Shown here one piece after another: positions 1 to 64,000 of a stretch of DNA of 64,000 bases. The notes beneath the pieces were generated by a model. The model searched no databases and was not told where the DNA came from. It saw only the letters and a list, made by a program, of their open reading frames with translations. The position numbers were made by a program, and so were the translations under genes. Position 1 is the first letter of the stretch; the number at the start of each line of letters is the position of its first letter. Source of the DNA: a virus; the IMG/VR virus record IMGVR_UViG_3300008267_000004, positions 64,001 to 128,000 of that record. One strand, given 5' to 3'.

Positions 1-425
1 TCTACGTCAGGTATTAACCCACCAACTATGCCAAACATGCCAGCTAATATTGGAAAATTACCATGATATGGATGATCTTTCATTATATGTAAATATTTTT
101 CTGAGCCTATCCATTCATTAACGGCATCTACTTCTCTTTTAGAAAATCTAGAATCTGTATCTCGAAAAATTATTCTTTCTATACCATCTTCCGACATAGG
201 AAGAAATCTTTTTGTTGTAAAAGTCCAATCAGGATTATCGTTACATACTATTACTTCTGAGTTTTTTTCTAGTTCCTCTAATATATTTTTTGGAACATTA
301 TTAGAACAATAAAAACGACAAACCCAGCCGGGATAAAATTTCTCGGCTAGGTTTGCATTTTTTATAGCACCAATTGTATACTTTGGATTATTTCCCCATA
401 AAGAATAAGAAATTATTTTTTTCAT
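1..425 (-). CDS. Partial CDS (runs off window start), probable glycosyltransferase-associated protein
   Basis: Manual translation from ATG at 425: MKKIISYSLWGNNPKYTIGAIKNANLAEKFYPGWVCRFY...FRDTDSRFSKRE; TAATG overlap with the upstream gene stop. Confidence 0.6.
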   Translation of the reverse strand, partial: MKKIISYSLWGNNPKYTIGAIKNANLAEKFYPGWVCRFYCSNNVPKNILEELEKNSEVIVCNDNPDWTFTTKRFLPMSEDGIERIIFRDTDSRFSKREVDAVNEWIGSEKYLHIMKDHPYHGNFPILAGMFGIVGGLIPDV

Positions 426-2386
426 TACGCAGCTTGCGTCAACCTTTTTTGGAAAATAGCAAGATATTTTTGGAAGATTTCTTTTTCTTCTTTTCGTTTC
501 CAAGAATTATTATCTTGATTGGTTGACATTCCTTTAGGATTAAAATAATACAATCCTAAAGTTTTGTTAAGCTTTAAAAACTTAGAACCTTCAAAAGTGC
601 ATCTTAGCCACATTTCCCAATCACTTGCACTACGATATTTTTCTTCAAAATATCCATATTTATCATGTATTGATTTACGCCACATTGGCATACAATGCAA
701 AGGATTTCCTCTTAACATAGATTCTTCACTAAATGGTTCTGATGGATAATTTGATTTAGCAGTATTTTTATCCCATGTTTCATTAGCGTTGTTAGTTACT
801 AAGTTGTTTGCATATACCCCATCAATCTCCGGACTTGTATATAATTTTTTTGCTAATTCTTCAAGAGCATTTGGAAATTTACGATCATCTAAATTAGCAT
901 TAGTAATATACTCACCAGAAGCTTCTTTAATTGCAATATTCCAAGCGGCATAAATACCTGGGTCTTTCTCCAGCTTAATGTATTTAATATTTTCAGGATA
1001 CTGTTCTAAATATTTATTTATTGTTTCTTCTTCATTTTCTGGTGAGTTACAGTTGACTAGAATTAGTTCACATTTTTCTTTAAAAATACTTTGGGAAGTT
1101 ATGTCCTCTAAAAATCCTTTAATATGTTCTTCCCCGTTGTACACTGATGTAATTACAGATATTTTTGGAAGATCAGAAATTTCAACTTTTTGATTTTTCT
1201 CTCCAGTAACTAATTCACAAAATCTTGTATACATTTTTTCTTCAGTGAATTGCTCTCTGACTGCTTTATTTAATTTCTTTGACCAACTCTTAAATCTATT
1301 ATAGTCTTTATAAACTTCTCTTAATTTAGCCTTATAGCTTCTATGTACTGGGTAAGCCCAACTGGTTCCCTCTTCTAAAACTCCTTGCCAAACATGCTCT
1401 TTAGCAATTGGTTTTAACTCATAGTCTACTTTTGCAAATAATTTTTTCTGTGCGCCATCTTCATCTTCCACTGTAAGAAAATCTAAATGCCCGCTCCAAT
1501 CAGTTGCTACAACAGGTAGTTCGTTTGTGGTGGCTTCAAATAGTGGAAAACCAAATCCTTCTCCATGCGTTGTTGATACTATTGCTTTTATTTTTGGATT
1601 ACTATACAAACTAGCCATTTCAGATTCTGTTAAGTACCCATGAAGTAAATAAACAGAACATTTACGATCTTTATGGCTAGATAATAGATTTTGTAATCTT
1701 TGATCAACTGTTTCTCTATCTAAGATAGAATCATTTGTCATATTAATTTTTAATACAAGTCCAACTTCTTCGTTTTTAAATTCTTCTAAAAATCCTACAA
1801 TTGTTTGCTCTAAATTTTTTCTTGGACCCCACTGACATACAGACAAAAAATTAAAATCGTGTTTAAGGTCTAGTTCTATTGGAGATACAGTAAAATCTCT
1901 TACCGGAAAATGGCAAACATCCACTCTTTTTTCCACTTTATAATTCTGGCCCTTGTCATCTGAGAATATAGTGTTAATAAATGAAGACTTTGCGTGCTCA
2001 CTAATAACAATAATTTGATCCATTTGATTAGAGGGATTTAGCCATGCTGGGGAGATATTATTTGTCTCTATACCAGCTGTATAGCCTATATTTTTAGCTG
2101 CTATTGGCTTCCATTCATTTGGAATTGAAATTTGAACTGATATGTCAAAATTTGGATTATTATTTGTTGACGCAATGTAATTATGGGTCTCTAAACAAAT
2201 TTTATGTAACTCTCTTGTCTCTTCATCTTTATCCGCAATATTTCCGTTTCCTCCCCAATTTGTAGGGATAATGTATAGGTCATTATAGTCTAATGTATTT
2301 TTTAAAGATCTAAATGCAAACCTTGCCATCTCTCCATAGCCACTTCTACTAAATACTGGTCCTGTGATAACTATTTTTTTCTTCAT
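425..2386 (-). CDS. Bifunctional glycosyltransferase (N-terminal GT4/GT-B plus C-terminal GT2/GT-A)
   Basis: SRSGYG, GPRKN, THGEGFGFPLFEA (GT4 signature); then KISVITSVYN, NANLDD, ASDWEMWLR (GT2). Confidence 0.85.
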   Translation of the reverse strand: MKKKIVITGPVFSRSGYGEMARFAFRSLKNTLDYNDLYIIPTNWGGNGNIADKDEETRELHKICLETHNYIASTNNNPNFDISVQISIPNEWKPIAAKNIGYTAGIETNNISPAWLNPSNQMDQIIVISEHAKSSFINTIFSDDKGQNYKVEKRVDVCHFPVRDFTVSPIELDLKHDFNFLSVCQWGPRKNLEQTIVGFLEEFKNEEVGLVLKINMTNDSILDRETVDQRLQNLLSSHKDRKCSVYLLHGYLTESEMASLYSNPKIKAIVSTTHGEGFGFPLFEATTNELPVVATDWSGHLDFLTVEDEDGAQKKLFAKVDYELKPIAKEHVWQGVLEEGTSWAYPVHRSYKAKLREVYKDYNRFKSWSKKLNKAVREQFTEEKMYTRFCELVTGEKNQKVEISDLPKISVITSVYNGEEHIKGFLEDITSQSIFKEKCELILVNCNSPENEEETINKYLEQYPENIKYIKLEKDPGIYAAWNIAIKEASGEYITNANLDDRKFPNALEELAKKLYTSPEIDGVYANNLVTNNANETWDKNTAKSNYPSEPFSEESMLRGNPLHCMPMWRKSIHDKYGYFEEKYRSASDWEMWLRCTFEGSKFLKLNKTLGLYYFNPKGMSTNQDNNSWKRKEEKEIFQKYLAIFQKRLTQAA

Positions 2387-2387
2387 A

Positions 2388-3629
2388 TTAATATTCCTTT
2401 ATGCTCCAAGCTTTGTAGTTTTTTCTTGTTTCCCAAGATCCATATTTTTCATATACCTTTTCAAAAACATTATCCCATCTTTGAACAAAATCTTTAAAAT
2501 TGAAATTCTTTGACACAAATTCACTTCCCCTTCTTCCCAATTCTTTTCTTTCTTCTCTCGTCATATTATGAATTTTTAATAATGCCGATATAAAGTCTTC
2601 TTTTGAAATTCTATCTTCATAAATATACGGAACTTCTTGACTACCAATAACCGCCCTTGAAACTGGGTCTATTAATACTCCAAAGGTTTCATTTCCATCT
2701 GTTAGTTGATCCTGCATACCACCAGTTCTATTAGCAATTACTGGTGTTCCGCAAGACAAAGACTCTAGAACGGAAAGACCAAAACCTTCCGCATCACTTA
2801 CGTTAATAGTGCAATCAGCAGCATTATAAAATTTTGCCATATGCTCCAAAGGAACTTTTGCAGTAGAGATTGCAAAATTTTCTCTGCTTAATCCAACTTC
2901 TTTTGCAATAGCTTCTAAGTCTTGTCCATTTGGATCTTTTGGATCCGTATGCATTAATAACAATGCCTTATCGTGTCCAACTATATCTAAAAATTCTTTA
3001 AACCACCAAACTACAGAGCCGCTCATCTTTCTTCTAGCATTTCTATTAGTCCAAAAGAATAATGTTTTATTTTTTTCTCTATATTCAGAATATGAAGACT
3101 CATCTAAAATTTTATAAAAATCAGTATTAACGGCATGGGGTAAATATTCTTCTTCAACTTCTGGTGAAACAGTTTTTACGATATCACTTGTTAATTTGCT
3201 GATCGTTACAATTTTATCATTTGATAGATAAAATTTACGATTAAATTTTGGATATGGATAGTTGTCCCATACATGGTAATAAACCATTGGAACGTTTCCT
3301 CTAATTTCTTGAGCAAAATTCCATAACCAGCCATAAAATCTTGGATCTGTCATAAACCACATAACATCAGGCTTAAAATCTCTAATAGCAGCTCTAACTT
3401 GTTCTGGTGTTCCATAGCCATCAACTGGAATTACGGTTAAATCTTCTCCGTGTTCTTGAAATCTTACTGGTCTATAATCACTATGTTTAACTGCGCCACC
3501 AAAACATAAAAATTGATATTTACCAGTCTTTAGCAAACCATTTACCATGTAATTAGTTTGAGTTCCAACTCCGCTAGGAGCTAAAAGATGATCAGAGATT
3601 ACAAATACTTTTAATTTTCTATCTAACAT
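2388..3629 (-). CDS. Glycosyltransferase family 4
   Basis: PSGVGTQ, RNARRK, DAEGFGLSVLESLSCGTPVIANRTGGM. Confidence 0.88.
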   Translation of the reverse strand: MLDRKLKVFVISDHLLAPSGVGTQTNYMVNGLLKTGKYQFLCFGGAVKHSDYRPVRFQEHGEDLTVIPVDGYGTPEQVRAAIRDFKPDVMWFMTDPRFYGWLWNFAQEIRGNVPMVYYHVWDNYPYPKFNRKFYLSNDKIVTISKLTSDIVKTVSPEVEEEYLPHAVNTDFYKILDESSYSEYREKNKTLFFWTNRNARRKMSGSVVWWFKEFLDIVGHDKALLLMHTDPKDPNGQDLEAIAKEVGLSRENFAISTAKVPLEHMAKFYNAADCTINVSDAEGFGLSVLESLSCGTPVIANRTGGMQDQLTDGNETFGVLIDPVSRAVIGSQEVPYIYEDRISKEDFISALLKIHNMTREERKELGRRGSEFVSKNFNFKDFVQRWDNVFEKVYEKYGSWETRKNYKAWSIKEY

Positions 3630-4617
3630 TTATTGTTTCCTTTTCTAAGTCATTTAAATACATTATTTCCGCTAATTGAGACAATGTTGTAGCTGGATTC
3701 CATTTTAAAATATTTCTAGCTTTTGCCGGATTGGCTTGTAGTAGTGGTACTTCACTTGGTCTCTTAAATGAATCATCTATCACTACATACTCCATTAGAT
3801 TATAACCAGCAATTTCAGAAACGCAAGAAATAAAATCTTTAATTGTATAAGTTTTTCCAGTTCCCAAAACAAAGTCATCAGCTGCTGTATTTTGTAACAT
3901 CAACCACATACCTTTAACATATTCAGGAGCGTATCCCCAATCTCTTCTTGCTTCTAAATTTCCTAATCTTAACTCTTTTTGAAGTCCTAGTTTAATCCTT
4001 GCAGCTGCTTTTGTAATTTTTCTTGTTACGAATTGCTCTCCTCGTCTTTCACTTTCGTGATTAAAAAGGATACCAGAACAACAAAAAAGCCCATAAGCCT
4101 TGCGGTAATTAACCACAAGGTTATGGGCTGCAACTTTAGCACAGGCATAGGGAGAAACAGGAGAAAATGGTGTCTGCTCATTTTGTGGAGCAGCACTATT
4201 ATCGCCATACATTTCACTTGTACTAGCTTGGTAAAATTTTGTAGAAGGAGATAGATTTCTAATTGCCTCTAGACAATTTAAAACCCCTGTTGTATTTATT
4301 TCTAAAGTGCTTTCTGGAGAAGTAAACGAAGCGGCCACATGGGACTGTGCAGCTAAATTATAGAATTCATCAGGCTTATAGCAAGATACGAGTCTCCAAA
4401 TAGAAGAAGAATCTGTTACATCTCCATTTTCTATTTTTAGATTTTTATCATCTAAAAGATGATTAATATTATAATATTTCTTATCTTCCATGGCTGATCT
4501 TCTTACTAGACCAATTACTTTATAATTGTTTTTAAGCAGCAATTCAGCCAAAAAAGAACCGTCTTGTCCTGTTATTCCTGTAACTATAGCTGTCTTCATT
4601 TTAATCCTTATGGGCAT
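3619..4617 (-). CDS. gmd: GDP-mannose 4,6-dehydratase (likely start at MKTAIVTG)
   Basis: TGITGQDGS, YNLAAQSHV, FYQASTSEMYG, SPYACAK, GILFNHESERRG, RDWGYA. Confidence 0.93.
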   Translation of the reverse strand: MPIRIKMKTAIVTGITGQDGSFLAELLLKNNYKVIGLVRRSAMEDKKYYNINHLLDDKNLKIENGDVTDSSSIWRLVSCYKPDEFYNLAAQSHVAASFTSPESTLEINTTGVLNCLEAIRNLSPSTKFYQASTSEMYGDNSAAPQNEQTPFSPVSPYACAKVAAHNLVVNYRKAYGLFCCSGILFNHESERRGEQFVTRKITKAAARIKLGLQKELRLGNLEARRDWGYAPEYVKGMWLMLQNTAADDFVLGTGKTYTIKDFISCVSEIAGYNLMEYVVIDDSFKRPSEVPLLQANPAKARNILKWNPATTLSQLAEIMYLNDLEKETINVR

Positions 4618-5393
4618 TCGACTGTATTTTTGAATTCACAGTTTTTACAGTTTAATTTATTTTTTGGATACATCCCAACTTTGATATTATATAAGGCTTT
4701 ATCCAAAAGTTTAAACGCATTTTGCGTTTTTACTGTTCCACTTGTTACCCTAAAGATTTCAATATTATCTTTTTTCGCAGTTCTCTTTAAGAGAGCAAAA
4801 TGAGTTTCAATATTTTTTGGATCCACATTGTGTTTTTTAGCGTAAAAATGCTTATAAAACGTTAGCTGATACGTTGTCATCGCATCACTTTTCTTTTTTG
4901 CATCCCAACCCCAAGCACAACTTTTCCAATCGATAATATGAATCTTATTATCAGAAGTTTGGATAATAAGATCAATAAAACCTTTAAAAGAATAATTTAG
5001 CTCTGGTATTGATTCGACTACCTCATAAATATCTTCTTCTGCTGCAAGCACTTTAAATTCACCAAAGTGATTTTGTAATGCAGGAAGAATTTGTTTAGAC
5101 AAATCTTCACCCTGCTTACGCATTTGCGTAAGCAATTTTTCGTCTATCTTTGATGAATTTTCTTTCAGAATTTTAATTTCACTATCAAACTTATTTAAGA
5201 AAATTTCTACTTCGTTTACTGAAGTGTCCTGAACTTTTAATTCAGCTGCTTCATGTAGTGCTGTTCCAAATGCTGTATATTCAGAGCCAGAAAATTTCTT
5301 AACTTCATCCTGATAGATGAGTTTAAACTTGTAAGGACAATCGTTCCAAACCTTTAGTGCAGAAAATGAAATATGCGACATAATAATCTCCAA
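4608..5393 (-). CDS. PD-(D/E)XK nuclease family protein (RecB/AddB-like)
   Basis: ISFSAL..W.DCPYKF, GTALH, KGFIDLI, IIDWKS, YQLTFY, C-terminal CKNCEFKNTVEC. Confidence 0.82.
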   Translation of the reverse strand: MEIIMSHISFSALKVWNDCPYKFKLIYQDEVKKFSGSEYTAFGTALHEAAELKVQDTSVNEVEIFLNKFDSEIKILKENSSKIDEKLLTQMRKQGEDLSKQILPALQNHFGEFKVLAAEEDIYEVVESIPELNYSFKGFIDLIIQTSDNKIHIIDWKSCAWGWDAKKKSDAMTTYQLTFYKHFYAKKHNVDPKNIETHFALLKRTAKKDNIEIFRVTSGTVKTQNAFKLLDKALYNIKVGMYPKNKLNCKNCEFKNTVECP

Positions 5394-5403
5394 TGTTGAG
5401 ACT

Positions 5404-5432
5404 ATTATAACCTACGACAGATTTTTTGTCAA
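5404..5432 (-). promoter_or_regulatory. sigma70 promoter, perfect consensus
   Basis: Minus strand TTGACA (5432-5427), 17 bp spacer, TATAAT (5409-5404), just upstream of the nuclease gene. Confidence 0.85.
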
Positions 5433-6095
5433 GTACTTTATTTTAGAGCATAATTTAGGGCTTATTCTATTGATATAGTCTTGGTCTTTCATAAAATAAC
5501 ATTCAAAACCATTACTAAAATACTCTCTTAAAGATGTACAAGCATAAGCAGATGCAAACAATCCAGAACATAAACGATTTAATAAATCGTATCCAACTTT
5601 TTTATAGAAAAATTCATCAAGTTCTGGATCATAAGAGGTATTTATCATTTTTCTTACATCGCTATCAATACCTTGTTGTTTTAATAACAAAAGAAGTTTT
5701 TTTCTCTTAGAGATAAATTCGTCTATAATTTCAGAATCACCATAAATATCTTCACCATACGCATCTTCAAGAGAGTGTGCAATTTCATGAATGATGGTTG
5801 ATACCATCAACTCTTCTGAATCTTGTCGATTTGAGATCCATATATCGTGATTATAATATATTGACTCTACTTCTCGATCAGAAAGAATATCATAGTTTCC
5901 TACGAAGATATTATTTAAATTATTTGCTAATTGGTAAGGCAAATATTTTTCAATTTGCCTTACCACATTAGTCATATTTATTTCCCTAGGGAGAGGACTA
6001 TCAATTAATATCCAGTGCTTATTAAATAATTGATATTCCCTCCTCTCTAGAAGGTTTCTTTCGTGAGATTTTTTTATAAAACTTTGTGTGGTCAT
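5412..6095 (-). CDS. Putative zincin-like metallopeptidase
   Basis: IIHEIAHSLE (HExxH) and downstream YACTSLREYFSNGF. Confidence 0.55.
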   Translation of the reverse strand: MTTQSFIKKSHERNLLERREYQLFNKHWILIDSPLPREINMTNVVRQIEKYLPYQLANNLNNIFVGNYDILSDREVESIYYNHDIWISNRQDSEELMVSTIIHEIAHSLEDAYGEDIYGDSEIIDEFISKRKKLLLLLKQQGIDSDVRKMINTSYDPELDEFFYKKVGYDLLNRLCSGLFASAYACTSLREYFSNGFECYFMKDQDYINRISPKLCSKIKYLTKNLS

Positions 6096-6382
6096 TACTT
6101 ACGTCTTTTAGCTTTTTTACTTTTCTTGACTTCAGCTGACTCAACATCAGCAATTGCTTGCTTATAGCCTCTTATAAAATTTTCTTCTGCCAACGCTAAA
6201 ACAAACTCTGGGAATTCTTCTGCTAAAACATCTACAATCATCTCGACTGTAACATTATCATCTTTTGGTTGTAGTTTATTGCCTACATAAGTTACGAATA
6301 ATTCTTTTAGGGCGTTATCAACTTTTACTGTAGATTTTAGATCCGGGTTTTCAAAGTCTTTTTCCTTTAAAGCTGTCTCCAT
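6095..6382 (-). CDS. Hypothetical protein
   Basis: Clean ORF with SD, tiled in the operon. Confidence 0.7.
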   Translation of the reverse strand: METALKEKDFENPDLKSTVKVDNALKELFVTYVGNKLQPKDDNVTVEMIVDVLAEEFPEFVLALAEENFIRGYKQAIADVESAEVKKSKKAKRRK

Positions 6383-6390
6383 TTTTTCTC

Positions 6391-7725
6391 CTATAATACT
6401 GATGCAGCTAGTGTAGCAACTGCAGAACGTTCACCTTTTTGCAATGTTATATGACCTGTTAGCTCGAATGGTTTAAATTTTTCAACAGCATAAGTTAAAC
6501 CATTGTTAGTCGCATCAAGAAAAGCACTATCAATCTGTTCAATATCACCTGTTAAAACAATTTTAGTATTTTCACCAACTCTTGTAATTATAGTCTTTAA
6601 TTCGTGCATTGTTAAGTTCTGCGCTTCATCAATGATAATAAATGCGTTTGCAATAGAGCGTCCACGAATAAATGTAAGAGCTTCTACTTCAATTGTACCC
6701 TTTTCTTGAAGCATTTGTAGATGCTCTTTATCATCACCCATAAGGAACTCAAGGTTATCTTGGATTGGAGCAACCCAAGGAGCCATTTTTTCTTCTAATG
6801 TTCCTGGCAAGAAACCAATATCACGACCCATCGGTTGCACTGGACGGGATACAATTATTTTCTTATATGTTGTAGACGCTAGAGTTTGCTCTAGTGCTGA
6901 TGCAAGAGCAATAAGTGTCTTACCACACCCAGCAAGACCTACAAGAGACACTATTTTAACATTATCATCCATTAGAAGATCAAAAGCAAATTGTTGCTCT
7001 TTGTTTTTTGCACGCACATCCCATACGCCTTCCTTAAATTCCCGAACTTTTGTTAATGCAAAGTTATAATTACGGAACTTGCATAGGGCGGTTTTCTTTT
7101 CGTTGGCATTTGATACAAGCATTACATACTGATTTGGGTGTAACTTGATGTCTTTTTCTTCTAGGAAGATTTTTTCTCCGTTATAAAAACGATCAACAAG
7201 ATGATCGTCAACAAGATGAGAGGTAAATCCAGTATAAATCTCTTCTTTCATCTCAACAATTTTATTTGTTGTATAATCTTGTGCAAGAATACCAAGGGCA
7301 TCTGCTTTAACTCGCATGTTAATATCTTGTGAAACTAGATACACAGGGCGGCTGGTAGCTGGAATATTCTCTTCTTCCGACATAACGGATAATACAGTAG
7401 CAAGAATTTGATTATCTGGATCTTGCATAGACATTTCTGCAGGGAGTAAACTCTTACCATAGTTTACTACAGTAAGTGTGCCTTTACGACTACCAATTTT
7501 AACACCTTTGTCTAGCTGTCCTTTTTCTCTTAGACCATCAAAAATACGAATTACTTGACGAGCATTTGCGCCAACTCCGTCTTGACGTTTTTTGTGTTTA
7601 TCGATTTCTTCTAGGACTTTTAGTGGCACCACTATATCATTATCTTGAAATGCATATACTGCATTAAAGTCGCTTAAAAAAACATTTGTATCAATTACAT
7701 AAACTTTTTTTGATTTTTTTGCCAT
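6391..7725 (-). CDS. phoH: PIN domain plus PhoH-family ATPase (PhoH2/YlaK-like)
   Basis: YVIDTNVFL (PIN), GLAGCGKT, LPGTLEEKMAPW, FIRGRS, IIDEAQN, LTGDIEQID. Confidence 0.92.
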   Translation of the reverse strand: MAKKSKKVYVIDTNVFLSDFNAVYAFQDNDIVVPLKVLEEIDKHKKRQDGVGANARQVIRIFDGLREKGQLDKGVKIGSRKGTLTVVNYGKSLLPAEMSMQDPDNQILATVLSVMSEEENIPATSRPVYLVSQDINMRVKADALGILAQDYTTNKIVEMKEEIYTGFTSHLVDDHLVDRFYNGEKIFLEEKDIKLHPNQYVMLVSNANEKKTALCKFRNYNFALTKVREFKEGVWDVRAKNKEQQFAFDLLMDDNVKIVSLVGLAGCGKTLIALASALEQTLASTTYKKIIVSRPVQPMGRDIGFLPGTLEEKMAPWVAPIQDNLEFLMGDDKEHLQMLQEKGTIEVEALTFIRGRSIANAFIIIDEAQNLTMHELKTIITRVGENTKIVLTGDIEQIDSAFLDATNNGLTYAVEKFKPFELTGHITLQKGERSAVATLAASVL

Positions 7726-7745
7726 TTGATTTTGGTCCTTAGAAT

Positions 7746-7778
7746 AAAAAAGGGGAAGTCGAAAAAATCGACTTCCCC
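7746..7778 (-). terminator. Intrinsic terminator
   Basis: 11-bp stem GGGGAAGTCGA/TCGACTTCCCC followed by T6 on the minus strand. Confidence 0.8.
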
Positions 7779-7831
7779 AATGGTACTACATAAAATGTAT
7801 TTTTTTAAATAAAGTGCTCATATAATAATAC

Positions 7832-8389
7832 TTAAATAGTTTTATTATTATATTTGGTGACAAAATCATTCATAATAATGCTACCAGCCACAGCAGCATT
7901 GAGAGAACGCACACTTCCGTACTGAGGAATATAAACAAACTTTTCACAAAGCTCAAGGGTTTCTGGAGTGATCCCGACACCTTCTTCGCCCAATATAAAT
8001 AGAGGAGGACGGCTATATGTGGCATCGACCAAAGAAGTAGCAGACGGCACAGTATTTTCAAGAGCCACAAGTTCGTATTCCTCTTTTAACTTGAGCAATT
8101 GGTCGCGGGTATTTAGATGGATTACATCAGTATAATTATGAGTTCCAACAGTTCCACGACGATCATAATGCTTACGTCCTAAATAGTATACAGCGCGTAC
8201 ATTAAACGCATTTGCAGAACGAATTACTGTACCAATATTAAAATCTCCAAGAAAATTTTCCATAAGGATTGCATATGGAAATGCTTTTTGTTTCAAATCT
8301 TTCTTGATCAATTCTTTATTCCATTTTGTAAGACGATCATTTTTATATTTGTCAATTACATTCCAATTTTCAATCCCAGGTACTTCCAC
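7832..8389 (-). CDS. SpoU/TrmH-family RNA 2'-O-methyltransferase
   Basis: DFNIGTVIRSANAF, LFILGEEGVGI, IPQYGSVRSLNAAVAGSI. Confidence 0.88.
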   Translation of the reverse strand: MEVPGIENWNVIDKYKNDRLTKWNKELIKKDLKQKAFPYAILMENFLGDFNIGTVIRSANAFNVRAVYYLGRKHYDRRGTVGTHNYTDVIHLNTRDQLLKLKEEYELVALENTVPSATSLVDATYSRPPLFILGEEGVGITPETLELCEKFVYIPQYGSVRSLNAAVAGSIIMNDFVTKYNNKTI

Positions 8390-8390
8390 T

Positions 8391-8615
8391 TTATTCTCCT
8401 TTTTCAGATTTTACCTTTAAAACGCTAGCACTAATCGCATCTTGAATTGTTTTTTCAAAATGTTTTTGGTCCCATTCTTCAAGATTAAAAGTTTCTAGAT
8501 AGTTATTTATAAACTCTGGATCTGCATCGAAAGTGACATATGCAGAACCATCATCCAACTCTTTAACCTCAAGACACTTTATATGTCCAAGAACTTTTTC
8601 AACTTTATCACTCAT
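8391..8615 (-). CDS. Hypothetical protein
   Basis: Tiled ORF. Confidence 0.6.
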   Translation of the reverse strand: MSDKVEKVLGHIKCLEVKELDDGSAYVTFDADPEFINNYLETFNLEEWDQKHFEKTIQDAISASVLKVKSEKGE

Positions 8616-8623
8616 TTTTTTTC

Positions 8624-9982
8624 CTATTTATCTGTATTTAGATTTCCTTGAATAGACCAAGCAAAATCTAATTGCACATCATTTGCAAACATCGGATCAA
8701 ACATATTAATGTTTTGATCTGTTGTATATCCTAGTTTACCAGAAGAAGTAGCTAGTGCATGGCACGACATACAATTTGTCTGTACTCCGTACTGGAAGTC
8801 TGGGTTTGTTTTATTTGCCATCTTAAACACTTGTGGTCCAAAACCAGCTTCAAGATATGGATTATAACAAATCATAGGCTCGTCTTTTGAAGTTGTCATT
8901 GCATAGCAAGGGGATACAGCATAGTGTCTGGCTTCTTCTTTTACCGAATCAGGCATTAAATCAGCATAATTGGTTGCACTTGGATGCCCAGGATTTTTTG
9001 GATCCGAAACCCAAAAATATGTTTGCCAAGTCCAATTTTTAATTTCTTTACTCGTTACATGCATTGCAACAAGTAATGCTACGCTCCCTTCTTGGAATTG
9101 ATGTGCCGGATCGTTACCTCTGTCTTGAAGTGTGTTTAAATATTCAGCAGTTTCTTTATCGATTCTAAAGCTGATAAAATCAGTCATATTGCAAGTGGCA
9201 GCTGCAATTTCTTCTTGGCTTGGATTTTCTGATGTAACTGGTACTAATTTTTTGTTAGGATCTTGTTTGTTGTCAACATCTACATAAATATAATTTTTCC
9301 AATCATGGTGACCAAATACCTTTGGAGGAACTGGTGTTGTTGTCCACGCTGGGACTCTTACTAAGCCATTTGTAGCTTTTGCTACGTAATAGGTAGGTTT
9401 TGTTGTAATTGATCTAACAGGAAAATCAGGAATTTTTCCAATATCACCTTCTACTAACAGTCTATCCAATACTGATTTATTAAATAATAAATTAGCTGTA
9501 GCAAAGCAGGCAGCATCAGGACTATAAGCAACAGTTTCTAAAATTGCATAATCATTTGTAATTGTTGAATTTAACACTCCTGCATGAGCTAGTTGCTTAG
9601 GGACTTTTAATTTTGTTGCTGTGTGTGAATTTAAATTACAACCGTAGTCTCTGTTACCAAAGGCTGCAGCGTCTGCTAATTGTCCAACACCGTGCCACGT
9701 TTCATAGACTCGTAAATTTCTTCCTTTATAGGTTTGACCTGTTTTTTCTGTCAAACCCGCCCAAATACCCCATGCATGTTTTGTTACTGATGCACTATCA
9801 TTTTTAGTGACCCACTCATAAATCGTTTCTTCACTCTCTGGGAAATTAAATGATTGTGATTGTACTTCTGCAAAGTCTACAGGACTAATTGTAGATGGCT
9901 TTTTAGCACCATAAATAAAAATACTTACAGAAGTTACTAACAGAACTAGAAATCCTAGAAATATAATTGTTGATCTTTTCAT
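8624..9982 (-). CDS. Exported or membrane-anchored protein with a C-terminal CxxCH heme-c motif
   Basis: N-terminal hydrophobic segment; TNCMSCHA near the C-terminus. Confidence 0.6.
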   Translation of the reverse strand: MKRSTIIFLGFLVLLVTSVSIFIYGAKKPSTISPVDFAEVQSQSFNFPESEETIYEWVTKNDSASVTKHAWGIWAGLTEKTGQTYKGRNLRVYETWHGVGQLADAAAFGNRDYGCNLNSHTATKLKVPKQLAHAGVLNSTITNDYAILETVAYSPDAACFATANLLFNKSVLDRLLVEGDIGKIPDFPVRSITTKPTYYVAKATNGLVRVPAWTTTPVPPKVFGHHDWKNYIYVDVDNKQDPNKKLVPVTSENPSQEEIAAATCNMTDFISFRIDKETAEYLNTLQDRGNDPAHQFQEGSVALLVAMHVTSKEIKNWTWQTYFWVSDPKNPGHPSATNYADLMPDSVKEEARHYAVSPCYAMTTSKDEPMICYNPYLEAGFGPQVFKMANKTNPDFQYGVQTNCMSCHALATSSGKLGYTTDQNINMFDPMFANDVQLDFAWSIQGNLNTDK

Positions 9983-9995
9983 TTTTTTCTCCTAT

Positions 9996-10024
9996 AAAAA
10001 AACCCACCTCATAAGAGATGGGTT
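9996..10024 (-). terminator. Intrinsic terminator after tRNA-Ala
   Basis: AACCCA.CTC-ATAA-GAG.TGGGTT hairpin with a T tract on the minus strand. Confidence 0.65.
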
Positions 10025-10029
10025 AAAAT

Positions 10030-10103
10030 TGGTGGACCGAGTGGGAATCGAACCCACAAGACCGCCGTGCAAAGGCGGCAGTTTACCATTAGCTTACCAG
10101 CCC
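10030..10103 (-). tRNA. tRNA-Ala(TGC)
   Basis: Cloverleaf, CCGCC-TTTGCAC-GGCGG anticodon arm, G3.U70 pair, encoded CCA. Confidence 0.93.
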
Positions 10104-10249
10104 AATTTATTTTTTATTTTGATTCTCCAAACATTGCTTATCAATATATTGTATATAAGGCTCTGTGTATTTATAGCCACCATCCATATTAGCTACTAAA
10201 TCTTGGCAGTATGTAATACATAAATATATAAAACACTTTGTCGCTAACA

Positions 10250-10492
10250 TTACTTCGTTAAACACTCCAACGCAAGTATATCTTCATCTGGAACTGATCC
10301 AACTATTTTACAAACATATTGATTTACTACATTTTTCTTTACATAATCTGGTTGTTTTTTACCATATACTACAACACCAATTATTACACCTAACGTAACT
10401 AATGCAACACCTAAATAAAATTTTATTTTTCTCTTAGCTAGAACTATTTGTGTATCTAATTTAGATGTTGGTTCTTTTTTCTTTTTTGTCAT
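10250..10492 (-). CDS. Small membrane protein (start refined to MTKKKK)
   Basis: One TM helix YLGVALVTLGVIIGVVVYG. Confidence 0.6.
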   Translation of the reverse strand: MTKKKKEPTSKLDTQIVLAKRKIKFYLGVALVTLGVIIGVVVYGKKQPDYVKKNVVNQYVCKIVGSVPDEDILALECLTK

Positions 10493-10533
10493 GACCACTA
10501 TCTCCTTGCAATAAATAGTCACCAAAACAAGAA

Positions 10534-10657
10534 CCAGCTTTTTATCAAGAAGCTGGAAACTTGTGTCGATCAAGACAAGTTTACGGTGGCCGAATCACCG
10601 AATCTTTTTTCTATGGATTGATCGCCCAGAAAGAAAACATAGAAGGTAGATTAAACC
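10534..10657 (-). ncRNA. Unclassified structured RNA, family X copy 1
   Basis: Shares 5' domain and 3' CCAGCUU hairpin with 45820-46012, with compensatory changes; lies just 3' of tRNA-Gly. Confidence 0.65.
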
Positions 10658-10661
10658 TAAT

Positions 10662-10736
10662 TGGAGCGGGTGGACGGATTTGAACCGACGACATCTAGTT
10701 TGGAAGACTAGAGTTCTACCACTGAACTACACCCGC
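10662..10736 (-). tRNA. tRNA-Gly(TCC)
   Basis: CTAGT-CTTCCAA-ACTAG arm, encoded CCA. Confidence 0.95.
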
Positions 10737-10737
10737 A

Positions 10738-10929
10738 TTATTCTACAGCAGTAGCTGTTTCTGTGTTAGTTGTAGTATCCGTAACTACATCGGTATCTAC
10801 AACAGTTTCTGAAGACGTATCCACACCAACATCAGTAGAAGTTGTTGGATCGTTTACACAAGCTACTACACAACCAGCAATCATTGCTAAAATTCCTACT
10901 ACAATTACTTTTTTCATATTTATTTGCAT
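10738..10929 (-). CDS. Small Thr-rich putative lipoprotein
   Basis: MKKVIVVGILAMIAGC signal/lipobox-like, T/D-rich tail. Confidence 0.5.
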   Translation of the reverse strand: MQINMKKVIVVGILAMIAGCVVACVNDPTTSTDVGVDTSSETVVDTDVVTDTTTNTETATAVE

Positions 10930-11132
10930 CCTTTGTTATAGTTAATTGTTTCCATTACTTCCTCTGCGAGGAAGTCAAACTCTCTTGTTTCTGGGTCTGG
11001 GCAGACATTTTTGCTTATTCTTTCCAGACATTGAACGGAATATGGATCACACTCCTTCACACTTAAGGTATTTTGCTCTTCTTTTAGGCAACTAACTAGT
11101 AATAGTGAAGATAAAAAGACAATTTTTTTCAT
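10920..11132 (-). CDS. Small putative lipoprotein
   Basis: MKKIVFLSSLLLVSC lipobox-like. Confidence 0.5.
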   Translation of the reverse strand: MKKIVFLSSLLLVSCLKEEQNTLSVKECDPYSVQCLERISKNVCPDPETREFDFLAEEVMETINYNKGCK

Positions 11133-11134
11133 GT

Positions 11135-11728
11135 TTATTCCATAATCTTATCTACAAGACCATACTTGAGACAAGTTTTTGCATCCATATATATATCACG
11201 TTTTAAAATTTCTTTTAAGACACTTTTTGGTATTTTTGTATATTTTGTATAAATTTCATTGATTGTATTCATGAACATTGTTGCATTTTCAATTTCGTCT
11301 TTCATACTCTCAAATTTACCCCACATACCGGCAGATAGTTGATGAATAAGCATAACAGAATGTTTTGTAATTGAACGCTTTTTTGCAACAACACTCATAA
11401 GCGTTGCAGCAGAAGCTGCATGACCCTCAATAATAGAATGCACTGGGGCTTTACTGTTTCTAATGTAGTCAATTGCAGAAAAACAGTCTAGCAAACTTCC
11501 ACCACCGCTATTAATGTGTAGTTTGATTTCTGGTGTTGGAATATCTAGCTCAATTCCAGTAAGGACTAGAGCTTTTGACGTTGAAGCGATTTTTTTATTT
11601 AGTTCAAAAATTGACTTCTTCGAAACTCCAGCATAGAAATAAATATTATTATCGTTATCTTCTACATCGCTAGACTCATCAACTGAGTCTTCATCTAATT
11701 TTGGATTTGCATTAAGAATATATTTCAT
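11135..11728 (-). CDS. clpP: ClpP-family protease
   Basis: LHINSGGG, AASAA (catalytic Ser), MLIHQ (His), RDIYMDAKTCLKYGLVD. Confidence 0.88.
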   Translation of the reverse strand: MKYILNANPKLDEDSVDESSDVEDNDNNIYFYAGVSKKSIFELNKKIASTSKALVLTGIELDIPTPEIKLHINSGGGSLLDCFSAIDYIRNSKAPVHSIIEGHAASAATLMSVVAKKRSITKHSVMLIHQLSAGMWGKFESMKDEIENATMFMNTINEIYTKYTKIPKSVLKEILKRDIYMDAKTCLKYGLVDKIME

Positions 11729-11740
11729 TTTTTATCCCTA

Positions 11741-12049
11741 TTATTTGTTGTTCTTCTTGTTTTTCTTGCTAAACATTTTTTCTTCTAGAGCTTCTAACTC
11801 AGCTTTAGCATTTTGATCAATACGAGACTTAACAACAAACAGGGTTCCACCCTCACCGCAACGTTTTACTTTAAATTGCATCATACCAGCACGGTCTTGT
11901 GACCGTAGTGACTTACGCATTGCATCAGCTTCCTCAAAGCTTGAAAAATAACGTACATTCGTCCATGAATCACCATTCTTCACTTCATCCTTAGTAACAG
12001 TCACGATTGTCTCCTCGGCACAGCGGCCATTGTTTGAGTATAATACCAC
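11741..12049 (-). CDS. Hypothetical protein
   Basis: Clean ORF. Confidence 0.55.
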   Translation of the reverse strand: MVLYSNNGRCAEETIVTVTKDEVKNGDSWTNVRYFSSFEEADAMRKSLRSQDRAGMMQFKVKRCGEGGTLFVVKSRIDQNAKAELEALEEKMFSKKNKKNNK

Positions 12050-12117
12050 GGCAAAAAACTCCCGTCAACAGGAAAAAATCCTGTAAAATATAAACTCTGA
12101 CGGGATAGTATAAAATT

Positions 12118-12406
12118 TGGTGGAGATGCGGGGAGTCGAACCCCGGTCCAAAAATACGTATTCTACAAAATGATACACAGGATTATCTTACAAGATATTA
12201 CAATTTATTACAGTTTAAAACAAAATTGCAACTTTTCTGTTTCGAGGCAAGTTGCCAGCCCAAGAATTACGCAGCTAGGGCGTAGAATTCAGAGTCAACG
12301 TCATCGTTGGCTTTTGTGTTGTTGAACCGTTTATTAAAGTCTGTAGCTGTTCGCAGACTTCCTGCATTTTGTTTTTAGTTACCTTTGTCGAAACCAAGTC
12401 ATCCCC
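12118..12406 (-). ncRNA. ssrA: tmRNA (289 nt), tag peptide ANDDVDSEFYALAA*
   Basis: 5' GGGGAUG...GGUUUCGAC; 3' GGGGUUCGACUCCCCGCAUCUCCACCA; G3.U pair; tag ORF at 12311-12267. Confidence 0.95.
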
Positions 12407-12419
12407 AAATTACGCACCT

Positions 12420-12448
12420 ATTATAGCGCGCTAAAATAGCAGCGTCAA
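12420..12448 (-). promoter_or_regulatory. sigma70 promoter for tmRNA
   Basis: TTGACG-17 bp-TATAAT immediately upstream of ssrA. Confidence 0.85.
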
Positions 12449-12456
12449 GAACTTTT

Positions 12457-12675
12457 TTATTCTATTTCTATAGGTTCTTTGCAGAGACATTTCTTTTTAG
12501 AGAATGTCTCTATAATATCTTTAGGTTTACAAATTTCTCTACATTCATCTAAATGTTTTTCAATTTTATTAGAATCACATTTAATAACACCAATTATTAA
12601 CATCATTAGCAAAAAATAAGATAAAAATATAACTAAATTTATACTAATTTTTTTATTACTTATACCATCATCCAT
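12457..12675 (-). CDS. Small membrane protein with Cys-rich tail
   Basis: TM segment then CREIC...CLC. Confidence 0.5.
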   Translation of the reverse strand: MDDGISNKKISINLVIFLSYFLLMMLIIGVIKCDSNKIEKHLDECREICKPKDIIETFSKKKCLCKEPIEIE

Positions 12676-12688
12676 GATCGTTCTCCAA

Positions 12689-13291
12689 CTAACCAGCTGA
12701 TAGAACTTTTAATGCCCTTTCTGAATAAATTACTCTTTGATCGTGATGCAATTTAGCTGTTCCATTTACTCTTTTAGTAACTTCGTCAAGATTCCAATCA
12801 TCAGCAAATTTTAGTAGCGAACGATCTTTAAAATATTGACAAGCTATTTTTACAGAAACTTCTGGTGTTGCTGCTAGTTCTGGATTTCCGATTAAATCAA
12901 TTCCTAGTTTTTTACCATACGAATCGTAATTTGCTCTACCTGTTAATTGAAGAACGCCGCGCCCAATAAACTTTGGGCCATCTCCAGGTGTTGTATTTCC
13001 CAAGTTTTTGCGACCCTCGTACAAAGTTCCAGTAGGTTCATTTGGGTTTTTTGGATCTTTTTTATTCCATTTAGAAGGAAGTTCTTTATCATATTTTAAC
13101 TCTCCAGACTCTACTGCTACTTGTCCTAAAAAAGCTGCAATACGTTTTGGTGTATTGATATTAAATGTAGGCCATACTTTATTAAAGGCTTCAGTATAAT
13201 ATTTTATTTTATCAGGTTTGCAATTAGGATAAATCTTTTTTAGTTGATCCTCTGTTATTAGACTCATTATTATCGTTTCCTTTGGGATCAT
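12689..13291 (-). CDS. Glycoside hydrolase family 19 (chitinase-like endolysin)
   Basis: RIAAFLGQVAVESG, YEGRKNLGNT.PGDG..F.GRG..QLTGRANY, VTKRVNG. Confidence 0.9.
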   Translation of the reverse strand: MIPKETIIMSLITEDQLKKIYPNCKPDKIKYYTEAFNKVWPTFNINTPKRIAAFLGQVAVESGELKYDKELPSKWNKKDPKNPNEPTGTLYEGRKNLGNTTPGDGPKFIGRGVLQLTGRANYDSYGKKLGIDLIGNPELAATPEVSVKIACQYFKDRSLLKFADDWNLDEVTKRVNGTAKLHHDQRVIYSERALKVLSAG

Positions 13292-13628
13292 TAAAATAGT
13301 CCCTTAAACCATAATTAGTTAGATAACGATAAAATGTTTTACTATCTAGTCCTAAAAATTGAATTGCTTTTGTTTTAGATTGAGTTGATGCTAATGCATA
13401 TCTTAGCATTGCGTCTTTTACAATAAAACTTAATGATCTCCATAATGGTAAGCCGTATAAATTACTTCCTACAGATTTACTTACTAACTCTAATTTAAGA
13501 GCAATTATTTCTTCAAATGTTAAGTTTGATAACATTATTTCAAATATATCATTACTTTTATTTTCTTCTCTAAGTTTTTTAACTATAGAAAACTTATCTC
13601 TAGGAGCGGCTTTTTTCGCCATTTGCAA
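13224..13628 (-). CDS. Hypothetical protein with possible Fis-like C-terminal HTH
   Basis: SKTKAIQFLGLDSKTFYRYL resembles HTH_8. Confidence 0.45.
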   Translation of the reverse strand: MQMAKKAAPRDKFSIVKKLREENKSNDIFEIMLSNLTFEEIIALKLELVSKSVGSNLYGLPLWRSLSFIVKDAMLRYALASTQSKTKAIQFLGLDSKTFYRYLTNYGLRDYFNDPKGNDNNESNNRGSTKKDLS

Positions 13629-13884
13629 TTCCTAAAAGCGCATATCCAGCAATATCACGCCAAGGTGATTCACCAAACGCATCTTTATTTGTAGCTATAC
13701 GAAATAATTTATCAATTACTCGAATAATAGCAAGAGCGTCCGTGTACTGTTCAGGTTTAATACCATTAGGGTACAGGACGCTCAAAATTTTATAACTCTC
13801 TGCAAACGAGCTACCATATGCAGCATTTTTTTCTTGTACTAATTTTCCTACTTCTTCCGCTATTTGTATATATGTTTTGTTCAT
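13600..13884 (-). CDS. DUF1599/nucleotide-modification-associated domain protein
   Basis: EKNAAYGSSF, DKLFRIA, ESPWRDIAGYALL. Confidence 0.6.
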   Translation of the reverse strand: MNKTYIQIAEEVGKLVQEKNAAYGSSFAESYKILSVLYPNGIKPEQYTDALAIIRVIDKLFRIATNKDAFGESPWRDIAGYALLGIANGEKSRS

Positions 13885-13928
13885 AAAAACAGTATACTAT
13901 AGAAAAAAAGTACAGTAAAGAAAGAAAA

Positions 13929-14537
13929 TTATGGAGGGCTTCCTACTATAATTTTAGTTACTCTTTTATCTCCAATAGTTCTAGTATACCATCCATCTCC
14001 ATAATCTACAGAAGGATCTGGGTGTTTTCCTCTAAATTCAATATCGTCTTGGGGTAGATTTTTTAATAAAGCTCTTATTTCTTTTTCAGAAGAGACATAC
14101 TCTAACCCTAATTTTTTTATTGCTATATTAGCTGGAGCACCAGAAACTTCTATCCAACTTCCTGGATTTCCGAAGAAATCTTTCATCAGCTTTCTAACAG
14201 CTGCTTTACCATCTTGTGATTCATCGGAAACAATTGCAGAAGCTTTTTTTGAACCACCCCAATCTGTATAATAAATTCCTGCATCTGGTTCAGGATCTTC
14301 ATCTACATCTATTAGATAGAAATTTGTAAATCTTTTCTTTAGTGCTTCGGGTGTTTCTAAACCTTTCCAGCCGCCCATAAATTGGTAGCTGTTCTGTAAC
14401 ATATCTACCAAACTATCCTCTAAATCTTTTATAGAAGAAAAAGAAGATTTAATGTCTTTAGGTTCATTTTTTATACCTAATTTAGACATTTCTTCTAGTA
14501 TGATTTTTTTTAATTTTGAACTAGAAATTTTAAGCAT
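13929..14537 (-). CDS. Hypothetical protein with KIILEE-type leader
   Basis: MLKISSSKLKKIILEE N-terminus. Confidence 0.65.
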   Translation of the reverse strand: MLKISSSKLKKIILEEMSKLGIKNEPKDIKSSFSSIKDLEDSLVDMLQNSYQFMGGWKGLETPEALKKRFTNFYLIDVDEDPEPDAGIYYTDWGGSKKASAIVSDESQDGKAAVRKLMKDFFGNPGSWIEVSGAPANIAIKKLGLEYVSSEKEIRALLKNLPQDDIEFRGKHPDPSVDYGDGWYTRTIGDKRVTKIIVGSPP

Positions 14538-14541
14538 TATT

Positions 14542-14733
14542 TTATTCCGCTACTGTTTGTTTTTTCTTTTTAGGTTTAACCTCTACATTATTTTCAACAT
14601 CTGGTATTACAACAACTTCTTCATTTTTATCTTCTTCTAAAATAATCTCTGACTCTTTAACAGTTTCTTTTTCCATTGCAGATCTATATGCCTGCACTTT
14701 TCTAGCTTTTTTTCTTTTATGTGGATTTCCCAT
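14542..14733 (-). CDS. Small charged hypothetical protein
   Basis: SD plus ORF. Confidence 0.5.
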   Translation of the reverse strand: MGNPHKRKKARKVQAYRSAMEKETVKESEIILEEDKNEEVVVIPDVENNVEVKPKKKKQTVAE

Positions 14734-14779
14734 AATTATTTCTCCTTAACTTCAAAATTTTAGTAGAGTACAAATGTAT

Positions 14780-15586
14780 CTATGTCGCCTCTTCTTCCCC
14801 ACCTAGTTCAGCCCCTGGTTCTTCTTCTGGCATTTCTGCTGGAGCTTCGGCAGGACCGCCTCCTAACATTGAAGCTTTTTTCTGTTTCTCTTCTTCATAC
14901 TCAGGAGTTGTTGGCTCTTCTAGATTTTTTTGTAATTCGTCTTCAAACTTATCAAAATATAATTTTAAGTTTGTTATTAGATAATCATAAAAAACTTCCC
15001 TATCCTCATCTTTTCCAAGTAAGGAATAAGAATCTAAAATTTGTTTTTGAATCTTTTGAAATGCACGTAAAGCAAAACCTCTACCGGTTGGATCCTCTCC
15101 TGCTATAGGCATAAAAGCATCTTCTGGTTTTGGTTCTGATGCTTGTTTTTCTTTAGCTTTTTTCTCTTTTTCAATATCAATAAAGGCTGGATCATCTTCA
15201 ACTGGTGCTTTCTCTTCCGCTTCTGTGATCGCTACTTGTTGTTGTGGAGTGGCACCTCTAGCTTTATCGTGTTTAAAATATATAGATTCTGTAGAAAGTA
15301 AATTTTGTACAGCTCTAAGGATATGTGATCTAAAAGATTTTCTTTGGTTAACATCTGTAGTTAAACGTTTATAACTTGCTTCTAAGATAGGAACAATTGT
15401 TTTTAACAAATCTTCTAATACGTTGACACCTGTTGATTCATGAGGTGAAACTTCTTCTACTTCACGTAGAATTTTTCTAATATATCTTCTTAACCTCATT
15501 TCTTCTTTTAATTTTGTTTTTTGTTCGCCTTTAATTTTTCGCGCGATCTCTCTTACGGCTTCTCTAATTTTATCTACAGAATTCAT
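14780..15586 (-). CDS. Hypothetical protein, acidic tail
   Basis: Long tiled ORF. Confidence 0.7.
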   Translation of the reverse strand: MNSVDKIREAVREIARKIKGEQKTKLKEEMRLRRYIRKILREVEEVSPHESTGVNVLEDLLKTIVPILEASYKRLTTDVNQRKSFRSHILRAVQNLLSTESIYFKHDKARGATPQQQVAITEAEEKAPVEDDPAFIDIEKEKKAKEKQASEPKPEDAFMPIAGEDPTGRGFALRAFQKIQKQILDSYSLLGKDEDREVFYDYLITNLKLYFDKFEDELQKNLEEPTTPEYEEEKQKKASMLGGGPAEAPAEMPEEEPGAELGGEEEAT

Positions 15587-15589
15587 ATT

Positions 15590-17746
15590 TTATTCCTCTT
15601 TATCGTTGTTTATTTTAGCAGGAAAGCCAGCAACAGCACCAGCAGACATCTGTTCTTTGTTGAGGTGTTTAAAATAATTTACTTGCTTTTCTCTTTTTGA
15701 TGCTCCAACTTTAGAATCATAACATCCTAAATTTTTTTTATTTTTCTTGGAAATTAAGCAATACTTATCGCCTATTTTTTTTATTGTTTCGGAAATTATA
15801 TCATAAATCAATGATTCTGTAATTCCATCAGAAGAAAACATAGAAAGTATTTTTTCTGCAATTTTCTTTTTTTCTTTTCCAAAATCATCTGGTATAAAAT
15901 TCATTAAACTCTTTATATCTTTTTCCGATATTGCTTTACGCATATCAGTAGCAGATAAATTTTCAAAAGGTTTTACAGGAACAACTTCAACTTTTACACC
16001 TTCTCTAGCGTATTTTTGAGCATTTGCTTTAAAACGTGAATCGTCTCCGCCTTTTGTACTAGTTCCTAAAATAACCGTTTCTCCTTTTTGTGCATATTCT
16101 GGTTTGTCTTCTTCATTACCAACAAATGCAAAACTTGCACCAACTGGTGAATTAATAGGAGACTCTAATACCTCAACCATATCTGCTATTCCAGCCTCAC
16201 TTAGAAAAATGTCAAATATTTTTTTAGATGTTTCAAATGATACAGGACGATTATCTGGCAACATACGTGGAAGTGGAGATACTAGTACGACAACACGTTT
16301 TGCCATATTTGCATATGAAGCAATCATATCAATATGACCTTTATGTGGAGGTTTAAAAGCCCCAGGTATGACTGCAACATCTGCCAATTTAAGTGCTATT
16401 TCATTTATATTTTTATCTTTCTTTTCTTGTAACGAATCTTTTTTAATTGGTGGAACTTTGCCGCGACCGTATTTGAAGAGACCTAAAATTTGATTTACGG
16501 GCGCAAAGTTACCTGTAAATTTATAGGTAACACCGTCGTAATCAAAAACAAAACCTTCCGCCGTTGCAGTAACATTATCTGCTGACTTTAACTTTTTTAA
16601 TTGGTGTGATAGTATGCCCATAGCCTCTTCATTGCCTGAGCCTTGAATGGCTGTAATTGCAGAATGTACTTCACCTCTCAATCTTTTAACTTCTCTAGAA
16701 TTATCTAAAATAAATGCACTTTCAAGGCCGCGTAACATCTCGGTAGCAAAATCTGAAACAATCATTTCAATTGGTGTTATAGCTGCTTTTAACATATTAG
16801 ACATGCTAGTTGCATTTAGTAAATTTTCTTTAGCATAATTTTTTTGTTCTGGTGTTAGCTTTTTAACTATATCAGTAATTTTTATTCCGCTAACTCCTAA
16901 TATTCTTTTAGCGATGTTCATCTTGGCATAAGGATCTACTTGACCAATCTCAGCAGAAGCACGATCTAAAATAGAACTTATTAATATATAAATTCTAGCC
17001 ATCATAAATTCTGATATAGTAGACTCATCACTTAAAAATAATTCTTTGTTTCCGATCAAATAATTTACAGAAGATATAACAGAATTTAATCTGCTTATAG
17101 CTGTATTAAGAGGTGCATTATTTGACAATGCAGATAACCTTCTAACAGCATTTACTTGAACACCATAATCTTCATTTTTTAATCTTTCTTGTGCTGTAGA
17201 AATAATAGATTCTAATTTGGTAGCCTTTGCAGATAGGTCAACCTGTAAGCGTTCACCGGTAGTTCTATTAAATTCAGCATGACCAGCCCTATGAATAACT
17301 AATGTTTTTGTATCATAGTTTATAACATTTGGAGTTCTTGGGTCCATAACCTCAGCATTGTAGTATATACTAGTATCTTCTCCAAATAATTCTATTTGTT
17401 CTTCATAAGAAATTCCTTGAATAGCTCTTTCAAAAGCTTTTAAGGCATCTTTAAATGTTTCTTTTAAGGCTGGATTTGCACGATCAGCAAATTTAGCTGC
17501 AAGTTGTTCTGGTGTTAAACCTCCACTTTTAATTTCTGTTTTGTTTCTAACGCCTTTTGCTCTACCATCTTTTACAGAATATGAGATCATAAGATTTTGA
17601 CCATCAGTTTTTTCTGTACCTTCTAGTTTACCGGCAGCAGCAGCTGTAAAAATTTCTTTCATCTTTGTAAAGGTTAGATCGCCGTTATCATAAAGATGAT
17701 TCATATGACCAGCAGCACCACCCTCAACTAATAAATCTAAATTCAT
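15590..17746 (-). CDS. Fusion: N-terminal ligase-like domain plus HIGH-motif nucleotidyl(cytidylyl)transferase
   Basis: TEKTDGQN (KxDG), EGFVF; PGAFKPPHKGH (HxGH), LSATDMRK. Confidence 0.7.
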   Translation of the reverse strand: MNLDLLVEGGAAGHMNHLYDNGDLTFTKMKEIFTAAAAGKLEGTEKTDGQNLMISYSVKDGRAKGVRNKTEIKSGGLTPEQLAAKFADRANPALKETFKDALKAFERAIQGISYEEQIELFGEDTSIYYNAEVMDPRTPNVINYDTKTLVIHRAGHAEFNRTTGERLQVDLSAKATKLESIISTAQERLKNEDYGVQVNAVRRLSALSNNAPLNTAISRLNSVISSVNYLIGNKELFLSDESTISEFMMARIYILISSILDRASAEIGQVDPYAKMNIAKRILGVSGIKITDIVKKLTPEQKNYAKENLLNATSMSNMLKAAITPIEMIVSDFATEMLRGLESAFILDNSREVKRLRGEVHSAITAIQGSGNEEAMGILSHQLKKLKSADNVTATAEGFVFDYDGVTYKFTGNFAPVNQILGLFKYGRGKVPPIKKDSLQEKKDKNINEIALKLADVAVIPGAFKPPHKGHIDMIASYANMAKRVVVLVSPLPRMLPDNRPVSFETSKKIFDIFLSEAGIADMVEVLESPINSPVGASFAFVGNEEDKPEYAQKGETVILGTSTKGGDDSRFKANAQKYAREGVKVEVVPVKPFENLSATDMRKAISEKDIKSLMNFIPDDFGKEKKKIAEKILSMFSSDGITESLIYDIISETIKKIGDKYCLISKKNKKNLGCYDSKVGASKREKQVNYFKHLNKEQMSAGAVAGFPAKINNDKEE

Positions 17747-17757
17747 TTTATAATTCC

Positions 17758-17946
17758 TTATTTTCTTTTAGAAGCAGTTACTGTGTAAGGTAAATTAGTT
17801 CCTTTTAGTGATAGAGGACCGTCTATGGTAAACAAAATAGGAGCAGAGCCAGAACTTTCCGGTGCTATATATTGTTGTTGTTCCTGAAACGAACCTGTAA
17901 TATCATCAATTACATAATTACTATAAGATTTAACTGGATTAGGCAT
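17758..17946 (-). CDS. Hypothetical protein
   Basis: Tiled ORF. Confidence 0.5.
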   Translation of the reverse strand: MPNPVKSYSNYVIDDITGSFQEQQQYIAPESSGSAPILFTIDGPLSLKGTNLPYTVTASKRK

Positions 17947-18811
17947 TTTTAATAAATCTTTCCATCAAAGTATTAAACACAAGATTTTCTTTTCTTTCAA
18001 AAACTTCTTTTAGTAGTCTTTCTTTTGTTTCAAACAAATTAGAATATGGAATCTTAGATTCTTCTAAAGATTCCTCTTCTTTTAATTCTTCTATATCTTT
18101 TCCTCTTTGGTGTTTAATGTGTTTTTTTGCATCTTCTTTTGCTTTCTTCTTAGCTTCCTCAACCTCTTTTTTTGAGGAACAAGATTTTTGTTCTTTAACT
18201 TTTTTTACAGGTTTTTTATTTTTAGACATGGCTTTTTGAATAGCCTCGCCACGCTTTTTTTCATATCCTGATAATTTATTATCTTTATTTAAATCTGCTT
18301 TCTCTTTGTCGATCTTTACATTTTCAGCCATAATATCTTTCTCCTTTTCTCTTTTTACTTTTAAAGAATCTGTCCAATCACGAAAAAACATATTTCCTCT
18401 CGTAAAAGCATCTTTCTCAGCTTTACGTAATTTTGGATCTGTTGATGCATAATCTATTTTATGAGTGTTGGATAAATTAATAGTTGCAGTAAATCCACTA
18501 CAATTTTGTTCGTGATGCACAACTTCGTGTGCAAAAGATCTTAACACATCTTTTGCATGTCTATCAGTTATAAATAAATGTATTTCTTCAGATTTAGGAT
18601 CATAAAATCCTGTTTTACCTAATAGATCTTCTGCATTTTCCTTGTCAGACTCTAAAAAAACTTTAGGATCTCTATCGATTTTTGGCATTTTTTCCTTTAA
18701 ATAAAGGTATAATTCTTTCATATAATCTTTCATTTCTTCTCTAGAAATTTTTTCTAATAATAAATATGCCATATTTTTTGCCAAAAAAAAACTACCTATG
18801 AACTTAATCAT
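17939..18811 (-). CDS. Putative HExxH metallopeptidase-like protein
   Basis: DVLRSFAHEVVHHEQ; likely start at MAYLLLE. Confidence 0.55.
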   Translation of the reverse strand: MIKFIGSFFLAKNMAYLLLEKISREEMKDYMKELYLYLKEKMPKIDRDPKVFLESDKENAEDLLGKTGFYDPKSEEIHLFITDRHAKDVLRSFAHEVVHHEQNCSGFTATINLSNTHKIDYASTDPKLRKAEKDAFTRGNMFFRDWTDSLKVKREKEKDIMAENVKIDKEKADLNKDNKLSGYEKKRGEAIQKAMSKNKKPVKKVKEQKSCSSKKEVEEAKKKAKEDAKKHIKHQRGKDIEELKEEESLEESKIPYSNLFETKERLLKEVFERKENLVFNTLMERFIKNA

Positions 18812-19014
18812 AAGTAGTTTCTAAAATGAATAAATGTATTTGTTTTAATAAACATCTATAATTATAACAGTATTTTCTTTTTTAGACTCTTTTTTTTCTT
18901 CCTCTTGCTTTTTTTTCTGATACCACTCCCATTCCTGCTGAACTTCAAATAGATCAATCTGTAACATTGGCCTTTCTTCATGTTCCTGCTTTTTCATGGA
19001 TTTTGCCTCCTAAA

Positions 19015-19302
19015 TTAAATAGCGGGCAAAAAATCATCTGGGATATCTTTTTCACTACGAATTATTTTAATATTACTATATTCAAAGTTTTCATATGATT
19101 CGTATAATTCACCACTAGATATTGGAAATCTTGGTTCTGGCGACCATAAAACTTTATAAGTAGGAGATTGAGTATAGAGAGAATAATAATCAACTATTAC
19201 ACCTGTTATAACCCAATCTGTATCTGGTATTTTCTTTGCAACAAAATCTCCAATCCTAGGCTCGTACAATTGTTTTTTCATACATCTCACCCAATCTTTC
19301 AA
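19015..19302 (-). CDS. Small SH3/KOW-like protein
   Basis: PRIGDFV...GVIVD...YKVLW. Confidence 0.5.
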   Translation of the reverse strand: MKDWVRCMKKQLYEPRIGDFVAKKIPDTDWVITGVIVDYYSLYTQSPTYKVLWSPEPRFPISSGELYESYENFEYSNIKIIRSEKDIPDDFLPAI

Positions 19303-19477
19303 TTATCTGAGGATAATTTTCCGGATATTTAACTATCATTGATGCTAAAAATGAGTAACGTGCTGCAGTTGAAAGCCTATAAAATATAGACGATAATTTT
19401 TCCAATTCGGTGTCTGTTAATGGTCTTTTTTGTTGTTCATTCATGTTATTTGTTGTATGGATCAAAAGGAGCCTCAT
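19256..19477 (-). CDS. Hypothetical protein
   Basis: Tiled ORF (likely start MNEQQK). Confidence 0.5.
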   Translation of the reverse strand: MRLLLIHTTNNMNEQQKRPLTDTELEKLSSIFYRLSTAARYSFLASMIVKYPENYPQIIERLGEMYEKTIVRA

Positions 19478-20021
19478 ATGAGAAAAAATCTACGTCAGTT
19501 TCTTTTATCAGTCTTAACCAAACATTTAATGTTCTCTGACAGTCAACTAAAGCTGTATGTGCGCGCCCTTGAAACTTAATTTGGTAGTGTTCGCACAATT
19601 TATCCATTGCAGCACTTTTTAATAAACCTTTAGATACTAGTTTACTAGCCATGTGTTTTGTATCGGCGTAGTGCGGAAAAGTTATTTTTTTTTCTTTGAA
19701 AGCTAAACTAATAAATCTTAGATCAAAGATAAGATTTTGGCCTAATAAGAAAGAAGAATTTGTAATAAACGACTCAATTGCAGGCAAATGGTGTTCAATT
19801 TCTAAAGAATCTTCCCACGCTTCGGGCGTGAACCCATTAACCTTCAATGCTTGCGGCGAAGCCGCCGCGAGATTTTTAGGTTTAATTTTTATATCTAATT
19901 TATCAAGTATACAGATACTGCTGTCATCTTTCAATGAAAAACGAACAGCAGCAAACTGTATAATTTCGTGAACTTTAGGATCTAATCCTGTTGTTTCTGT
20001 ATCAAGAACTGTTACAAGCAT
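19446..20021 (-). CDS. DEDDh 3'-5' exonuclease (DnaQ-like)
   Basis: LDTETTGL, GQNLIFD, ADTKHMA, HTALVDC. Confidence 0.9.
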   Translation of the reverse strand: MLVTVLDTETTGLDPKVHEIIQFAAVRFSLKDDSSICILDKLDIKIKPKNLAAASPQALKVNGFTPEAWEDSLEIEHHLPAIESFITNSSFLLGQNLIFDLRFISLAFKEKKITFPHYADTKHMASKLVSKGLLKSAAMDKLCEHYQIKFQGRAHTALVDCQRTLNVWLRLIKETDVDFFSYEAPFDPYNK

Positions 20022-20534
20022 TTATCTATTCAACCAGAACTTCCAAGTTGGGTGCAGAGAACTATCAGTAAAAGAAGTTTCTGATTCTTGAACAAATGGA
20101 AGAGACATGGGTTTGATTGGAGTTTTTAAAAGCCCCATACCAGACTCCTTCAAAGTTTGGTTTCCTTTCTTCTGGTTACATTCATAGCAACACGCCACGA
20201 CGTTTGTCCAGACGGTTTTACCACCTGTGCTTTTAGGCACAACGTGATCTAGTGTGAAGTTTTTTAGTGAAATTCGTCTTGAGCAATATTGACATCTACC
20301 TTCATCTCGAAGCCAAACATTACGACGTGAAAAACGTACAGAATTAATCTTACGCCATTTGCTGCTCTTATATACAATAACTGATGGTAGCTTCATTGTA
20401 TAAGATGGCGAACGAATTTCTTGATCATACTCACCGACTGTTAAAACTTTATCGTTAAATATTAAACCAATTGCTTTTTCCCAAGAAACAGTTCCTAGTG
20501 GTTCATAATTACAGCTTAGGGCTAAGACTCTCAT
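20022..20534 (-). CDS. HNH endonuclease (McrA-like)
   Basis: RDEGRCQYC, TLDHVVPKSTGG, NVVACCYECNQKKGN. Confidence 0.9.
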   Translation of the reverse strand: MRVLALSCNYEPLGTVSWEKAIGLIFNDKVLTVGEYDQEIRSPSYTMKLPSVIVYKSSKWRKINSVRFSRRNVWLRDEGRCQYCSRRISLKNFTLDHVVPKSTGGKTVWTNVVACCYECNQKKGNQTLKESGMGLLKTPIKPMSLPFVQESETSFTDSSLHPTWKFWLNR

Positions 20535-20545
20535 ATTTGTTTACC

Positions 20546-20767
20546 TTATTCTTGCCGCTCAGGCGGGAGAAAACTTTTGTTGATGTGTGAACACTTGCTA
20601 CAAGCAAATGTCGGGATTGGTGCATTAATCTCTTGACCACTCGGGGAAAGTAGGGCAGAAATTTGTTTAATCATGTAGACATTCACAAATGTATTATTTC
20701 CACACGATTCACAAACTAATGTTTTTGCGTTAAATAAATCTTTTTCTGTTAATCTAGGACCGTTCAT
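20546..20767 (-). CDS. Small zinc-ribbon protein
   Basis: CESC...CSKC. Confidence 0.6.
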   Translation of the reverse strand: MNGPRLTEKDLFNAKTLVCESCGNNTFVNVYMIKQISALLSPSGQEINAPIPTFACSKCSHINKSFLPPERQE

Positions 20768-20781
20768 GTTTTTCTCTTTTC

Positions 20782-21024
20782 TTATGACTCCTCTAGGAGT
20801 TCTTGTAAATTTTTCTTCATAATTGAGATATTTGCATCAAGATGATGCGTTTCAATTTTATTGTTTGATACAAACGGATTCATGTTCCAATGAACTTTAT
20901 AAAATAATCCATCAAATTTAACAATTGTACCAATAGATTGGTCAATTTTACACATACACACCATTTCGCCAATATTATGTTTTTGAGTTGAGGTTTGCTT
21001 AATCATGGTACTATAATACCACAT
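20782..21024 (-). CDS. Small SH3/KOW-like protein
   Basis: NIGEMV...IGTIV...YKVHW. Confidence 0.5.
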   Translation of the reverse strand: MWYYSTMIKQTSTQKHNIGEMVCMCKIDQSIGTIVKFDGLFYKVHWNMNPFVSNNKIETHHLDANISIMKKNLQELLEES

Positions 21025-21041
21025 ATTAATGGGCCGGTCAA
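21013..21041 (-). promoter_or_regulatory. sigma70 promoter
   Basis: TTGACC-17 bp-TATTAT with extended TG. Confidence 0.7.
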
Positions 21042-21075
21042 GAAAAAAAAATATATATTATAGGATTATAACATA

Positions 21076-21927
21076 TTATCTGTCAAAAATTATAACAACG
21101 GGATTATTTGGGTCACTTTGTTTTGTTACACCCATATTACGAACAGCTGTATCTTGCAGAGACCATCCTGATTGTTCAGCCTCCCAGAAAGCACCTAAAA
21201 TGGCTTCTGCTTCCTGTCTTGTGAACGGTTCATAATTACTTCGGGCATGAGCAAGCATAAAAAGTGTCATTTGTACTGCATCTTCTTTTGTCATATCTAA
21301 CACTTTATTTTTTCTTGCTTCACGGCGCATCTCGTCATAGAATGAAATAAGAGGACTTAAACCATCACGCGCATCAGATTCATTTCCGCGTTTTGTATAG
21401 ATAATCCATTTATCAAGCGGCATAACTTCAGCCATTTCAACAAAATGAATATCTGCCCCATCACCAGGATCAAACGATCCAAAATCATATATAGGTAGTG
21501 TATTTAAATTTGCGCTTCCTTCAAATGCTTTATCATACGCTTCTTTGTACCATTCAAGATCATCTTGAACATTTAATGAATCAGAAAATATTTTAAGCAT
21601 ATGACCATTACTCATTTTAAATACTTTACCAAATGAGCGACCTGTTACAGCTTTTTCAATTTTAAAAGATTTTAGGCAGGAGATATTGTTTATAAGACCG
21701 CGAATATTGTTAGCTTTTTCTTCTTTCTCCTCATCGCTATATTCACCAGTAAAAGCTCCAAAAACATCCCCAGCCGATCCAAATATGCTATCATAGATCA
21801 TACCAGATTGGTCACTCCAAGCTTGTTTAAAGATGATATCAAAATTGTGTTCAGCGGGAGAAGAACTATTTTCTATTAGCGATATCTGCTCTTTTATTAT
21901 TTTTAATATTTTATTTTTTATTTTCAT
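21076..21927 (-). CDS. Minimal protein-kinase-like domain protein
   Basis: GRSFGKVF, MLKIF, LPIYDFG, VEMAEV, DTAVRNMG, ends IIFDR. Confidence 0.6.
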   Translation of the reverse strand: MKIKNKILKIIKEQISLIENSSSPAEHNFDIIFKQAWSDQSGMIYDSIFGSAGDVFGAFTGEYSDEEKEEKANNIRGLINNISCLKSFKIEKAVTGRSFGKVFKMSNGHMLKIFSDSLNVQDDLEWYKEAYDKAFEGSANLNTLPIYDFGSFDPGDGADIHFVEMAEVMPLDKWIIYTKRGNESDARDGLSPLISFYDEMRREARKNKVLDMTKEDAVQMTLFMLAHARSNYEPFTRQEAEAILGAFWEAEQSGWSLQDTAVRNMGVTKQSDPNNPVVIIFDR

Positions 21928-21933
21928 CTTGTT

Positions 21934-22872
21934 TTACCTATCGAAAATAACTATTTTTGGATTGCTTACGCTGCTTTGTTTTAAAACTCCCATATTTCGA
22001 GGTGCAATATCGCTTAATTGATATCCAAGTTTAACCATATCATAAAATGCTTCTAGGATGCTAGAAGCTTCTTCGTCTGTTAATGGGCGATAGATTCCAC
22101 CACCATAATCTGGGCCTTCTTCCCCATCGTCGTCTTTTTTGCCATATAAATATGGAGAGTCGAATGTATTTACTCTTTTTTTAACATATTCTTTGATTCC
22201 ATCAATATTTTTTATATTCTCTCTATAATATGCCTCAATAAAGTAAGCTTGTAACTTAGAAACAATATCAGATCCTGGACTATCATCACTTAAGGCTCTT
22301 TTAGTTCCCTTTAGATAAATGTCTAGTGGCTCTACTTCCGCCATTTCAACATAGGCAACAAAAGCGTCTGGCATGGCTTTTAGTTTGACTTCTCCATAAT
22401 CATACACAGGTAGGGTGGTTAGTTTAGCACCCTTTTTGTGCATTAGGTCGTGGCATTTTTTATACCATTCCATATCCTCTTTAACATCTATGCCACCAAA
22501 AAATATTTTTAATATGTGCTCATTGTCGAGTTTAAATATTTTGCCGTAGGATCTGCCGGTTATAGCCTTTATTAATTTTGCATGGGTAAGTGGTTTAATT
22601 TTTTTAACTAGATCTTCCATAACCTTTGGAGCAGTTAGGGCTGCTGGAGGGTTATCATATAGATCAAAATTACCGGTTCTATCCATTTCAGAATCAATTA
22701 TAGAACTTATAATTTCATCAGAAATGTCGTCCTCTTGTGGTCCAACTCCAATTTCAAATTTACTTAGCAATAAGAAATTTAAATTCTTTTTTTGAACGTC
22801 GTTTAAATCGTTGGGTCTACTTTTTTTATCGTTCTCCAACATTCTTTTTTTAGAAATTTTTATTTTTATCAT
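21934..22872 (-). CDS. Minimal protein-kinase-like domain protein (paralog of 21076-21927)
   Basis: GRSYGKIF, ILKIF, LPVYDYG, VEMAEV, DIAPRNMG, ends VIFDR. Confidence 0.6.
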   Translation of the reverse strand: MIKIKISKKRMLENDKKSRPNDLNDVQKKNLNFLLLSKFEIGVGPQEDDISDEIISSIIDSEMDRTGNFDLYDNPPAALTAPKVMEDLVKKIKPLTHAKLIKAITGRSYGKIFKLDNEHILKIFFGGIDVKEDMEWYKKCHDLMHKKGAKLTTLPVYDYGEVKLKAMPDAFVAYVEMAEVEPLDIYLKGTKRALSDDSPGSDIVSKLQAYFIEAYYRENIKNIDGIKEYVKKRVNTFDSPYLYGKKDDDGEEGPDYGGGIYRPLTDEEASSILEAFYDMVKLGYQLSDIAPRNMGVLKQSSVSNPKIVIFDR

Positions 22873-22879
22873 ATTTTAA

Positions 22880-23077
22880 TTAGTCCTTATCCATCTTATC
22901 AAGCAAATTCTTTCTTAGATTTTCTACCTCTTCTTCTGTGTATGATCCATAGAATCGGTGACAGTACCACTCAACAAGATATTTGCTGCTGTAATGATCT
23001 TTAGAGATTGCTATAATCATCCCTAAACAATCGTATAGTGAGTATACGAGGGTGCCTATTTTGTATTTATTATACAC
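22880..23077 (-). CDS. Small SH3/KOW-like protein
   Basis: YKIGTLV...LGMII...YLVEW. Confidence 0.5.
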   Translation of the reverse strand: MYNKYKIGTLVYSLYDCLGMIIAISKDHYSSKYLVEWYCHRFYGSYTEEEVENLRKNLLDKMDKD

Positions 23078-23101
23078 AAAATAATTAGTTTTTTAGGCAA
23101 T

Positions 23102-23146
23102 AAAAAACCCAAGTTACCGGATTTTAACCAGCGACTTGGGTTTTTT
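23102..23146. terminator. Bidirectional intrinsic terminator
   Basis: AAAAAACCCAAGT...ACTTGGGTTTTTT inverted repeat. Confidence 0.75.
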
Positions 23147-23162
23147 ATTTATAAAATTTATA

Positions 23163-23642
23163 TTATACCGCATATAGTGCTTTGATGCGATCTAGAAGTT
23201 TTTTACGACTTTCTGGTGGGAAAGGCTCAAGAGCGTCGTTGCCTACTGCTAGGTTTCTAGCGTAAAACATGCCTAGTCCTCTTGCAGCGTTGGTAGGATC
23301 TTTGTAATATGCGTTAGCTTGTTGCACTGATTGATCACCGATCATGTTTTCTAGGTATCCAAATATTTTTGTTAATCCGCTAACTAGCGTTTTAGAATTT
23401 GGACTACCTGGTGGTGTTACCTTCATAAAATCAGCATGTTGTTTAAACATATTTCCTAGATCTGGAATTGGGTTCTTTCCTTGCAAACCTTTAAAATCGT
23501 ATTCGTTTTTATTGATTTCTGATAATTTCTCGGCTATGAATTCTAACTCTTTTACGATAGAGTTCATCTCGCCTGAACTATCTACCTCTCTCTGTAATTC
23601 TTCCGCGATTACTCTTCTTAAAAACTCTCTTGTAATTTTCAT
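23163..23642 (-). CDS. Hypothetical protein with MKITREFLRRVIAEE leader
   Basis: N-terminal motif shared with several genes in the window. Confidence 0.65.
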   Translation of the reverse strand: MKITREFLRRVIAEELQREVDSSGEMNSIVKELEFIAEKLSEINKNEYDFKGLQGKNPIPDLGNMFKQHADFMKVTPPGSPNSKTLVSGLTKIFGYLENMIGDQSVQQANAYYKDPTNAARGLGMFYARNLAVGNDALEPFPPESRKKLLDRIKALYAV

Positions 23643-23865
23643 GTTTTTTTCCCCATTTTTCTGTGGTACAGTTTACCAGTAAGTAGTTAATTGAAAACTA
23701 AAAAGTTTCAAAAAATGACCCGCGATATATTTTTGACCTAGGCGCGTTATTATATGAAAATAGTAATCACGGTAGACATACTTTCCGTATATATACCACC
23801 ATGAGGGTAGGGGGAGGGGAAGTCCCCCTTCTACCCCTAGAAGTTTTTTAGCGATAGCAATAACA

Positions 23866-24273
23866 TTAAAACAGCTGTCGATAGAAGCTCATTGTTTCAT
23901 TTGCTAAGAGTTCACGCTGCTTATCAGGCAAAGTATCCTCAAGCAAACTAACCGTATCCGATGCAGCTGCAAACGTATTAGACCACCGAGCAATCTCGTT
24001 GCTCTGCTCAACAGTATTGCATGGACCGCTGTCGGGATCAGTATAGTCTGCAAAGCGTCTAGCTAGATGTGCAACAGCACGCTGCAAGCTGTAAACATTT
24101 TGATACTCATCGCGATCACTCCACACAGCTGATCGAATGATCGAGGCAGTCTGGTGACAAAAAGTATCACCACTCAAACTCCAATCCTCGTTGAGTCTAA
24201 CCAGCTGAATCTTTGCCGTGTCAAACAAGTGTTGCGCCTTTGCACTCATTAGTCCATCTCCTTTGGTTCGCAC
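23866..24273 (-). CDS. Hypothetical early protein
   Basis: ORF in the GC-richer block (likely start MSAKAQ). Confidence 0.55.
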   Translation of the reverse strand: MRTKGDGLMSAKAQHLFDTAKIQLVRLNEDWSLSGDTFCHQTASIIRSAVWSDRDEYQNVYSLQRAVAHLARRFADYTDPDSGPCNTVEQSNEIARWSNTFAAASDTVSLLEDTLPDKQRELLANETMSFYRQLF

Positions 24274-24794
24274 CGCTTACAGTACCGTGCAACAATACAC
24301 CCACCCAGGTACTGAGTGAGTACCCAGGTGAATCTAGCACAGGTATCACATTGACCCCGCTCCTTGCTATAGCTTATCTGATCATCCCCCATTACCCTAC
24401 TACCTCCGTGGTAACTCCTACGATCAAAGCAACTACCGCAAACCAGACTGTCAACGCGATCATATCTACCCCAGTTCAAAAATGTAAACAACCCAGAACG
24501 CAGCAACCACTACAGCTGCCAAACCAACCGCAGTCAAAGCCTCGATAACAACTTCCTTATTAATCACGCGGCACCTCGATTGCCTTATAAACCATCTTGC
24601 CAAACGCCCAGCTAACTCCAAGCATCATTGACGCAATCAGTACACCTGCCATCATCGCCTCGCATTCTTATCAAGCATCATATACCAGAGAGCAACGCAA
24701 TCCTTTTCGCTCACCTTGCACTCCTTTTCTGCTACACAGTTTGTTAGGGTTACAACCGCCAAAACGGCGGCTAGCACACGCTTCATTTCCTTAG

Positions 24795-25052
24795 TTACTC
24801 CGAACGCGAAAGGGTATACCAATCAACATAACCCTTCTTGATTTCCCCATATGTCTTGGGGTCCAGCTTACGCAGCGAATGCAGTCGATCACTTGCAATC
24901 GTGCGCTGCTTTGTAAGTTCACGCTCCAGCTCCTCGATGCGAGCAATCGCGTACTTGTGGTCAACCTTCGCCTTTTCTAGCTTCTCATGCTTCGTCATTT
25001 TACTGCTCCCGATTAAAGGTTTGAATAACTTCCGCCTCGATGCCTTCCTCAT
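24795..25052 (-). CDS. Small coiled-coil hypothetical protein
   Basis: Likely start MTKHEKLE. Confidence 0.55.
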   Translation of the reverse strand: MRKASRRKLFKPLIGSSKMTKHEKLEKAKVDHKYAIARIEELERELTKQRTIASDRLHSLRKLDPKTYGEIKKGYVDWYTLSRSE

Positions 25053-25167
25053 ACAGATCTGCGATTGTCACTTCACCACTTGTCAAACGCTCATATTGAT
25101 CGTCCGAGAGTGTAACAATGTCCGCACAGATATCCCAAGTGCCGTCACTCAGTGCTACGATTCGCAT
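25000..25167 (-). CDS. Small acidic hypothetical protein
   Basis: MRIVALSDGTW..., SD GGAG upstream. Confidence 0.5.
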   Translation of the reverse strand: MRIVALSDGTWDICADIVTLSDDQYERLTSGEVTIADLYEEGIEAEVIQTFNREQ

Positions 25168-25243
25168 TACTTTCTCCTTTTTTCCAGTTACCCGTTGCGC
25201 CATGCGGGCGGCTGGAAACCGCCCGAACGGGTTAGTTTGTTTG

Positions 25244-25621
25244 CTACTTGGTCTTGCGATTAGAAGCAGCAACCTTCTTCTTCTCGCACTCGGCGTTATA
25301 CCGAGCAACCAGAGCATGAGCAGTCTCAACCATCTTTGCATCACCGTTGCCATTAGCAACTGCCGTGATGAAAGCGACCATATCGGCCTTGAGAGAATCC
25401 TTCACCTTAGCCTTAGAAGTCTTAACAACCTCACCAGCAGGGAAGAAACCACCATCGGTTCCCTTAGTCGAAACAATCTGACCCTTATCCTTAGCGGTCT
25501 TAATGTCCTTCTTCGAGAATCCACCGACGTACTCAATCGCACCAACAGGGCAACCACGACCCTCCTTGGCATTGAAAGCACGAACGAACTCAACGATAGA
25601 GGTAGCCATTTTATTTCCCAT
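25244..25621 (-). CDS. Small basic winged-helix-like protein (paralog 1)
   Basis: FVRAFNAKEGRGCPVGAIEYVGGFSK...STKGTDGGFF, highly similar to 27614-28000. Confidence 0.65.
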   Translation of the reverse strand: MGNKMATSIVEFVRAFNAKEGRGCPVGAIEYVGGFSKKDIKTAKDKGQIVSTKGTDGGFFPAGEVVKTSKAKVKDSLKADMVAFITAVANGNGDAKMVETAHALVARYNAECEKKKVAASNRKTK

Positions 25622-25795
25622 TCCTTCTGACGGTCAAACCGTCTTTGAGTGATAGGTTCAAGGGAACCATTCCCTCTCACCAACTTACAGGACAGAGTGT
25701 ACCACGACCGGGTTGTGAAGTCCAGTACAAAGAAACACTCACCTTAGAACTTTCGCTGCGCCTTGGGCGGCTGGATTTCACCGCCAGCGAACCTT

Positions 25796-25972
25796 CTATG
25801 TCTCAGCGTCGAACTTCACTCGACGCATCTCGCGGTGATACATACGCTTGAGGTCGCGGACCCACTTGCGAACCCCGCGCTTTCCGCGAGCAATCGTGTG
25901 ACCATCAATCTTGACGTGAATGGTCCAACGCTCGTTCTTCATTCCCTCGACACCACGCTTGAAATCCTTCAT
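25796..25972 (-). CDS. Small basic hypothetical protein (58 aa)
   Basis: Manual translation MKDFKRGVEGMKNERWTIHVK...DAET*. Confidence 0.5.
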   Translation of the reverse strand: MKDFKRGVEGMKNERWTIHVKIDGHTIARGKRGVRKWVRDLKRMYHREMRRVKFDAET

Positions 25973-26089
25973 TCCTACTCCTTGATCTTGAGGTTGATTG
26001 AAAGTCCGAAAACAAATCCCAGCGAGAGGCTGGCAATCCCAATGCAGACCATTTGCACGATAATCATATCTTCCATGCTCTTTCCTTTC

Positions 26090-26473
26090 TTACCGCTTAC
26101 CCATGAGGAAAGCGGTGGTTGCATTGACGTTGCTTGCCTTGATCCGAGTGATACCGTTTGCCTTAGCAGTAACGGCGGCTGACTTCCGCATTTCAGCGGG
26201 GATTCCAGTCTGACGCTCAAGTTCCATACCCAGATACTCATTCCAGATAAGCAACTTGCGAGTCTCGCGGGTATCACCAAGCTCAAAACCCAGAGCGTTG
26301 AGCTTTTCACCCTCACGACGCAGCACGGCATTGTTCTTGCCAATGTGCGACATGATCGCGTTTCGCGTAAGCAGTCGAGCCTTACGCATAGTCTGGATCG
26401 TGTTACGAATCTCATTCACCAGAGTTTCAATCTCGTTCTGCGTCATAGTCTCAACCGTCATTTGATTCCTCAT
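26090..26473 (-). CDS. Hypothetical early protein
   Basis: SD plus ORF downstream of a promoter-like -10. Confidence 0.65.
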   Translation of the reverse strand: MRNQMTVETMTQNEIETLVNEIRNTIQTMRKARLLTRNAIMSHIGKNNAVLRREGEKLNALGFELGDTRETRKLLIWNEYLGMELERQTGIPAEMRKSAAVTAKANGITRIKASNVNATTAFLMGKR

Positions 26474-26880
26474 TCCTTATTGTTGGGAGGGACCATTCCC
26501 TCTCTCAACCTTACCTGCACATTCTACCACAAGACCCCATGCCTTGGAAGCGACTGTCAGTAAAACCGACCCACTATTAAACTCGACAGTTAGAGCAAAG
26601 ATCCGAGTTTAGTACTATCCCAAGGATAGCGGCGGCTGGGGCCTTTCGTGCATCCACCAGCGCGTCGATGATGTGTGTATATTACACCAAGTCGGTCGAG
26701 AACGGAAGAGACTGAGAGTGAGATTGACCCACTTTAAAACAACATCGTTAGAGTTAACTTCTGGACACATGGGCGGCGGCGGGCAACCTCTATCCCTAGA
26801 ATATCCAACATTTAACACTTGGGATAGAGTGCCAGCCCCCGCCTCTATTGATAGAACTAACTATCATCGAGGCTCTAGCG

Positions 26881-27117
26881 TTAGAGGAACTCGTTGCTTG
26901 TATCATACCAATCCGCATTGGGATCAGTATCATCTTCCTCTTCCTCGGTATCATCATCGAGGGTTTCCTCGTCCTCGACAATAAACTCGTTTGCGTGTGC
27001 CATATCCGCAACGTCGTCCTCGGACATATACTTGAGGCACGCATTGATTACCGTGTCACGGTCGAGGATTCCATCCTCAATCATCTCCAGAATCGTGTTT
27101 GTTACCTTGCGAGTCAT
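26881..27117 (-). CDS. Small acidic protein
   Basis: D/E-rich C-terminal half. Confidence 0.65.
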   Translation of the reverse strand: MTRKVTNTILEMIEDGILDRDTVINACLKYMSEDDVADMAHANEFIVEDEETLDDDTEEEEDDTDPNADWYDTSNEFL

Positions 27118-27329
27118 TATTCATCCCTTTCGTCAACCGTGACGGTTGCAATCTCAATCCTGGACGTATCGTGTCCAAAGTACAACCAAGCAGAATCGCC
27201 GTCGTACTTGTATTCACTCATGTCATACCTGCGCTCGACAAACGCCTTTGCCTTCTCATACGTCGAGAAAAGAGCAACCGTCTGCTCGCCCTGATATGCT
27301 TCAACATCCAAAACCGCGTAAACGTCCAT
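27117..27329 (-). CDS. Hypothetical protein
   Basis: Translationally coupled ORF. Confidence 0.6.
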   Translation of the reverse strand: MDVYAVLDVEAYQGEQTVALFSTYEKAKAFVERRYDMSEYKYDGDSAWLYFGHDTSRIEIATVTVDERDE

Positions 27330-27544
27330 TACCCACGCTCCACATTAAAAGTGTTTGACCAAGGATTCTCGTTTGTCCACTGATCCCAAAGCTGCCGAGT
27401 ATTGAGCAAAACATCGTCGCCATCATTAGCGTCGAGCATCTCGCGAGTAATACCAAGCACCTGCATCTCGTGCGTTTCGCAAAGCACAGCAGATGGAGCA
27501 AAAGTCTTTTCACCACAAGTAGCACAACCGAAAGTCTGCATCAT
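27329..27544 (-). CDS. Small Cys/His-containing hypothetical protein
   Basis: CATC...LCETH; SD AAGGAG. Confidence 0.6.
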   Translation of the reverse strand: MMQTFGCATCGEKTFAPSAVLCETHEMQVLGITREMLDANDGDDVLLNTRQLWDQWTNENPWSNTFNVERG

Positions 27545-27613
27545 ATCTCCTTTTAAGTATTAACCCGTTGCGCCGTGCCGGGGGCTGGTTTGCCCCCGGA
27601 ACCGGGTTATATG

Positions 27614-28000
27614 CTAGTCGTCCGACTTGCGGCGCTTCGCGTTCTGCGCGTCGTAATCACGCAGAATCGCCTTTGCCTGCTCGACGGTATCCGCATCGAG
27701 CGTCTGACCAACCGACAGCATACGCATAAACGCAGCCATCTGATTCTTAACGGTTGCCTTCACAACCGGACCCTTTGCAACCGGCTTTGCACCAGCAACA
27801 AAGAAACCACCTTCCGAACCCTTGCCGGATTCCAGCTTACCGCTCGACTTTGCGGCCTTAATCTCGGCCTTCGAGAATCCGCCAACATACTCGATTGCAC
27901 CCATCGGGCAACCGCGATTCTCGTTAGCGTTGAACTTCCGAACGAAAGCAACAATCGCCTCCATCTTAGAAGCCGAAACCGTACCATTAGCCTTAGCCAT
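27614..28000 (-). CDS. Small basic winged-helix-like protein (paralog 2)
   Basis: FVRKFNANENRGCPMGAIEYVGGFSK...SGKGSEGGFF. Confidence 0.65.
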   Translation of the reverse strand: MAKANGTVSASKMEAIVAFVRKFNANENRGCPMGAIEYVGGFSKAEIKAAKSSGKLESGKGSEGGFFVAGAKPVAKGPVVKATVKNQMAAFMRMLSVGQTLDADTVEQAKAILRDYDAQNAKRRKSDD

Positions 28001-28070
28001 TGTCTTTCCTTACTTTCTGCGGGAAACCCGCATTGTTGGAGGCATTATTGCCTCTCAACCTTACCTGCAC

Positions 28071-28099
28071 ATTCTACCACAGCACCGCGCTGCGGTCAA
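28071..28099 (-). promoter_or_regulatory. sigma70 promoter
   Basis: TTGACC-17 bp-TAGAAT with TG extension. Confidence 0.75.
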
Positions 28100-28276
28100 G
28101 AACAAAAAAACACTCTCTTTAGAACCTTCTCTTTTGTGTTGACCGCTTCACTTGCAGCGCGTCAACCTTACCAACACATTCTATCATGGGTCGCGCCGAG
28201 GGTCCAGAGACTAGCTGTGAACCCGACCCACTACTAAACCAGCTCTTTAGAGTAGCTGGGAGTGAACCCACTTTCA

Positions 28277-28468
28277 CTACCGGGGACGGTTCATTGCCCA
28301 CGTATTGTAGAGATTGAAAGCGTCCTCATACTCGCGGACATAGAAAATCCGCATATCCTCAACAAAGAGTTCCATATCGACAGAATCGACAAAGAAATCC
28401 CAACCATTCGCATAGTTGGCCTTTGCGTGACCGAGGATATCATTGTACCAAGTTTCGAGAATCGTCAT
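28277..28468 (-). CDS. Hypothetical protein
   Basis: MTILETWYND..., SD upstream. Confidence 0.55.
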   Translation of the reverse strand: MTILETWYNDILGHAKANYANGWDFFVDSVDMELFVEDMRIFYVREYEDAFNLYNTWAMNRPR

Positions 28469-28591
28469 TCTTTCTTCCTTTTGTTTCCCGGTGGGGTCAT
28501 TCCCAACCATCGAACAGGTTCGATTATACCGCAAGACGTGCCAGAACACCAGAGACTGACAGTGTACTCAACCCACTATTAAACTCGGTCT

Positions 28592-28771
28592 TTAGAAGCT
28601 GTCACTGTGAGTGTTACCATCTTCACTCCAGATATTCCATGAATAAACAGGACCATCCCAAGTATCATTGTCAAACTTGACAATCCAGCGATCACCAAAA
28701 CCGCTCACAACAATGCCAGTTCCATTGATTCGCGTCGAGATTCGCATTCCGATCTTGATATTGTTTGTCAT
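28592..28771 (-). CDS. Small SH3-like protein (59 aa, below track cutoff)
   Basis: MTNNIKIGMRISTRINGTGIVV...WIVKFD. Confidence 0.5.
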   Translation of the reverse strand: MTNNIKIGMRISTRINGTGIVVSGFGDRWIVKFDNDTWDGPVYSWNIWSEDGNTHSDSF

Positions 28772-29257
28772 TGTTTTATTCCTTCTTTATTGTGAGGTTC
28801 ATTCCTCATCAACTTATAGACCTATTGTACCAGAACCACAGAAAACCACAAGCGACCAGGAGTGGAATCGACCCACAAAGAAACAACATGGTTAGAGCAA
28901 AGCGGCACCCACACTACCAGCGAAGCCTCGAGACACCAGGAGTGAAACGGCGGCTGGTTTACTCTATCCGTAGGATATAGGCGGCTGGCTTTGCCCACAC
29001 TCGCCACTCTCAGTAGTTTATCACAGATTCCCCACCCACACCAGCGACCCTGTGTGAAGTGGACAGGGAATCAAACACTACGGATAGAACCAGCCGCCTG
29101 TGTAATCGGTTTGACTGGCAGTGCGTGTGTTTACCTTATTCACCCGCAGCATATCTGTTTGCTGTTGAACACTGTGTAAGGGACTTCACCAACCGTGTTC
29201 TCTGATACTGGGATATCCTAAGTAATCAGTTTCTAGCTATATAGGTAACAGGGTTTA

Positions 29258-29446
29258 TCATGCATATGCTGGAACTAGTTTACCCATGCACATTTCACTA
29301 ACATATACAGTAACTTCCTTGCCTGTACGATTTACATAATTCTGGGATATAGTCCATGCTTCTTCATCATTTGAAGCTAATATAGCTTGTACATACTCGC
29401 GTCTGCTTTTATCTTTATCTGCTGTTTTCAGAACATAGCATACCAT
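29258..29446 (-). CDS. Hypothetical protein
   Basis: ORF with SD. Confidence 0.5.
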   Translation of the reverse strand: MVCYVLKTADKDKSRREYVQAILASNDEEAWTISQNYVNRTGKEVTVYVSEMCMGKLVPAYA

Positions 29447-29667
29447 GTTTAAATCCCCTTATAAAGCTGCCCTTTAATATCCACCATTTAGCTTATCGGT
29501 TACAATCTCAATTGCCAGGTTATCATAATAGATCTTTACGATTTTGTTTTTTGTTTTCTCCCCACTTTCGACAATTACGGTTAGCGTTGGTTTAGTGTTC
29601 TTTACGGTATACACGGCATATCCTTTATATTGTTAAGTTACCCATATGGACCACAAATGCATCTTGC

Positions 29668-29724
29668 ATTATATCACGGGCTGATTGTGAAGTCAACCCC
29701 TTTTTATACTGCACCGATAGAGTA
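29668..29724 (-). promoter_or_regulatory. sigma70 promoter with upstream TACTCTATC box
   Basis: TTGACT (29696-29691)-17 bp-TATAAT (29673-29668); box at 29724-29716. Confidence 0.85.
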
Positions 29725-29897
29725 GACACTTGCGCCTTATCCTATACCCCCTACTATATCGGTAGGATAGTGGCACCCTATGCGTAGAGCTATACTGGTG
29801 GAATACTACTCCCACATAGCAAATTCATCAGGTTGTATTGACATATCCGAGCAGCCCATATATAACCTAAATACCTTTTTTATGTCATTTTTTTCTA

Positions 29898-30179
29898 TTA
29901 GCCTATATACAGCAGGATATGCCGTATCTCTCCTATCTCCATTCCCCTATCTATTCCCCCCTCAACCAACTCATAAAACAATTGCAGCGATGATTCCGTT
30001 ATACACTCATAACTTCCATAATCTCTCTCCCTCTCTACATCTACATAATAGTATCTTGTTTGCAACGCTGTAGTCATTAACTGGTTAACACCTGTTGGTA
30101 TCAGGTAAGCTGGATATGGTGATGCTTTATTACTTGGTTTTCTTTTGTATATCCTCCCAAGCTTAATCATTCTTGCCAC
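29898..30179 (-). CDS. SH3-like array protein
   Basis: IKLGRIYKRK...YYYVD. Confidence 0.6.
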   Translation of the reverse strand: MARMIKLGRIYKRKPSNKASPYPAYLIPTGVNQLMTTALQTRYYYVDVERERDYGSYECITESSLQLFYELVEGGIDRGMEIGEIRHILLYIG

Positions 30180-30418
30180 TCACCTTCTTCTATAACCTTA
30201 TAGAACGATGTGATATCATACTCGCTTATAGGTCTCCCCGATACAGATGCATAACCTATATCGTAGTATCTATACATTGTCATATAATATTCTTTTTGTC
30301 GATATACTTTATGTGTTAATATCATGTATCTTGGAAATGTTGCAATTGCTGAATAGTTCTCTAATGACTTTAACTTATATACCTTCCCTAGATATACTTT
30401 TTCTTTTGTCATTCCCAA
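30167..30418 (-). CDS. SH3-like array protein
   Basis: VYLGKVYKLK...YRYYD. Confidence 0.6.
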   Translation of the reverse strand: MGMTKEKVYLGKVYKLKSLENYSAIATFPRYMILTHKVYRQKEYYMTMYRYYDIGYASVSGRPISEYDITSFYKVIEEGEWQE

Positions 30419-30612
30419 AAACTATCCTCCATGAGTCTCCATCTTGTTATAAACTCGCCTAGCTTCATTATTGCATAGTTACCAGTTTCAATCACATTAT
30501 ACTTAACAAACTGCGCCTCTATTATGTTGATAAACTCGGTTGGGACGATGTACTCATTTGTTTTTAAGCTCTTGTATATCCTACCAAGTTTTACCACTGT
30601 TGTCTCCAGCAT
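30409..30612 (-). CDS. SH3-like array protein
   Basis: VKLGRIYKS. Confidence 0.6.
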   Translation of the reverse strand: MLETTVVKLGRIYKSLKTNEYIVPTEFINIIEAQFVKYNVIETGNYAIMKLGEFITRWRLMEDSFWE

Positions 30613-30840
30613 TTAAACATCATCCTCAACCAACTGGTAATGGAAATACAGATCCACATGGGATATATATGCAATTGATTCCTTGTCCTTGTCTATCCTG
30701 TGATATGAATATCTTTTGTTACCCATTCTATCGCCTACTGAGTAGTCGCCTGTTATCAGGACATATTCTGGATATATACTTTGTTGATTGGGGTTTCTTT
30801 TGTATATCCTGCCTATCTTGATTTTTTCTTTCTTGTCCAT
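30613..30840 (-). CDS. SH3-like array protein
   Basis: IKIGRIYKRN; close to 29898-30179. Confidence 0.6.
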   Translation of the reverse strand: MDKKEKIKIGRIYKRNPNQQSIYPEYVLITGDYSVGDRMGNKRYSYHRIDKDKESIAYISHVDLYFHYQLVEDDV

Positions 30841-31072
30841 CTAGTTCTTCCTCAATTAATTTTATCCACTCTCCCAATTCAATTGCAGTTTCCTCCACAT
30901 ATTTTGGATCACCGTGTTTCTGTTCTGCATCTGCTCTATTGTTCATCCATACAAACTCTACAAACTTTCCTTGTTCTTCTTGTCTAAACCCCGTTACACA
31001 ATATATGTCTGGAGGTCTTTTTTGATCAAGGATGTTTATATAAAGTTTTCCTATCTCTATTTTATTTCCCAT
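30728..31072 (-). CDS. SH3-like array protein
   Basis: IEIGKLYIN. Confidence 0.6.
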   Translation of the reverse strand: MGNKIEIGKLYINILDQKRPPDIYCVTGFRQEEQGKFVEFVWMNNRADAEQKHGDPKYVEETAIELGEWIKLIEEELDGQERKNQDRQDIQKKPQSTKYISRICPDNRRLLSRR

Positions 31073-31154
31073 TTAGCTTTTGCCTTATGCCATACTTCCA
31101 TAGAGATCCATGATTCTGTTGCCCTTATCTTATAAATCTTTCCTAGTTTTATTT

Positions 31155-31637
31155 TCATGTCTCTCTCATATAATTTATGACCATCTCCAATTCCTCTAGG
31201 GTTGCATTGTTCTTTAATGCATTTGCCCTATAGCTTATAACTTTAATATTTCCTTTAATGTATCCTTTGTTATTGTCTACGCGATCCAAGGTTGGAAGAT
31301 TGGGTGAGTTTTTTGTTATTGCATCTGGGTTCTTTTCGATCTTGATTCCTAATACAGGGCAATACTCTGGAATGTTTATATCTTCTTTTGTGATATTGAA
31401 TTCAATATTTTTCTCTTTTGATCTTGTCTTTGCTTTTGTTAGCATTGTAGATACCCAACCACCTTTTGTTGACAAGGCCCACTTGCGGTTATTTATCTGC
31501 TTACATGATTTACAAACAAAGTATTTCCCTACGTTTCCACTTTTTTTATATTTTCTATCTGTGAACTCTGAAAGATCTTTTTCTTGTTTGCATCCATTAC
31601 AAAATTTTGTTGTTTTGTTTTCCATTATTTTACCCAT
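31155..31637 (-). CDS. HNH-type homing endonuclease with N-terminal zinc finger
   Basis: CNGC...CKSC; CPVLG...PTLDRVDNNKGY..GNI.VIS..AN..KN. Confidence 0.8.
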   Translation of the reverse strand: MGKIMENKTTKFCNGCKQEKDLSEFTDRKYKKSGNVGKYFVCKSCKQINNRKWALSTKGGWVSTMLTKAKTRSKEKNIEFNITKEDINIPEYCPVLGIKIEKNPDAITKNSPNLPTLDRVDNNKGYIKGNIKVISYRANALKNNATLEELEMVINYMRET

Positions 31638-31846
31638 TTAGTTACTAACTTCCAATGACCTATATAATCTATATCTGATCCGTGTGATGGTTCAAACATT
31701 CTACCATTTATTCCTTCAACTGGTTTTCCGCCAACAACTGTAAATGCTACATAATATCCACCAGCAGCATTTCTATCCTCTATTACCTCATCAACTAGTA
31801 CATATTCACAATTGCTTGCTCGATAGATTCTACCCGGTATTAACAT
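31625..31846 (-). CDS. SH3-like array protein
   Basis: LIPGRIYRA. Confidence 0.6.
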   Translation of the reverse strand: MLIPGRIYRASNCEYVLVDEVIEDRNAAGGYYVAFTVVGGKPVEGINGRMFEPSHGSDIDYIGHWKLVTKWVK

Positions 31847-32045
31847 TTTCCACCAACCCGTATCCGTCTATAAAACCTTTTACTGTTATATAACCATCAT
31901 GCTTGGGATCGTCTAAGCGGACAACATGAATCATATGAGAGTCTCTCATGTATTCAGTTGGAACGACATAATCATCACCTTGCCATCTTCTATTTTTATA
32001 TATCTTTCCGAACTTTATCTGTTTCACCAGATCCTTGTTCTTCAT
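31830..32045 (-). CDS. SH3-like array protein
   Basis: IKFGKIYKN...VVRLDDP. Confidence 0.6.
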   Translation of the reverse strand: MKNKDLVKQIKFGKIYKNRRWQGDDYVVPTEYMRDSHMIHVVRLDDPKHDGYITVKGFIDGYGLVENVNTG

Positions 32046-32214
32046 CTGTTAATTCCCAATCACTAAAGATATGCTTTGGAGAACAAAATTCCTCATGTGT
32101 CCAATCTAATTCAATATAGGTTATATACGATTCATTTACGCCAGTTATTACTATAACTTCATTTTTGTTTTGATTACAGTACAACCTTCCTTCCTTAAAA
32201 TCCTGTTTCGGCAT
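31996..32214 (-). CDS. SH3-like array protein
   Basis: FKEGRLYCN...ITYIELD. Confidence 0.6.
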   Translation of the reverse strand: MPKQDFKEGRLYCNQNKNEVIVITGVNESYITYIELDWTHEEFCSPKHIFSDWELTDEEQGSGETDKVRKDI

Positions 32215-32401
32215 TTAATTCATTCATCCCATCTTTAAATGCTGCTGTATTCCAAGTGCAGTGTTCATCTGGTTCATCTAGGTAAAAAAATTCGATTAAG
32301 ACTTCATGCTTTACTCTTCTTTTGCCAGTTACAACAACAACATCATCTTCATGTAAATATGGCTTACAACGAGTATACAGTTTACCTATTTGTATTTTCA
32401 T
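32195..32401 (-). CDS. SH3-like array protein
   Basis: IQIGKLYTR...FFYLDEP. Confidence 0.6.
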   Translation of the reverse strand: MKIQIGKLYTRCKPYLHEDDVVVVTGKRRVKHEVLIEFFYLDEPDEHCTWNTAAFKDGMNELNAETGF

Positions 32402-32612
32402 GTTGAATATCTTTCCAATACATCTTAGCTAACCCTAATGCTCCTTCAACTACAGGAAAATCAGGTCTGTTAATATGATGATACCAAACTGAATCGGAGA
32501 TTTCTTCTATGTTATCAACAACGACAACATCATTTTTAATTGGCTCAATATACAAACGTCCCGGCTCAATCTTCTTGACCATTACAAATCTCGTAATATT
32601 GTGTAAACTCAT
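32382..32612 (-). CDS. SH3-like array protein
   Basis: IEPGRLYIE...YHHINRP. Confidence 0.6.
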   Translation of the reverse strand: MSLHNITRFVMVKKIEPGRLYIEPIKNDVVVVDNIEEISDSVWYHHINRPDFPVVEGALGLAKMYWKDIQHENTNR

Positions 32613-32775
32613 ATAGATTAAAAAATGCTTCGTAACCCAAATGGACTATATGACCCCATACTTTATATGCTGTGTACGTTGTTGGTTGTGTTGAGACAAT
32701 TTCTAAAGGTATAAAATATACTCTTGTGCATTTTTCTACTTTTTTTGTTACATATACCTTTCCAAATTGTATCAT
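32566..32775 (-). CDS. SH3-like array protein
   Basis: IQFGKVYVT. Confidence 0.55.
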   Translation of the reverse strand: MIQFGKVYVTKKVEKCTRVYFIPLEIVSTQPTTYTAYKVWGHIVHLGYEAFFNLYEFTQYYEICNGQED

Positions 32776-33017
32776 ATAAATTCCCTTATCTCTTCAACTA
32801 TAAATGTATCAAAAAAAGTTCTCATGTTTCCAATACAATTACTTTCCCTATTGATGTAATGATAGTTTATCCATCCACCATTTGCGATAGATCCTATCTC
32901 GTCAAACATAATATATCTTTCTTCTTCTCCGGCAAATGTATTTTCTGGCTTTTTAAACTTTAGTTTGTATATTCTTCCTAAACAGAGATTCATATTTGTC
33001 CCTCCACTAGTTTCCAT
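32772..33017 (-). CDS. SH3-like array protein
   Basis: LCLGRIYKLK...YHYIN. Confidence 0.6.
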   Translation of the reverse strand: METSGGTNMNLCLGRIYKLKFKKPENTFAGEEERYIMFDEIGSIANGGWINYHYINRESNCIGNMRTFFDTFIVEEIREFI

Positions 33018-33211
33018 TTCTGCATTTGAATGATTTCTGGTGTTATAAACATTATATGGTCTGGGGAGTTTAGATTGAAGCCGGAATAGAACTCTCCAAT
33101 TGCTTCTTTATTGGGAATTCCATCGGGATGATGATTACATATCAACACATATTGATTAGATATTTTATATATCCGCCCTAATTTAACCATCATAGACCTT
33201 GCATGTGCCAA
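32990..33211 (-). CDS. SH3-like array protein
   Basis: VKLGRIYKI...FNLNSP. Confidence 0.6.
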   Translation of the reverse strand: MAHARSMMVKLGRIYKISNQYVLICNHHPDGIPNKEAIGEFYSGFNLNSPDHIMFITPEIIQMQKWKLVEGQI

Positions 33212-33411
33212 TCTTCTGTTATTTCAAAATATCTGCTTCTAAAGATTGAAATGTTACAATGAAAATTAGATTCAAGTTCTTCTAGAACTGCAAATTGAAC
33301 TTCCCCACGTGGATAGATTTTTTTTACTATCACAACTTGTGGCATTGTATCAATTTGTGCGTTTGGTTTCATTCTGTAAATCTTGCCAACTTTTACTGAA
33401 TCAGTTACCAT
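33190..33411 (-). CDS. SH3-like array protein
   Basis: VKVGKIYRMK. Confidence 0.6.
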   Translation of the reverse strand: MVTDSVKVGKIYRMKPNAQIDTMPQVVIVKKIYPRGEVQFAVLEELESNFHCNISIFRSRYFEITEDWHMQGL

Positions 33412-33637
33412 CTTCCACCTCCATTAATTCAAATGTATCAAGTAATGTTCTTCTGGAAATAGGAAACAATTTATCTGGCTTATCTAATTCCATGTACCGA
33501 TATTGAGTATAATCTGGTCCATTTATTGCGGTGGCAGCTGTTGCATCCTCCATAAGGATAATGTATGGAGGATACAGGATATCTAATAGATCTTGAACAT
33601 CTTTTCTTTTTTTATAGACTCTGCCAAGTTTAACCAT
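33401..33637 (-). CDS. SH3-like array protein
   Basis: VKLGRVYKKR...YMELDKP. Confidence 0.6.
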   Translation of the reverse strand: MVKLGRVYKKRKDVQDLLDILYPPYIILMEDATAATAINGPDYTQYRYMELDKPDKLFPISRRTLLDTFELMEVEDGN

Positions 33638-33861
33638 TAAATGAATCCCATTACTTTTTTACAATTATCAAAAAATTCTTCTGGCATTGTTTGTTGAAAA
33701 TCGAGGTTTCTTACGTTTGCAACTTTATATCTTTTTGTTTTTACAACAAATTCTAATACAATTATGTATTCCTCAAATCCATTCATATACCAGACAGATC
33801 CTGGTTTAACCTTCATGCTCAACCCAATTTTTGTTAATAAACGCACCTTCCAGTTCATCAT
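33637..33861 (-). CDS. SH3-like array protein
   Basis: VKPGSVWY. Confidence 0.55.
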   Translation of the reverse strand: MMNWKVRLLTKIGLSMKVKPGSVWYMNGFEEYIIVLEFVVKTKRYKVANVRNLDFQQTMPEEFFDNCKKVMGFI

Positions 33862-34000
33862 TGTTATCAGTCATTCGGAAAAAACTAGCTTGTGTCCATC
33901 CTTCTTTATATAAATGAACCCTAGAAATAAACACAATTGAATTGTTTTTTAGACACTTATAAACTTTACCGGCTTTAAATTTGATCATTGTCATATTCAA
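33806..34000 (-). CDS. SH3-like array protein
   Basis: FKAGKVYKC. Confidence 0.55.
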   Translation of the reverse strand: MNMTMIKFKAGKVYKCLKNNSIVFISRVHLYKEGWTQASFFRMTDNNDELEGAFINKNWVEHEG

Positions 34001-34172
34001 TCCAAACGTTTTTAATTAACGAATAAGGAACCCATCTATGAATTGTTGGGTCTTTTAAAAGAACATATTCTAGATGGCCGTTTTTTTCATCTGTCACACA
34101 AACAGTTTCTTCTCTTCCAAAGAAGATATGATAATAAAATCCTCCTACCTTTATTTTTTTATCATCTGCCAT
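33975..34172 (-). CDS. SH3-like array protein
   Basis: IKVGGFYY...YVLLKDP. Confidence 0.6.
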   Translation of the reverse strand: MADDKKIKVGGFYYHIFFGREETVCVTDEKNGHLEYVLLKDPTIHRWVPYSLIKNVWIEYDNDQI

Positions 34173-34372
34173 CTATCCACCTGATCATTTTCATATGCTA
34201 CATGAATATTATCTGGTTCATCAAGCATATGATATTCAATTAAAGTATTTTCCTGTAGACGGCTTCTTTTTACATCGGTGATAACCATAATTGGTTGTTC
34301 GTCTGGATCTTCTTCCATATATCTTGAGAATTTAGTTCTTTTACGGTAAAGTTTTCCTACTTGGAATTCCAT
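34151..34372 (-). CDS. SH3-like array protein
   Basis: FQVGKLYRK...YHMLDEP. Confidence 0.6.
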   Translation of the reverse strand: MEFQVGKLYRKRTKFSRYMEEDPDEQPIMVITDVKRSRLQENTLIEYHMLDEPDNIHVAYENDQVDRWQMIKK

Positions 34373-34611
34373 TTAAACATCCTCATGTTTTCTTTTATCA
34401 ATACCCATTCACGTTCAGCGGTATCTTTCCATAAGAACCTCTCATTATTTGGTTCATCTAGATAATGATAGATATATCCATTCACAATATCATTTGGACC
34501 AAATTTTTCTGTTGAGAACTTTGTAACACAGATAATCTTCTTATCCCAATCTGCTGTATCGGGCCACAAGTATAATTTGCCTATTTTTATTGTTGTCACG
34601 CTAATTCCCAA
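34357..34611 (-). CDS. SH3-like array protein
   Basis: IKIGKLYLW...YHYLDEP. Confidence 0.6.
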   Translation of the reverse strand: MGISVTTIKIGKLYLWPDTADWDKKIICVTKFSTEKFGPNDIVNGYIYHYLDEPNNERFLWKDTAEREWVLIKENMRMFKWNSK

Positions 34612-34853
34612 TCGCTTTCATCTAGAAGAGAACTGTGTATATATTCTGCATCATTTAGAAAATAGTAATTATAGTATTCATACATTTCGTTATCAATTGA
34701 GTGACCAGCTATAACAATATAAGATGTATGATCTACCCCCGTTTGACGAAAGGTTCTTTTATAAACTTTTCCAATTTCTAATTTAAATTGTCTCATTACA
34801 CACTTCCCAACCACGACGAATAAATTTGTCGAATACAACGTGCTTTGTTTCAA
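34596..34853 (-). CDS. SH3-like array protein
   Basis: LEIGKVYKR...YYFLND. Confidence 0.6.
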   Translation of the reverse strand: MKQSTLYSTNLFVVVGKCVMRQFKLEIGKVYKRTFRQTGVDHTSYIVIAGHSIDNEMYEYYNYYFLNDAEYIHSSLLDESDWELA

Positions 34854-35022
34854 GATTGTCTAAATAGCTGTATATTACGGTATAATAGATGTTATTAGGA
34901 TGATATGTGGATCCTATCATATGTTTAATAACCTCTTGAATAAGTATATAAGTGTTTTTGTGAGTTTTGGACCTGTATATTTTACCGACTTCGATAGTGT
35001 GTTTTTTCATAGCTTGGCCCAA
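34783..35022 (-). CDS. SH3-like array protein
   Basis: IEVGKIYRS...YSYLDN. Confidence 0.6.
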   Translation of the reverse strand: MGQAMKKHTIEVGKIYRSKTHKNTYILIQEVIKHMIGSTYHPNNIYYTVIYSYLDNLETKHVVFDKFIRRGWEVCNETI

Positions 35023-35207
35023 TTACTCATAACGTGTACATTAAGCTCTACATCTGGATCTTGTATATCGTAGGCAGATGCAAAACGCTCACCTGCCCAC
35101 ATATCTACATAATCTATACAAACAACCATCCCTGTATGTTTATTTACATACAATCTACCAACCTCGAAAAAATCAACATTCGCCATACCAATCCTCAAAA
35201 TTTTCAA
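35007..35207 (-). CDS. SH3-like array protein
   Basis: FEVGRLYVN...YDIQDP. Confidence 0.55.
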   Translation of the reverse strand: MKILRIGMANVDFFEVGRLYVNKHTGMVVCIDYVDMWAGERFASAYDIQDPDVELNVHVMSNWAKL

Positions 35208-35358
35208 TCGGCGTTTGTTCGATTAAATCAGGTTCATGCATACATTGATATTCTACATATACATCGCCTTCACTCTTAAAGATTTTTAAGATTACAACAC
35301 ACTCTTCTGGAAAGACGTAGTTTTGATATGCTTTACCAATTTTGAATACTTGATTCAT
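35173..35358 (-). CDS. SH3-like array protein
   Basis: FKIGKAYQN...YQCMHEP. Confidence 0.55.
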   Translation of the reverse strand: MNQVFKIGKAYQNYVFPEECVVILKIFKSEGDVYVEYQCMHEPDLIEQTPIENFEDWYGEC

Positions 35359-35644
35359 TTACTCTCAACCAATCTTCATAACAGTGTCTGTAATTTACTG
35401 CTGTATTCCAGCTAAACTTACTAAAGTTATTACCTCCATGAGTATACCACTCAATTCGATAAACATCTCCTCTTTCCAGTTTTTCTATTATTTGTCCAAG
35501 ACAGTCTTGATATGGTGTCATTACAAAATCACCAATATTAACTTCTCTAGCTTTTTCCCAACTAGGTTTCTTCCCAATTTCTGTAGGCATCCTGATTCCA
35601 AGCACCATGGTTAAAATTTGGTTCATCAATATACCAAAAAACAA
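35333..35644 (-). CDS. SH3/KOW-like array protein
   Basis: VNIGDFV...LGQII...YRIEW. Confidence 0.55.
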   Translation of the reverse strand: MFFGILMNQILTMVLGIRMPTEIGKKPSWEKAREVNIGDFVMTPYQDCLGQIIEKLERGDVYRIEWYTHGGNNFSKFSWNTAVNYRHCYEDWLRVNESSIQNW

Positions 35645-35822
35645 TCTGTCTTAGTTGATTTGGCATTTGATCTAAAATTGATTCTACAACTAGATATCTT
35701 CCTGTTTCTCTATCTTTATACATCTTACCGGGAATTATTTCCCTTTCTAGTTGCTCAACACCATTATTTTTTTCTTTAACCAATTCCATCAATCTCTTAA
35801 GGCTTCCCGGTTGCATCTTCAT
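35562..35822 (-). CDS. SH3-like array protein
   Basis: IIPGKMYKD...FWYIDEP. Confidence 0.6.
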   Translation of the reverse strand: MKMQPGSLKRLMELVKEKNNGVEQLEREIIPGKMYKDRETGRYLVVESILDQMPNQLRQIVFWYIDEPNFNHGAWNQDAYRNWEET

Positions 35823-36012
35823 TTATTCTCACCCAAAATCCTGTCTCATTTAAGAAAAAAGTAAACAACTCTTCGTCTGGTTCTTCAAGATAAATAAACT
35901 GAAATCCTTTATCATCTACTTTGGTAATGCATATAACAGATTCAGACCCATAACTTCCTCTGTATAGGCAACCTACTTTGTAGTAATTTGTTGGATTTCT
36001 TTTAATCATCAA
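35797..36012 (-). CDS. SH3-like array protein
   Basis: YKVGCLYRG...FIYLEEP. Confidence 0.6.
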   Translation of the reverse strand: MMIKRNPTNYYKVGCLYRGSYGSESVICITKVDDKGFQFIYLEEPDEELFTFFLNETGFWVRINEDATGKP

Positions 36013-36205
36013 AATTTTCTAGTTCATCTATTTTATCTATCAAAACGTCTAAATATTCTTTAAATGGAAAACTTGGAGCGTGTAATCTAAATACTCTACA
36101 GATCGCGTCTTCGGTATTAGGATTTATAATATCCGTTATTACCAAAAAAGATTTTTCATATAACTTATCTTTTTCTCTGTATATTTTTCCCGGCTGTATT
36201 ATCAT
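36002..36205 (-). CDS. SH3-like array protein
   Basis: IQPGKIYRE...FRLHAP. Confidence 0.6.
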   Translation of the reverse strand: MIIQPGKIYREKDKLYEKSFLVITDIINPNTEDAICRVFRLHAPSFPFKEYLDVLIDKIDELENFDD

Positions 36206-36434
36206 TCCATGTCTCTTTAAAATCTTGTAAAAAAGATTTAACTGTTTTACCCATCGGATGTTTTTCTAAGTCAGAAACATAGTGAAATATTACCATATCC
36301 GACTTTTTTTCGGTTACAATAACATATTCTGGAACTGGTTCCATAGTGACAGGATCAATATATGATTTCCATTTTGTTGCATATATTTTACCCAGCTTTA
36401 TTTCTGCTGGCTCTCTTTTTTGACTCTGATCCAT
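36165..36434 (-). CDS. SH3-like array protein
   Basis: IKLGKIYAT...FHYVSD. Confidence 0.6.
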   Translation of the reverse strand: MDQSQKREPAEIKLGKIYATKWKSYIDPVTMEPVPEYVIVTEKKSDMVIFHYVSDLEKHPMGKTVKSFLQDFKETWNDNTAGKNIQRKR

Positions 36435-36601
36435 TCATCAATCACCTTTGAATTTTTATATGGTCCATGGACAATATATTTATTTTCTTTATTCATTTCT
36501 TCAGGTAGTTCTAAGGATGATTGTACACCTTTAGTCTCCTTATTTACATAAATATACCATCTCTCTGGGTCTTTCTCTTTATTGGCTTTTACTTTCATCA
36601 T
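36398..36601 (-). CDS. Hypothetical protein (not array family)
   Basis: Tiled ORF. Confidence 0.5.
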   Translation of the reverse strand: MMKVKANKEKDPERWYIYVNKETKGVQSSLELPEEMNKENKYIVHGPYKNSKVIDEWIRVKKESQQK

Positions 36602-36602
36602 T

Positions 36603-36794
36603 TCAATCCTTTACTTCAGTAAAGCAATTCAAAAATAACATTTTAGAAAACCAAGATTCTTTATCGTAAGTCATATATCTAATTTTATACATCATAACTT
36701 CATATGCGAATCCTTGCGGTAATCTTTTACCTTGCGAGATCACTACGACATGATTTTCGTTTTTATCCTTGAATACTTTTCCAATAACGCTCAT
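36603..36794 (-). CDS. SH3-like array protein
   Basis: VIGKVFKDK. Confidence 0.55.
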   Translation of the reverse strand: MSVIGKVFKDKNENHVVVISQGKRLPQGFAYEVMMYKIRYMTYDKESWFSKMLFLNCFTEVKD

Positions 36795-37002
36795 TTACTT
36801 CCCTTGTTTTACCTAGAAAACTATCATAAAGATCATACCTAATTTCATCTGACTTAAGATTATGTAGCTGAACCCACTTTAGGTTGCCATCCATATATGT
36901 TTTAAGAACACAATATACATCCAGCATACTCATCTTTTGATAATAAAAATGTCCGACCTTAAGTGATCTTTTAGCCATTACCATTCTCCATACCACTCGC
37001 AA
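36763..37002 (-). CDS. SH3-like array protein
   Basis: LKVGHFYYQ. Confidence 0.55.
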   Translation of the reverse strand: MRVVWRMVMAKRSLKVGHFYYQKMSMLDVYCVLKTYMDGNLKWVQLHNLKSDEIRYDLYDSFLGKTREVNERYWKSIQG

Positions 37003-37197
37003 AAAACTGAGACAGAATCTGTAATCATATGTTCTGGATCATCTATAGCATAGTATTCAATTATCATGCCTTTATATGCTTCAAAGATATCACTCACAAC
37101 CACAGGAATTGCCTCATCCCCGTCAACAATTATTCGATACATCCTACCGATAAGTGGTTCTTTTTTTTTTGTCTTTGAGACTATAATACTCCATCAT
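36978..37197 (-). pseudogene. SH3-like array member frameshifted in an A10 tract
   Basis: 220 nt = 73 codons + 1; removing one A from 37161-37170 gives MMEYYSLKDKKKEPLIGRMYRII...YYAIDDPE...GEW*. Confidence 0.65.
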
Positions 37198-37253
37198 ATT
37201 CTATCTTTTAACCGGCTTAATTGGAGAAATTGGTGTGACCGGAGCAACTGGAA

Positions 37254-37466
37254 TTATACCCATGATCCATCCTTTTTCGTAAATATATTTCTAAAATCAC
37301 TTACAGTTCTACAAAATGTTGGATAGAATGTCCCAACATCTGCAAGATTTGAAATATATTCTGCAAATACGGTAGATCCTTTTATATCGAGGATAACAAC
37401 ATATTTGTCATCTCCAATGTCTGGATCGTATCTAAACCAAAGTTCACCTATAGATGGAAAACTCAT
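37254..37466 (-). CDS. SH3-like array protein
   Basis: PSIGELWFR. Confidence 0.55.
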   Translation of the reverse strand: MSFPSIGELWFRYDPDIGDDKYVVILDIKGSTVFAEYISNLADVGTFYPTFCRTVSDFRNIFTKKDGSWV

Positions 37467-37689
37467 TAATCTTATCCTCTATTCCTCTTTTGGTAATTTC
37501 TTCAAAGCTCTTAGTAACTTTGTATTTATCATACGAGTTTGGACGCATTTGATGCAATCCAATATATGTATTATGATAAATTAATAATTCTTCATCAGAA
37601 AATAATTCTACTTCTTTATCAATAGCTGTAATCATTTCTTTAGTTAGTGACATCATATCCTTTCTCCATTTTTTGAAAAGTATATCCAA
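37444..37689 (-). CDS. Hypothetical helical protein
   Basis: Likely start MMSLTKE. Confidence 0.5.
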   Translation of the reverse strand: MDILFKKWRKDMMSLTKEMITAIDKEVELFSDEELLIYHNTYIGLHQMRPNSYDKYKVTKSFEEITKRGIEDKINEFSIYR

Positions 37690-37861
37690 ACATTACATCA
37701 GGTTCGTTTGTTAGCGGGAACCAATCACACATATCAAGATTTTTTTCAATCCAATAAACTTTATATCTATTTATATCGGATCTATAATCGGTAACAACAA
37801 AATGATTTGTATCTCCAATCATATGAGTTTGTTTTATTACATCACCAATTTTAAACTTCAT
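37640..37861 (-). CDS. SH3/KOW-like array protein
   Basis: FKIGDVI...YKVYW. Confidence 0.6.
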   Translation of the reverse strand: MKFKIGDVIKQTHMIGDTNHFVVTDYRSDINRYKVYWIEKNLDMCDWFPLTNEPDVMFGYTFQKMEKGYDVTN

Positions 37862-38123
37862 CGGTTTTCTCTTCTTCCTCTTCCCTTAGAGAAATATTTT
37901 CATTTGCTACAATCCAAAAATTTCCATCTAATCTAACATGAGTATGTTCTTGATCATATGCAGTAGATTCAGTAAAAACTTCATTTACTGCATATCCTTT
38001 ACTTTCTTTCTCCATCACCTTACCAATAGCGTGTAGTTCTTTTTCATTTTTACCTTTGTAATAAATTGTAAATATTGGAGAACCTACTTTTACATATATT
38101 GGCTGTTCATGGTTGAAATACAT
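37851..38123 (-). CDS. SH3/KOW-like array protein
   Basis: VKVGSPI...IGKVME. Confidence 0.55.
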   Translation of the reverse strand: MYFNHEQPIYVKVGSPIFTIYYKGKNEKELHAIGKVMEKESKGYAVNEVFTESTAYDQEHTHVRLDGNFWIVANENISLREEEEEKTDEV

Positions 38124-38376
38124 TTGGAACCTTTCTGTACGTAAAAGGATAATCTGATTCTGGAGTGTCTTTTAGGAGCATATCGTTATACTCAATTCCG
38201 GTATTCAAGCAATACACATCATATAAATATTGTGATTCTATGTTTAGCTTAACTTTAAGTACTGTTATCATCACAGAAGTTTGATCTTCGATACAGAACT
38301 CTTCAACCATATCGCCAACATTGAATTTAGGATTGTCGAACAAAGTATTTCCAGAATGATTCAGCATATAGTTCAC
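38107..38376 (-). CDS. SH3/KOW-like array protein
   Basis: PKFNVGDMV...YLYDV. Confidence 0.6.
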   Translation of the reverse strand: MNYMLNHSGNTLFDNPKFNVGDMVEEFCIEDQTSVMITVLKVKLNIESQYLYDVYCLNTGIEYNDMLLKDTPESDYPFTYRKVPNVFQP

Positions 38377-38584
38377 ACTCTTTTCCAGTTGCTATGTCAA
38401 TGTATTTGACTGTATGAACACATTTTTTAACTGGCTTAATCCTTGTTGTCCATTCTACTTTTTCAATATCTGTCACAGCAACTGAATTGCTATATATCTT
38501 ACCAATTTCAATTATTGCTTCATCATATTCATACTTAGAAAGTTTTGTTATCTTTCTTGCTGGAAAACCGCTTCCGTCACTCAT
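38327..38584 (-). CDS. SH3-like array protein
   Basis: IEIGKIYSN...VKYIDI. Confidence 0.55.
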   Translation of the reverse strand: MSDGSGFPARKITKLSKYEYDEAIIEIGKIYSNSVAVTDIEKVEWTTRIKPVKKCVHTVKYIDIATGKECELYAESFWKYFVRQS

Positions 38585-38903
38585 CTACCCTCCGAAGATA
38601 TTTAAGAGGGATAACAAACTCTCCAGTATATTTATCATCCATGATCGTACATGAAATGAGTGGAAAGCCGTTACGTTGATAGAAGATGCTATTGATTGCT
38701 ACTATAGAATCTTGAAACACATAGTAATTTGTTCTAGCCAAATCTCCGACTTTCCACTCATTTGTCATAGCATCTATCGCTTTCTGTTTAGACGACGTGC
38801 TCGACGTTTCTTGCTTCCTAACTTCCTGCGTCCTTTTCGTGGACGGTTCTTGTGTGGATGTGCCATGTGTATCGCCTCCCTTCTTAATTGTAAATATTGC
38901 CAT
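38577..38903 (-). CDS. SH3/KOW-like array protein
   Basis: WKVGDLAR; real start may be MTNEWK. Confidence 0.5.
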   Translation of the reverse strand: MAIFTIKKGGDTHGTSTQEPSTKRTQEVRKQETSSTSSKQKAIDAMTNEWKVGDLARTNYYVFQDSIVAINSIFYQRNGFPLISCTIMDDKYTGEFVIPLKYLRRVDE

Positions 38904-39150
38904 TAAACAACCTCACGTATTCAGAGATTTCAGAATCTTTGAAACCTGCACTTGTGAGTTGGTTATACTTTTCTTCTGTGATCAAAAATTGCGGTTTGAC
39001 ATAACCTGTCAGTCCGTCACTCCATTCAATATAAGGAATTGAAGTGCCTAATCTAAAATTTTGAATAGTACCCGAAACATTTCCCTTATCACCATACTTA
39101 GTGGCTTCGGGGCATACGACGCTGGTTCCTACCTTATAGATGCTCGACAT
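38884..39150 (-). CDS. SH3/KOW-like array protein
   Basis: YKVGTSV...GTIQ...YIEWSDG. Confidence 0.6.
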   Translation of the reverse strand: MSSIYKVGTSVVCPEATKYGDKGNVSGTIQNFRLGTSIPYIEWSDGLTGYVKPQFLITEEKYNQLTSAGFKDSEISEYVRLFNGNIYN

Positions 39151-39180
39151 ATGTTATTTCCTCGCTGAAAAGACACCGCC

Positions 39181-39209
39181 AGTATATCACGGGCCGGTTT
39201 AGAAGTCAA
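39181..39209 (-). promoter_or_regulatory. sigma70 promoter inside the array
   Basis: TTGACT-17 bp-TATACT. Confidence 0.75.
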
Positions 39210-39492
39210 GAACTTTTTTACCGTCAGGATTTATTAGAAACTGTAAATAATTATCTCTGAATCTATTAACATCATAAATATCATGTGGGACAATAGATTC
39301 CTTCCCTCCCTCCCACCATAACACTTCTGCATATATCCCATCTGATTGGAAATTTTGAACACATCCCATAATGTATTCACCACCATCAGAAAAAAATTGT
39401 TCAGATAGTTTGGTAACACCAGCAACCCGGTACAGCACCAGATCCCCTACTTTGTATTTTATTTTTCTCTGAGTTTTCTGTTTATGTCGCAT
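39199..39492 (-). CDS. SH3/KOW-like array protein
   Basis: YKVGDLV...EVLWW. Confidence 0.6.
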   Translation of the reverse strand: MRHKQKTQRKIKYKVGDLVLYRVAGVTKLSEQFFSDGGEYIMGCVQNFQSDGIYAEVLWWEGGKESIVPHDIYDVNRFRDNYLQFLINPDGKKVLDF

Positions 39493-39505
39493 ACCAGCCG
39501 CCGCA

Positions 39506-39781
39506 TTATCCGCTTGCTTCTAGTTCTTTTTGACACACCTCGCTAAATTCAAGATACTTCTCTCGATACTCAAGAACATCTTTTTCAGCGAAGGCTTCAT
39601 CATCACCTTCATTATCTGACCATACAAGACGATAATAATATCCACTAGTATCAAAGTTGGTAGGAATTAAAACTTCAGTAATTTCACCAATTGCATATTG
39701 TCCTTCTACTATATTTTGCTTATCATCAAAGTAATCATCTAATACAATTTCACCAACTTTGAATTTTGGTTGTGGTCTCAT
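39506..39781 (-). CDS. SH3/KOW-like array protein
   Basis: PKFKVGEIV...IGEITEV...YRLVWSD. Confidence 0.6.
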   Translation of the reverse strand: MRPQPKFKVGEIVLDDYFDDKQNIVEGQYAIGEITEVLIPTNFDTSGYYYRLVWSDNEGDDEAFAEKDVLEYREKYLEFSEVCQKELEASG

Positions 39782-39789
39782 ATTAAATC

Positions 39790-40188
39790 CTAAAACTTGT
39801 AAGTCCCAATCATGGTTTCATCAACACTATAAACAACCTTAGAAATTCCTCGTTCCTCAAGCAAAGCATGGCACATATTGCAGGGTTTGCTCATACGCAT
39901 CGAACCATCCTTCTTAGACGCACGAACAACATACATCGTTGCACCCTTTGTTACGCTACGATCAAGGCCAAGTATGGCTGAAATCTCAGCGTGATAAGTG
40001 CTGTGTCCCTTATCACTATGCCTAAACTTAGCACCAACACTAGAATACTTCTCGTTATTAACACCCAAGCCGAGGATTGCCGAACCCTTTTCAAGAACTG
40101 CACCATGCCGAAAATTACCGTATTCGCTACTAACAGCGAGTTTTTGTGCCAACTTGGAGTAACCTCCGAATCTTCTTAGATGCATCAC
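39790..40188 (-). CDS. Zn-dependent cytidine/dCMP/tRNA deaminase superfamily protein
   Basis: HGAVL, G.N, HAE, SKPCNMC. Confidence 0.85.
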   Translation of the reverse strand: MMHLRRFGGYSKLAQKLAVSSEYGNFRHGAVLEKGSAILGLGVNNEKYSSVGAKFRHSDKGHSTYHAEISAILGLDRSVTKGATMYVVRASKKDGSMRMSKPCNMCHALLEERGISKVVYSVDETMIGTYKF

Positions 40189-40490
40189 TCAGGCTGAATA
40201 TCGTTTCCATCGAGATCCTCCGGCTTAAAATGAAGCCCCATAGCTTCGTTAATACACTTCATCATGAACTTACCAGAACGAACAAATGCCTCTTTTTCAT
40301 ATCCTGGCATTGATTCGTCTGACCACTCAATTGCATATAATTTTGTAGATTCATCATAACCAACAACAGTTCCTACAATTGGTGATTCATGTTCTTGTGA
40401 CGGTTTTGCGTAGATCATATCACCATTCTTAATTTCTACTTTAGTCTCTGGCTTCTTCTTCATTTTCGTATCCCTCAAGTGTTTCCACAA
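40185..40490 (-). CDS. SH3/KOW-like array protein
   Basis: IKNGDMI...VGTVV...YAIEWSD. Confidence 0.6.
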   Translation of the reverse strand: MWKHLRDTKMKKKPETKVEIKNGDMIYAKPSQEHESPIVGTVVGYDESTKLYAIEWSDESMPGYEKEAFVRSGKFMMKCINEAMGLHFKPEDLDGNDIQPE

Positions 40491-40716
40491 GTAAATGTTT
40501 ATATCTAGCTATTGAACCGCTATCGTAGCTCATGAGTTCATCTTCGTCGTTCCAAAGAACATGATATTCTTTATATCCCTTAATAACACCTGGAGTAATT
40601 TCCGAAATATAACCAATAATTGGTACATCCATTGAATCAAAATAATCTGGCTCTACACACATAACCAGATCGCCAACTTTATGCTTTTCAAAATTTACTT
40701 TGTAACCACTAGGCAT
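40441..40716 (-). CDS. SH3/KOW-like array protein
   Basis: HKVGDLV...IGYISEI...YHVLWND. Confidence 0.6.
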   Translation of the reverse strand: MPSGYKVNFEKHKVGDLVMCVEPDYFDSMDVPIIGYISEITPGVIKGYKEYHVLWNDEDELMSYDSGSIARYKHLLVETLEGYENEEEARD

Positions 40717-40922
40717 GGCTCATTTACCTTATCTTCTACCCATTCTTCTGCAAACCAACCACAATCAACACCAAATTCACCTAAATCTTCAGAAGGCTCG
40801 CAGAAGTGAATAAGATAATCATTATATCTTCCACGATGATTTTTTTTCTTGATTATCACTCCAAGACCATAATATTCATCATATATCAATTGACCGTTCT
40901 TGAATTTGAATTGGCAATCCAT
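40695..40922 (-). CDS. SH3/KOW-like array protein
   Basis: FKNGQLI...LGVII...YLIHF. Confidence 0.6.
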   Translation of the reverse strand: MDCQFKFKNGQLIYDEYYGLGVIIKKKNHRGRYNDYLIHFCEPSEDLGEFGVDCGWFAEEWVEDKVNEPCLVVTK

Positions 40923-41157
40923 TTAACGCATCCTGATAGTTTTGAATAATCTCAGCAATAAAGTTTGCTTCGTCGCTGTACCAATCATCATCGTTATCGT
41001 CAAAGATGATGTTGTATGGGAATGAAGTATTAGGATTTTTATCTATCGCAACAATCACTCCAATAGAGGGTTGAAGAAATTTATGATCTTCTCTATCTGG
41101 TTTTGGTAGAAACAAAACAGGTGTACCAACTTTATAATCCGTATCCATATTCCTCAC
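40879..41157 (-). CDS. SH3/KOW-like array protein
   Basis: YKVGTPV...IGVIVAI...YNIIFDD...WY. Confidence 0.6.
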   Translation of the reverse strand: MRNMDTDYKVGTPVLFLPKPDREDHKFLQPSIGVIVAIDKNPNTSFPYNIIFDDNDDDWYSDEANFIAEIIQNYQDALNGLPIQIQERSIDI

Positions 41158-41395
41158 TCAACCTTTCAGCTTCTTCTGGCATCATCTTGCCGTTAACAGC
41201 TTGTTTCCAATACAGTTCAACCCAAGGTTCTTCATACCATGAATCTTCATCATCTTCCCAGATGATTCTGTATACGTATTCGTTGTCCTCTTCTTTTATG
41301 TCCACAATTGCGCCCAACTGTGGGGTCATAATTTTTTCGTAATTGGGTCCAGTATCTATATAACAAACAACTGGAGTTCCTATCTTAAGGATCAT
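41132..41395 (-). CDS. SH3/KOW-like array protein
   Basis: LKIGTPV...LGAIVDI...YRIIWED...WY; close to 40879-41157. Confidence 0.6.
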   Translation of the reverse strand: MILKIGTPVVCYIDTGPNYEKIMTPQLGAIVDIKEEDNEYVYRIIWEDDEDSWYEEPWVELYWKQAVNGKMMPEEAERLSEEYGYGL

Positions 41396-41599
41396 TGTTT
41401 TTCCTTTAGGTCAAGAAAAGTCAATTTCATGGGTTATATTTTTCCACAATATTAATATCCAACAAGATACCACACCAAGGACAATACGTAATTGGTTGTG
41501 GTTCCATGATTAAATAGAATCTATCAACTTCGTAATTAAAATAGATTCCATAACGTTCAGACTCATCACAACATTTTACGTCTACTGTATCGTTTGCCA

Positions 41600-41845
41600 T
41601 TATGCCTTCCTGTTCCGCTCATTGTGCTTACGGAGCCTTTCTGAGTTTCTTTTAGCTAACAACGTAGCCGTCTTTAGCTGTTGCATTAATCTGATATGCC
41701 TATCTTGTTTTGCACGCTCCATATCCTTTATAAACCTACGATCAAGAACCCAGCTTTCAATCTTTGGAAGAATAAAGAGGTTCCAGATGTTAAAGAAGAA
41801 GATAGTACAGTTAATGAAAATAATCATATACAGTACATCACGCAT
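41600..41845 (-). CDS. Small membrane protein
   Basis: N-terminal TM segment, basic tail. Confidence 0.55.
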   Translation of the reverse strand: MRDVLYMIIFINCTIFFFNIWNLFILPKIESWVLDRRFIKDMERAKQDRHIRLMQQLKTATLLAKRNSERLRKHNERNRKA

Positions 41846-42186
41846 TACGCCTTACCCTTGTGATTGGTGTTACCCTCAAACACGGCAACAGTCTGATAAG
41901 CAAAACCGGGTGACGACTTAAGTCCATGACCAATCTGGCATGACTTACCCTTGTGGAAACCGCTGTTTACCTGCCAGAAATCAATATAGGCAGCACGATC
42001 AGCTTCCGTATTGAAGCGCATAATGGACACGCCTGCCTGCTTACCGTCAGAATTCTGCACACCAGCATAACGAACAGTAGTCTCGTCGCTGCAATCAACA
42101 CAGTGAGTAGACAAACCACCAGCAGCACGCTTTGCCTTACTAAACGTATCAAACTCACCACCACACTCAACACATTCGCGGATCAT
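41845..42186 (-). CDS. Zinc-finger hypothetical protein (start refined to MIRECVEC)
   Basis: CVEC...CVDC; directly behind a promoter. Confidence 0.65.
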   Translation of the reverse strand: MIRECVECGGEFDTFSKAKRAAGGLSTHCVDCSDETTVRYAGVQNSDGKQAGVSIMRFNTEADRAAYIDFWQVNSGFHKGKSCQIGHGLKSSPGFAYQTVAVFEGNTNHKGKA

Positions 42187-42230
42187 ATAAACCTCTGAAA
42201 AAGTGGTATAAGCGCCCAAACCCAGCAGAT

Positions 42231-42286
42231 AGTATAGCAAAAACTGGCTGTGAAGTCAACCAGGAAAAAAACTGCACGGATAGAAC
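42231..42286 (-). promoter_or_regulatory. sigma70 promoter with variant box (TTCTATCC)
   Basis: TTGACT (42259-42254)-17 bp-TATACT (42236-42231). Confidence 0.8.
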
Positions 42287-42317
42287 AAAAAAACCCCGCC
42301 TAACTTAATAGGCGGGG
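42287..42317 (-). terminator. Intrinsic terminator ending the tRNA operon
   Basis: CCCCGCCT/AGGCGGGG stem with T7 on the minus strand. Confidence 0.8.
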
Positions 42318-42535
42318 TAAGTGGAAACCACACTAGAATATAATAATGTGTAGCTTATCGGGTTTTGCCATCTCTTCGCGGGCAAGTCACTAGATGCACT
42401 TCAATAACTTTCTAGGCTCTCCATGGGAACATGGAAGGGATAAATGTATGTAAAAATAAAAAGTCCCAAAACCTAGACTGGTGTTCATCAGCATCGTAAA
42501 ACACCATTTACTGTAAAATATGTCCTATCCACTTA
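42318..42535 (-). ncRNA. Unclassified structured RNA, family Y copy C (divergent)
   Basis: Closing stem UAAGUGGA/UCCACUUA; core CUAGUGAC-UUGCC-CGCGAAGAGAU-GGCAA-AACCCGAUAAG. Confidence 0.55.
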
Positions 42536-42555
42536 GTTCTGAATTAAGTACAAAT

Positions 42556-42644
42556 TGGCGGAAAGTGTTGGATTTGAACCAACGGACCCTTTAGGGATCG
42601 ACAGTTTAGCAAACTGCTCGTTTAAGCCGCTCACGCAACTTTCC
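42556..42644 (-). tRNA. tRNA-Ser(GCT)
   Basis: Type II cloverleaf, G73, CCA. Confidence 0.95.
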
Positions 42645-42652
42645 ATGAAAAC

Positions 42653-42728
42653 TGGAGAGGGTAGTAAGATTCGCACTTACGATTGGGAGTTTTGCAGGCT
42701 CCTGCCTTACTCTCTTGGCTATACCCTC
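42653..42728 (-). tRNA. tRNA-Cys(GCA)
   Basis: Loop CTGCAAA, U73, CCA. Confidence 0.92.
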
Positions 42729-42731
42729 ATA

Positions 42732-42820
42732 TGGAGGAAGAAGTGAGATTCGAACTCACGGACCCTTGTGGGATCTCTTGTTTTCTAGACAAGTACCATA
42801 AACCGCTCGGTCATTCTTCC
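42732..42820 (-). tRNA. tRNA-Ser(AGA), rare A34 isoacceptor
   Basis: CTTGT-CTAGAAA-ACAAG arm, long variable arm, U73, CCA. Confidence 0.88.
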
Positions 42821-42827
42821 AAAAAAT

Positions 42828-42903
42828 TGGTAGGTTCAACAGGAATTGCACCTGTACTCTCTCGATTATCAGTCGAGTGCTTTACTAATTAAGCTATGAA
42901 CCC
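42828..42903 (-). tRNA. tRNA-Ile(GAT)
   Basis: CTCGA-CTGATAA-TCGAG arm, CCA. Confidence 0.92.
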
Positions 42904-42914
42904 TCACAAAGCAA

Positions 42915-43118
42915 GTAGTTAACAGGGACACTTCGACTATGGTCCCCAATGGGATCGAAGAAATGTCCTTTTCGATGGGTAACTATCTTCGCTGTTACCA
43001 CACTAGAGTTATTTTTTAGCTTTTAGGCCCATTCCAGATTCTAAGTCTAGGGGAACCAAGGGGGCTTAATCACCAACCCACCTATTATCCCACGCCAGGG
43101 ATTCATCTAGCTAACTAC
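42915..43118 (-). ncRNA. Unclassified structured RNA, family Y copy B
   Basis: Closing stem GUAGUUAGC/GUUAACUAC; UAGAUGAAU; CUAGUGU-GGUAAC-AGCGAAGAUA-GUUACC-CAUCGAAAAG. Confidence 0.7.
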
Positions 43119-43180
43119 AAAAAGTAACCCATCAGTTTGAGGATACTAAGTTTCAGCATAGCCTTGACAGGTTTTGTTAT

Positions 43181-43258
43181 TGGCGAGGAGTACGGGACTT
43201 GAACCCGTGATCTCTGGCGTGACAGGCCAGTGCTTTAAACCAACTAAGCTAACTCCCC
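43181..43258 (-). tRNA. tRNA-Asp(GTC)
   Basis: CTGGC-CTGTCAC-GCCAG arm, CCA. Confidence 0.95.
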
Positions 43259-43269
43259 ATTAAAAGATT

Positions 43270-43354
43270 TGGTAGGGTCAGTCGGATTCGAACCGACACT
43301 CCTTGCGGAACCAGATTTTGAGTCTAGCGTGGCTACCTGTTACACCATGACCCC
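43270..43354 (-). tRNA. tRNA-Leu(CAA)
   Basis: Type II cloverleaf, CCA. Confidence 0.95.
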
Positions 43355-43362
43355 ACAAAAAG

Positions 43363-43706
43363 AACAGCATAAGGTGTGTTACTACACCAAAAGGAACCCA
43401 TACTTGCTACTTTGCATACCTCACGTTATCATCCGCTTGGCACTGTTCTGCTTGTATGCCGGGCATTCTCCTATTCCCCAACCCAGCAGGACTGATTTAT
43501 TTACAATTAAGTTAGTCGTGGTTTACCTACTTAACCCGGCTGATTACGGTTTTGAACCATCTATAGTTTATCGGGGTTTCCATAGACAATTTTCAGTACG
43601 CTTTCGCTCTGTCCACGCTGGAAAACAGCTTAACTAACACCTGCCTAGGATTTCGTCCTACTCATTATAAGATGGCTACTCTTAAGCCAACTTCCCGTAT
43701 GCTGTT
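43363..43706 (-). ncRNA. Large structured RNA (344 nt) with 23S rRNA H43-like segment; GOLLD/ROOL-class candidate
   Basis: Closing stem AACAGCAUA/UAUGCUGUU; GGGAAGUUGGCUUAAGAGUAGCCAUCUUAUAAUGAGU at its 5' end; lies between two tRNAs. Confidence 0.65.
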
Positions 43707-43716
43707 TACAACTATT

Positions 43717-43791
43717 TGGTTCCGGTAGATGGATTCGAACCACCGTTCACAGATTCAAAGTCTGCTGTCCTGCCAGTTAGACGATACCGGA
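43717..43791 (-). tRNA. tRNA-Gln(TTG)
   Basis: GCAGA-CTTTGAA-TCTGT arm, CCA. Confidence 0.93.
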
Positions 43792-43796
43792 TCAAA

Positions 43797-43881
43797 TGGT
43801 GGGCAAGGTCGGAATCGAACCGACACTCCTTTCGGAACTGGCTTCTAAGACCAGCGCGGCTACCAGTTACGCCACCTGCCC
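43797..43881 (-). tRNA. tRNA-Leu(TAG)
   Basis: Type II cloverleaf, CCA. Confidence 0.95.
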
Positions 43882-43890
43882 ATACTACTA

Positions 43891-44289
43891 TTAGAAATCT
43901 ACAATCTTCTTGAATTCAGTACCCGGTTCCATAACCAAGGGTTCCTCGCGTACCTCTACCCAACCGCTGTAGTAGCCGTTTGATGAGTTACGGAATTCAA
44001 TCGTACAGTGACCCTTATCGGTCTTAACCTTGATCATGTTAACCTGGATAAGGTTATAGTTGTCCTCCCATGAATCCCCGCCAACATTCTCGTATTCAAG
44101 GAACTTGGCATTGTCAAACACCAGAGCGTTATCACAATGTTCAAACCATGAATTAGAACAACAATCACCGTAGGCGTTAAGGCTATACCACACACCATCA
44201 ACCTTCCACATCATAACGTCGCGGTTCTGGTTGATAAGCGCATCAGTAATCGTTTTGCCCACCATCGGCTCAAAATCATTATAACCCAT
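43891..44289 (-). CDS. Conserved phage hypothetical protein (possibly DUF7448-like)
   Basis: GDCCSNSWF and RNSSNGYYSG motifs. Confidence 0.7.
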   Translation of the reverse strand: MGYNDFEPMVGKTITDALINQNRDVMMWKVDGVWYSLNAYGDCCSNSWFEHCDNALVFDNAKFLEYENVGGDSWEDNYNLIQVNMIKVKTDKGHCTIEFRNSSNGYYSGWVEVREEPLVMEPGTEFKKIVDF

Positions 44290-44339
44290 AATACACCTAT
44301 ACGATTTGTGGCGGCTGGCAGGCCGCGTTAGACAAAATT

Positions 44340-44413
44340 TGGTGCTTCCACTCAGAATCGAACTGAGAACGCTGCGTTACAAAGGCAGAGTTATACCGTT
44401 TAACTATAGAAGC
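44340..44413 (-). tRNA. tRNA-Thr(TGT)
   Basis: Loop TTTGTAA, CCA. Confidence 0.9.
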
Positions 44414-44418
44414 ATGAT

Positions 44419-44632
44419 GAATCTGCAATTGAAAGATTGAATTTCAATGGGGTTTGCAAGCCCTATTCAACCCTTGTCGATGGCAAACGATCTTCGCTGT
44501 TTGCACACTAGCTGCTTTGTTTGTTAATTGCTCTGATGCCGCTTAACAGAGTTGGCAACTCCTAGTCGTCAGTTTGCATGGTGTAAGTAGCAAAACATCC
44601 ACTAAAGTTATTCATCTATCTTTTGCAGATTC
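44419..44632 (-). ncRNA. Unclassified structured RNA, family Y copy A
   Basis: 10-bp closing stem GAAUCUGCAA/UUGCAGAUUC; UAGAUGAAU; CUAGUGU-GCAAAC-AGCGAAGAUC-GUUUGC-CAUCGACAAG. Confidence 0.7.
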
Positions 44633-44636
44633 AAAT

Positions 44637-44711
44637 TGGTTGGAGAACTAGGATTCGAACCTAGATAGGCAGATTCAGAGTCTGCCGTCCTGCCCGTTAG
44701 ACGATTCCCCA
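44637..44711 (-). tRNA. tRNA-Gln(CTG)
   Basis: GCAGA-CTCTGAA-TCTGC arm, CCA. Confidence 0.95.
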
Positions 44712-44716
44712 ACAAA

Positions 44717-44793
44717 TGGCGAGGATAGTAGGAGTTGAACCTACAACTTCCAGACTCGTAATCTGGTACTCTCTCCAATTGAGTTATATCCCC
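44717..44793 (-). tRNA. tRNA-Arg(ACG)
   Basis: CCAGA-TTACGAG-TCTGG arm, CCA. Confidence 0.93.
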
Positions 44794-44797
44794 ATGT

Positions 44798-44871
44798 TGG
44801 CAGGTCGTGAAGGAATCGAACCCTCGTCAACTGATTTGGAGGCAGTTATGTTTCCATTACACTAACGACCC
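44798..44871 (-). tRNA. tRNA-Trp(CCA)
   Basis: Loop CTCCAAA, CCA end. Confidence 0.9.
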
Positions 44872-44878
44872 ACTAACC

Positions 44879-45259
44879 TTACGTTTCTGACTTTGTTTCC
44901 TCTGCTGGGGTTTCATCCTTAACATAACGCAGGGCAAGATGATTAAAGATATCTACCTTGACGTTATAACTAAGTTCAACCTCAACAATATCGCAGTTCA
45001 GATATGGATTGTGCTTCATATCAGCAAATGCACCAAAGTCAAACGTGCTAAATCTTCCATCCTGTCCACGCTTTAGAACAGCATTTCTTCCGTAATAATT
45101 ATCTTTGTATACATTGGTTAGATGTAGGTTAAGAGTCTTTAACGAATCCCACATTTTACCATGACGACCAAAACACGGCCAACTTGATCCAGATGAAAAA
45201 AGACCATCTTTACGACGACGAATCATATAGATTTTATTTTCTTCCTGCTTTTCCTTCAT
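44879..45259 (-). CDS. Hypothetical phage protein
   Basis: IRRRKDGLFSSGSSWP...GKMW motif; SD. Confidence 0.65.
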   Translation of the reverse strand: MKEKQEENKIYMIRRRKDGLFSSGSSWPCFGRHGKMWDSLKTLNLHLTNVYKDNYYGRNAVLKRGQDGRFSTFDFGAFADMKHNPYLNCDIVEVELSYNVKVDIFNHLALRYVKDETPAEETKSET

Positions 45260-45286
45260 ATTATCCTCAAGTAGTTAGAACATATT

Positions 45287-45361
45287 TGGTGACCCTACAG
45301 GGAATTGAACCCTGATCTAGAGATTGAGAATCTCTTGTCCTAACCTTTAGACGATAGGGCC
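45287..45361 (-). tRNA. tRNA-Glu(CTC)
   Basis: AGAGA-TTCTCAA-TCTCT arm, CCA. Confidence 0.93.
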
Positions 45362-45365
45362 AAAT

Positions 45366-45441
45366 TGGGGTGGACAACGGGAATCGAACCCGTATAGCCG
45401 GAGTCACAGTCCAGTACTTTAACCATTTAAGATATGTCCAC
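45366..45441 (-). tRNA. tRNA-His(GTG)
   Basis: Loop CTGTGAC, C73, CCA; encoded -1 base is U. Confidence 0.92.
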
Positions 45442-45446
45442 ACTTT

Positions 45447-45523
45447 TGGTTGAAACGGTGGGAGTCGAACCCACAATAATCTGCGTATGAGACAGATGCT
45501 TTAACCTGTTAAGCTACGTTTCA
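45447..45523 (-). tRNA. tRNA with CAT anticodon (elongator Met or Ile2; not initiator)
   Basis: TCTGT-CTCATAC-GCAGA arm, U1-A72 paired, CCA. Confidence 0.88.
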
Positions 45524-45530
45524 ACGATCT

Positions 45531-45605
45531 TGGTCGGAACAACAGGATTTGAACCTGTAACATTCTGCGTGTAAAGCAGACGCTCTACCATTGAGCTATG
45601 TTCCG
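45531..45605 (-). tRNA. tRNA-Val(TAC)
   Basis: TCTGC-TTTACAC-GCAGA arm, CCA. Confidence 0.93.
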
Positions 45606-45617
45606 ATAAAACAAAAT

Positions 45618-45694
45618 TGGTCGGGGTAGCAGGATTCGAACCTGCGACCTCTTGATCCCAAATCAAGCGCACTACCAAGCTGTGCTATACCCCG
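45618..45694 (-). tRNA. tRNA-Pro(TGG)
   Basis: CTTGA-TTTGGGA-TCAAG arm, CCA. Confidence 0.95.
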
Positions 45695-45698
45695 GTTA

Positions 45699-45785
45699 TG
45701 GTGGGAGATGAAGGAGTCGCGCCTACGGAGTCCCATGGACGATAGATTTACAGTCTACCCCGTCCCTCTAACGGTATAACCTCCC
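45699..45785 (-). tRNA. tRNA-Tyr(GTA), deviant T-loop
   Basis: GTAGA-CTGTAAA-TCTAT arm, long variable arm, T-loop CGCGACT, CCA. Confidence 0.85.
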
Positions 45786-45819
45786 ATTTCTAATTATCTT
45801 AACAGTCTCCAAAAAAAGT

Positions 45820-46012
45820 CCAGCTTTTTCGCCAAGAAGCTGGAAACTTGTTCGATGCTGGCTGATTTATAGCTTTCGCTATACGAGAACCACTCGCTTT
45901 CTTAATGTTAGTGGAACCTTTTTGCTCCATCGCAAGCATTGGCAGTTCCAAGCCAAAATCTTTTTTCTGTGAGTTGATTGCCCGAAAGGAAACACAGATG
46001 GTAGATTAGACC
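45820..46012 (-). ncRNA. Unclassified structured RNA, family X copy 2
   Basis: Homologous ends to 10534-10657 with a larger central insert. Confidence 0.65.
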
Positions 46013-46021
46013 GAAAAAGAA

Positions 46022-46124
46022 AGACGAGTCAGTACCGCTTAATTGCAGTTAAGCTTCCTTCGCTTCTGCAAGAACCGCACATAAGATTCCCGCTCATATT
46101 GGGGAATCTTATGTGCGCTCGTCT
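46022..46124 (-). ncRNA. Structured RNA with a 16-bp hairpin and a possible pseudoknot
   Basis: AGACGAG/CUCGUCU closing stem; CGCACAUAAGAUUCCC/GGGAAUCUUAUGUGCG; UUGCAG/CUGCAA and GCUUAA/UUAAGC. Confidence 0.5.
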
Positions 46125-46126
46125 AA

Positions 46127-46202
46127 TGGTGAATCGGGAGGGAATCGAACCCTCAACAAACTGGTTAAGAGCCAGTTACTCTACCAATTGAGTTACCGAT
46201 TC
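46127..46202 (-). tRNA. tRNA-Lys(CTT)
   Basis: ACTGG-CTCTTAA-CCAGT arm, CCA. Confidence 0.93.
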
Positions 46203-46207
46203 ATATT

Positions 46208-46283
46208 TGGTGCTGCCCCTTGGAATCGAACCAAGTTCAAAGGCTCTTCAGACCTCCGCTATGACCACATCAGCTAAAGCAGC
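46208..46283 (-). tRNA. tRNA-Phe(GAA)
   Basis: Loop CTGAAGA, CCA. Confidence 0.9.
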
Positions 46284-46288
46284 ATAAT

Positions 46289-46363
46289 TGGTGACCCTAA
46301 GCGGATTTGAACCGCTGTAACAGCCTTGAAAGGGCTGTGTCCTAACCGTTAGACGATAGGGCC
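46289..46363 (-). tRNA. tRNA-Glu(TTC)
   Basis: CAGCC-CTTTCAA-GGCTG arm, CCA. Confidence 0.95.
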
Positions 46364-46428
46364 ATGAAAGATGACCCCTGCGTACCCGAATAGTCTACAG
46401 ACTAAACGGGCAGAGGCAAGGGCCGTTA

Positions 46429-46505
46429 TGGTAGGAAATGTGAGATTCGAACTCACGACCAATCGCTTAAAAGGCGAGTGCTCTAACCGACTGAGCTAAT
46501 TTCCC
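46429..46505 (-). tRNA. tRNA-Lys(TTT)
   Basis: Loop CTTTTAA, CCA. Confidence 0.92.
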
Positions 46506-46511
46506 ATGAAT

Positions 46512-46587
46512 TGGCTGATCCGGTAGGATTCGAACCTACGGTAGGCGAGTTAACAGCTCGCTGCCTTACCTGCTTGGCTACGGATCA
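46512..46587 (-). tRNA. tRNA-Asn(GTT)
   Basis: GCGAG-CTGTTAA-CTCGC arm, CCA. Confidence 0.95.
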
Positions 46588-46778
46588 ACATATTCTTTTA
46601 GTACAGATTCTGTTAGGGTTATAGTAACTTCGTTACCATTTCGTCTATGCTTACCGACTACATAATAAACTCCGCTATTACTACCATACCACAAATTTGG
46701 TCCAACGATTCGCATTGGCTGAATAATCTCTTCTGAGAAGATACAAGTTACAAGATCACCCGGCTTAAAACGATTCAT
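46578..46778 (-). CDS. Small SH3/KOW-like protein inside the tRNA operon
   Basis: FKPGDLV; SD GGAG; stop overlaps the tRNA-Asn 5' end. Confidence 0.55.
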   Translation of the reverse strand: MNRFKPGDLVTCIFSEEIIQPMRIVGPNLWYGSNSGVYYVVGKHRRNGNEVTITLTESVLKEYVDP

Positions 46779-46793
46779 TGAACTCTCCTAAAT

Positions 46794-46870
46794 TGGCGAT
46801 CCCGGCAGGAGTCGAACCTGCAACCTAGTGGGTAGAAGCCACTTGCTCTATCCAATTGAGCTACGGAACC
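46794..46870 (-). tRNA. tRNA-Arg(TCT)
   Basis: AGTGG-CTTCTAC-CCACT arm, CCA. Confidence 0.95.
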
Positions 46871-46877
46871 ATTAAAT

Positions 46878-46963
46878 TGGTAGGTGTGGACGGACTCGAA
46901 CCGTCAAGCCTGTTAAGGCAACAGATTTTAAGTCTGTCGTGTATACCATTCCACCACACACCC
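46878..46963 (-). tRNA. tRNA-Leu(TAA)
   Basis: Type II cloverleaf, CCA. Confidence 0.95.
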
Positions 46964-47047
46964 ATATGGGCAAGTTTTTGTCAAGGGAACTTGCAAACCC
47001 GTCAGAGTATTTCTGTTGGAAACCAACAATGGCATCTCTTTGCCTTA

Positions 47048-47138
47048 TGGTGCGCCGTGAGGGAATCGAACCCACACTAAGGCCGATAATCTGTCGGAAG
47101 GAGTTTATAAGTCTCCCCTGCATCCAATGCGACGGCGC
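47048..47138 (-). tRNA. Atypical tRNA with TAT anticodon (Ile-UAU-like)
   Basis: GCGCCGU/ACGGCGC acceptor, tiny D-arm GCA-UUGGA-UGC, loop CTTATAA, long variable arm, CCA. Confidence 0.75.
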
Positions 47139-47221
47139 ATAACTTACATTAATTACTATATCATACTTAATTCAGTTGTTAAAGAGCAAAGTTTTTTTCT
47201 TTCTCACTTAATTACCTGCCC

Positions 47222-47277
47222 ATTATAGCACAAGCAAAAGTGCCGGTCAAGAAGAAAAAAACAGCAGCGATAGAGTA
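47222..47277 (-). promoter_or_regulatory. tRNA-operon promoter with TACTCTATC box
   Basis: TTGACC-17 bp-TATAAT; box at 47277-47269. Confidence 0.85.
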
Positions 47278-47314
47278 AAAATTTCATTCATAACGCTGCA
47301 CAACCGCCCGGTAG

Positions 47315-47344
47315 ATTATACCACAAGTCGGCGGGCGGAGTCAA
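47315..47344 (-). promoter_or_regulatory. Second tRNA-operon promoter
   Basis: TTGACT-18 bp-TGG-TATAAT, GC-rich discriminator. Confidence 0.8.
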
Positions 47345-47536
47345 GCACTTTTTTTCAGTGCCATGTCGTTTTTTTTCGGATTAGCGCCAACTCTGTATGA
47401 GAAAGTTTGTTTGGGTCGGTTCGTATTTAAACGACGGATCGACAACCCTGCATTGATTTCGCTTATAACTTAATGTTGATAAAAGCGTTTTCATAACAAA
47501 CCTCTGATACTGTTTCTCTCTCAAACTTACCCGCAC

Positions 47537-47565
47537 ATTGTACCACGGGCAGCGGAGGGAGTCAA
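47537..47565 (-). promoter_or_regulatory. Third tRNA-operon promoter
   Basis: TTGACT-17 bp-TACAAT; upstream region is a near-repeat of 47339-47388. Confidence 0.8.
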
Positions 47566-47672
47566 GCACTTTATTTAGGCACCATGTCGTTTTTTAATCG
47601 GTTACGCATGGCATTGTATAAACTATATAGTAGCTAGTTCTAGAAAAGACTATATCACAGTTTATTTTTTTG

Positions 47673-47930
47673 TTAAATATTTTTTAATGGCTCTCTTGAG
47701 CCAACATTTGGAGGTGGACCTGGATCTTCCCCGTAATACCTTATTCTAAATTCTCTCATAAAATCCCAATATGTGTCTAGAATTTTATTACAGTTCTCAC
47801 AGCGAAAATCTAAAGCATTGCTATTATCGCCACGCATTACCCAAACAGGTTTATGTTCAACACCCTCTTTTCCTTTGCACCATTTACGTCTATTTTTTTT
47901 TGAGCGATGCTTAGGAATCTCGTTTTCCAT
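47673..47930 (-). CDS. Small basic Cys-containing protein
   Basis: WCKGKEGVEH...CENC. Confidence 0.6.
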   Translation of the reverse strand: MENEIPKHRSKKNRRKWCKGKEGVEHKPVWVMRGDNSNALDFRCENCNKILDTYWDFMREFRIRYYGEDPGPPPNVGSREPLKNI

Positions 47931-48183
47931 CTGTCACCTTTTTATCATTATAGCATTTACGGGTATATTTTGTAACCTTCATAAACTGTGTATAAAACTG
48001 TGTTGCATAAAGCTGCAACATTGGTGAATCTGGTGTCATGGGTTCAACCTCAATATAGTTACCACAGACTCTAACAATTCCCACTAAACTTGTATAAGGT
48101 GGGTTTGTAGAAATCCACAAATCACCAGCAACTGCCTCTAATTTATGTTTATAAACAACTCCACCAGATGTTAAGGTTATCAC
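47911..48183 (-). CDS. Hypothetical protein
   Basis: Coupled ORF. Confidence 0.55.
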   Translation of the reverse strand: MITLTSGGVVYKHKLEAVAGDLWISTNPPYTSLVGIVRVCGNYIEVEPMTPDSPMLQLYATQFYTQFMKVTKYTRKCYNDKKVTDGKRDS

Positions 48184-48473
48184 GACTTCAACTCATCAAA
48201 CGTATGCTGGCTCATATCAGTTACGTTATCGTGATCGACCGTACAGTTAGGATCATCGCAAACACGAACATCACTTAGAAAATCCCAAGCAACGCTACCA
48301 TCTTCATCAAACTGTAGAAGTGCAAACTTGCAACCACCATTTAGTGCATCGTTGAAATCTTCCATAATCTCAGGAAGATCTGGATTAGTGGTGAAATACT
48401 TGTCGAGCATAGCCTTTAGTTCACCCATCGGAATAACACGGTTCTGCATTTTATACCTTCTCTTCCCAGTCAA
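48180..48473 (-). CDS. Hypothetical protein
   Basis: Likely start MQNRV. Confidence 0.6.
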   Translation of the reverse strand: MTGKRRYKMQNRVIPMGELKAMLDKYFTTNPDLPEIMEDFNDALNGGCKFALLQFDEDGSVAWDFLSDVRVCDDPNCTVDHDNVTDMSQHTFDELKS

Positions 48474-48645
48474 GAGTGTCTAGAACAAAATATGATTGAA
48501 CATGGGTTAGTATTTCTTTTCTATCCCAGATTTCTTGTCTACGTTTTTGCGCTTCTGATTCATTCCTAAAGACACCCATAATTTCAACCATATGGTCCCT
48601 CATATCTGGATTATGTCTTGTAACGATATACACTGATTCCTGCAT
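48451..48645 (-). CDS. Hypothetical protein
   Basis: VYIVT...IMGVFRNESEA. Confidence 0.55.
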   Translation of the reverse strand: MQESVYIVTRHNPDMRDHMVEIMGVFRNESEAQKRRQEIWDRKEILTHVQSYFVLDTLDWEEKV

Positions 48646-48887
48646 TAAATCTCCACAACCAACTTAGCTTTTAATTCCCTAACCAACAGGTCTTTTTCTT
48701 TTTCCTCAACAAAAGTTTTTTCTGGATATTCCCCAAGAATCACGTACTCATATAGATTGTTCTGATGATCATATCCAAGATACATACAAACATCATTAAA
48801 CCCATCAGGAATGGTAAATACATCACCAAGCGATAGGGTATATAATTGTTTTGTAGGAACTTTGCTATCTACATATTCAATGTCCAT
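48645..48887 (-). CDS. Hypothetical protein (SH3-like?)
   Basis: LSLGDVF. Confidence 0.55.
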   Translation of the reverse strand: MDIEYVDSKVPTKQLYTLSLGDVFTIPDGFNDVCMYLGYDHQNNLYEYVILGEYPEKTFVEEKEKDLLVRELKAKLVVEI

Positions 48888-48895
48888 TTCACCCT

Positions 48896-49153
48896 CTAAA
48901 CAACATCAGCAAGTGTTGCACCACGCTTCATCCAGTTTTGCTGGTGAAAACGCCAATCTTCTTCGTGTAGTGAATCGTTTGCAATCTTGATAGAATCCTC
49001 CATGCTATTACTTGCCCTAGCATTTTCGTAAGCATACATCCAGATTCTAAGAGCAACCATTCCAAATTCAGCAGCTTCCTTTTGCGCCTGCACTAGCTTA
49101 TCGTTTTCCATTTTACCCTCTGAGAGAAACCATATACACAATAAATGACACAA
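48896..49153 (-). CDS. Hypothetical protein
   Basis: Likely start MENDK. Confidence 0.55.
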   Translation of the reverse strand: MCHLLCIWFLSEGKMENDKLVQAQKEAAEFGMVALRIWMYAYENARASNSMEDSIKIANDSLHEEDWRFHQQNWMKRGATLADVV

Positions 49154-49200
49154 GATATATAAGAGACAAAATTATTAAAGTTGTATCTAACTTTTCTCTG

Positions 49201-49413
49201 CTAATCATCATCGACCGTATCATCGCCAAAAAATTCTGTTTGTGGAAATTTTGCTGGGTCCGATACGCCCACACATTTCTGACTCTCACAGTAAGCATCG
49301 CCTCTTGTTGCTTCTCGCGCTAAGTCCTCAATACTCCACTCGTTTGTGGGATACTCAGTCCAGATTGTAATTGTTGTTTTGTACAGTTTTTGTGGTTTTC
49401 CAGTTGTTGACAT
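49201..49413 (-). CDS. Hypothetical protein
   Basis: SD GGAG plus ORF. Confidence 0.55.
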   Translation of the reverse strand: MSTTGKPQKLYKTTITIWTEYPTNEWSIEDLAREATRGDAYCESQKCVGVSDPAKFPQTEFFGDDTVDDD

Positions 49414-49549
49414 ATTGACTCCTTACAGGTAGCGGAAAAAGTCGTAGATACGTTGTATAATATCTACGACAATTTCCACAAATACTGATATGGCTGCAAA
49501 AACAAAAAGAATGCAGATAAAACCAAATGCAATTGCTGCCCAAATCATA

Positions 49550-50434
49550 TTATTTACTATCTGCGGCGGCTGGTAACTCGTCAACGTCAACAAGTTTCAG
49601 GCATCGCTCCATTACAGCAGATTCTTGACCGTGCATAAACCACATGACCCTAATTTCACGCGATCCCACACCATAAGTGTGATTTGCACCAATTTTTTTC
49701 ATTACAGTGCCAATTCGATCCATCTTCTTTAGATCGGGATTGTAATTATGATATAGTGGATCTTTCCCACGCTTATCATAAAATTCACGCTTCAGCCTTA
49801 CAACATCTCCAGCAGAAAACTTCAACGGTCTTGAATTTTCTACCATCGACTTAAATTTTCTACCATTACAGGCTTGTGCAAAAGAATACAAAGTAAGTTC
49901 TTCTGCTAGTTCTTCACCTTGACTGCCATATTCATATGTACTCTTGCGGTTACGAATCCTGGCATTGACTTCAACACGATATGCATTATATACTTCGGCA
50001 ACACCGGGACGAGTTTTGATCCATTCATTAAAAGCATTTACAGCATCTTGAAATGTAGCAGTACGCATCGCAATTTTTTTAGCGACCATGTTTGTAACTG
50101 TCTGAAATTCATAAGTTAGCCTAGTTCCATCTTCTGGCCTATATTGCTCAGATGGCTTTCCATCTGCTACAAATTTCAACATTTCTTGAAATTGCGTCTT
50201 AACAATTTCTTGTTGAAATCCTACTTCTTCTGGATAATCTGAATCAACCATCATTGACCAGAATTCTTTCTCTTTTCCAGACTCTATATAATCTCTGTGA
50301 ATTTGACTCAGCAAGCCTTGATGTCTATAATAAGAGCTGTTGTGATAAAAAATACATTCATCAGCATTATACTTCCTTTTAGTACCATGCTTATACTTAA
50401 AATCCAACTTATACTGTGAACTTGTGTAACCCAC
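49550..50434 (-). CDS. Hypothetical protein with C-terminal SH3-like domain (paralog of 50758-51432)
   Basis: FSAGDVVRL...IGTV...RVMWF. Confidence 0.65.
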   Translation of the reverse strand: MGYTSSQYKLDFKYKHGTKRKYNADECIFYHNSSYYRHQGLLSQIHRDYIESGKEKEFWSMMVDSDYPEEVGFQQEIVKTQFQEMLKFVADGKPSEQYRPEDGTRLTYEFQTVTNMVAKKIAMRTATFQDAVNAFNEWIKTRPGVAEVYNAYRVEVNARIRNRKSTYEYGSQGEELAEELTLYSFAQACNGRKFKSMVENSRPLKFSAGDVVRLKREFYDKRGKDPLYHNYNPDLKKMDRIGTVMKKIGANHTYGVGSREIRVMWFMHGQESAVMERCLKLVDVDELPAAADSK

Positions 50435-50572
50435 TATTCCTCCCTATTGTTTTTCCAATTACGGCAAGCCTTGCGATTATTTTCTTTCCTCTTATCAACA
50501 TGAATTGCTGCCTTAGTCGCTCCAGCGATAATAAGCAGCATATTGTAATCTCTAGTTTTAATATCGTTAGGA

Positions 50573-50755
50573 TCAATGTACAACGTGTTCTCTTCCCTGC
50601 AACGCATTTCTTAGCGCCTCCTCATACAACATTTTATCAAATTCTTCTTTAGTCCAGCCATGTTCTGCATCTTCGCTAAATAGTTTTTCAAGTGCCTTAT
50701 TTACGGCAATTTCGTAATAAAAAACCATTTGCTCATAAGGAATTTTAGTTGACAT
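50573..50755 (-). CDS. Hypothetical protein
   Basis: Tiled ORF. Confidence 0.5.
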   Translation of the reverse strand: MSTKIPYEQMVFYYEIAVNKALEKLFSEDAEHGWTKEEFDKMLYEEALRNALQGREHVVH

Positions 50756-50757
50756 TA

Positions 50758-51432
50758 TTAATCCTTCATCCGATACTTCTTGAGCATCTTCTCTTCAACG
50801 GTGTTTTCCTCGCCAGAATTCATCCAAAGGACTCGGTACTGACGACCACCAATGTTTGCAGAGCGACGATTAACCTCGTCAAGAACCTTGACGACTGTAC
50901 CAACTTCGGGTTCATCACCACGACGACGCATTTGAACAACATCACCCGGCTCAAAAGCATTATTTGTCATGTTATGAATTAGACGCTTTGCATACTTGTT
51001 CTCACACATAGCGCGGAACTGCTTTTCAGTCGGGATGAACGACTTATCCTTGAGAGCCTTAGCTGCCAAATCTTGGAAGTAAGGAGTCTGGGAATAATAC
51101 TTAGCGCAAATCTCAAGCTGCTTCGCCTTCCAAGCATCCCAAGTGTTTGCCCATGCAGCACGATCTGCCTGCGCTTGAGCAACTACAGCAGGATCATACC
51201 GATTCTCGACAACCTCAAAATACTTATACTGATTGGCGCTCATGTTGTTAAACCGCTTCCAAGTGCTATCAAGGCTCGTAATAAATTCACGATCCTTCTG
51301 CGTCAGGGACGCATTTGCAAGCAGCTTGGTAAGACGTTCGCCAACAACAGGATCAGTAACGCGATCCGTTGCAGGGGCAGAGTTAAAACTACGATTGCGA
51401 GCGCGGTCAGCAAGATAACCCATTTTATTCAT
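50758..51432 (-). CDS. Hypothetical protein with C-terminal SH3-like domain
   Basis: FEPGDVVQM...VGTV...YRVLWM; GC-richer codons. Confidence 0.7.
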   Translation of the reverse strand: MNKMGYLADRARNRSFNSAPATDRVTDPVVGERLTKLLANASLTQKDREFITSLDSTWKRFNNMSANQYKYFEVVENRYDPAVVAQAQADRAAWANTWDAWKAKQLEICAKYYSQTPYFQDLAAKALKDKSFIPTEKQFRAMCENKYAKRLIHNMTNNAFEPGDVVQMRRRGDEPEVGTVVKVLDEVNRRSANIGGRQYRVLWMNSGEENTVEEKMLKKYRMKD

Positions 51433-51649
51433 TCTCCGTGAAAAAGTTTTCCGTGATTAGTTCCAGATGATCCAAACTATGAAATCCGTATCTACCCATA
51501 GATTGCCACATTACCTGCACAATCTGTTTTCCGTTCTCGTTGTGAATATTCATTACAACACCCGGTCCAAGAAACAATGGATGGGTAACAATTGAGCCGA
51601 CATTAATTTTCATAGCATCTCCCTCAACCTTACCCACCCATTGTATCAA
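51425..51649 (-). CDS. Small SH3-like protein (likely start MKINVG)
   Basis: INVGSIVTHPLF.GPGVV...VQVMW. Confidence 0.6.
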   Translation of the reverse strand: MIQWVGKVEGDAMKINVGSIVTHPLFLGPGVVMNIHNENGKQIVQVMWQSMGRYGFHSLDHLELITENFFTENE

Positions 51650-51696
51650 AGACCGCGTGTAAAGTCAACCCACAAAGAAACACTAGGGATAGAGTA
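51640..51696 (-). promoter_or_regulatory. sigma70 promoter with TACTCTATC box
   Basis: TTGACT-17 bp-TACAAT; box at 51696-51688. Confidence 0.8.
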
Positions 51697-51712
51697 TATC
51701 ATCTGCCCTAAA

Positions 51713-51910
51713 TTACTGTTCCTTAACAGTAATAAACTTTGTGGTTGAATCAGGGCGTTTGCTGTTCATGCATTCACACTCAAATGCTGCCAGTTGCTCA
51801 CTTTCATAGCGCAATAGTTCGCCTTTGTTGTTTCTGATTAAATGCCCACCAAGTGGATAGATTGCCTTAATGTTCCAATACTGTTTCACGTTACACCCCT
51901 TTTCGCTCAA
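51713..51910 (-). CDS. Hypothetical protein
   Basis: Tiled ORF. Confidence 0.45.
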   Translation of the reverse strand: MSEKGCNVKQYWNIKAIYPLGGHLIRNNKGELLRYESEQLAAFECECMNSKRPDSTTKFITVKEQ

Positions 51911-52208
51911 TCACGTTTGCTACTGAAATGCGTTTTGCAACTTCAACACTAAAATAATTTTTGTCTTCGTCTTCCCTAAATACAGTTACAATTGTATCAC
52001 CACAAACTCGAGATTGTAAATTTCCTTCCTCTACAATCATCTCGCGTACCATTTCCTCAACCCACTTATTTACCTCGGTTTGAGGAATATGAACGGCGGC
52101 TGGCGATACTGAATTCCACTCTACAGAGAAAAGCATTTGATCACCAGACATTTTTTGATTTGTACCGTAATGTTTAAATACCATATCAGTTCTGCTAATT
52201 TCAGTCAT
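51891..52208 (-). CDS. Hypothetical protein
   Basis: SD plus ORF. Confidence 0.6.
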   Translation of the reverse strand: MTEISRTDMVFKHYGTNQKMSGDQMLFSVEWNSVSPAAVHIPQTEVNKWVEEMVREMIVEEGNLQSRVCGDTIVTVFREDEDKNYFSVEVAKRISVANVIERKGV

Positions 52209-52355
52209 TAATAATCCTCGTCATAGGAATCACTATCATCTTCTGGAGCGCAACTTACGCAATATGGAGCATCATGCGTATCATCTACTGGCACCATCAC
52301 AACTTCTGATTCATCAATATATCGTTTGCAGGAAGTACATTTTACGACGCCCATA

Positions 52356-52607
52356 TTAAGCCTTCGCCTCCCACTTGCGGATCATTTCTTCATGACCTTC
52401 ATATGCTTCAGTTTCATCGTTATAACGATCAACGTCCACTTCTGCAAAATCAATGTCACCTGTCTCAGAATTACGATTAAAGACCATAGTCTCCCAACCC
52501 TGATCCCAGGTTAGATTTGTTGAAATAAAGTACCTACCATTCTTAGTATAGTGCTTCTTCTGCTTATCATATGATTGCATCTTGCCCATCAAATCCAAAT
52601 CAAACAT
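52356..52607 (-). CDS. Hypothetical protein
   Basis: FISTNLT...WETMVF; similar motif in 53259-53558. Confidence 0.6.
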   Translation of the reverse strand: MFDLDLMGKMQSYDKQKKHYTKNGRYFISTNLTWDQGWETMVFNRNSETGDIDFAEVDVDRYNDETEAYEGHEEMIRKWEAKA

Positions 52608-52615
52608 TTTATCTC

Positions 52616-53266
52616 CTAGGAAAAGTAATTAATCTGTGTAAGTGTCAGCTTCTTTTGACCATGATAAACAAGGCCAATATTAATCTCGCCAGTAATTGCT
52701 GGAAGATCGTTTACATTACCATCAATGTAACCGGCTTTCTCTCTTGCCTCATGGCTTGAAAAGATACGAGAATGACTCTTAGACCTATCAAGGATTCTAT
52801 CATAGATTCCACCTAAAGATTGAATAATCTGAAAATTAGATGGCTTATTTGTCCACAGATCAAGATCAAGTGCTTTTGTGTAGGCGTAAAATAACCTATC
52901 AGGCATCTTGGTTGCAATTTCATACCACTTGTCAAGATACTCTTGATTATAGAAGTCACCAGAATCATGTACGCGAACAGTGTTATAACTACGCTTTGAT
53001 CTTAGCGCCTCGACCATATCATTTACAAAATAATTTGAAATGGTAGCATCAAGATTCTTTTCCCTTGCAGCTTTTACATTAGGCATCAAATAACGACCCT
53101 GCCGCGCATAACAAGGTTTAATGCAAGCATTAGCGCCTCGACAGGTATTATACGACTCTCCGTTTACAGAAAAGTCCATATATGCTGGAATTCCGAAACC
53201 GATAATTTTATATTCGGTTCCGTTTGGCTTACTAAGCTTTGCGTTTCCTTGCGAAAGACTAATCAT
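52616..53266 (-). CDS. Phage gp88-like protein (Cys-cluster)
   Basis: CRGANACIKPCYARQGRY, RVHDSGDFY, FYAYTK. Confidence 0.75.
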   Translation of the reverse strand: MISLSQGNAKLSKPNGTEYKIIGFGIPAYMDFSVNGESYNTCRGANACIKPCYARQGRYLMPNVKAAREKNLDATISNYFVNDMVEALRSKRSYNTVRVHDSGDFYNQEYLDKWYEIATKMPDRLFYAYTKALDLDLWTNKPSNFQIIQSLGGIYDRILDRSKSHSRIFSSHEAREKAGYIDGNVNDLPAITGEINIGLVYHGQKKLTLTQINYFS

Positions 53267-53558
53267 TGTTTCCTCTGAAACTTTCCCATGTTTGTAAGTG
53301 ACACAAATACGCTTTATCTTCTGAGTATGTATACTTTGTTTTTACACATCTGTCAATATCTGGCGATCCATCATTTTTGCATGGAAAGACCATTGTTTCA
53401 TACTTTCTCTCATTAAATTTTATTCTATTATATTCCATATGAGCAGACCTGTGTTCAACAGTGATTACTATAAATCCAGTTTCAGTTTTATTTTCCATAT
53501 AAAACTTGGTATAATACTCATTGTTGTGCATTGGGTCTCCATAAATAGGAAAGGGCAA
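53259..53558 (-). CDS. Hypothetical protein (likely start MHNNE)
   Basis: YETMVFPC motif. Confidence 0.55.
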   Translation of the reverse strand: MPFPIYGDPMHNNEYYTKFYMENKTETGFIVITVEHRSAHMEYNRIKFNERKYETMVFPCKNDGSPDIDRCVKTKYTYSEDKAYLCHLQTWESFRGNND

Positions 53559-53589
53559 CCAAAATTAATTGGTTGCCCCCGATTCCTAA

Positions 53590-53943
53590 TTAAAATGGAA
53601 TAGGCTCGATTTCCATACCATCTTGCTCAATGGTATCTTCATCACTTGCCCGAACGTCAGTATCGTCTGACTCATCATTCTCAGAATCTTCGGTCTCTAC
53701 TGATTTTGCCTCAATAGTTGCAGACTCGGGAAAACAAAGTCCGCCCGTTCGACCGCGCTTTCCGACAATAGCTCCTGCCTTCTTTAGATCTGCAACTAGC
53801 TTTAGAATCAGCTTCTTATGTTGCTTGCCAAACTTCTCGTCAATTAGATAATTAACGGGACAGTTAGTTCGACCCTCGTCATTAGACGCGATATACAGGG
53901 TGATAGCAGAGATAATGTCAGACTTGGTAACGGTAGTAGCCAT
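53590..53943 (-). CDS. Small winged-helix-like protein with acidic tail (distant paralog of 25244 and 27614)
   Basis: NDEGRTNCPV...LKKAGAIVGKRGRTGGLCF. Confidence 0.6.
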   Translation of the reverse strand: MATTVTKSDIISAITLYIASNDEGRTNCPVNYLIDEKFGKQHKKLILKLVADLKKAGAIVGKRGRTGGLCFPESATIEAKSVETEDSENDESDDTDVRASDEDTIEQDGMEIEPIPF

Positions 53944-53999
53944 TTGTGTAGTTTCCTTTTTTCTTAGTGGTTTGGGTATTACTGGTTAGGGGTTAAAAT

Positions 54000-54266
54000 T
54001 TAGTACGGGTTCTCGCAAAGAATCTCAGTATTATCTACTTGCTCTGTCTTACCGCAACTGCCACACTCCCAATTTTCAAAAATTGTGAGATCATAGAGAT
54101 CATCGTTCCACTCATGAACTTCCTCACGATTAACGAGATACATATTATCGCGGCAATTACACTCCATTTCAGACCTCCTCGTAGATGCTTGTATCAACAC
54201 ACTTGTCAATGTCTCTTGCGCCACGACGCAGATAATCTTTTCCGCCGTCAACGAATAGATTTTCAC
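54000..54266 (-). CDS. Small Cys-containing protein (likely start MECNC)
   Basis: WECGSCG. Confidence 0.45.
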   Translation of the reverse strand: MKIYSLTAEKIICVVAQETLTSVLIQASTRRSEMECNCRDNMYLVNREEVHEWNDDLYDLTIFENWECGSCGKTEQVDNTEILCENPY

Positions 54267-54366
54267 ACTTGCACATCACAAAATCGTGACGATGCTTGCT
54301 CTCAATCTCTTCTCCACAAAGCATACACTTTGCACTATTACGCTTGATCTTCTGCTCATTAGACAT
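54169..54366 (-). CDS. Conserved phage zinc-binding protein
   Basis: NSAKCMLCGEEIES.HRHDF..CKC....VDGG..YLRR. Confidence 0.7.
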   Translation of the reverse strand: MSNEQKIKRNSAKCMLCGEEIESKHRHDFVMCKCENLFVDGGKDYLRRGARDIDKCVDTSIYEEV

Positions 54367-54595
54367 TTGTGTTCTTTTCCTTTCCGTCTGAATGGTAAAC
54401 GCTCATAAGGTATCTAACGATCCTTGGACGAATTTCTTTATGAACACGAATTGCATTATTTACATTTGCAATACCAACCTTTCTCCAGCACTCGTACATA
54501 TCTTTATCATTGAGAGTGTTAATATGATCAATTACCATCTTATATGTTTCATCTGTAAAATCAGCAACAAGTACGCTATTATCCATTTTGATCAC
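54359..54595 (-). CDS. Hypothetical protein
   Basis: ORF behind a promoter. Confidence 0.55.
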   Translation of the reverse strand: MIKMDNSVLVADFTDETYKMVIDHINTLNDKDMYECWRKVGIANVNNAIRVHKEIRPRIVRYLMSVYHSDGKEKNTNV

Positions 54596-54617
54596 CTTTT
54601 CTCAAAAGTACCCCGTC

Positions 54618-54646
54618 AGTATACCACGGACAGCTTGTGAAGTCAA
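54618..54646 (-). promoter_or_regulatory. sigma70 promoter
   Basis: TTGACT-17 bp-TGG-TATACT. Confidence 0.8.
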
Positions 54647-54679
54647 CCCACAAAAATACTACAGCGTGATAGTAAAACA

Positions 54680-54961
54680 TCAGTACGACAAAACAACAAT
54701 CTTACCAGATTCAATTTCACCATCGAGGTGAGATAATCTTGAAAACTTCAGTTCACTCATTGGTAAATCTGTTTCTGTTTTGATACACCTAAGATGTACC
54801 ATCTTTGTACCATTTGAAAGAGTCAAAGGATAACAAATCTCAAATACAGCGGAGTTTTGCCAAACACCAGTTATCAGGCTACCAATTCGCCACTTCTTCA
54901 TATTGCTCCAAAAACATTTGCGGCGGCTGGTAGCCACAAAAAGACTACCAACCGCACGCAA
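54680..54961 (-). CDS. Hypothetical protein (likely start MKKWRIG)
   Basis: WRIGSLI, SH3-like start. Confidence 0.45.
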   Translation of the reverse strand: MRAVGSLFVATSRRKCFWSNMKKWRIGSLITGVWQNSAVFEICYPLTLSNGTKMVHLRCIKTETDLPMSELKFSRLSHLDGEIESGKIVVLSY

Positions 54962-54966
54962 ATATT

Positions 54967-56136
54967 TTAGTCAACGCTGATAACCCGTTCAGTCGTGCTG
55001 AAATACGGATTATTAGCACCAGCATCATCGGTCATCCACATTCGCTGACACTTGGAAGGTCCGGGCTTCGGTGCCTCCATGTCAGTTAGGATGATATGAC
55101 CATCAAAGTTATGCTCGTTAACATACTTTGTAGGTGCATCAAAGTTAGTACCACCGCAAAGCACACGCTCAACCTTGCGATTTTGACCCTTCTTCCAGAC
55201 ATAGATCTTATCTGGTGCAACATCAAAGTCGAACGGAATAACCGTGAACGACGCAAGATCAGAAAGTTCGTTAAGTTCAGTAAAGAACTTGGTCAGTAGT
55301 TCATCACTAACCGAACCAGACTGGTCGATTGAAATAGCGATGTTTGCATGACGACGAACCTTCTTGCCGGGATGAATCATCGGATAACGCTTGTTGAGGC
55401 GCTTAACCGTTGAATTCTTGTCGGAACGGCGAGAGGTCTTAATGAAGTAACGGAGAACGGCACGCCAATTAACCTTGCCCTTGATCCGCTTCATAATATC
55501 CTTACGCATATCTTCAGATACCGTACCCCAACTACTTCCACGCTTTGCAGTATCTTCAGCAGCTTGCTTCATCATTTCCTTTAGACGCTGCTTTGCAATC
55601 TCCTTAATTTCATCAGGCAAAGGACTGCCTTCACCATCCCAACCAGAATGATCATCCATCTCGTTGCCATCATCATTATCTTCCTCGTTTAGGCGAGCAA
55701 AATAATACTCGGCAACTTGCTTGCTAGGATACTTCTCAAACGGTCCCTCACCAGGAATACAACCCTTTTCAGGCAACATATCGCGGGGAATGTGAGAATT
55801 AATTGCAAGATCTGCAGCAACATTCCAACGTCGAAAAAGCTCCTTGTCTTCGGGCTTACGAGTTGTAACGTGTTCCAGAAGCAGATGATAGAACTCATGC
55901 ATCAGAACACCCTTTTGCTGTTGCTCGGTCAACTCACTAAAAAAGTTGTTATTATATACCATCTCATAACGACCTTCTTCTGTTACGCGAACACCAGCAG
56001 TAGGACATGATTTATCTTCACGCTTGTCAACGTGTCGAGACAAAGCGGCAAAGAAAGGCTCCTCCTTGAGCAAATGATAGAGCATGATATTAAGATCAAA
56101 TGCAGGCTTCTGAATAACAGTATTTTCTTCTGACAT
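54967..56136 (-). CDS. DUF2201-type metallopeptidase plus vWA domain protein
   Basis: LMHEFYHL (HExxH), WNVAADLAIN, IDQSGS (MIDAS), GGTNF, ILTD. Confidence 0.85.
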   Translation of the reverse strand: MSEENTVIQKPAFDLNIMLYHLLKEEPFFAALSRHVDKREDKSCPTAGVRVTEEGRYEMVYNNNFFSELTEQQQKGVLMHEFYHLLLEHVTTRKPEDKELFRRWNVAADLAINSHIPRDMLPEKGCIPGEGPFEKYPSKQVAEYYFARLNEEDNDDGNEMDDHSGWDGEGSPLPDEIKEIAKQRLKEMMKQAAEDTAKRGSSWGTVSEDMRKDIMKRIKGKVNWRAVLRYFIKTSRRSDKNSTVKRLNKRYPMIHPGKKVRRHANIAISIDQSGSVSDELLTKFFTELNELSDLASFTVIPFDFDVAPDKIYVWKKGQNRKVERVLCGGTNFDAPTKYVNEHNFDGHIILTDMEAPKPGPSKCQRMWMTDDAGANNPYFSTTERVISVD

Positions 56137-56213
56137 TTCTACCTCACGGTTTTTTGTTTGTCCATATATAGGAAAGGGCAACTGGCGAAAACCAGTTGCC
56201 CAATCCAACCTAA

Positions 56214-57290
56214 TTACTTCTTCTCAGGAGCCTTCTCTGCATTACCACCAGTCATGATTTCAACAATGTGGTTGCCAAGAGCGTTATGCAGGTTAACGGC
56301 GTTCTTAATGTTCTGCGGACCAACTGACTTCCACAGCTTCATAAGAGCCTCACCGGGCATACGGCGACCCCAATCAGCAAGATGCTTGATCGTCTTTGCA
56401 TCAAGCGGCTTCTTGAGAACTTCGCTTGCAATAACCTTGTCGATCATTGAAACGTGATCATTGATACCCCAAGTCTCCATAGCATCATGGCGACCATTCA
56501 TGATATCGTCAACAGTGACCTGCGATTCGTACTTCTCGGCAAAGTCGCGGAACTTAACCGCTGCCTCGAAACCAACGAACGCAGTAGCCAACTCAAACAC
56601 CGTACCGAGATTGTGCTTGAAGTCCTTAGAAGAACCCTCAAGCAGCTTACCAGTTGCAAGGCAATCGTTTAGACGGAACCACGAACGTCGTGAAGGAAAA
56701 ACCTTGTTAGGCTCATATTCACCCTTGAACTCAAGGTGAGCGCGATCCTGGTTGATAAAGTCCCAAACGATAGGGAGAACCTTACCCTTAGCATGATCAA
56801 GCCAATCCTCGATAGAAGGCTCAACGTCGAACACCGTCCAACGATCCAACTCAGCAGGGTCCATCTCGCCAACCTGATACTGTGAACCATGCTCACCACC
56901 GTTAACGGCAGCAAAGATCAAAGTATTGCGGTGCAGATGCCAACCGTTCAGCTTACGGGAGTCAGTCAGTTCGAAGATACCCTGACGGACTTCCTGCGTT
57001 GCACGATCAACCTCGTCCAGAAACAGGACAACGCCATTATCACAAGCCTCCTTGAGCCAATCCGGCGCGTTCCATCGCGTCGAATTACCCTCAATAGAAG
57101 GCAGACCCATAAGATCACCTTCGGTCATTTGAGAAGCACGACGCTCGACAACAGACATATTACGCATCAAAGCATACTGATAAACCAGTTCAGACTTACC
57201 AATACCGTGACGACCACGGAGCAGAACAGGCTTGCGAATATCCGTTACGAAAGGGACAACCTTGAGGAAGGACTTAAAATCAATAGCCAT
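56214..57290 (-). CDS. MoxR-like AAA+ ATPase
   Basis: GRHGIGKS, TEGDLMGLP, LFLDEVDRA, AAVN, MDPAELDRW, SRRSW. Confidence 0.88.
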   Translation of the reverse strand: MAIDFKSFLKVVPFVTDIRKPVLLRGRHGIGKSELVYQYALMRNMSVVERRASQMTEGDLMGLPSIEGNSTRWNAPDWLKEACDNGVVLFLDEVDRATQEVRQGIFELTDSRKLNGWHLHRNTLIFAAVNGGEHGSQYQVGEMDPAELDRWTVFDVEPSIEDWLDHAKGKVLPIVWDFINQDRAHLEFKGEYEPNKVFPSRRSWFRLNDCLATGKLLEGSSKDFKHNLGTVFELATAFVGFEAAVKFRDFAEKYESQVTVDDIMNGRHDAMETWGINDHVSMIDKVIASEVLKKPLDAKTIKHLADWGRRMPGEALMKLWKSVGPQNIKNAVNLHNALGNHIVEIMTGGNAEKAPEKK

Positions 57291-57365
57291 CTTGTATTAC
57301 CTTTTCCTTTTTTACTTACGTTAAAGAATCAATGGGAACCCATTTCCCACCGAAACAGAGCAGAC

Positions 57366-57421
57366 ATTATAGCACGCGGCATGGCGCGTGTCCAGCACAA
57401 AAAAACAGCAGCCATAGAGTA
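57366..57421 (-). promoter_or_regulatory. sigma70-like promoter with variant box (TACTCTATG)
   Basis: TGGACA-17 bp-TATAAT. Confidence 0.7.
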
Positions 57422-57459
57422 AAAAATCCGCCTGTTTTTCTCGCAACCGAACAGCGCCT

Positions 57460-57515
57460 ATATTACCACGGCCCGCTTGTGAAGTCCACAACAAAAAAAC
57501 AACACCGATAGAGTA
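57460..57515 (-). promoter_or_regulatory. sigma70-like promoter with TACTCTATC box
   Basis: TGGACT-17 bp-TAATAT; box at 57515-57507. Confidence 0.7.
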
Positions 57516-57517
57516 AA

Positions 57518-58105
57518 CTATCTGCGCGACTTACGTTTATTGCGCTTCGTATCTTCCAAGACTCGGGGAACACCATATGTGCCGTAACCCCAATCTTTTG
57601 GAAACTGACGATCAACTATTTCTGGGGCGATAGGAGAAAGAACCTTGCATCCCCAAGTCCCAGAAGTAGGCGGTGGAATCCACGAAATCATCACCCAGCG
57701 ATCATCTGCTGCTGTAATTGATTTACCACCAAATCCATACAAACTATCTTTTGACAGATCGTTGAAATTAATATCAACAATCTCATAGACATTATCTTCA
57801 CCACCATATTGCACAAGCGCACCAATACCAAGACCAGCTTGCTTCATATCTTCTTTAAATTTATATGCCCAGCTGCTGTTATCCTCGATCCAGTTTTCTC
57901 TTGCCGTTTTACGAATAGGGCAGGTTGAACGGGTGTGAGTGCGATCAACCTTAAACTCATAACGACGACAATAACTACATGAAGCAGAACGCTTACCTGA
58001 TGGAGAAAAGTTATTCTCCGTTCCAGTAGGAATAGTTTTACTAATATGTGGACACGTTTGCCTATTGTGTCCAGCTACTCGACAATATCCACAACGACGA
58101 TGCAT
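57518..58105 (-). CDS. Zinc-knuckle (CCHC) protein
   Basis: CGYCRVAGHNRQTC and CSYC...HTRSTC. Confidence 0.7.
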   Translation of the reverse strand: MHRRCGYCRVAGHNRQTCPHISKTIPTGTENNFSPSGKRSASCSYCRRYEFKVDRTHTRSTCPIRKTARENWIEDNSSWAYKFKEDMKQAGLGIGALVQYGGEDNVYEIVDINFNDLSKDSLYGFGGKSITAADDRWVMISWIPPPTSGTWGCKVLSPIAPEIVDRQFPKDWGYGTYGVPRVLEDTKRNKRKSRR

Positions 58106-58155
58106 ATCTACCTCAAATCAAAAATGGTGCTACTGTAGCGCCAAACAGATGCCCT

Positions 58156-58213
58156 AGAGTACCACGGGAGGGGTTGTGAAGTCAACCAACAAAAAAACAC
58201 TACAAATAGAGTA
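58156..58213 (-). promoter_or_regulatory. sigma70-like promoter with box (TACTCTATT)
   Basis: TTGACT-18 bp-TACTCT. Confidence 0.65.
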
Positions 58214-58373
58214 GCGGCGGCTGGTTTATTCTAATAGAATAAACGGCGGCTGGTTTGCGACTACACGCCCCGTCCGCGATATTACCATAGATCGGTGTGT
58301 GAAATCTAGCACACAAAAACACTACGGCTAGAGTAAAGATTTTATTTTTAATGTTTTTAATAATTTACGGCCC

Positions 58374-58403
58374 TTGACGCGGAACATTATTCTGTGATAT
58401 AAT
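58374..58403 (+). promoter_or_regulatory. Only clear plus-strand sigma70 promoter noticed
   Basis: TTGACG-18 bp-TATAAT with TG extension. Confidence 0.65.
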
Positions 58404-58535
58404 AACACATCTCGGTTGAATTCAGATTAGTCATTTAACTATTTTAGTTAGAATCTATTTGTTTTGATCTTGGAACTTCTTTACTCTACTGCTGTAGTTT
58501 GTTATCTAGCAGATGAATTAATCATCTCGATATAA

Positions 58536-59171
58536 CTACTGTTTTAGAACTCCGCTCTGTTCTGGAGCGTCGAGTAATTCCCCATCATAATTTGATTCCC
58601 AATTTTTCATATATTCTTCCAATTCGTCTATACTTAACATTTCACATTCTTTCGCTAGAATAAAATTTTCATCATACATTGTTAAAATTTTATACTGTGG
58701 TCTGTGATATTTAATTTTTACATTTGAGTTTGGATTATAATAATTTGGTTCCCACTTTAGATCTTCGAACTGAATTAATGCTGCATTATATTTTTGCTGC
58801 TCTTCAGCTGGTCGATATGTATCTAACTCATCAAATTTAGTATAACCTATAACATAGCCAATTTCACCAGAATTTACAAAATAAATTCTATCAGACCTAA
58901 GTTTGTTGTGTGGAAGGCATGGAGTAAAACTGTTTGTATTTATCCTATTAACTTGTAATACTTCTGTAAAAGTTAGATGCTTTTGAAGTTGCATTTGACT
59001 TTTTATATTTTGTTTAGACATGGACATCATACCATATAGAGCAATATCCATATAATTTGGAGTTCCGTTATAGACCCCCTCCCACACTGGTACTGGGGTA
59101 CTAGGATCTCTTTTTCTTGGATCTAACCAAAATCTAATTCCACCTTCAGGCTTTCTTGATGATAATCCCAT
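58536..59171 (-). CDS. Hypothetical protein
   Basis: Long ORF with SD. Confidence 0.65.
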   Translation of the reverse strand: MGLSSRKPEGGIRFWLDPRKRDPSTPVPVWEGVYNGTPNYMDIALYGMMSMSKQNIKSQMQLQKHLTFTEVLQVNRINTNSFTPCLPHNKLRSDRIYFVNSGEIGYVIGYTKFDELDTYRPAEEQQKYNAALIQFEDLKWEPNYYNPNSNVKIKYHRPQYKILTMYDENFILAKECEMLSIDELEEYMKNWESNYDGELLDAPEQSGVLKQ

Positions 59172-59183
59172 GGGACTCCTTTG

Positions 59184-59609
59184 TTAGATTTGCACAAGAC
59201 TATATAATCCAGTTTTTTCTTCATCTATTGAAACTTGATCAATTGTTTCATATAATTTAAACTCTGACTCACCCTCTGGTGCATTTATAAGATCACACAC
59301 ATATGTAATTTCTTGAAACTTTTTATTGTTTAATACTTCTTTGTCATGAATAACGCTATCAAGAAATACGAAAGCATAAGCTTGCTCTTTTGGAGTACGA
59401 GAATGATAGTCTACAAATTCTTCATGCACAACTACATACATTCTCCCTCTCTGCATTTCAGAGAGTTTATACATTCTCTCTCCTCTAAATTTCATTTGTT
59501 CCCTCGCAAACATATATTGGTTTATTTCTAAAATCTCCCATATATTCTTTCCCATCTTCATAGATCTCATATTTAATAGAGTTAGAATGTAGCATAAGCT
59601 CACCAACAA
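59184..59609 (-). CDS. Hypothetical protein (likely start MYKLSE)
   Basis: Tiled ORF. Confidence 0.5.
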   Translation of the reverse strand: MLVSLCYILTLLNMRSMKMGKNIWEILEINQYMFAREQMKFRGERMYKLSEMQRGRMYVVVHEEFVDYHSRTPKEQAYAFVFLDSVIHDKEVLNNKKFQEITYVCDLINAPEGESEFKLYETIDQVSIDEEKTGLYSLVQI

Positions 59610-59700
59610 ATTTAGCTTGATCTAGAGTACCATATATTTTCACTCTTTCAGCAAAATAGCCATCTCTTTTTCGGGAAGTTACTAGCCAGATTTTATTCAT
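59485..59700 (-). CDS. Hypothetical protein
   Basis: SD GGAGG. Confidence 0.55.
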   Translation of the reverse strand: MNKIWLVTSRKRDGYFAERVKIYGTLDQAKFVGELMLHSNSIKYEIYEDGKEYMGDFRNKPIYVCEGTNEI

Positions 59701-59712
59701 ATCGCCTCCAAT

Positions 59713-59745
59713 AAAAAGGGCAGCATATCTTTTGATATGCTGCCC
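59713..59745 (-). terminator. Intrinsic terminator
   Basis: 12-bp stem GGGCAGCATATC/GATATGCTGCCC with T5 on the minus strand. Confidence 0.8.
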
Positions 59746-59762
59746 ATAATTATATTCTATTT

Positions 59763-60098
59763 TTAACGAGCGCGGACTTCTAGTTCGCGGTCAAGGAACG
59801 CCTTGAATGCACGGGCTTCTGATAGTGTCATTACAAAACGACGAGAAGGGCCGTCCGCATCTGTTGGCTTCCAAAGAACTACATTGCTGTAGTCACCGTG
59901 TCGGGTGTCGCCACGACGAATACCCATACCAATGCGCTTTAGTTTGCGCTCGCTCTTGTAAACACCACCATCATATTCAGATGGATCAAAAACTTCAACC
60001 TGACGCTTTTGAGTACGTGTTGAAGTTGGGCGGCTTGAAGAGCGATCTGAAGAACGGTTGTTAGAACGGGTGTTGGTGTTAGTGTTGCGTACTGACAT
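59763..60098 (-). CDS. Basic protein with S/T/R/N-rich N-terminus; possible PC4/PUR-like ssDNA binder
   Basis: Start refined to MSVRNT; C-terminal strands then MTLSEARAFKAFLD helix. Confidence 0.55.
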   Translation of the reverse strand: MSVRNTNTNTRSNNRSSDRSSSRPTSTRTQKRQVEVFDPSEYDGGVYKSERKLKRIGMGIRRGDTRHGDYSNVVLWKPTDADGPSRRFVMTLSEARAFKAFLDRELEVRAR

Positions 60099-60102
60099 AT
60101 TA

Positions 60103-60438
60103 TCATCCTTTGCCTTTGGGGCGGTTAAAAACAGCTTTCTGCACAGCAGAAGCATGTTTGCATTTATTGCGGAAACGATATCCGCTACAATCACAAGTAA
60201 TTTTTTTATCATTCCATACCTCGACAATATATTTTGATTTTCCATTAGAAGATTTAACGGAATATTTTTGCATTGGTTTCGGTAATTCGGGTCTTTCATA
60301 AATTGCATAAAGATGCAAATTTTCACGGGTTGTACCGTTTGGAATCTCGACCCAATTTCCTCCAACGGCGTAAGTTTTACCTCCAGACACTAAAATAGCA
60401 GGAGGCTGATTCATTTTGGCGGGGTAGCTCTCAATCAT
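60103..60438 (-). CDS. SWIM zinc-finger protein
   Basis: ITCDCSGYRFRNKCKH. Confidence 0.7.
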   Translation of the reverse strand: MIESYPAKMNQPPAILVSGGKTYAVGGNWVEIPNGTTRENLHLYAIYERPELPKPMQKYSVKSSNGKSKYIVEVWNDKKITCDCSGYRFRNKCKHASAVQKAVFNRPKGKG

Positions 60439-60444
60439 AGAGAC

Positions 60445-60473
60445 ATAATACCACGCTAAAATAGCGCCGTCAA
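60445..60473 (-). promoter_or_regulatory. sigma70 promoter
   Basis: TTGACG-17 bp-TATTAT; spacer shares GCTATTTTAGCG with the tmRNA promoter. Confidence 0.7.
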
Positions 60474-60519
60474 GGGCAAAAAATACTGTCGATGTTTTTT
60501 TACTGAGAGTGGAAGGACA

Positions 60520-60792
60520 CTAATCGTCTAGGTCATCTTCAAACTCATCATCTATAAGAGCTTCTTCAAGTAAGTCTTCATCGTCTACTATATCATCATC
60601 TTTGCGATAATAATCTTTCTGTGCTTCATTCCAATAAAATTTATCTTCTTCGAACTCGGCTAGTAGATCTTCTATTTTTTCTTGCTCATCTTCATCCAAG
60701 AGATCCATCATATCTTCATATTTATCTCTTGCCTGTTCTACATCATATTTTCCTGACTCTAAACCTTTTTTTAAAATTTTAAATAATGACAT
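60520..60792 (-). CDS. Very acidic small protein
   Basis: About 37 of 90 residues are D/E (hand count). Confidence 0.65.
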   Translation of the reverse strand: MSLFKILKKGLESGKYDVEQARDKYEDMMDLLDEDEQEKIEDLLAEFEEDKFYWNEAQKDYYRKDDDIVDDEDLLEEALIDDEFEDDLDD

Positions 60793-60857
60793 ATATTATC
60801 GGCTCCTGCTGACTGTGTATTTATACCACGGAAAAATCGCGGGGTAAAGCACTTTTT

Positions 60858-61367
60858 TCACTCTCTATCTGGAAGTTTATTCGCAATAAATTCATAATGA
60901 GAGGAAAATTTATCAGTATATAGATCGATCTTTTTCTGTTCGTCATCCCACATCTCAATTTTTTTAATTGTTGGATGTTTTCTTAAAATTTTTCTTATTT
61001 CTTCTGTCTTAAAATCTCCTGTATCCATACCCATAGGATTCAATTTAACAAAATCAAAATTAAGACCTTTAAATTTTATCAGATCCCTAATTCTTTCATC
61101 AAAAACAGAATCTACTCTTCCAGTAAGCATGATACAAAATGTTTTTCTGTCAGATAATTCTTTTTTTGCGGCATCAACAGTGGAATCTATCCAAAATCCA
61201 TTACCTTTTAATGGTACAGAAGGAGGAGATAATGATATTAGTTCTCCCCACCAATTTCTTTTATAACCCTGCGGTTTATTTGGACTTCTAAATAAAGTTC
61301 CATCGAAATCAAATACCGATAATTTATTATAATATTCTCGTCTTTCCGTTAGGGTAATTTTAATCAT
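60858..61367 (-). CDS. HAD-superfamily phosphatase (RNA-repair 'Swiss army knife'-like HAD)
   Basis: FDFDGTLFRSP, MLTGR, MWDD. Confidence 0.8.
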   Translation of the reverse strand: MIKITLTERREYYNKLSVFDFDGTLFRSPNKPQGYKRNWWGELISLSPPSVPLKGNGFWIDSTVDAAKKELSDRKTFCIMLTGRVDSVFDERIRDLIKFKGLNFDFVKLNPMGMDTGDFKTEEIRKILRKHPTIKKIEMWDDEQKKIDLYTDKFSSHYEFIANKLPDRE

Positions 61368-61368
61368 T

Positions 61369-61701
61369 CTATCCTCTTGTTTTTTCGTATTCTAAATATT
61401 CTGCCACTGTCTCTATAGCTTCTGTAGCAACTGCAATTTTCTCTTGAACCCAAGGTTCTAAATCATCTTCATCATTTACTAACTTAGATAGCATTGAGGC
61501 GTGTTTCATTAAGTTATAAACATTACTTCTAGCCATACGACCATCTGAGTCGTAGCTTTCTTTATCGGAGTCTCCTAATTTTAGTTTTACTACACCACCT
61601 CCAGTGAATGGCATATCTCCACTTAACATTCCCATATCTGCCATACATTCTTGTATTTCTTCAGATATAATCTTTTTTAAAGATTCTTTGGTTATTTTCA
61701 T
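61369..61701 (-). CDS. Hypothetical protein with MKITKESLKKIISEE leader
   Basis: DLEPWVQEKIAVA motif. Confidence 0.65.
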   Translation of the reverse strand: MKITKESLKKIISEEIQECMADMGMLSGDMPFTGGGVVKLKLGDSDKESYDSDGRMARSNVYNLMKHASMLSKLVNDEDDLEPWVQEKIAVATEAIETVAEYLEYEKTRG

Positions 61702-61710
61702 ATTTTTTCC

Positions 61711-63732
61711 TCAATTATCAAATATTACAAATACAGGATTTGATGGATTACTTTGTGGAAGTATACCAATATTTCCTACATGAGAATCATGTAAATAATT
61801 TCCAGTTTTTATAAACAAATAAATTGTCTTTGCTAAACTCACAAATTCATTTTTTGTTAAAGCACTTGGATACATTTTCTTTTTTTGCATAAAATCTTTA
61901 AATATAGAAGCGATCTTTTCTTGGCTAAAAAGAAAAAACTTTTTACTATATTTCTGCTCTATTTCTATCATCATATCCTTACACAATTCATAGTCAGATT
62001 CAGCATCATCTGCAGATCTTCTAGTTTCTTCCATAAAATCTGATAATGGAATTACTCTAGCCATTTCTACATAATTTACTTGCTCTCCAGCATCAAGTTT
62101 TATTTCACCCTCGTCATATATTGGAAGATCTGTAATATTACCAGCACTTGAGAACATTCTTGCTTTTGTTCCCTTATACCAATACATATCACCACCGCCA
62201 GAATAGTCATCCTGATATAGTTTTAATATATGCCCATTATCTAGTAGGTAGATAAAACCTTTTGTTCCAGCTGTTAACAACTCTTGAATTGGCTTACTTA
62301 ACACAGGGCATTTTTTTACTAACTCAACGGCATCTTGTAAACTTAAATTAAAATATTTAAGAATATTTTTAGTTCTTTTTCTTTGCCCAAGCTTTAAAAT
62401 ATCATATTCTTCTACATCGCCAATTAGTTTAAAAAAATTTTCTTTTTGTATATCCGATAATGAATCAAATAGTGGATTAGATTGGTTTTCTCCAATTGGA
62501 CCAAATGATTCGCCCGGTGCAATTGTCGCGCCGCCAGCTTGTTTACTTCTTTTTCTATAAACTTTAGCTACGCCACCAGTTCTATCTTTACTGTACGGAT
62601 ATTTAGAGGTTATTTTAGCATCTTTATATGGATTTGGCAAGGACTTTTTTTTACTTAAATTTTTTGGAGATTTTAATTTTGCTAATTTTTTTTCTTGCAT
62701 TTTTTTCTTTAGAGCTAATCTCTTTTTCTTGACTTTCTCTAAAAATTCAGAAATCTCCTCTGATAACTCCTCTGTGCCTTGTAGTTCTTTTTCAAAGATT
62801 TTATGTATCTTTGCATTCATACTTCTGGACTTTTCCTGTTGTAGTTGTGCCCATTCAAGATCTAGCTTGTTTCCTGGTTTTCTTTTCGCGTGTTTAGATC
62901 TTGAATCTGCTCTTATTTTCCAATAATTACTTAAAGTGGCTTCCCCTAATAAATTTTTAGTATTTCTGACTAACATCTCATTGAATGTTTCATCAGAAAT
63001 TCCTATCTCCCTATCTGTTTTTTTAAACCTGTTAGATGTTATTAATCGATCAAAACCTTCTGATTTAGAAGGTTCTTCAAAGTTTTTATATATTTCTTCG
63101 TAATCTGATTTAGATACTCCCCTATCAAATTCTGGACCGTATCTTTCTAGGAAGTCTTTTGCTCTTAATTCCGCTGATCTTAAAATTTGTTTTTCATATC
63201 CCTTAAAAGGAAATACAACACCAATTATATTAAAATCGTCCCTGCCAGATATATAATCAATTGTAGTTTTTCTATTGCTTCTAGTCATATGTATTGCATC
63301 TACTACAATATTTTTTACATCAGAAGAAATAGCATTTTTTAATTCTGAATCATATATGGCATTTAATTCTTCACCAGCAGCATGAGCGTTTTCAAACGCT
63401 AATTCTTCTACTTCCTTTCCCTTACTCTTACTGAATCTTGTATATTTTGTTAATCTTCCAAGTTTCTTTTTTTCTGGATGCTCTTCACCAACTTCAAGAT
63501 CTTGTGTTGGAACCTTAAAAATATCCTTGTTTGCTAGATTATATTTTGGAAATATAACATCCTCTATTATTTCATCTTTAGATATAATAATTCTATTGTC
63601 CTTAACATTGTTCTCTATCCAGCTAGATTTTCCTACAGCTGGCGGTCCTATTAAGACAAAGAAATTTCTTTTAGAAGAATTAGATTCTTCTTTTTCTTCT
63701 AATAGCCATTTCTTGAATTTAAATATATTCAC
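61711..63732 (-). CDS. Fusion: N-terminal P-loop (PNK/AAA_33-like) kinase plus C-terminal minimal protein-kinase-like domain
   Basis: IGPPAVGKSSW, VVDAIHM...RK; AGTKGFIY, ILKLY, VEMARV, HDSHVGNIG, ends IFDN. Confidence 0.7.
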   Translation of the reverse strand: MNIFKFKKWLLEEKEESNSSKRNFFVLIGPPAVGKSSWIENNVKDNRIIISKDEIIEDVIFPKYNLANKDIFKVPTQDLEVGEEHPEKKKLGRLTKYTRFSKSKGKEVEELAFENAHAAGEELNAIYDSELKNAISSDVKNIVVDAIHMTRSNRKTTIDYISGRDDFNIIGVVFPFKGYEKQILRSAELRAKDFLERYGPEFDRGVSKSDYEEIYKNFEEPSKSEGFDRLITSNRFKKTDREIGISDETFNEMLVRNTKNLLGEATLSNYWKIRADSRSKHAKRKPGNKLDLEWAQLQQEKSRSMNAKIHKIFEKELQGTEELSEEISEFLEKVKKKRLALKKKMQEKKLAKLKSPKNLSKKKSLPNPYKDAKITSKYPYSKDRTGGVAKVYRKRSKQAGGATIAPGESFGPIGENQSNPLFDSLSDIQKENFFKLIGDVEEYDILKLGQRKRTKNILKYFNLSLQDAVELVKKCPVLSKPIQELLTAGTKGFIYLLDNGHILKLYQDDYSGGGDMYWYKGTKARMFSSAGNITDLPIYDEGEIKLDAGEQVNYVEMARVIPLSDFMEETRRSADDAESDYELCKDMMIEIEQKYSKKFFLFSQEKIASIFKDFMQKKKMYPSALTKNEFVSLAKTIYLFIKTGNYLHDSHVGNIGILPQSNPSNPVFVIFDN

Positions 63733-63734
63733 TA

Positions 63735-64000
63735 CTAACCTCCAACTTTAACTTTCATAATCAAGAAGCCGTCTTTAACCTCTGAACTAACAGTACTTGC
63801 TTTTCCGCTTGATACTCTGGATCCACCAACATCTCTACCTCTTACCGCATCAACAGCCATAGCTCTTGCGTCCATTTGAGCAGACTCTAATCCCATGCTG
63901 CCACCTCTTACAGGAACTTTTACGGTTACTACATTTCCATCTACCTTAAGGACTTCACCTCTTCCAGCTTTTTTGGCAGGGGCTGATGGTTTGACAGAGC
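63735..64000 (-). CDS. Partial CDS (runs off window end), hypothetical
   Basis: Open frame of 88 codons ending ...MKVKVGG*. Confidence 0.55.
   Translation of the reverse strand, partial: SVKPSAPAKKAGRGEVLKVDGNVVTVKVPVRGGSMGLESAQMDARAMAVDAVRGRDVGGSRVSSGKASTVSSEVKDGFLIMKVKVGG

Follow-up and report, generated by a model that had tools for sequence, protein, structure and literature searches.

Clusters of tRNA genes are common in large phages and also house structured RNAs that are not tRNAs, published examples being species 1 and 2 of phage T4, GOLLD and ROOL. The T4 RNAs (rnaC and rnaD) are small stable RNAs that adjoin tRNA-Arg within the phage tRNA cluster and share the strand of the tRNAs; they are tRNA look-alikes, and rnaC ends in a GGGUUCGAAUCCC T arm with an acceptor-like end. 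GOLLD and ROOL are ornate structured RNAs of several hundred nucleotides, much larger than the RNAs described below. GOLLD (RF01998) and ROOL (RF03087) are usually found in phages or prophages, often beside tRNA genes (PMC5737381).

The locus analyzed here lies in a 64,000-nt window from the 187-kb record of an uncultivated aquatic phage, which has no cultured relative (PhoH identity <40%). Its 5-kb operon of 24 tRNAs carries in its sense strand three copies (A, B, and C) of an RNA, family Y, that occupy inter-tRNA gaps. Family Y is a real folded RNA family of ~150–215 nt that had not been catalogued before; that it is real is supported by covarying stems, by homologs in two other phage sources and by a core conserved to the degree seen in tRNAs. 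The same three lines of evidence uphold the original prediction, made from the letters of the window, of a structured non-coding RNA family that could not be assigned. The predicted coordinates and minus-strand orientation of all three copies, which fill the space between tRNAs, were likewise borne out (Table 1). The 5′ border of each element is the CCA of one tRNA or lies shortly after it, copy B standing behind a separate hairpin, and the 3′ ends of copies A and B fall a few bases short of the next tRNA; most tRNA-tRNA spacers of the operon are only 3–12 nt. The operon has the layout of an rRNA operon, with two promoters, a boxA antiterminator and a terminator, and its boxA and sigma-70 signals suggest that the host is a proteobacterium.

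Table 1. Coordinates of the family Y copies and of the operon signals in the window
Feature	Position	Strand	Description
Operon leader	47155..47344	minus	Two near-consensus sigma-70 promoters and an rrn-type boxA
Sigma-70 promoters	47344-47315 and 47250-47222	minus	Each 11/12
boxA, rrn-type	47188-47176	minus	Sequence TGCTCTTTAACAA
Copy A	44418..44633	minus	Flush between tRNA-Gln(CUG) and tRNA-Thr(UGU); 11-bp P1; J1/2 ending UA; P2 GAUG/CAUC
Copy A, terminal stem	44633-44623 with 44428-44418		11 bp
Copy A, variable arm	44609-44512		
Conserved core (as in copy A)	44473..44511	minus	CU-AGUGU (J4/5), then 6-bp hairpin P5, apex, P2′, GANAAG (J2/6)
Copy A, 3′ hairpins	44472-44434		
Separate hairpin	43173-43126		After tRNA-Asp, ahead of copy B
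Copy B	42913..43118	minus	Directly 5′ of tRNA-Ile(GAU); 9-bp P1; UA-GAUG...CAUC pairing as in copy A; long 3′ helix P6
Copy B, terminal stem	43118-43110 with 42921-42913		9 bp, including one G·U
Copy B, core	43006-42968		
Copy C	42318..42535	minus	Final operon element, between last tRNA and terminator; P1 AAGUGGA/UCCACUU; extra hairpin within J1/2; P2 GGUU/AACC
Copy C, terminal stem	42535-42528 with 42325-42318		7-8 bp
Copy C, core	42393-42354		
Intrinsic terminator	42293..42318	minus	10-bp stem and U tract, immediately after copy C; operon end

Like the T4 RNAs, the family Y RNAs belong to a phage tRNA cluster, where they adjoin tRNAs and share their strand, and like GOLLD and ROOL they are ornately structured. 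They differ from the T4 species in that the latter resemble tRNAs, whereas tRNA models gave no match within family Y; a covariance model of the family (R2) reached at best 7.3 bits over the T4 tRNA region, and rnaC and rnaD are unrelated to it. Copies A, B, and C were compared with Rfam 15 (4227 models, including raiA, GOLLD, ROOL, ribozymes, RNase P, tRNA, and 5S), both within the 5-kb operon and singly, and no match reached the gathering score; at E ≤ 10 the matches were at chance level (e.g., mir-2833, and CRISPR-DR25 with 21.5 bits where the threshold is 36). The families that the original prediction named for exclusion, raiA, GOLLD, and ROOL, matched the copies neither at the gathering score nor at E ≤ 10, and none of the thresholds applied gave an Rfam match to GOLLD or ROOL anywhere in the window. 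YrlA-type RNAs are linked to tRNA-like modules, and the weak YrlA matches in the operon (E ≤ 10) fall on tRNAs, none of them on family Y. A double T-loop, i.e., a pair of T-loops of 5 nt each that carry conserved AG..A and UG..A residues, was considered and rejected: no consistent AG..A/UG..A pair is present in family Y, J4/5 reads AGUGU, AGUGA, AGUUU, or AGUAU, and the N1–N9 pair of the apex covaries as a Watson-Crick pair, against a T-loop. The likeness of family Y to two neighboring RNAs, D and X, was also discarded; the shared GCGAAAGC is a mere GNRA hairpin, and R2 scores neither RNA.

The pattern CTAGTG-N8-GCGAAGA-N11/12-CGANAAG has exactly three matches, copies A, B, and C, with 0.00 expected in shuffled sequence. 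A model built from these three copies only (R1) independently detected two further types: type G, in the record of a related phage (E 1.6e-4 to 3.6e-4 at 27.4 bits), and type H (28.7 bits), on metagenome contigs that come from a sister strain. Both lie within tRNA operons, the type H copy, which at ~150 nt is the smallest, adjoining an ORF, and the sister-strain contigs also hold versions of A and B that are 94–95% identical. In its own genome R2 scores A, B, and C at 58–70 bits and the next match at 17 bits; over 48 whole related virus records it recovered only this genome and one other (G005), family Y being absent from the 46 remaining records. The closest relatives are fragments without the operon or with the operon cut (G004). 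In IMG/VR the strict core pattern occurs in no other record, and the 71 loci that matched a looser pattern all failed under R2; a scan of metagenomes returned 31 loci, two of them real (L099 and L115) and the others without the hairpin and without tRNAs. Among 185,579 prokaryote genomes the pattern gave 18 loci, none with the hairpin, blastn of A and B against 50,697 GenBank phages gave no match, and operon and adjacent proteins used as bait for further syntenic loci returned no useful relatives. Within the searches made, family Y was found only in one small clade.

As shown by comparison of the types, the predicted fold of family Y comprises two stacked three-way junctions. The terminal stem P1 leads into a junction ending in UA and then into the 4-bp P2, off which one or two variable arms project; the chain returns through AGU to P5, the 3′ strand of which is directly continuous with that of P2, and then through GANAAG and a variable hairpin, P6, to the return strand of P1. 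The apex of P5 in the copy A core consists of the N1–N9 pair (A-U in copies A and B, C-G in copy C and in types H and G), a G·A, a C-G, a GAA triloop (once UAA, in type G) and a bulge of 1–2 nt. Covariation of this hairpin had been predicted, and it holds: P5 with its apex has 97.9% of cells paired over six distinct sequences, both sides change in 5/8 pairs, and the P5 covariation score was reached by 0/500 shuffles. P2 takes the forms GAUG/CAUC, GGUG/CAUC, GGUU/AACC, and GGUA/UGCC; the long-range pairing noticed earlier (GAUG/CAUC in A and B, GGUU/AACC in C) thereby gains a fourth combination, GGUA/UGCC, from type H, and it also gains a G·U variant in a strain copy of A. P1 has a different sequence in every type, with covariation of the terminal stems from type to type, and the distinct stem predicted for each copy was found at the lengths listed in Table 1. 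The G·U pairs of P1, P5, and P6 are compatible with the tRNA strand only.

One structural element of the original prediction, a CUAG stem around the variable insert, was not supported by the strain comparison: near-identical strain copies have lost the 5′ CUAG (copy A has GUUG there, copy B CCAG), the 3′ CUAGUG remains invariant, and it appears that no more of CUAGU than its CU closes the variable arm. Outside P5 the covariation statistics are thin, because the known family comprises just five types of sequence, which come from three sources that are closely related. P2 is supported in types C and H, where the 4-mer after UA is the sole complementary one in the 5′ region (p ~0.07–0.09 per type). 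Type G lacks a clean P2 (GGUG against CCC), and in A and G the 5′ block of P2 could alternatively lengthen P1. Folding z-scores are modest (−2.85, −2.06, and −3.66 for A, B, and C), and the minimum-free-energy folds of A and B deviate from the comparative model. A built-in alternative pairing through the upstream GCAAAC of copy A was rejected, since the strain copy has GGAAAC and the pairing is therefore not conserved.

Comparison with the sister strain indicates, at the level of sequence, that selection acts on the core of family Y and that the conservation is tRNA-like. Copy A differs from its strain copy by 25 changes in its 5′ arm (44634-44510) and by none in 44509-44414, a 96-nt stretch that reaches from the core as far as the 3′ end and in which a strain divergence of ~8% predicts ~8 changes; in the same comparison tRNAs show 0–2 changes per 25 nt and a neighboring ORF up to 9 per 25. 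The ~45-nt core is invariant between strains and the arms vary freely with pairing retained. In copy B the P3 hairpin exchanges UCCC/GGGA for UCGGC/GCCGA with pairing kept, and four pairs of P6 are altered, one of them on both sides, with all still paired. Functionless or selfish DNA, whether in the form of decaying insertions flanked by inverted ends or of remnants of duplicated spacers, would agree with the narrow range in a single small clade and with the terminal inverted repeats on every element; however, the unchanged 96 nt of copy A, the compensatory changes in the stems and inverted ends that differ among copies, unlike those of mobile elements, make this reading highly improbable.

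In small self-cleaving ribozymes, invariant junctions are surrounded by stems that vary and yet remain paired. Family Y has the same look, with a three-way junction, ~20 invariant nucleotides at helix junctions and freely varying paired stems, and its 5′ block UAGAUGA is like the CUGAUGA strand of the hammerhead; the RNA might be a small ribozyme, self-cleaving or otherwise catalytic, in which UA, AGU, GANAAG, and the apex form an active site that, for example, helps to cut the long operon transcript. In a hammerhead, the junction strands CUGAUGA and GAAA surround a three-way junction, and cleavage occurs 3′ of stem III. The corresponding strand in family Y is UAGAUGA or UAGGUGA, one position being A or G between strains, and the equivalents of C3 and U4 are U and A, so the hammerhead residues are missing; models of the hammerhead, twister, pistol, hatchet, HDV, and other ribozymes found no match in the single copies at E ≤ 10. 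The enzymes that process tRNAs would in any case already suffice for release, and a ribozyme, at which the original prediction hinted, is considered quite unlikely. Bacterial RNase P RNA has a P4 helix formed by CR-I (GGAAAGUCC) and CR-V (ACAGAANCCGGCUUA), together with a specificity domain. Both CR-I and CR-V are absent from family Y, no RNase P model matched, and the identity consists only of 9–10 nt (CUAGAUGAAU, positions 326-335 of E. coli M1 RNA) and one more 9-mer in copy B, roughly the chance level for RNAs as long as these; RNase P RNA was rejected as a relative.

The operon also holds a putative RNA (43355-43716) that matches 23S rRNA positions 1055-1085 at 25/31 positions and in sequence resembles helix 43 of the GTPase-associated center. 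This neighbor and the rRNA-like operon would fit a role of family Y as a decoy that mimics a host RNA, its apex forming a 7-nt GCGAAGA loop like an anticodon arm with GAA (the loop of the phage tRNA-Phe is CUGAAGA) or like another ribosome or tRNA site. Candidate targets of such a decoy are a translation factor, a synthetase or a defense nuclease. Against it, R2 reached at best 5.9 bits in the E. coli rrnH operon (host rRNA may differ), word matches to E. coli 16S, 23S, and 5S rRNA were at most 10–13 nt and scattered, and local alignments were within chance, and mimicry of E. coli rRNA by family Y was rejected; moreover, U33 is missing from the loop, UAA replaces GAA in type G, and the scan of prokaryote genomes found the core with its hairpin in no bacterial genome. 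A mimic of this kind is judged very unlikely. Comparison of family Y with the rest of the phage genome on both strands, antisense targets included, gave only chance matches of 12–14 nt.

The best explanation as a whole, given tentatively and at somewhat less than even probability, is that the Y RNAs are stable, are excised together with the tRNAs, bind a factor through their core and act in trans. Each RNA would be released by the tRNA-maturing enzymes: its 3′ end would be set by RNase P at the downstream tRNA and its 5′ end by trailer cleavage behind the CCA of the upstream tRNA, and P1 would then seal both ends to yield a stable RNA. The core would provide the surface recognized by a partner, either protein or RNA, that probably belongs to the translation or RNA-metabolism machinery, with the variable arms serving as scaffolding only, and several abundant copies per genome could act during infection as a decoy, sponge, or scaffold. 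The proposed mode, an abundant stable RNA in which a conserved module binds a factor, is that of 6S RNA, CsrB-type sponges and bacterial Y RNA/YrlA, which differ from family Y in showing no sequence or model similarity to it. A conserved core with free arms is equally compatible with a ribozyme or a cis-acting signal.

Alternatively, family Y could be a cis-acting element of the operon that, as a structured spacer, influences the folding and processing of adjoining tRNAs, or else read-through or decay of the transcript, and has no role after release, which is rated as unlikely. Copies lie flush with tRNAs and one directly before the terminator, the operon already has a cis signal in its boxA, and tRNA-Ile(GAU) has a copy immediately 5′ of it in both phages, all as might be expected of such an element. 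Long spacers are nevertheless not needed for processing, because most tRNA-tRNA spacers of this operon are so short, and a 45-nt core as strictly conserved as a tRNA, placed beside different tRNAs and, in type H, an ORF, exceeds the needs of a spacer. A broader reading, to which only a low probability is attached, is that the phage carries a "pseudo-rRNA operon" in which tRNAs and abundant structured RNAs jointly reprogram or protect host translation, the Y core being a new module that binds a factor of translation or RNA processing, or a new small ribozyme, and the arms tuning its specificity.

Family Y is tractable, with a length of ~150–215 nt, a sharp invariant core of 45 nt, a simple two-junction fold and several natural variants that can guide mutagenesis, and it sits in an rRNA-like operon beside an RNA that resembles a binding site for ribosomal proteins or factors. 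If it is merely a processing spacer, its description is a useful annotation and little beyond; if the core binds a host factor or is catalytic, it would reveal the purpose of the passengers of phage tRNA operons.

With two near-consensus sigma-70 promoters followed by an exact rrn-type boxA, the minus-strand tRNA operon, which comprises 24 tRNA genes (ARAGORN, Rfam) on a 187,450-bp IMG/VR virus record rated complete (the window being its bases 64001-128000), is organised as rRNA operons are. The boxA 13-mer, TGCTCTTTAACAA, recurs in two other leaders, that of E. coli rrnH and that of the tRNA operon in the related phage record G005. These leader signals suggest that host rRNA antitermination has been borrowed by the phage and that its host is a proteobacterium; the operon is predicted to be antiterminated and highly expressed. 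The spacers between tRNAs mostly measure 3-12 nt, and the three copies (A, B and C) of the folded RNA family Y lie, as the original prediction had it, in long gaps free of ORFs. Family Y might be a cis-acting processing or read-through element, a reading that we consider unlikely.

Positions of the tRNA operon, its signals, family Y members and other features (window coordinates unless prefixed L)
Feature	Position	Strand	Remark
Sigma-70 promoters	47344-47315; 47250-47222	minus	upstream of tRNA operon; 11/12 matches each
rrn-type boxA	47188-47176	minus	after both promoters
Operon leader	47155-47344	minus	promoters and boxA
Further boxA 13-mers	L092:724-736; L004:128-140		L092 is a G005 locus
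tRNA genes	42556-46963	minus	
Intrinsic terminator	42318-42293	minus	strong; closes operon
Gap with copy A	44414-44636	minus	
Gap with copy B	42904-43180	minus	
Gap with copy C	42285-42555	minus	
Type H member	L115:40-255	minus	sister-strain metagenome contig
DUF7448 gene	43891-44289	minus	inside tRNA operon
tRNA-like gene, anticodon UAU	47051-47139	minus	not called by ARAGORN
tRNA-like gene, anticodon GUA	45700-45790	minus	not called by ARAGORN
Neighbouring structured RNA	43355-43716	minus	362-nt gap, tRNA-Leu(CAA)/tRNA-Gln(UUG)
Its sister-strain copy	L099:925-1285		similar
tmRNA and two more tRNAs	12118-12406; 10030-10736	minus	~30 kb from main operon
Possible reduced relative	L092:2045-2204		between tRNA-Glu and tRNA-Gln

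The core pattern CTAGTG-N8-GCGAAGA-N11/12-CGANAAG has exactly three matches in 64 kb; 100 shuffles predict 0.00. R1, a covariance model built from the 61-nt core of A, B and C only, recovers these three over the whole genome at 62-69 bits, the next match scoring 12.5 bits; extended matches elsewhere in the phage genome were found on neither strand. Folding z-scores are modest (A, -2.9; B, -2.1; C, -3.7).

The common plan is directly visible in the minimum-free-energy fold of the smallest member, type H, from a sister strain: the terminal stem P1, UA, the 5' strand of a 4-bp long-range helix (P2, GGUA), a variable arm with CU at the end of its 3' strand, AGUUU, the core hairpin P5, P2' (UGCC, with zero nucleotides between P5 and P2'), GACAAA, the 3' hairpin P6 and the P1 return strand. 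Other types follow the same plan with additional arms, and the terminal stems that had been predicted to close A, B and C, each different, were all found in place. The covariation proposed for the hairpin holds: in the model alignment (7 sequences, 6 distinct), P5 with its apex is paired in 97.9% of cells, 5/8 pairs have changed on both sides, and 0/500 shuffles and no slid register come near the observed pairing. The P5 "loop" is itself structured: apex positions N1/N9 form a covarying pair (A-U in copies A and B; C-G in copy C, type H and the G005 member, type G), G2, A8 and C3-G7 do not vary, and GAA forms the tip (UAA in type G). Covariation of the long-range pairing was likewise upheld, P2 occurring in four forms (GAUG/CAUC, GGUG/CAUC, GGUU/AACC and GGUA/UGCC); in C and H the UA-preceded 4-mer is the sole one in the entire 5' region able to pair with P2', a kind of site that arises in 7-9% of shuffles per type. 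P2 of type G is weak (only GG(U)G with CCC pairs), and in A and G its 5' block can instead lengthen P1. The proposed CUAG/CUAG stem does not hold up: in the strain copies its 5' CUAG is replaced by GUUG (copy A) and CCAG (copy B), and the 3' CUAGUG never changes. G.U pairs in P1, P5 and P6 indicate that the structure belongs to the tRNA strand.

Comparison with the sister strain (~92-93% identical) separates core from arms. In copy A, 44634-44510 carries 25 differences and 44509-44414 carries 0; per 25 nt, tRNAs have 0-2 changes and the neighbouring ORF has as many as 9. In the copy B hairpin, UCCC/GGGA is replaced by UCGGC/GCCGA with pairing kept, its P6 has four changed pairs (one on both sides), each preserved as a pair, and the copy A arm has compensatory changes in two helices. 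The core is thus under tRNA-like constraint; the arms drift about as fast as the most variable coding sequence, yet stay helical. That family Y is junk is scarcely credible.

Relatives were gathered by a PhoH search (~290 virus contigs). Among 48 whole records scanned with R1 and a second model, R2, G005 alone (PhoH 80% identical) carries family Y, type G adjoining the 5' side of tRNA-Ile(GAU), the position of copy B. Of 31 loci matched by a pattern scan of metagenomes, two are real (L099 and L115), both from the sister strain, which carries A (94% identity), B (95% identity) and the fifth type, H. Type H follows an extra tRNA-His; at that point in the window genome, the DUF7448 gene comes next after tRNA-Thr. 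The operon thus gains and loses cassettes that each combine a tRNA with an RNA. Because R1 was built from A, B and C alone, its detection of G at 27.4 bits and of H at 28.7 bits amounts to independent confirmation. Matches to a looser pattern in IMG/VR, and those from scanning 185,579 prokaryote genomes, all lacked the hairpin, so family Y, judged by these searches, is real but limited, as far as seen, to one small clade. An ORF-free 160-nt gap in G005 holds an element with terminal stem UAUGCGGG/CCCGCAUA and hairpin UAGUG-GUUGG-GUCGAGAAA-CCAAC-CCCGCAUAA, which resembles the copy C core (R1 12.3 bits, E 0.75) and may be a reduced, distant relative.

The Rfam comparison that the original prediction placed first was run: Rfam 15 gave no match to A, B or C at the gathering score or at E<=10 on 5 kb, nor to A and B searched singly, which excludes raiA, GOLLD, ROOL, known self-cleaving ribozymes, RNase P, tRNA and 5S at those thresholds. 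A ribozyme reading of family Y is improbable. The 10-mer CUAGAUGAAU equals M1 RNA 326-335, but the remaining conserved regions of RNase P RNA are missing; kinship to T4 rnaC/rnaD, which are tRNA-like, and a double T-loop tRNA-elbow module also failed. Tests of the core against E. coli rRNA gave no similarity either, and specific mimicry of a host RNA site is improbable. Nothing resembling family Y was found in GenBank phages, nor was a cultured relative of the phage.

Several other features accompany the operon. The DUF7448 protein (132 aa; Pfam E 5.7e-13) has a sole IMG/VR relative found, 53% identical and not adjoining tRNAs. The UAU tRNA-like gene (7-bp acceptor stem, CCA end, long extra arm, loop CUUAUAA) reaches 24.5 bits with Rfam's tRNA-Sec model and is the positional counterpart of tRNA-Ile(UAU) called in G005 and another relative, G004; the second has the Tyr-like loop CUGUAAA and a long extra arm. 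The phage-encoded tmRNA bears the tag ANDDVDSEFYALAA (G004, ANEDVEFESYALAA). G+C rises to 0.50 at 24001-28000, between flanks of 0.32-0.35. At 25/31 positions, the 5' part (GGAAGUUGGCUUAAGAGUAGCCAUCUUAUAA) of the neighbouring structured RNA agrees with E. coli 23S 1055-1085, a segment of the GTPase-associated centre (helix 43).

Structured RNAs of unknown function alongside phage tRNAs have been published (T4 species 1/2, GOLLD and ROOL); family Y resembles these in travelling with phage tRNAs but matches none of them. The kind of RNA is already known; family Y itself is a new family, and its core is well defined. Several old paralogs keeping the core alone, the P1-sealed ends, the operon placement and the helix 43-like neighbour point, tentatively, to the best-fitting reading: family Y would be a stable RNA released from the transcript by tRNA-processing enzymes, its ends sealed by P1, and its core would serve as a module that binds some translation or RNA-metabolism factor.

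Follow-up and report, generated by a model that had tools for sequence, protein, structure and literature searches.

The DNA analyzed here is a stretch of 64,000 nucleotides (the window), which corresponds to bases 64001-128000 of the IMG/VR record IMGVR_UViG_3300008267_000004, an uncultured phage of 187,450 bp. No close cultured phage was found by nucleotide search, and the best protein identity to any cultured phage was below 40%. The minus strand of the window carries 24 tRNA genes at 42556-46963, and a tmRNA is present at 12118-12406. Within the tRNA array a gap of 362 nt separates the tRNA-Gln and tRNA-Leu genes, and the RNA element described here lies inside this gap, on the same strand as the tRNAs (Table 1). 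A pattern scan placed three putative promoters upstream of the array (two at 11/12 and one at 10/12, with an extended -10 in all three) and a terminator-like hairpin of 10 bp, 7 of them G-C, followed by a T run, downstream of it. As these tandem promoter-like and terminator-like patterns bracket the array, it looks, by pattern matches, like one transcription unit.

Table 1. Features of the RNA element and its surroundings (window coordinates; four-digit positions within the names are those of 23S rRNA)
Feature	Position	Strand	Basis or remark
Three near-consensus sigma-70-like promoters (putative)	47155..47344	(-)	Pattern scan only; upstream of tRNA array
tRNA-Gln(UUG), upstream	43717..43791	(-)	Ends 10 nt before P1
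Whole RNA, 347 nt, member of the phage GAC-mimic family	43362..43708	(-)	Model R1
P1 5' strand AACAGCAUA, replaces H42	43698..43706	(-)	Pairs with 43371-43363
G1054, G1055, G1056 equivalents	43694..43696	(-)	Read from sequence and model alignment
H43 mimic (23S 1057-1081)	43669..43693	(-)	Match to E. coli 23S
Junction AUAAU (1082-1086), tertiary pair 1082:1086 as A:U	43664..43668	(-)	
GAGU (1087-1090), lower 5' strand of H44, with A1088	43660..43663	(-)	
Px 5' strand AGGA, helix closing the insert	43656..43659	(-)	Pairs with UCCU 43395-43392
Variable insert, 260 nt	43396..43655	(-)	
Px 3' strand UCCU	43392..43395	(-)	
UUUG linker, Px to H44, family hallmark	43388..43391	(-)	
H44 top GUGUAGUAAC (1091-1100), U1092-A1099 pair and A1095	43378..43387	(-)	
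ACACC (1101-1105)	43373..43377	(-)	
P1 3' strand UAUGCUGUU	43363..43371	(-)	MFE fold, model R1, RNAalifold
tRNA-Leu(CAA), downstream	43270..43354	(-)	Starts 8 nt after P1
Terminator-like hairpin	42293..42318	(-)	Pattern scan only; downstream of tRNA array

The original prediction had pointed to a 37-mer resembling H43 of 23S rRNA between the two tRNA genes, and this 37-mer is present at 43696-43660 on the minus strand. The MFE fold, the family covariance model and RNAalifold, run on four relatives, all return the 9-bp closing stem that it described (AACAGCAUA/UAUGCUGUU, 43706-43698 with 43371-43363). The resemblance to 23S rRNA was confirmed by BLASTN with 27/34 identities to E. coli rrlH 23S positions 1055-1088, the E value of 4e-4 applying to one blastn comparison of 362 x 2904 nt under sensitive settings. 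Four of the seven differences from E. coli make up two compensated pairs, in which 1058:1080 and 1082:1086 both change from U:A to A:U. The original prediction had given an identity of about 30 of 37; counted by eye, it is 29/37 against a Clostridia 23S (L183). The remainder of the RNA had been taken as not rRNA-like, and here the prediction was wrong: with the segment 43388-43373 (GGUGUAGUAACACACC) the RNA also has the other half of that domain, helix 44. The reading of the element as an rRNA mimic that could bind uL11 is supported at the level of sequence analysis, and in a wider form: the complete GTPase-associated centre (GAC) is reproduced and not H43 alone, with tertiary pairs and a base triple that covary. 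The suggested link to the SpoU enzyme encoded at 7832-8389 found no support; this protein is a generic TrmH/RlmB-like 2'-O-methyltransferase which stays below every curated cut-off, and it was rejected as a Tsr-like A1067 methylase.

The GAC of 23S rRNA (E. coli 1051-1108; the top of H42, H43 and H44) is a domain of 58-60 nt that binds uL11 and thiostrepton and is contacted by the translational GTPases. We are nearly certain that the window RNA, which is non-coding, is a self-closed copy of this domain, with an H42-like stem, H43, H44 and the tertiary pairs. Its H43 mimic has the stem GUUGGCU/AGCCAUC, a loop with A1067 and a U at 1072. In addition to the 9 bp of P1, G1054 and G1055 (43696-43695) pair with C1105 and C1104 (43373-43374), and in the rest of the ACACC segment A1101 stands opposite U1090 and C1102 opposite G1087. 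The tertiary signature is UUA at 1072/1092/1099 and A:U at 1082:1086. The insert of 260 nt splits the mimic between positions 1090 and 1091. Judged by MFE, the 362-nt gap as a whole does not fold better than shuffled sequences (z -0.7 and -1.0), so thermodynamic folding alone would miss the element. A local hairpin, UAGGA-CGAAA-UCCUA, competes with Px in the window RNA.

Membership and covariation of the family

Viral contigs were scanned with an H43 stem pattern in which the loop was left free, and at least 117 loci were obtained, two of the 117 listed being true 23S. About 100 among the matches listed share the consensus GGRAN-GUUGGCUUAGAAGCAGCCAUC-NY-YUAAR-GAGU, after which unrelated sequence follows. 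In nearly all listed loci a second block, UUUGGCGUAAYAGCACAC, is found 76-476 nt downstream, and this block is helix 44 of the GAC. Across the family the bases before GG pair with the bases after ACAC (P1), and the bases directly after GAGU pair with those directly before UUUG (Px). The parts occur in the order P1, H43, the 1082-1086 junction, G1087-U1090, a variable domain closed by Px, UUUG, G1091-C1100, A1101-C1104 and P1; the window RNA shows its GAGU, Px-closed insert, UUUG, H44 top and ACAC in the same order. Several hundred members are present in viral contigs, the shortest of about 120 nt.

Twenty-nine small members were aligned with MAFFT (alignment A1), the GAC-type structure was written on the alignment, and the covariance model R1 was built from it. 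In A1, where H43 was fixed by the search pattern and so could not vary, 92.1% of cells pair against 69.7% in shuffles, and the covariation score is 0.574 against 0.150, a value that 0/500 shuffles reach; slid controls gave a pairing of 34-53%. Double changes were seen in all P1 and Px pairs (9 of P1 and 4 of Px) and at 1058:1080, 1082:1086 and 1092:1099, while 1055:1104 is G:C in 23/29 family sequences. The window sequence is absent from the seed alignment of R1, and a search of the 64-kb window with this model gave the RNA at 43362-43708 as the sole match (74 bits, E 4.6e-24, model positions 1-189 of 189). R1 also finds the genuine E. coli 23S GAC (L002:1301-1375, equal to 23S 1042-1116) at 51.6 bits with an insert of zero length. 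The Rfam LSU model, run on 17 related loci, gave sub-threshold local matches in two family members, at model positions of about 1084-1153, where that model has its GAC.

In addition, 185,579 species genomes were scanned with the 3' block alone. Of the 57 loci returned, 33 match R1 strongly over its full length. In this set, chosen without H43, the H43 stem does covary; for example, G1063-C1075 and C1064-G1074 are both replaced by A-U. U1060, A1077, U1083-A1085 and G1087-U1090 are invariant in the same set and 1061 varies freely. GAGU (1087-1090) is kept in 34/34 sequences chosen without regard to this segment. Each U of the UUUG linker is kept in 70-75 of about 75 sequences, and its G in 67/75. 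When the 3' block was searched for in its U1092/A1099 form, at least 116 loci and 48 distinct R1 matches were obtained. For these 48 sequences, whose alignment was fitted to the model, 90.0% of cells pair against 65.8% in shuffles and five of the eight H43 pairs are doubly changed.

The tertiary contacts of the domain covary as well. The 1082:1086 pair is U:A, C:G or A:U in 12, 11 and 2 sequences of the 29-member set and in 34, 2 and 8 sequences of the 48-sequence set. The sharpest signal comes from the base triple: among 67 H43-selected sequences 1072/1092/1099 reads CCG in 62 and UUA in 5, with no mixed case, and U is found at 1072 in all but one of the sequences selected on the U1092/A1099 3' module. 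The same CCG/UUA covariation was reportedly used by Conn, Gutell and Draper in 1998 for inferring the triple in rRNA.

Carriers, neighbouring genes and the variable insert

The family is present in hundreds of large phages from many habitats and host phyla, and among the matches listed the members lie mostly in contigs of 100-430 kb. Five cultured carriers were confirmed with R1, namely Aeromonas phage 4_4572, Pseudomonas phage pf16 (where the copy sits between tRNA-Asn and tRNA-Pro), Xanthomonas phage XacN1, Serratia phage BF and Cronobacter phage GAP32; none of the five has any annotation at the site of the RNA. In Flintibacter muris DSM 110149 the carrier is a likely prophage. Two copies are found in some phages (L142, L071, L244 and L211). 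A match in Paenibacillus phage Pd_22F was rejected as a family member, being ordinary 23S sequence.

In about half of the loci the RNA is flanked by tRNAs of the same strand, and the upstream tRNA often ends 11-17 nt before H43, that is, just before P1. In loci that lack tRNAs the neighbours are genes of RNA repair or tRNA maturation: the Flintibacter muris locus has a kinase-phosphatase-RNA ligase 1 (Pnkp-RNA ligase) fusion, the L034 group a CCA-adding enzyme and XacN1 a gene annotated as 2'-5' RNA ligase. When the ORFs within 3 kb were clustered, no cluster occurred in more than 7 of 90 distinct loci. No gene for uL11 or bL12 was found in the 187-kb phage genome. As there is neither such a gene nor a conserved protein neighbour, the genome reveals no partner for the RNA.

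The length of the insert ranges from 41 to 441 nt across the family, and the inserts fall into subfamilies. A module of the form RYCACCCC-loop-UGGUAAGGRY, with a covarying stem, stands at a fixed distance from the 3' block in 17/67 members. Seven or eight long members (377-520 nt), including L017, L033, L042, L102, L111, L198 and L241, carry the sarcin-ricin loop core AGUACGAGAGGA in a hairpin whose stems differ in sequence and stay complementary. The window insert is homologous to those of L205, L223 and L230, with which it has the block GGUUGGGGAAUAGGAGAA (43483-43466) in common; four relatives, the set given to RNAalifold, are too few to fix the structure of its 260 nt. No canonical sarcin-ricin hairpin was found in the window RNA with up to 2 substitutions. 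The window block AAUAGGAGAAUG was considered as a sarcin-ricin core and rejected, as it agrees at 7/12 positions by our own count and does not have the bulged G.

Relation to 23S rRNA and to known RNA classes

With Rfam 15, tRNAs and the tmRNA were the only matches, both in the whole window at gathering score and in 42400-47200 at E up to 10. The models of GOLLD, ROOL and the r-protein leaders gave no match in the window. The RNA had no blastn match among 50,697 phage records, and none in E. coli genomes under default scoring; an exact-pattern scan for the window's own H43 also returned no match. Full-text search of 8.4 million open papers and preprints gave no published description of such an RNA. 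The phage GAC-mimic RNA family is undescribed in Rfam 15 and in the searchable open literature.

There is practically no chance that the element is a captured 23S fragment or pseudogene, or host contamination in the assembly. Its high identity to 23S rRNA over 34 nt would fit such an origin, and true 23S fragments do occur in viral records (L100, L116 and Paenibacillus phage Pd_22F), but what is present here is the 58-nt GAC alone, interrupted by 260 nt and provided with a closing helix of its own. H43 and H44 are not contiguous as they would be in a 23S gene or fragment, the flanks are tRNAs, and a search of the whole 187-kb genome with the LSU model gives no match at E up to 10. GAGU, U1090-A1101 and the UUUG linker do not change between phages of unrelated hosts, and the mimic differs from the resident 23S in three of the searched genomes that contain both (two isolates and one MAG). 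The host 23S sequence of this region is GCCACUCAUUAAAAGAGU in both Flintibacter muris and bacterium D16-76, where the resident mimic keeps GCCAUCAUYUAARGAGU; a similar mismatch between mimic and 23S of the same genome is seen in a Bdellovibrio MAG. Phages of enterobacteria, Pseudomonas, Aeromonas and Xanthomonas have U:A, G:C or A:U at 1058:1080, so that mimics differ at this pair among phages whose gamma-proteobacterial hosts have identical rRNA. All these gamma-proteobacterial phages have GAGU except XacN1, which has GAAU; E. coli has GAAA. Since the mimic does not track the 23S variant of the host, the family evolves on its own while holding the fold. Equally negligible is the suggestion, made in the original prediction, that 42.9-43.7 kb forms a domain of a GOLLD/ROOL-class giant RNA. 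GOLLD (RF01998) and ROOL (RF03087) are likewise large structured RNAs, of unknown function and often found in phages near tRNAs, and size and tRNA neighbourhood are what speak for the suggestion. Against it, their Rfam 15 models match neither this locus, at gathering score or at E up to 10, nor any of 17 related loci, no shared motif was seen, the boundaries of the RNA (43362-43708) are set by P1, the helix that closes it, and the family includes members of about 120 nt.

The mimic shares with the 23S GAC the sequences of H43 and H44, the junction UAA, A1088, U1060 and the variable position 1061. Common to both are also the 1082:1086 pair and the 1072/(1092-1099) triple, which covary in the same way. 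Unlike the rRNA domain, the mimic forms a gene by itself among the tRNAs of a phage array, with a private helix instead of the long H42; it has a domain of 41-441 nt between 1090 and 1091, followed by the UUUG linker; and its 1090/1101 pair is always U/A, with 1067, 1096 and 1097 relaxed. The leaders of r-protein mRNAs (L10_leader RF00557 and the L1- and S15-type leaders) likewise imitate an rRNA protein-binding site off the ribosome. These leaders are cis-acting 5' UTRs that copy a local motif, whereas the phage mimic is a separate RNA that copies an entire tertiary domain, and the window RNA is flanked by tRNAs rather than lying in the 5' UTR of an r-protein gene.

The uL11 surface and a possible role off the ribosome

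The isolated rRNA fragment of 58-60 nt folds compactly alone, and the C-terminal domain of uL11 binds it and stabilises its fold; the interface nucleotides are 1058-1060, 1062-1065, 1075-1083 and 1088, and U1061A is a stabilising change in the fragment (PMC1802607). In family sequences not selected on them, the uL11 contact positions are 79-100% conserved or covary as pairs. The insertion point at 1090/1091 falls outside the listed contact nucleotides. From this pattern of conservation we consider it probable that the RNA binds uL11. A point against the proposed role is that the insert adjoins A1088 and position 1089, both engaged in tertiary contacts in rRNA. Among the loop nucleotides that face thiostrepton and the factors, 1067 is A in 82-85% of members and G in the others, conservation reaches 97% at A1095 and 100% at A1098, A and G both occur at 1096, and U, C and A at 1097. 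These factor-contacting loops are less constrained than in rRNA, which weakens models that need an exact copy of the loops.

The best explanation, which on balance seems to be the right one, is that a co-transcript of the tRNAs takes up the GAC fold, binds host uL11 and serves off the ribosome as a decoy of the factor-docking site. The RNA would be transcribed with the 24-tRNA array from the strong putative promoters near 47.2-47.3 kb and set free when its neighbours tRNA-Gln and tRNA-Leu are trimmed by RNase P and the 3' end-processing enzymes. The released RNA would adopt the tertiary fold of the GAC, and host uL11, which is proposed as partner because the phage encodes neither uL11 nor bL12, may bind through the H43-side surface that the insert leaves free. 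The particle of uL11 and RNA may then, away from ribosomes, imitate the factor-docking site or act as its decoy; for the decoy role taken by itself, the chances appear to be even. A fuller version can be put forward tentatively, with rather less than even chances: a new class of phage RNA, a free-standing imitation of the factor-docking site, loaded with host uL11 and in some members provided with a sarcin-ricin loop, may protect or reprogram translation by diverting an effector that acts on the GAC, be it a defence toxin, RelA-dependent signalling or a translational GTPase. As the diverted target we favour a GAC-directed effector (a toxin or antibiotic acting on H43/H44); uL11 itself comes second and a translational GTPase third.

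Against RNA-targeting defences, genes for tRNAs and RNA repair are the classic response. What makes a GAC-directed effector attractive is that such enzymes exist and that the RNA accompanies tRNAs and RNA-repair genes; the interbacterial toxin Tre23 ADP-ribosylates H44 at 1095-1098 and blocks the GTPase of EF-G (PMC8661411). A decoy of any kind would be in competition with tens of thousands of ribosomes.

Other readings of the same conservation deserve weighing. A simpler one than the GAC-directed effector makes the RNA a sponge whose sole job is the capture of free or exchangeable uL11, which would leave new or existing ribosomes without uL11, RelA not activated and the host stringent response blunted during infection. 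The surface contacted by the uL11 C-terminal domain is indeed the best conserved part of the RNA, a tRNA operon behind strong putative promoters suits a high copy number, and relC (uL11) mutants are relaxed and viable. We nevertheless find this reading rather unlikely, for it leaves unexplained both the sarcin-ricin loop of one subfamily, a loop that uL11 does not bind, and the conservation of the factor-facing A1095, A1098 and, mostly, A1067, and it requires the RNA in near-stoichiometric amounts. The presence of GAC and sarcin-ricin mimics together in seven or eight long members, these being the two rRNA elements that factors touch, suggests instead a pseudo docking site that, with uL11 (and the sarcin-ricin loop), traps or activates EF-G, IF2, RF3, BipA, LepA, HflX or RelA. 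This is improbable, as the window RNA and most members have no canonical sarcin-ricin hairpin and abundant factors would swamp the RNA. The GAC module might also be a stable, protein-coated handle for an insert that carries the real function, a reading suggested by the length of the inserts and by the conserved blocks of their subfamilies (CACCCC...GGUAAGG in 17/67, the sarcin-ricin hairpins, GGUUGGGGAAUAGGAGAA); it is very improbable, since the GAC module alone is universally conserved, the insert can be as small as 41 nt and none of its motifs is common to all members.

If the decoy of the factor-docking site is the correct reading, this would be, to our knowledge, the first RNA gene that copies a whole tertiary domain of rRNA for use off the ribosome. 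It would also point to an unexplored phage-host conflict at the base of the ribosomal stalk, involving uL11, the stringent response, GAC-directed toxins and thiopeptides. The cultured carriers and the likely prophage of Flintibacter muris DSM 110149 make the reading directly testable. The family further supplies natural GAC variants with inserts, which will be useful for studies of uL11 and of factor recognition.

We know of no defence system in phage-host conflicts that is aimed at the GAC. In this the decoy would differ from the counter-defence cases, the GAC-directed enzyme that can be cited being the interbacterial toxin Tre23 (PMC8661411). A phage RNA that likewise imitates a host RNA is pseudo-ToxI of phage PhiTE, with a possible use against abortive-infection toxins (PMC3475682). 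With the phage tRNA arrays that replace tRNAs cut by defence systems, the GAC mimic shares its neighbourhood of tRNA and RNA-repair genes.

Sarcin-ricin hairpins in some long GAC-mimic RNAs

The inserts of seven loci retrieved during the family search (L017, L033, L042, L102, L111, L198 and L241), which separate the H43 and H44 parts of these copies of the 23S rRNA GTPase-associated centre, carry a sarcin-ricin-loop hairpin, AGUACGAGAGGA, whose stems covary among the long RNAs. The GAC-mimic RNAs having this hairpin are 377-520 nt in length, and an altered version, AGUACAGAAGGAA, is present in the insert of a further locus, L052. The sequence of Paenibacillus phage Pd_22F (L181; MZ092003.1, about 83964-84038) was rejected as a member of the family, as it is ordinary 23S rRNA sequence in which H43 and H44 are contiguous, GCUCACUGGUCGAG; its presence in this phage record probably reflects host DNA or a misassembly.

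Genes beside the family RNA and near the phage tmRNA

In Flintibacter muris DSM 110149 (contig C4 near 81 kb), the family RNA is followed about 1.2 kb downstream by the gene of a 730-aa fusion protein (L160:2522-4714). The protein joins a P-loop kinase, a metallophosphoesterase and a T4 Rnl1-type RNA ligase, and is an RNA-repair enzyme. Several DNA methyltransferases follow next, and the region is therefore probably a prophage anti-defence island. In the window, the four protein genes of the table lie near the tmRNA and are an RNA- and translation-related gene cluster.

Intergenic gaps and tRNA-like sequences

A block of about 40 nt is common to two gaps of the tRNA array. Its hairpin stem is GGUAAC/GUUACC in one copy and GCAAAC/GUUUGC in the other, a compensatory change; viral contigs scanned for the exact pattern gave no further copies. 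The 432-nt gap at 45695-46126 (-) has a fold energy well below that of shuffled sequences (z -4.9), and the last ~88 nt at its 3′ end look, from their sequence, like a class-II tRNA missed by the callers. The T arm is atypical, and neither ARAGORN nor the Rfam tRNA model made a call there. A separate tRNA-like sequence at 47051-47139, having a long variable arm and a good T arm, was also not called as a tRNA by ARAGORN, and its sole Rfam match was a weak one to tRNA-Sec (24.5 bits).

Positions of the features in the window
Feature	Position	Strand	Acceptor; anticodon loop, or sequence
PIN-PhoH fusion	6391-7725	-	
TrmH/RlmB-like SpoU methyltransferase	7832-8389	-	
ClpP protease	11135-11728	-	
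RNase T-like exonuclease	19446-20021	-	
Repeated block	in gaps 42904-43180 and 44414-44636	-	CUAGUGUG-NN-AACAGCGAAGAU-N-GUU-NN-CCAUCGA-N-AAGG
Candidate tRNA	45695-45782	-	GGGAGGU/AUCUCCC + ACCA; CUGUAAA (GUA, Tyr)
tRNA-like sequence	47051-47139	-	GCGCCGU/ACGGCGC + ACCA; CUUAUAA
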